Below, in pieces: positions 1 to 64,000 of a stretch of 64,000 bases of DNA. The stretch is from Eledone cirrhosa (Eukaryota). The notes under the pieces were generated by a model, which searched no databases, was not told where the DNA came from, and saw only the letters and a list, made by a program, of their open reading frames with translations. The translations under genes were made by a program, and so were the position numbers. Location: positions 26,412,001-26,476,000 of the forward strand of contig OZ024760.1 of NCBI GenBank assembly GCA_964016885.1. The letters are read 5' to 3'. Within the stretch, counting starts at the first letter, position 1. Each line of letters starts with the position of its first letter.

Positions 1-44239: not shown

Positions 44240-44771
44240 CCACAGCAGATGTAAATATCAGTTGATATGCTAGCGGTCACGTGAGTTGTTTACTTCGATG
44301 ACTGGCAAACATGTGCTTGCCTGTCGCTGAAGTAAACAACTCATGTGACCGCTTATATATATATGTATATATATATATATATATATATAGTCGTTATATA
44401 TATATTAACCCACTCGATATGCAAATTGGGCTACTCAACCGTTAATATGCATAAGGTAAGTATATACGTTCAACAATCTGGCAGGAAGGTATACGTTGCT
44501 GACGTTAACTAATAAGCTTGAAATTAGTACAGCGTTCCTTTGTCAGTGTTGAACAAACGAGCAACGATGGTTGCTAGACACTACGGCTTAATACGGGATG
44601 TTTGTTTACAAACACACCGAGCATTATAATAAATGTTCGGTGAATCCATACGTACATATATATGTGTGTGCATGTATGTATATATATATACATACTACTG
44701 TACGTCTGTATACATATATGTATGTACGTGTACATACTTATATATATATAGAGATATTTATATATAAAGCC

Positions 44772-44862
<91 letters not shown>

Positions 44863-44913
44863 GTGGAGAAGTATATAAAGGAGAACAAACCGTTAAAACA
44901 TGTTTATTTAAAA

Positions 44914-44957
44914 CAGCACCAACGTATATTTCGCCCGAAAGGGCTTCTCAAGGGCAT
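44914..44957 (-). ncRNA. degenerate U3-A8 hammerhead-like motif
   Basis: Reverse complement: GCCC TTGAGAA GCCC-TTTC-GGGC GAAA TATACG TT GG, then AATAAA. Confidence 0.45.
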
Positions 44958-45195
44958 AAAAAACTATATATATAGTTCAAAATTGATCTCTCTGTGTACA
45001 CACGTTCATGAACAGTTCTCCACAATGTAAAGACTACAGGTTTAAACATGTACAGACCGTAATATACAGCTTTTTGTTTATCTCTCATTCTCTACGTCTT
45101 TTATATCACCTGTGTTTCCATGTGTACGTACTACTTTCTGTTTACAGCAAACCACGAATCAATGCATGGCCACCTCGAACGTCACCGGACGTTAA

Positions 45196-45555
45196 TCTTC
45201 TTCTTCTTCTTCTTCTTCTTCTTCTTCTTCTTCTTCTTCTTCTTCTTCTTCTTCTTCTTCTTCTTCTTCTTCTATTCCGGACAAGGTCGTGGGGGGCAGA
45301 GTCCTCAAACACACTTTCCAGCGGACCCACTCAGAAGCAACCGTCTCCAACTGATCCGGCTGGATCCCCAAGGGAGACCAGCCGAACTCATTGATGTGAT
45401 CCAACCATCTTCCTCGGGGTGGGTCTACCTCTGGTTCGATCTGCCCCTGGGTCTCCTGTGATTCTTTCCTGAGACATTCTAACCAAATGCCCATAGTATC
45501 AGAGCTGTGATCTCTCAATTCGGAGAAATAGCGGCTCTACTTGGAGTGACTCGTT
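45196..45555 (-). mobile_element. 3' fragment of an RTE-clade LINE (Expander/Rex3-like) with (GAA)n tail
   Basis: Manual translation [21 protein letters not shown]...RGRP / RWLDHINEFGWSPLGIQPDQLETVA...LP(P)RPCPE*, followed by ~25 GAA. Confidence 0.8.
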
Positions 45556-45695
45556 GATCGCTGAGCTACGCTTTCTATTGAGTAGTTTTATTTTTAAAAA
45601 AACCTTCGTAGGAACCCCATTTCGGACGCGATCGTTTTCTTTCAATAATTTTTTTTGTTTAAATTGTGTTGATTTATATACATATATATATATAC

Positions 45696-46058
<363 letters not shown>

Positions 46059-46270
46059 TTAAGCTCCGTTACCTACATAGAGCACTCTTTTTTCCTGGAC
46101 TTTTCCGACGGAATTACTTCATCTCTCTCTATATATATATCATTCCTTTTATTTTGATCATGCTTTATTTTTATTTTTATTTTTAATTTCATTCGCACCG
46201 TTTCCTTTCGCTATATGTCTCTCCACCACTCCCCTACACACACTTTGAACTCTGTTCCCACACACTTCTC

Positions 46271-46302
46271 ACCTGAGGAAGGGCTTATGCCCGAAACGTC
46301 GT
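46271..46302 (+). ncRNA. minimal hammerhead-like motif (extra A)
   Basis: AC CTGAGGA A GGGC-TTAT-GCCC GAAA CG TC GT; stem I is only 2 bp; AATAAA ~40 nt downstream. Confidence 0.5.
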
Positions 46303-46550
46303 TCTCCACCACCACCCCACTTTCCAGAGCGTGAAATTAATAAACATTCGTTGTACTGCCTCTCTGTTTTGTTCCTGTTCAAATTTTTCCATTATATATA
46401 TATATATATATATATATTCTTTTTTCTGTGATATCATACTCTGCTCTACGAGGGCATCGAGTACTGATACTGCCTACCGCATACGGACGCTTTAAGCAAC
46501 CAACACCAATTATATATATAAATATATATATATACACACACGCGCACACG

Positions 46551-46597
<47 letters not shown>

Positions 46598-46723
46598 GTA
46601 GGAGGTGAGTTTTATTGTAGTACAATAAAGCAATGCAGATATCGGATAAGAAGCACTCTACAGTTTGTAGGACTGGAGTATACATAATATATAAGATCAA
46701 AAGATGGTTAAATGAGTTCCATG

Positions 46724-46794
46724 TATTTTATTATGCGCATTTCAAAAACAAATATCATCATGCAATAATATTTGTGTTTTCATCAGATAAAATA
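46724..46794 (-). ncRNA. type I hammerhead ribozyme
   Basis: Reverse complement: TATTTTAT CTGATGA AAACACAAATATTATT-GCAT-GATGATATTTGTTTTT GAAA TGCGCA TA ATAAAATA. Confidence 0.8.
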
Positions 46795-46914
46795 GGAAGA
46801 CATGATATGAAGGTTAAAAACACTTGTGGATAGTGCAGTTGATTTAAAACATAGTATGTTGATTTAAAACTGCACTATTCACAAGTGTTTTTTAACCTTC
46901 ATATCATGTCTTCC

Positions 46915-46986
46915 TATTTTATCTGATGAAAACACAAATGTTATTGCATGATGATATTTGTTTTTTGAAATGCGCATAATAAAATA
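46915..46986 (+). ncRNA. type I hammerhead ribozyme
   Basis: TATTTTAT CTGATGA [long stem II] GAAA TGCGCA TA ATAAAATA; 8-bp stem I, palindrome ATGCGCAT. Confidence 0.8.
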
Positions 46987-47120
46987 CATGGAACTCTTTT
47001 AACCATCTGTTGATCTTATATATTATGTATACTCCAGTCCTACAAACTGTAGAGTGCTACTTATCCGATATCTGCATTGCTTTATTGTACTACAATAAAA
47101 CTCACCTCCTATATATATAT

Positions 47121-47726
47121 CGACGTGAGGTATATGATTTTTAATGCAATGAAATATCGATGATCGTCGGCAAATCACTGATGAGGGACTCATTTTATTA
47201 CATATTATCCATGTGCTACCTGCAGTATTTTTCTCTATATTTTATTACATATATTTACCACTGCGATTCTGTGTTTTTTTCTCTCTCTCTCTCTTACTGC
47301 TCCCCCAGTCTCTCTGTTTCTCCCCCTCTGTCATGTCAGTTAACTCTTCCTCACACTTTCACTCACTTACTGTTTCTCTTCTCTTCATTTCATCCTGTAC
47401 ACCACGAAGGCTATTTTTCTCTCTTCTCACATGGCCAGAGTTCGTGTCAGGTCTGTTTTCTAAAAGCTCATATATTCACCTAGCTTATGCTAAACAGAAT
47501 AATTTTGAAGCTTGTTTCTTTCCCCTACGGTTAGCTATACTCTGTGTTGTTCTCCTGTCTCACTCGCTTTACGCGTTTCAATTGTCCTAATAACTTATTT
47601 TGGTTATTATTGCACCGACGTGAGGTATATGATTTTTAATGCAATGAAATATCGATGATCGTCGGCAAATCACTGATGAGGGACTCATTTTATTACATGT
47701 TATCCATGTGCTACCTGCAGTATTTT

Positions 47727-47727
<1 letters not shown>
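47121..47727 (+). repeat. 495-bp unit present as ~1.2 copies (~110-bp direct terminal repeat) between TA runs
   Basis: CGACGTGAGGTATATGATTTTTAATGCAATG... at 47121 and 47616. Confidence 0.85.
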
Positions 47728-47762
<35 letters not shown>

Positions 47763-48140
47763 AATTCAAATATTAACAAAATAGATATTCTTGTGATCAA
47801 TTAAATGTTACTATACATATTAATATGTATTATACATATTAATATGTATTATACATATTAATATTATTAATATGTATAATAAAATTTAATTGATGACAAG
47901 AATATCTATTTTGTTAATATTTGAATTAATATTAATAACTCTGGAAAATATCCCCTGTAGAGTGCTTACAATCTACTGTAAAACTCATTCTTTGATGTAC
48001 TCATTGAATCTCGTTTAACTCTTTAATATATATATATATTATATATTATATATAACTATAATATATATATATATATAATTAAAAACTGTCATGACTAAAT
48101 TATAACCATCAACATAGTCAAGGTATGTCAGGCATCAACT

Positions 48141-48206
48141 TATTTTATCTGATGAGGACGTACTGTTGAAATAGCTCAGTGTCTCTGAAATATGTATAAT
48201 AAAATA
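48141..48206 (+). ncRNA. type I hammerhead ribozyme, degenerate stem II
   Basis: TATTTTAT CTGATGA GGAC...GTCTCT GAAA TATGTA TA ATAAAATA. Confidence 0.65.
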
Positions 48207-48254
48207 TATTTGATCACATGAATGTCTATATTTATTAATATTTTTGAAGTAATT

Positions 48255-48285
<31 letters not shown>

Positions 48286-48329
48286 AAGTTAAATAAAAGT
48301 CAAATGATTAAAATTTAGCTTCGTTTATT

Positions 48330-48384
48330 ACTGCTATATATATTTCAGTGACAGCCATCTTTGGCTGTGACCTCTTCAGGCAGT
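48330..48384 (-). ncRNA. type I hammerhead ribozyme
   Basis: Reverse complement: ACTGC CTGAAGA GGTCACAGCCA-AAGA-TGGCTGTCACT GAAA TATATA TA GCAGT AATAAA. Confidence 0.8.
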
Positions 48385-48495
48385 TTGAATTAGTATGGTA
48401 TAGACAAGTACATATGTTGTTTAGGTGTATAATATTGTCAATACTCTGATATGCCCAGTTCCTTGTTGGGTTGTTAATTCACTGAGGAACTGGAG

Positions 48496-48535
<40 letters not shown>

Positions 48536-48769
48536 TTAGAAACACACAGATACATGCGGACACCCACATATATACATGAATGCATCCGCACCCAACTGTG
48601 AGTTAAGGGTGCCAACTTCACCGATGTTGCTCAATGAATGACTGGGACAGACCAATTCAGTTTGAACCAGACTGAACCAGTATCAGAGTTAAAAATACAT
48701 TATGAAGAGAGAAGAAACATTTAGATATAATTAGTAATAAAATGTATCATACCTAAACTGTTCCTAAAT

Positions 48770-48857
48770 TCCTCGACTACGTAGTTTCGTGGCATAAACA
48801 AAAACAATATATCAAAGATATAGAGTCCTTGCGAGGTCTGCCGACTTATCAAGAGGA
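48770..48857 (-). ncRNA. U3-A8 variant type I hammerhead ribozyme (copy 1)
   Basis: Reverse complement of the motif at 49304-49391. Confidence 0.75.
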
Positions 48858-49303
48858 TACCTCATTTTACTAGTCTCAAGAACGCGTCTACACGACGTGA
48901 GAAAGAATCCCAAAAGGCGGAGGGGGAGATAGTCACGCGATATAACGGTCGAGAAACAGAGCTAAGCCTCTTATAACCACGAAAAAAATACCACGGAGGC
49001 GGAGGGGGTATTCATATCGAGGCCGTAGAAGAGGTAGTGAAGAAGGCGAGAAGTATGAGTAATGGAAGCTTTCCAGTTGTCCCCACACTTCAAAGATTGC
49101 TCGACCAGAGGGAGTTATTAATACATTTAGAAACACACAGATACATGCGGACACACACATATATACATGAATGCATCCGCACCCAACTGTGAGGCTTAGC
49201 TCTGTTTCTCGACCGTTATATCGCGTGACTATCTCCCCCTCCGCCTTTTGGGATTCTTTCTCACGTCGTGTAGACGCGTTCTTGAGACTAGTAAAATGAG
49301 GTA

Positions 49304-49391
49304 TCCTCTTGATAAGTCGGCAGACCTCGCAAGGACTCTATATCTTTGATATATTGTTTTTGTTTATGCCACGAAACTACGTAGTCGAGGA
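49304..49391 (+). ncRNA. U3-A8 variant type I hammerhead ribozyme (copy 2)
   Basis: TCCTC TTGATAA GTCGGCA[44 nt]TGCCAC GAAA CTACGTAG TC GAGGA; predicted cleavage after C49386. Confidence 0.75.
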
Positions 49392-49894
49392 ATTTAGGAA
49401 CAGTTTAGGTATGATACATTTTATTACTAATTATATCTAAATGTTTCTTCTCTCTTCATAATGTATTTTTAACTCTGATACTGGTTCAGTCTGGTTCAAA
49501 CTGAATTGGTCTGTCCCAGTCATTCATTGAGCAACATCGGTGAAGTTGGCACCCTTAACTCACAGTTGGGTGCGGATGCATTCATGTATATATGTGTGTG
49601 TCCGCATGTATCTGTGTGTTTCTAAATGTATTAATAACTCCCTCTGTTCGAGCAATCTTTGAAGTGTGGGGACAACTGGAAAGCTTCCATTACTCATACT
49701 TCTCGCCTTCTTCACTACCTCTTCTACGGCCTCGATATGAATACCCCCTCCGCCTCCGTGGTATTTTTTTCGTGGTTATAAGAGGCTTAGCTCTGTTTCT
49801 CGACCGTTATATCGCGTGACTATCTCCCCCTCCGCCTTTTGGGATTCTTTCTCACGTCGTGTAGACGCGTTCTTGAGACTAGTAAAATGAGGTA

Positions 49895-49982
49895 TCCTCT
49901 TGATAAGTCGGCAGACCTCGCAAGGACTCTATATCTTTGATATATTGTTTTTGTTTATGCCACGAAACTACGTAGTCGAGGA
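49895..49982 (+). ncRNA. U3-A8 variant type I hammerhead ribozyme (copy 3)
   Basis: Same motif 591 nt downstream; predicted cleavage after C49977. Confidence 0.75.
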
Positions 49983-50048
49983 ATTTAGGAACAGTTTAGG
50001 TATGATACATTTTATTACTAATTATATCTAAATGTTTCTTCTCTCTTC

Positions 50049-50122
<74 letters not shown>

Positions 50123-50424
50123 TAAATATATATGTATCTACATACAAACCACCACCGACCGTCACACCACCACTCATACTATTTCAACATTTCAAAATAC
50201 TAAACATGTAAAATGAAGATTTATCGCGTCATACGCCACATGTTAACATGTTCTTATTTAATGTAGTACAACCTTAATGAATTGCAGTTACATTCTAGCA
50301 AGCTTTCCATGGTTCGACGCTCTTCCATTCACAAGCAGACGACACTTATCAAACCAACCGCCATTTATAAAACAACAAACAACTTGTTGCCATTTGAAGA
50401 ATGTGTTTGTTATGTTCCTGTCTG

Positions 50425-51090
50425 TTTGTTGTTGTTGTTGGTGGTGGTGGTGGTGGCGGGGGTAGTGGTGTTGTTGTTTTTGGTGGTGGGGGAAGTGGTG
50501 GTTTGTTGTTGTTGTTGGTGGTGGTAGCGGGGGTAGTGGTGGTGGTAGTGATGGTGGTGTTGGTGGTGGTGGTGGAGGTGGTGGAGGTGGTGGTCGAGGT
50601 GGTGGTGGTGGTGGAGGTGTTGGTGGTGGTGGTGGCGGTGGTAGTGGTGGTGTTGTTGTTGGTGGTGGTGGCGGTGGTAGTCGTGGTGTTGTTGCTGTTG
50701 GTGGTGGTGTTGTTGGTGGTGTTGTTGTTGTTGTTGGTGGTGCCGGTGGTAGTGCTGTTGTTGTTGTTGTTAGCGGTGGTAGTGGTGGTGTTGTTGTTGT
50801 TGGTGGTGTTGTTGTTGTTGGTGGTGGTGGTGTTGTTGGTGGTGTTGTTGTTGGTGGTGTTGTTGGTGGTGGTGGTGTTGTTGGTGGTGTTGTTGTTGGT
50901 GGTGGTGGTAGTGGTGGTGTTGTTGTTGTGGTTGGTGGTGGTGGTGGGTTTCTTGTTGTTGGTAGTGATGGTGTTGGTGGTGTTGTTGGTGATGGTGTTG
51001 TTTTTGTTGTTGTGGTGGTGCTGCTGGTAGTGTTGCTGTTGTTGTTGTTAGTGGTGGTTCTGTTGTTGTTGTTTTTGTTGTTGTTGGTTA
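50425..51090. repeat. (GGT/GTT)n degenerate microsatellite
   Basis: Direct reading. Confidence 0.9.
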
Positions 51091-51246
51091 TTTTTTCTTC
51101 TTTTTTTCTATCTTTTAATTTTTAACATATTTGAATTGTATTATGTCTGTTTTTTTCGAACCTTCTCTCTCTCTTCCTCACTTACTGCCTCTCTCTCTCT
51201 CTCTTCCTTACTCTCTTACTTTCTTTCTCGTTCTCTGTGTCTATAT

Positions 51247-51339
<93 letters not shown>

Positions 51340-51412
51340 AATAAATATTTAAACACAGAAACATAGTCGATAGTACTTTGGTTGGATAGCATCATTTTTA
51401 GATTATATATGC

Positions 51413-51507
<95 letters not shown>

Positions 51508-51920
51508 GGGCTTTTAAATGAATTACATATGAATATAGAAAGATACAAAATAGAATTTCATATGACAGCAAATGTTAATATTCGGTCAACCGCTAACTTT
51601 AAGAATTCTCTTTCATATAACAATTTAATGGATGTGTGTGTGTGTGTGTGTGTGTGTATGGGTAATACGATATAATATTATGCATATATATATATATATA
51701 TACATATAAATATATATATATATAAATGTATATATATAGATATATTTATAAATATATATAATATATATATATATATATTATATATATTTATATATATATA
51801 TATATATATAATATATATATTTATAATATATATATATATGTATATACATATAAATATATATATAAATTTATATAATATATATATATATACATATAAATAT
51901 ATATACATATATAAATATAT

Positions 51921-51977
<57 letters not shown>

Positions 51978-52029
51978 TATATTATATATATATATATACA
52001 ATATATATATATATATACATATATATTAT

Positions 52030-52061
<32 letters not shown>

Positions 52062-52148
52062 CATATATAAATATATATATATATACATATATAAATATAT
52101 ATATATAATATATATATAAATATATATATATAATATATATATATATAT

Positions 52149-52248
<100 letters not shown>

Positions 52249-52272
52249 TAAATATATATATATATATATAAT

Positions 52273-52308
<36 letters not shown>

Positions 52309-52349
52309 CGAAACATAAGTCAGTTGCATGAACTCATAATCCTTTATTT

Positions 52350-52405
52350 ACTGCTATATATATTTCGATGATAGCCATTGAATGGCTATGACCTCATCAG
52401 GCAGT
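52350..52405 (-). ncRNA. type I hammerhead ribozyme
   Basis: Reverse complement: ACTGC CTGATGA GGTCATAGCCATT-C-AATGGCTATCATC GAAA TATATA TA GCAGT AAATAAA. Confidence 0.8.
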
Positions 52406-52492
52406 TAGTCAGTTCTTAGATATGCCAGCTGTGTGTTTATAGTGTTGATGGTATTAGAGCCTTGGGACATATGAATATATATATATATATAC

Positions 52493-52554
<62 letters not shown>

Positions 52555-52556
<2 letters not shown>

Positions 52557-53139
52557 AAGGCCGGTAAAATTCCCGAGATCCATGGACGAGTTCTCTCCAG
52601 CGGTCTCTGTCCATCATTATCGCTGCCATGTCCTGCGTCTCCAACAGACCGGTGTCTGTCCTTAGGGCATCAACATACGTTAACCTTGGTCTTCCTCTTC
52701 CAGTGTGTCCATGTAGGGGATCACTAATATAGGCGGGAAGCCGCTAGAATTGGTTGAGGACTTCCTGTATTTGGGAGCAAAGATTGGGAATACGGAAGAT
52801 GATGTGGTTGAGAGGAAGAGCAAAGCCTGGGCTGCGTGCCACAGCTTGAGATCGGTGTGGAACTCGGACCTTCGTAAAGACCTGAAAATCCGCCTCTTCA
52901 TTGCTATAGTGGAGTCTGTGCTATTGTACGGGTCTGAGACTTGGATACTGACCAAGAAACTCACTCAGATGGTGGATGGGTGCTACACGAGAATGCTGAG
53001 TATGGCTCTGAACATTAATCAGTATACACTGAGGATGAAAAACTCAGAGCTGTATGGGAGCCTCCCAAATGTCAGCTCAAAAGTGACACAGAGGAGACTG
53101 AGGTTAGCTGGACATGCTCACCGACATCCAGAGTTGACA
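52555..53139 (-). mobile_element. 5'-truncated, 5'-inverted RTE-clade LINE fragment
   Basis: Plus strand 52720-53139 encodes VEDFLYLG...IVESVLLYGSETW...RRLRLAGHAHRHPEL. Minus strand 52722-52555 encodes the continuation DPLHGHTGRGRPRLTYVDAL...MDRDRWR...*, then (TA)n. Confidence 0.85.
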
Positions 53140-53510
53140 TGAGTTAAGGCTCTATTAATTTTTTCCTGGATTTCACTAAATTCTGTTGGATAAATCTATA
53201 TCCGGATTCTTTTTGAATTGAGTTTGAATTATTTTTCCCACATCTTACGTTAACTATTTTCCCATTTTGACGCTATAGTCACTTATATATTATGGAATAC
53301 TGTTGGCTTCTTGCTACAATACTTTCTATACCTTTCATTTATATATACATATATATATAAATATATATATATACATATATTCAACGGTTTATATATACAT
53401 ATATATATATATATATAAATATGTATATATACTGGCATCACCAAAAAATGGATACACACTTTGATTACCTACACAGACAATATTTATTAGAATGCTGTTG
53501 AAATGTATAT

Positions 53511-53636
<126 letters not shown>

Positions 53637-53826
53637 GAGATCAATATCCCCACAGGTTCTAAGTACCCCTGGAAATATACAGGGTGCCTGATACAGTGGT
53701 TGTTCTATAGTATTAATTTTACATACCAGAACTATAAAATTGAGATAAGCGGAGCAAGCAAGATACAAACAATTTTTTTAAAATAAACTAAAAAATATAA
53801 TTTAAATATTCACCTATTCCTTTTGA

Positions 53827-53902
53827 TTTTACCGACAGTTTCACCTCACAAAAGATTGGAAATCCTAGGGACTTCCAATGGAAATTTTCGGATCTTCAGA
53901 AA
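53827..53902 (-). ncRNA. type I hammerhead ribozyme (intact core, short stem I)
   Basis: Reverse complement: TTT CTGAAGA TCC...GGT GAAA CTGTCGG TA AAA. Confidence 0.6.
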
Positions 53903-54278
53903 GTATTTTCAAAAAAAAAAATTGTTTGTATCTTGCTCGCTCCGCTTATCTCAATTTTATAGTTCTGGTATGTCAAATTAATACCATAGAACAACCACTG
54001 TACCATAGACACCCTGTATATTTCCAGAGGTACTTAGAGCCTGTGGGGATATTGATCTCCTTTTTATATGTTCTCCGTTATGTAGAGAACAAATCCGTTG
54101 CTTTATTTAGCTGTTATTTTTAGTGGCGGGATAGACAACACGTCTATGTTTACTTCCGCTTCTGCTAAGGGCTGGTTCATGCATAGGTTAAGTTTACGAC
54201 CTCATTCGACCCTGTACTAGCCCGCAGATGGCAATGTATTTTGCTGTTTCTGGGACTTTACGTCCTAGGTAGGGAAAA

Positions 54279-54360
54279 TGCTTTCTAAAGATCCGAACAT
54301 TTCCATTGGAAATCCCTAGTATCTCCAATCTTTCGTGAGGTGAAACCGTCGGTAAAAGCA
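54279..54360 (+). ncRNA. type I hammerhead ribozyme (G5A core mutation)
   Basis: TGCTTT CTAAAGA TCC...GGT GAAA CCGTCGG TA AAAGCA. Confidence 0.6.
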
Positions 54361-54443
54361 ATAGGAATAGGTGAATATTTAAATTATATTTTTTAATTTA
54401 TTAAAAAAAAAATTGTTTTAATCTTGCTTGCTCCGCTTATCTC

Positions 54444-54540
<97 letters not shown>

Positions 54541-54544
54541 AATA

Positions 54545-54728
54545 ATTGTCTCTACTTTTGGCACACGGCCAGCAATTACCCAGTACATTACTGGTACTTT
54601 ATTTTATCGACCCCGTAAGGATGAAAGACAAAGTTAACCTCGGTAGGATTTGAACTCAGATCATAAAGGGCCATAACTCTATGCTGCAAAGCATGGTGTC
54701 TGACGCTCTACCGATACTGCCAATCCAA
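54545..54728 (-). mobile_element. tRNA-derived SINE
   Basis: Same family as 15866-16055; flanked by (AAT)n. Confidence 0.85.
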
Positions 54729-54729
54729 A

Positions 54730-54769
<40 letters not shown>

Positions 54770-55110
54770 TTTATATTTATATATACACTATATACAACTA
54801 TAAACAGGAAAGGTCAGTAACTCATTACTACCTTATTACCAGCAAGAAATATAGCTCAATGTGCCTCTTTAATTATTATACAATTCTCTTGTAATCTCTG
54901 TCACATCCATTCCACTCTGTAAATACGAAACTGTTGATGACAACATTAATATCCATCTATCTATAGGATTGTTCAGTTGAATAGGAAGTTAATTATATGT
55001 CCAAACTTTGCTAGTACTCCGATGATTCCAAACGAAAGATTGGAAGAAACGATTGTCAGCAATAAAATGATTTGTTGAACATAGTTTTGATGATTATTGT
55101 GTAATTTATA

Positions 55111-55159
<49 letters not shown>

Positions 55160-55164
55160 AAAAG

Positions 55165-56262
55165 AGTCAGTGCTCAAGGCGGCCGGCTTCGGTACCATCT
55201 TCAGAGGTTGGATAGCTGCCATGTACTGTTCCATCCGTCAAGGATGTACTCTCTCCTCCATTCTGTATGTACTGATTCTGGAGTCAGTGCTGCGGAAGTT
55301 GGAGCTGTTGCAGGGCATCCCGAAGGAACCAGGGCTGCGAAAAGCAGCGTCAACATTCGATAGGGGATTATTGGAGGATAAGTGCGACGACGTTCTCGGG
55401 GAAACTCTAGGCATCGTGGAGGACAAACTGGCCAGTCTGTTCGGGAGGATTTTCCGTCCAGGACCTATGGAAAACTTCCAGATGTCTCCAGTCTGACAGT
55501 GCTACCGAGGAGCTCTACAAGTTCGAGACAAAATCTACAGGCACGGACACCCTGGCAGAGATCCTGCCAAAAGGATGTGTCCAAGATGCGAGCAGGACAT
55601 TGAAACCGTTCTGCACGTAATTGTTCAGTGCCCAGAGGTGACCGGCCTGGTGGAATTATGTCGAGCAGCTACTGTCACGTGTGAGACAAATCCTGTTGTC
55701 AGCCGAGTCTATCGTGAGGATCACTCCGCCGCCTTCATTTAACAATGAAAGAGAGGCGGTTTTCCACTGTCTGGTGGCTATGGCGAAAGAGGTAATATGG
55801 TGGACGAGGTTAAAAGGACTGAGGACAAACACCTTCCTCTCCGGACAACAACTTATCCCCTTCTTTAAATAGCACTTCAGGAGGAAGGTGAGAGTGAAGA
55901 GAGAGATGCTACACCCCAGTAAATTCGCTGAAAGGTGGGTGAATGTGGCGAAAATGGCCCGAGTGAAAGGGCCTTCTCTGTATATAAATCTGTAGGTTGA
56001 GGAAGATAAACAGAGAGAAGACGGAAACACCTACAAACCTGTTCCTGGTGTTGAGGGTTTTTCTATCCATGGGGTGTAAAACAACCCCGCAGTAACGTTC
56101 ACCCCTAATGGGGATTTCGATTGTTTTATTTTATTTTATATATAGTTTATTGCTATTCATTATTGTTAAAGATTTTATGTAAAACCCCCACCGTCACGTC
56201 TTGTAATGTCCCATTTTTGTACGCCTCTGTGGCAAATAAAGAAAGATATCTATCTATCTATG
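55165..56262 (+). pseudogene. degenerate 5'-truncated copy of the Tx1-like LINE (RT fragment, C-terminal Zn finger, 3' UTR)
   Basis: VLKAAGFGTIFRGWIAAMY..SIRQGCTLSSILYVL parallels ORF2 at ~60340; internal deletions and stops; AATAAA then (TATC)n. Confidence 0.9.
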
Positions 56263-56270
56263 TAACTAGC

Positions 56271-64000: not shown

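Follow-up and report, generated by a model that had tools for sequence, protein, structure and literature searches.

Animal non-LTR retrozymes have reported unit lengths of 51-972 bp (bioRxiv 10.64898/2026.07.22.740005), and retrozyme circles are described from coral, mussel and axolotl (PMC7229834). Dimers of Xenopus retrozymes failed to cleave in vitro in eight of nine cases (bioRxiv 10.64898/2026.07.22.740005). For Penelope-like elements (PLEs), a hammerhead variant with a U3-A8 core has been published (PMC4209133), and a PLE studied in vitro uses two internal start sites, with both strands cut and extended and a dimer predicted (PMC11167929). In the same account, uncleaved RNA is the dominant substrate of a Poseidon PLE, and hammerhead mutants have no effect on insertion. 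The PLE tail is described as one-sided (PMC8557442), and fold-back has been proposed for the palindromes of rotifer PLEs (PMC3846280). Two questions are posed as open in this published work: how PLEs build insertions that are both tandem and inverted, and whether PLE enzymes copy animal retrozymes from circles.

The window analysed here, a 64,000-nucleotide stretch of the Eledone cirrhosa genome (assembly GCA_964016885.1, contig OZ024760.1, positions 26,412,001 to 26,476,000), contains an insertion at 48530-50053 built from a 591-nt unit. The unit is probably a non-autonomous, non-coding non-LTR retrozyme, a parasite of a Hydra-type PLE, copied by two-site priming from an RNA that is probably circular.

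Anatomy of the insertion and its hammerheads

The 591-nt non-coding unit is present head-to-head within (TA)n as 1.12 + 1.46 copies, arranged as follows in window coordinates.

48499..48532, no strand: (TA)n target, left
48530..49193, minus strand: B arm, 1.12 units (unit 369-591, then 1-441); its 3' end, site B, passes into (TA)n
48771..48856, minus strand: hammerhead of the B arm, identical to the other two
49191..49193, no strand: 3-nt overlap at the head-to-head joint between the two 5'-truncated arms
49191..50053, plus strand: A arm, 1.46 units (unit 1-591, then 1-272); its 3' end, site A, passes into (TA)n
49305..49390, plus strand: type I hammerhead of the A arm, U3-A8 core, predicted cut after 49386
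49462..49466, plus strand: internal copy of site A (start site), unit 272-276
49467..49631, plus strand: 165-nt 'tail' from site A to site B, built of stem-loops
49472..49532, plus strand: bulged hairpin, 5 nt past site A (B-arm copy at 48689-48629)
49631..49633, plus strand: internal copy of site B (start site), unit 441-443
49896..49981, plus strand: second hammerhead of the A arm, predicted cut after 49977
50053..50110, no strand: (TA)n target, right

The two passes of the plus arm are free of internal mismatches, and the minus arm, read from 49193 to 48530, differs from the plus unit at 2 positions. A sequence-only reading of the window had described two nearly identical, inverted, longer-than-unit copies that meet at a 3-nt joint and end in (TA)n on both outer sides, and all four points hold on re-measurement. 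Its right-hand end at 50053 also stands, whereas its left-hand end at 48532 falls 2 nt short of the true end at 48530, because the arm end overlaps a TA run. The (TA)n flanks hide any target-site duplication. The unit has a GC content of 41.5%, and its longest ATG frame, read round the unit, spans 75 aa. Across 94 + 24 loci, no open reading frame for reverse transcriptase and GIY-YIG endonuclease lies within the unit or is attached to it, and in no locus examined is the unit the terminal repeat of a coding element, a possibility that had been put forward for checking. The bulged hairpin that follows site A is a candidate recognition element for the reverse transcriptase.

Every unit carries a type I hammerhead (3/3 in the window), in which stem I is accompanied by a branched stem II domain of 57 nt and by a stem III that is palindromic, with a U3-A8 core in place of the canonical C3-G8. 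The cut site is GUC, and the predicted plus-strand cuts lie 591 nt apart, which bears out the claim of one type I hammerhead per unit with that spacing and adds the variant core. Among the fetched loci, 284 identical hammerhead motif calls are made, overlapping loci being counted twice. At gathering thresholds, Rfam returns 0 matches over the whole window, hammerheads included. The constrained hammerhead fold lies 1.1-1.4 kcal/mol from the local minimum and is compatible with a cleavage-type fold, and the computed energy of the stem III self-dimer is -12.9 kcal/mol. A plant LTR retrozyme is ruled out by the type I topology and the tandem units, in place of type III hammerheads in two LTRs.

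Over 40 shuffles, the circular fold has a z of -6.1 on the hammerhead strand and -1.1 on the opposite strand. Among 12 haplotypes, pairing is kept in 98.2% of 1,039 cells, largely via G-U exchanges. A single pair is changed on both sides and the observed score is reached in 10 of 500 shuffles, so that the pair counts support the structure weakly. The 30 hammerhead core columns are invariant across haplotypes that are 82-99% alike, while 100 of the 305 other columns vary; the first 14 core columns are fixed by the way most rows were picked, so the countable invariance is 16/16, in the 3' half. In the circular minimum-energy fold, unit 263-280, which contains site A, pairs with this 3' half of the hammerhead, a pairing predicted to be an off-state.

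Other repeats occur in the window. Just left of the insertion, a repeat with a hammerhead-like motif (48331-48383, minus strand) is very deep in public runs X3 and X5. At 45800-46120, a palindromic pair of short PLE-type ends lies in (TA)n, with a C3-G8 hammerhead on the plus arm (45974-46020); a 63-nt tail with the same bulged hairpin is confined to one of the two arms, and loci L037 and L084 contain relatives of this pair. Near 22764 (minus strand) and in L027, L088, L039, L070 and L093 there is a third hammerhead family, whose stem II is long, whose arms are inverted and whose 106-nt tail holds the same bulged hairpin. The open frames of 557 and 1,039 codons at 56763-61963 resemble, by eye, the ORF1 and reverse-transcriptase ORF2 of a non-LTR retrotransposon. 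A 129-bp tandem repeat (10.1 copies, 96% matches) occupies 30901-32203, with similar arrays in L112 and L171.

Family size, fixed 3' ends and the pairing of arms

In the 3.0-Gb genome of 1,796 contigs, a search with the unit gives 195 matches from the 40 scored of 598 candidates. Exact matches to a 22-nt hammerhead word number 5,981, against 0 for the reversed control, so the family is not a product of chance and the unit is not single-copy, which the sequence-only reading had named as a finding that would count against it. Extrapolation from the first 100 listed matches, which fall in 55 loci, gives about 3,300 loci in the genome. Head-to-tail tandem units are found at many dispersed loci. 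The 94 loci sampled comprise the 40 best-matching and 54 consecutive ones on contig C1, the latter forming a positional sample with 81.5-99.8% identity to the unit; the view that the window copy is very young is supported. The sole relative found by nhmmer, with the unit against masked loci, is an older non-coding subfamily of ~580 nt that keeps the hammerhead, 24 distinct loci of which were examined from 1,812 candidates. A pattern search for a shorter-stemmed hammerhead relative with the same stem III gives 5 matches, all of which read as family members (L105, for example). At L063, the entire two-arm insertion is tandemly duplicated 2.55 kb apart with identical junctions.

The 3' ends of the arms lie at site A (unit 266-283, mostly 276) or at site B (430-450, mostly 441) and are followed by (TA)n. 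The 5' ends scatter all round the unit: the cut site has 2 of 140, where 1.7 would be expected. The permutation of both ends proposed earlier thus gives way to 3' ends fixed at two internal sites and 5' ends that alone vary. Fixed ends shared by all genomic copies had been named as an argument against a circular template; this holds of the 3' ends and fails for the 5' ends. Fixed internal starts are made by a PLE reverse transcriptase in vitro (PMC11167929), and the fixed 3' ends do not exclude a circle.

Two inverted arms are present in 50 of the 94 loci. In 48 of these, including two with a very short B arm, one arm ends at A and the other at B; the remaining two (L060, L072) pair A with another end, and neither A+A nor B+B occurs. 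The 44 single-arm loci divide into 22 A, 21 B and 1 other, and under independent choice 48 mixed pairs would have a probability of 0.5^48, about 4e-15. The query used for the older subfamily brings a B arm into every locus; at its 20 two-arm loci this arm is joined by an A arm in 17 cases, a second B arm in 2 and an arm with another end in 1. The A+B rule is strong, not absolute. Junctions between arms overlap by 0-5 nt in 38 of the 49 listed, and all 49 inversions listed differ in junction. The insertions bear the signature of the PLE type, namely an inverted 5'-truncated copy, a one-sided tail and a microsatellite target. These results support the earlier proposal of two cDNAs primed from TA ends; the view that the inversion is not a chimeric-read artefact is likewise supported.

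In public runs X3 and X5, contigs show TA loose ends at 49466 and 49631, corresponding to sites A and B. A search of sequencing runs listed no RNA run with the unit. A 621-nt contig in run X1, of unrecorded type, equals 591 + 30, as expected from a closed assembly-graph loop; it is not counted as evidence, because tandem DNA would yield it too. Among the contigs listed for the public runs, none spans the junction of the window insertion.

Template, rival explanations and candidate helper

Like the anatomy, the copy number, the fixed 3' ends and the pairing, the haplotype shared by the arms and the exact junctions at the cut site are read directly from the loci. For 13 of 16 arm pairs, the closeness of the partner arm is equalled by at most 5% of the arms at other loci; the other 3 have short, uninformative overlaps. 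Variants confined to one locus occupy every unit of both arms at L047 (6/6), L048 (4/4) and L049 (7/7). In the positional sample, 12 one-locus variants are in all units of both arms, 16 more in all units of one arm and 83 in some units, the last class being expected from later mutation. Variants that fill every unit of both arms require a one-unit bottleneck. Arms exceed one unit in 88 of 140 cases (36 of 78 in the positional sample) and reach 7.2 units, in agreement with the earlier claim of longer-than-unit copying. At 257 crossings of the cut site, 0 indels occur within 5 nt. In 13 of 42 simple two-arm loci, the window locus included, neither arm is contained in the other (a test that left out the complex-junction loci L033, L082, L087 and L104 and the two A+other loci), and the second arm is therefore not generally copied from the first. 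Shared haplotypes, multi-unit arms, exact junctions and non-containment together point to a one-unit template read repeatedly, that is, a circle. A monomer circle leaves unexplained the rare variants present in exactly one unit of each inverted arm at L034, L040 and L044, for which gene conversion, a mixed template or polishing error may account. Furthermore, 91 of 325 shared variants are absent from some covering units, part of this being alignment noise near indels.

With the same helper and start sites, the template might instead be one or more uncleaved linear multimeric transcripts of a tandem donor, making a circle unnecessary at insertion. The preference of a Poseidon PLE for unprocessed RNA in vitro (PMC11167929) favours such a template, exact cut-site junctions are equally expected from it, and the one-unit-per-arm variants suggest that templates are non-uniform or that conversion followed. 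Arrays can, however, only lose length when a linear template is copied with 5' truncation, yet arms reach 7.2 units; the locus-specific variants found in all units of both arms place a monomer step somewhere in the lineage, and the 3' half of the hammerhead is invariant in 16/16 columns while 100/305 others vary. This makes a linear multimer unlikely. Template jumping is known for other retroelement reverse transcriptases, and repeated jumps between self-cleaved linear monomers would explain the monomer bottleneck without a ligase; the absence of indels at the 257 crossings and of a 5'-end pile-up at the cut renders this highly improbable.

Fold-back, in which the first arm would by self-priming be the template of the second, would account for the shared haplotype, and near-mirror 5' registers occur in 5 of 42 loci against 2.2 expected (p = 0.07), so that a minority of loci may fit. 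As a general explanation it has a very slim chance: it is contradicted by the 13 loci without containment, registers are uniform overall (KS p = 0.96), and one A end plus one B end is not predicted by it. Tandem arrays and shared variants can also originate at the DNA level, through a satellite, an extrachromosomal DNA circle or a rolling-circle DNA transposon. Such amplification, together with assembly artefact, has the slimmest chance of these alternatives, given that the 3' ends are strand-specific and fixed in (TA)n, that the 5' ends vary, that the RNA structure is specific to one strand, that each of the 49 inversions listed has a different junction, and that the X3 and X5 contigs have TA loose ends at the same two sites.

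For the preferred reading, copying from a circle by a PLE enzyme, the same genome offers a candidate helper. PLE fragments adjoin many copies of the unit, and genome searches with two such fragments give 64,682 and 71,956 candidates. In the candidate, the unit measures 3,531 bp and contains a 784-codon open frame, adjacent units differ from each other at 1 base, at least 4 whole units stand in tandem at one locus, and the exact hammerhead word has 2,162 copies. Its 3' ends are fixed at two positions 80 nt apart, and A pairs with B in 13/13 two-arm loci examined; in 6 of these, pairing is taken from facing ORF matches, only the outer ends having been fetched. Its hammerhead is its own minimum-energy fold, with a U3-A8 core, a long stem II and a palindromic stem III, and its bulged hairpin begins 5 nt past site A. 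By eye, it carries Hydra-clade motifs (RWR for RWK, DKT and a CxCx5C linker), CxxC and CxH near the end and no internal CCHH, and its targets are (TA)n. Near-perfect arrays of 4-5 whole 3.5-kb Hydra-type PLE units lie at G000:C1:437199000-437216500 and C1:91473242-91493733, with an inverted match beyond the array at the latter.

The bulged hairpin has 4 bp at its base, 2 nt bulged on the 3' side and an upper stem that co-varies. It begins 3-6 nt past site A in 9/9 tabulated sequences from six families (site A of L143 being assumed), and in shuffled DNA such a hairpin begins within a 10-nt window about 2 times in 10,000; the motif was defined post hoc on these families. The unit has no long homology to any PLE, the longest local match being 14 nt. 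Because the hairpin is post hoc, is not clear in the 310-nt family of L150 and is accompanied by no long homology, the enzyme of the 3,531-bp element is likely, not proven, to be the helper, and it is not singled out uniquely, the hairpin being common to several families. A young Hydra-type PLE with the same A+B rule, U3-A8 core and hairpin nevertheless supports the PLE reverse transcriptase acting in trans that had been suggested earlier.

A 758-codon Hydra-type family (L140-L149) is a weaker candidate: the hairpin is present, the hammerhead has a C3-G8 core and a short stem II, the 3' region is long and microsatellite-like, and Pfam gives a sub-threshold GIY-YIG match only. Neptune-like and Poseidon-like PLE fragments beside some copies have 3' ends without likeness to the unit and were set aside. 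The family of L150 (G000:C1:15423000-15428000) is a second retrozyme-like one, with a C3-G8 hammerhead and two inverted multi-unit arms in (TA)n that end at two sites about 35 nt apart.

In the proposed mechanism, a longer-than-unit genomic copy would be transcribed, and two hammerheads, probably dimerised by way of the palindromic stem III, would release a 591-nt monomer, which would then be closed into a circle. A PLE protein, presumably dimeric, would bind the structured tail between sites A and B and cut a (TA)n tract, whereupon each of the two DNA ends would prime a cDNA on what is presumably a single RNA molecule, one at A and the other at B. Both cDNAs would run variable distances round the template before being joined head-to-head with an overlap of 0-5 nt. 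More tentatively, Hydra-type PLEs may in general form a hairpin-bound complex that primes doubly at the edges of the tail, with both cDNAs rolling round one circle by strand displacement. The 591-nt circle might then be a minimal parasite (ribozyme, two start sites and hairpin) that switches between the hammerhead fold and the site A-paired fold. If true, double priming on one circle would bring PLE tails, inverted arms and tandems under one mechanism.

Comparison with Penelope-like elements and retrozymes

Retrozymes, their circles, the link to PLEs and a circle model for PLE tandems are already in print, as are inverted arms, the one-sided tail and two start sites. In the literature consulted, mostly open-access main texts, inverted two-site retrozyme insertions, a counted one-of-each rule and the bulged hairpin were not found; the supplements of PMC8557442 and PMC7229834 may list related families. 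Both open questions can be tested in one reaction, because a young 591-nt substrate, an intact enzyme, two mapped start sites and a candidate hairpin coexist. As a tool, an enzyme able to write a pair of multimeric cDNAs into (TA)n from a small circle would be of interest too.

The 591-nt family shares with animal non-LTR retrozymes, as described in PMC7229834 and bioRxiv 10.64898/2026.07.22.740005, tandem non-coding units that each carry a single type I hammerhead, a low GC content, copy numbers in the thousands and a length within 51-972 bp, so that its size is not the exception it had been taken for. A PLE is proposed as helper and circular RNA as template for both. Its fixed internal 3' ends, inverted two-arm insertions, (TA)n target and named cis-element are not described for retrozymes in the text consulted from these accounts. 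Its circle is predicted to block its own hammerhead through pairing with site A, whereas in most circles of animal retrozymes the hammerhead is predicted to stay free.

With PLE insertions (PMC3846280, PMC8557442 and PMC11167929), the family shares arms placed head-to-head, of which one is tailed, a pair of internal start sites that lie downstream of the hammerhead, and AT-rich or (TA)n targets. It differs in having no ORF, a tail of 165 nt rather than 30-40, and arms of up to 7 whole units; the PLE tail is described there as optional or often one-sided, whereas one of each end is counted here in 48/50 loci. The unit thus works like a PLE without being one, and does not carry the ORF of an autonomous PLE.

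The candidate helper resembles the Hydra clade PLEs of PMC8557442 (section 11) in its clade motifs, judged by eye, its hammerhead and its (TA)n targets; it differs in a 3.5-kb unit against less than 3 kb and in perfect multi-unit tandems, its clade being assigned by motifs. Cercyon PLE hammerheads of Schistosoma (PMC4209133) likewise show U3-A8 covariation and opposite-strand hammerhead pairs 100-700 bp apart; they are minimal, whereas the 591-nt unit has the 57-nt branched stem II and an 8-nt stem III palindrome between conserved pairs. MRC1 and other non-autonomous Chlamys PLEs (PMC8557442) are, like the unit, non-autonomous PLE derivatives with multicopy head-to-tail insertions. These match the 3' end of their autonomous partners by sequence, whereas the 591-nt unit shares only short motifs.
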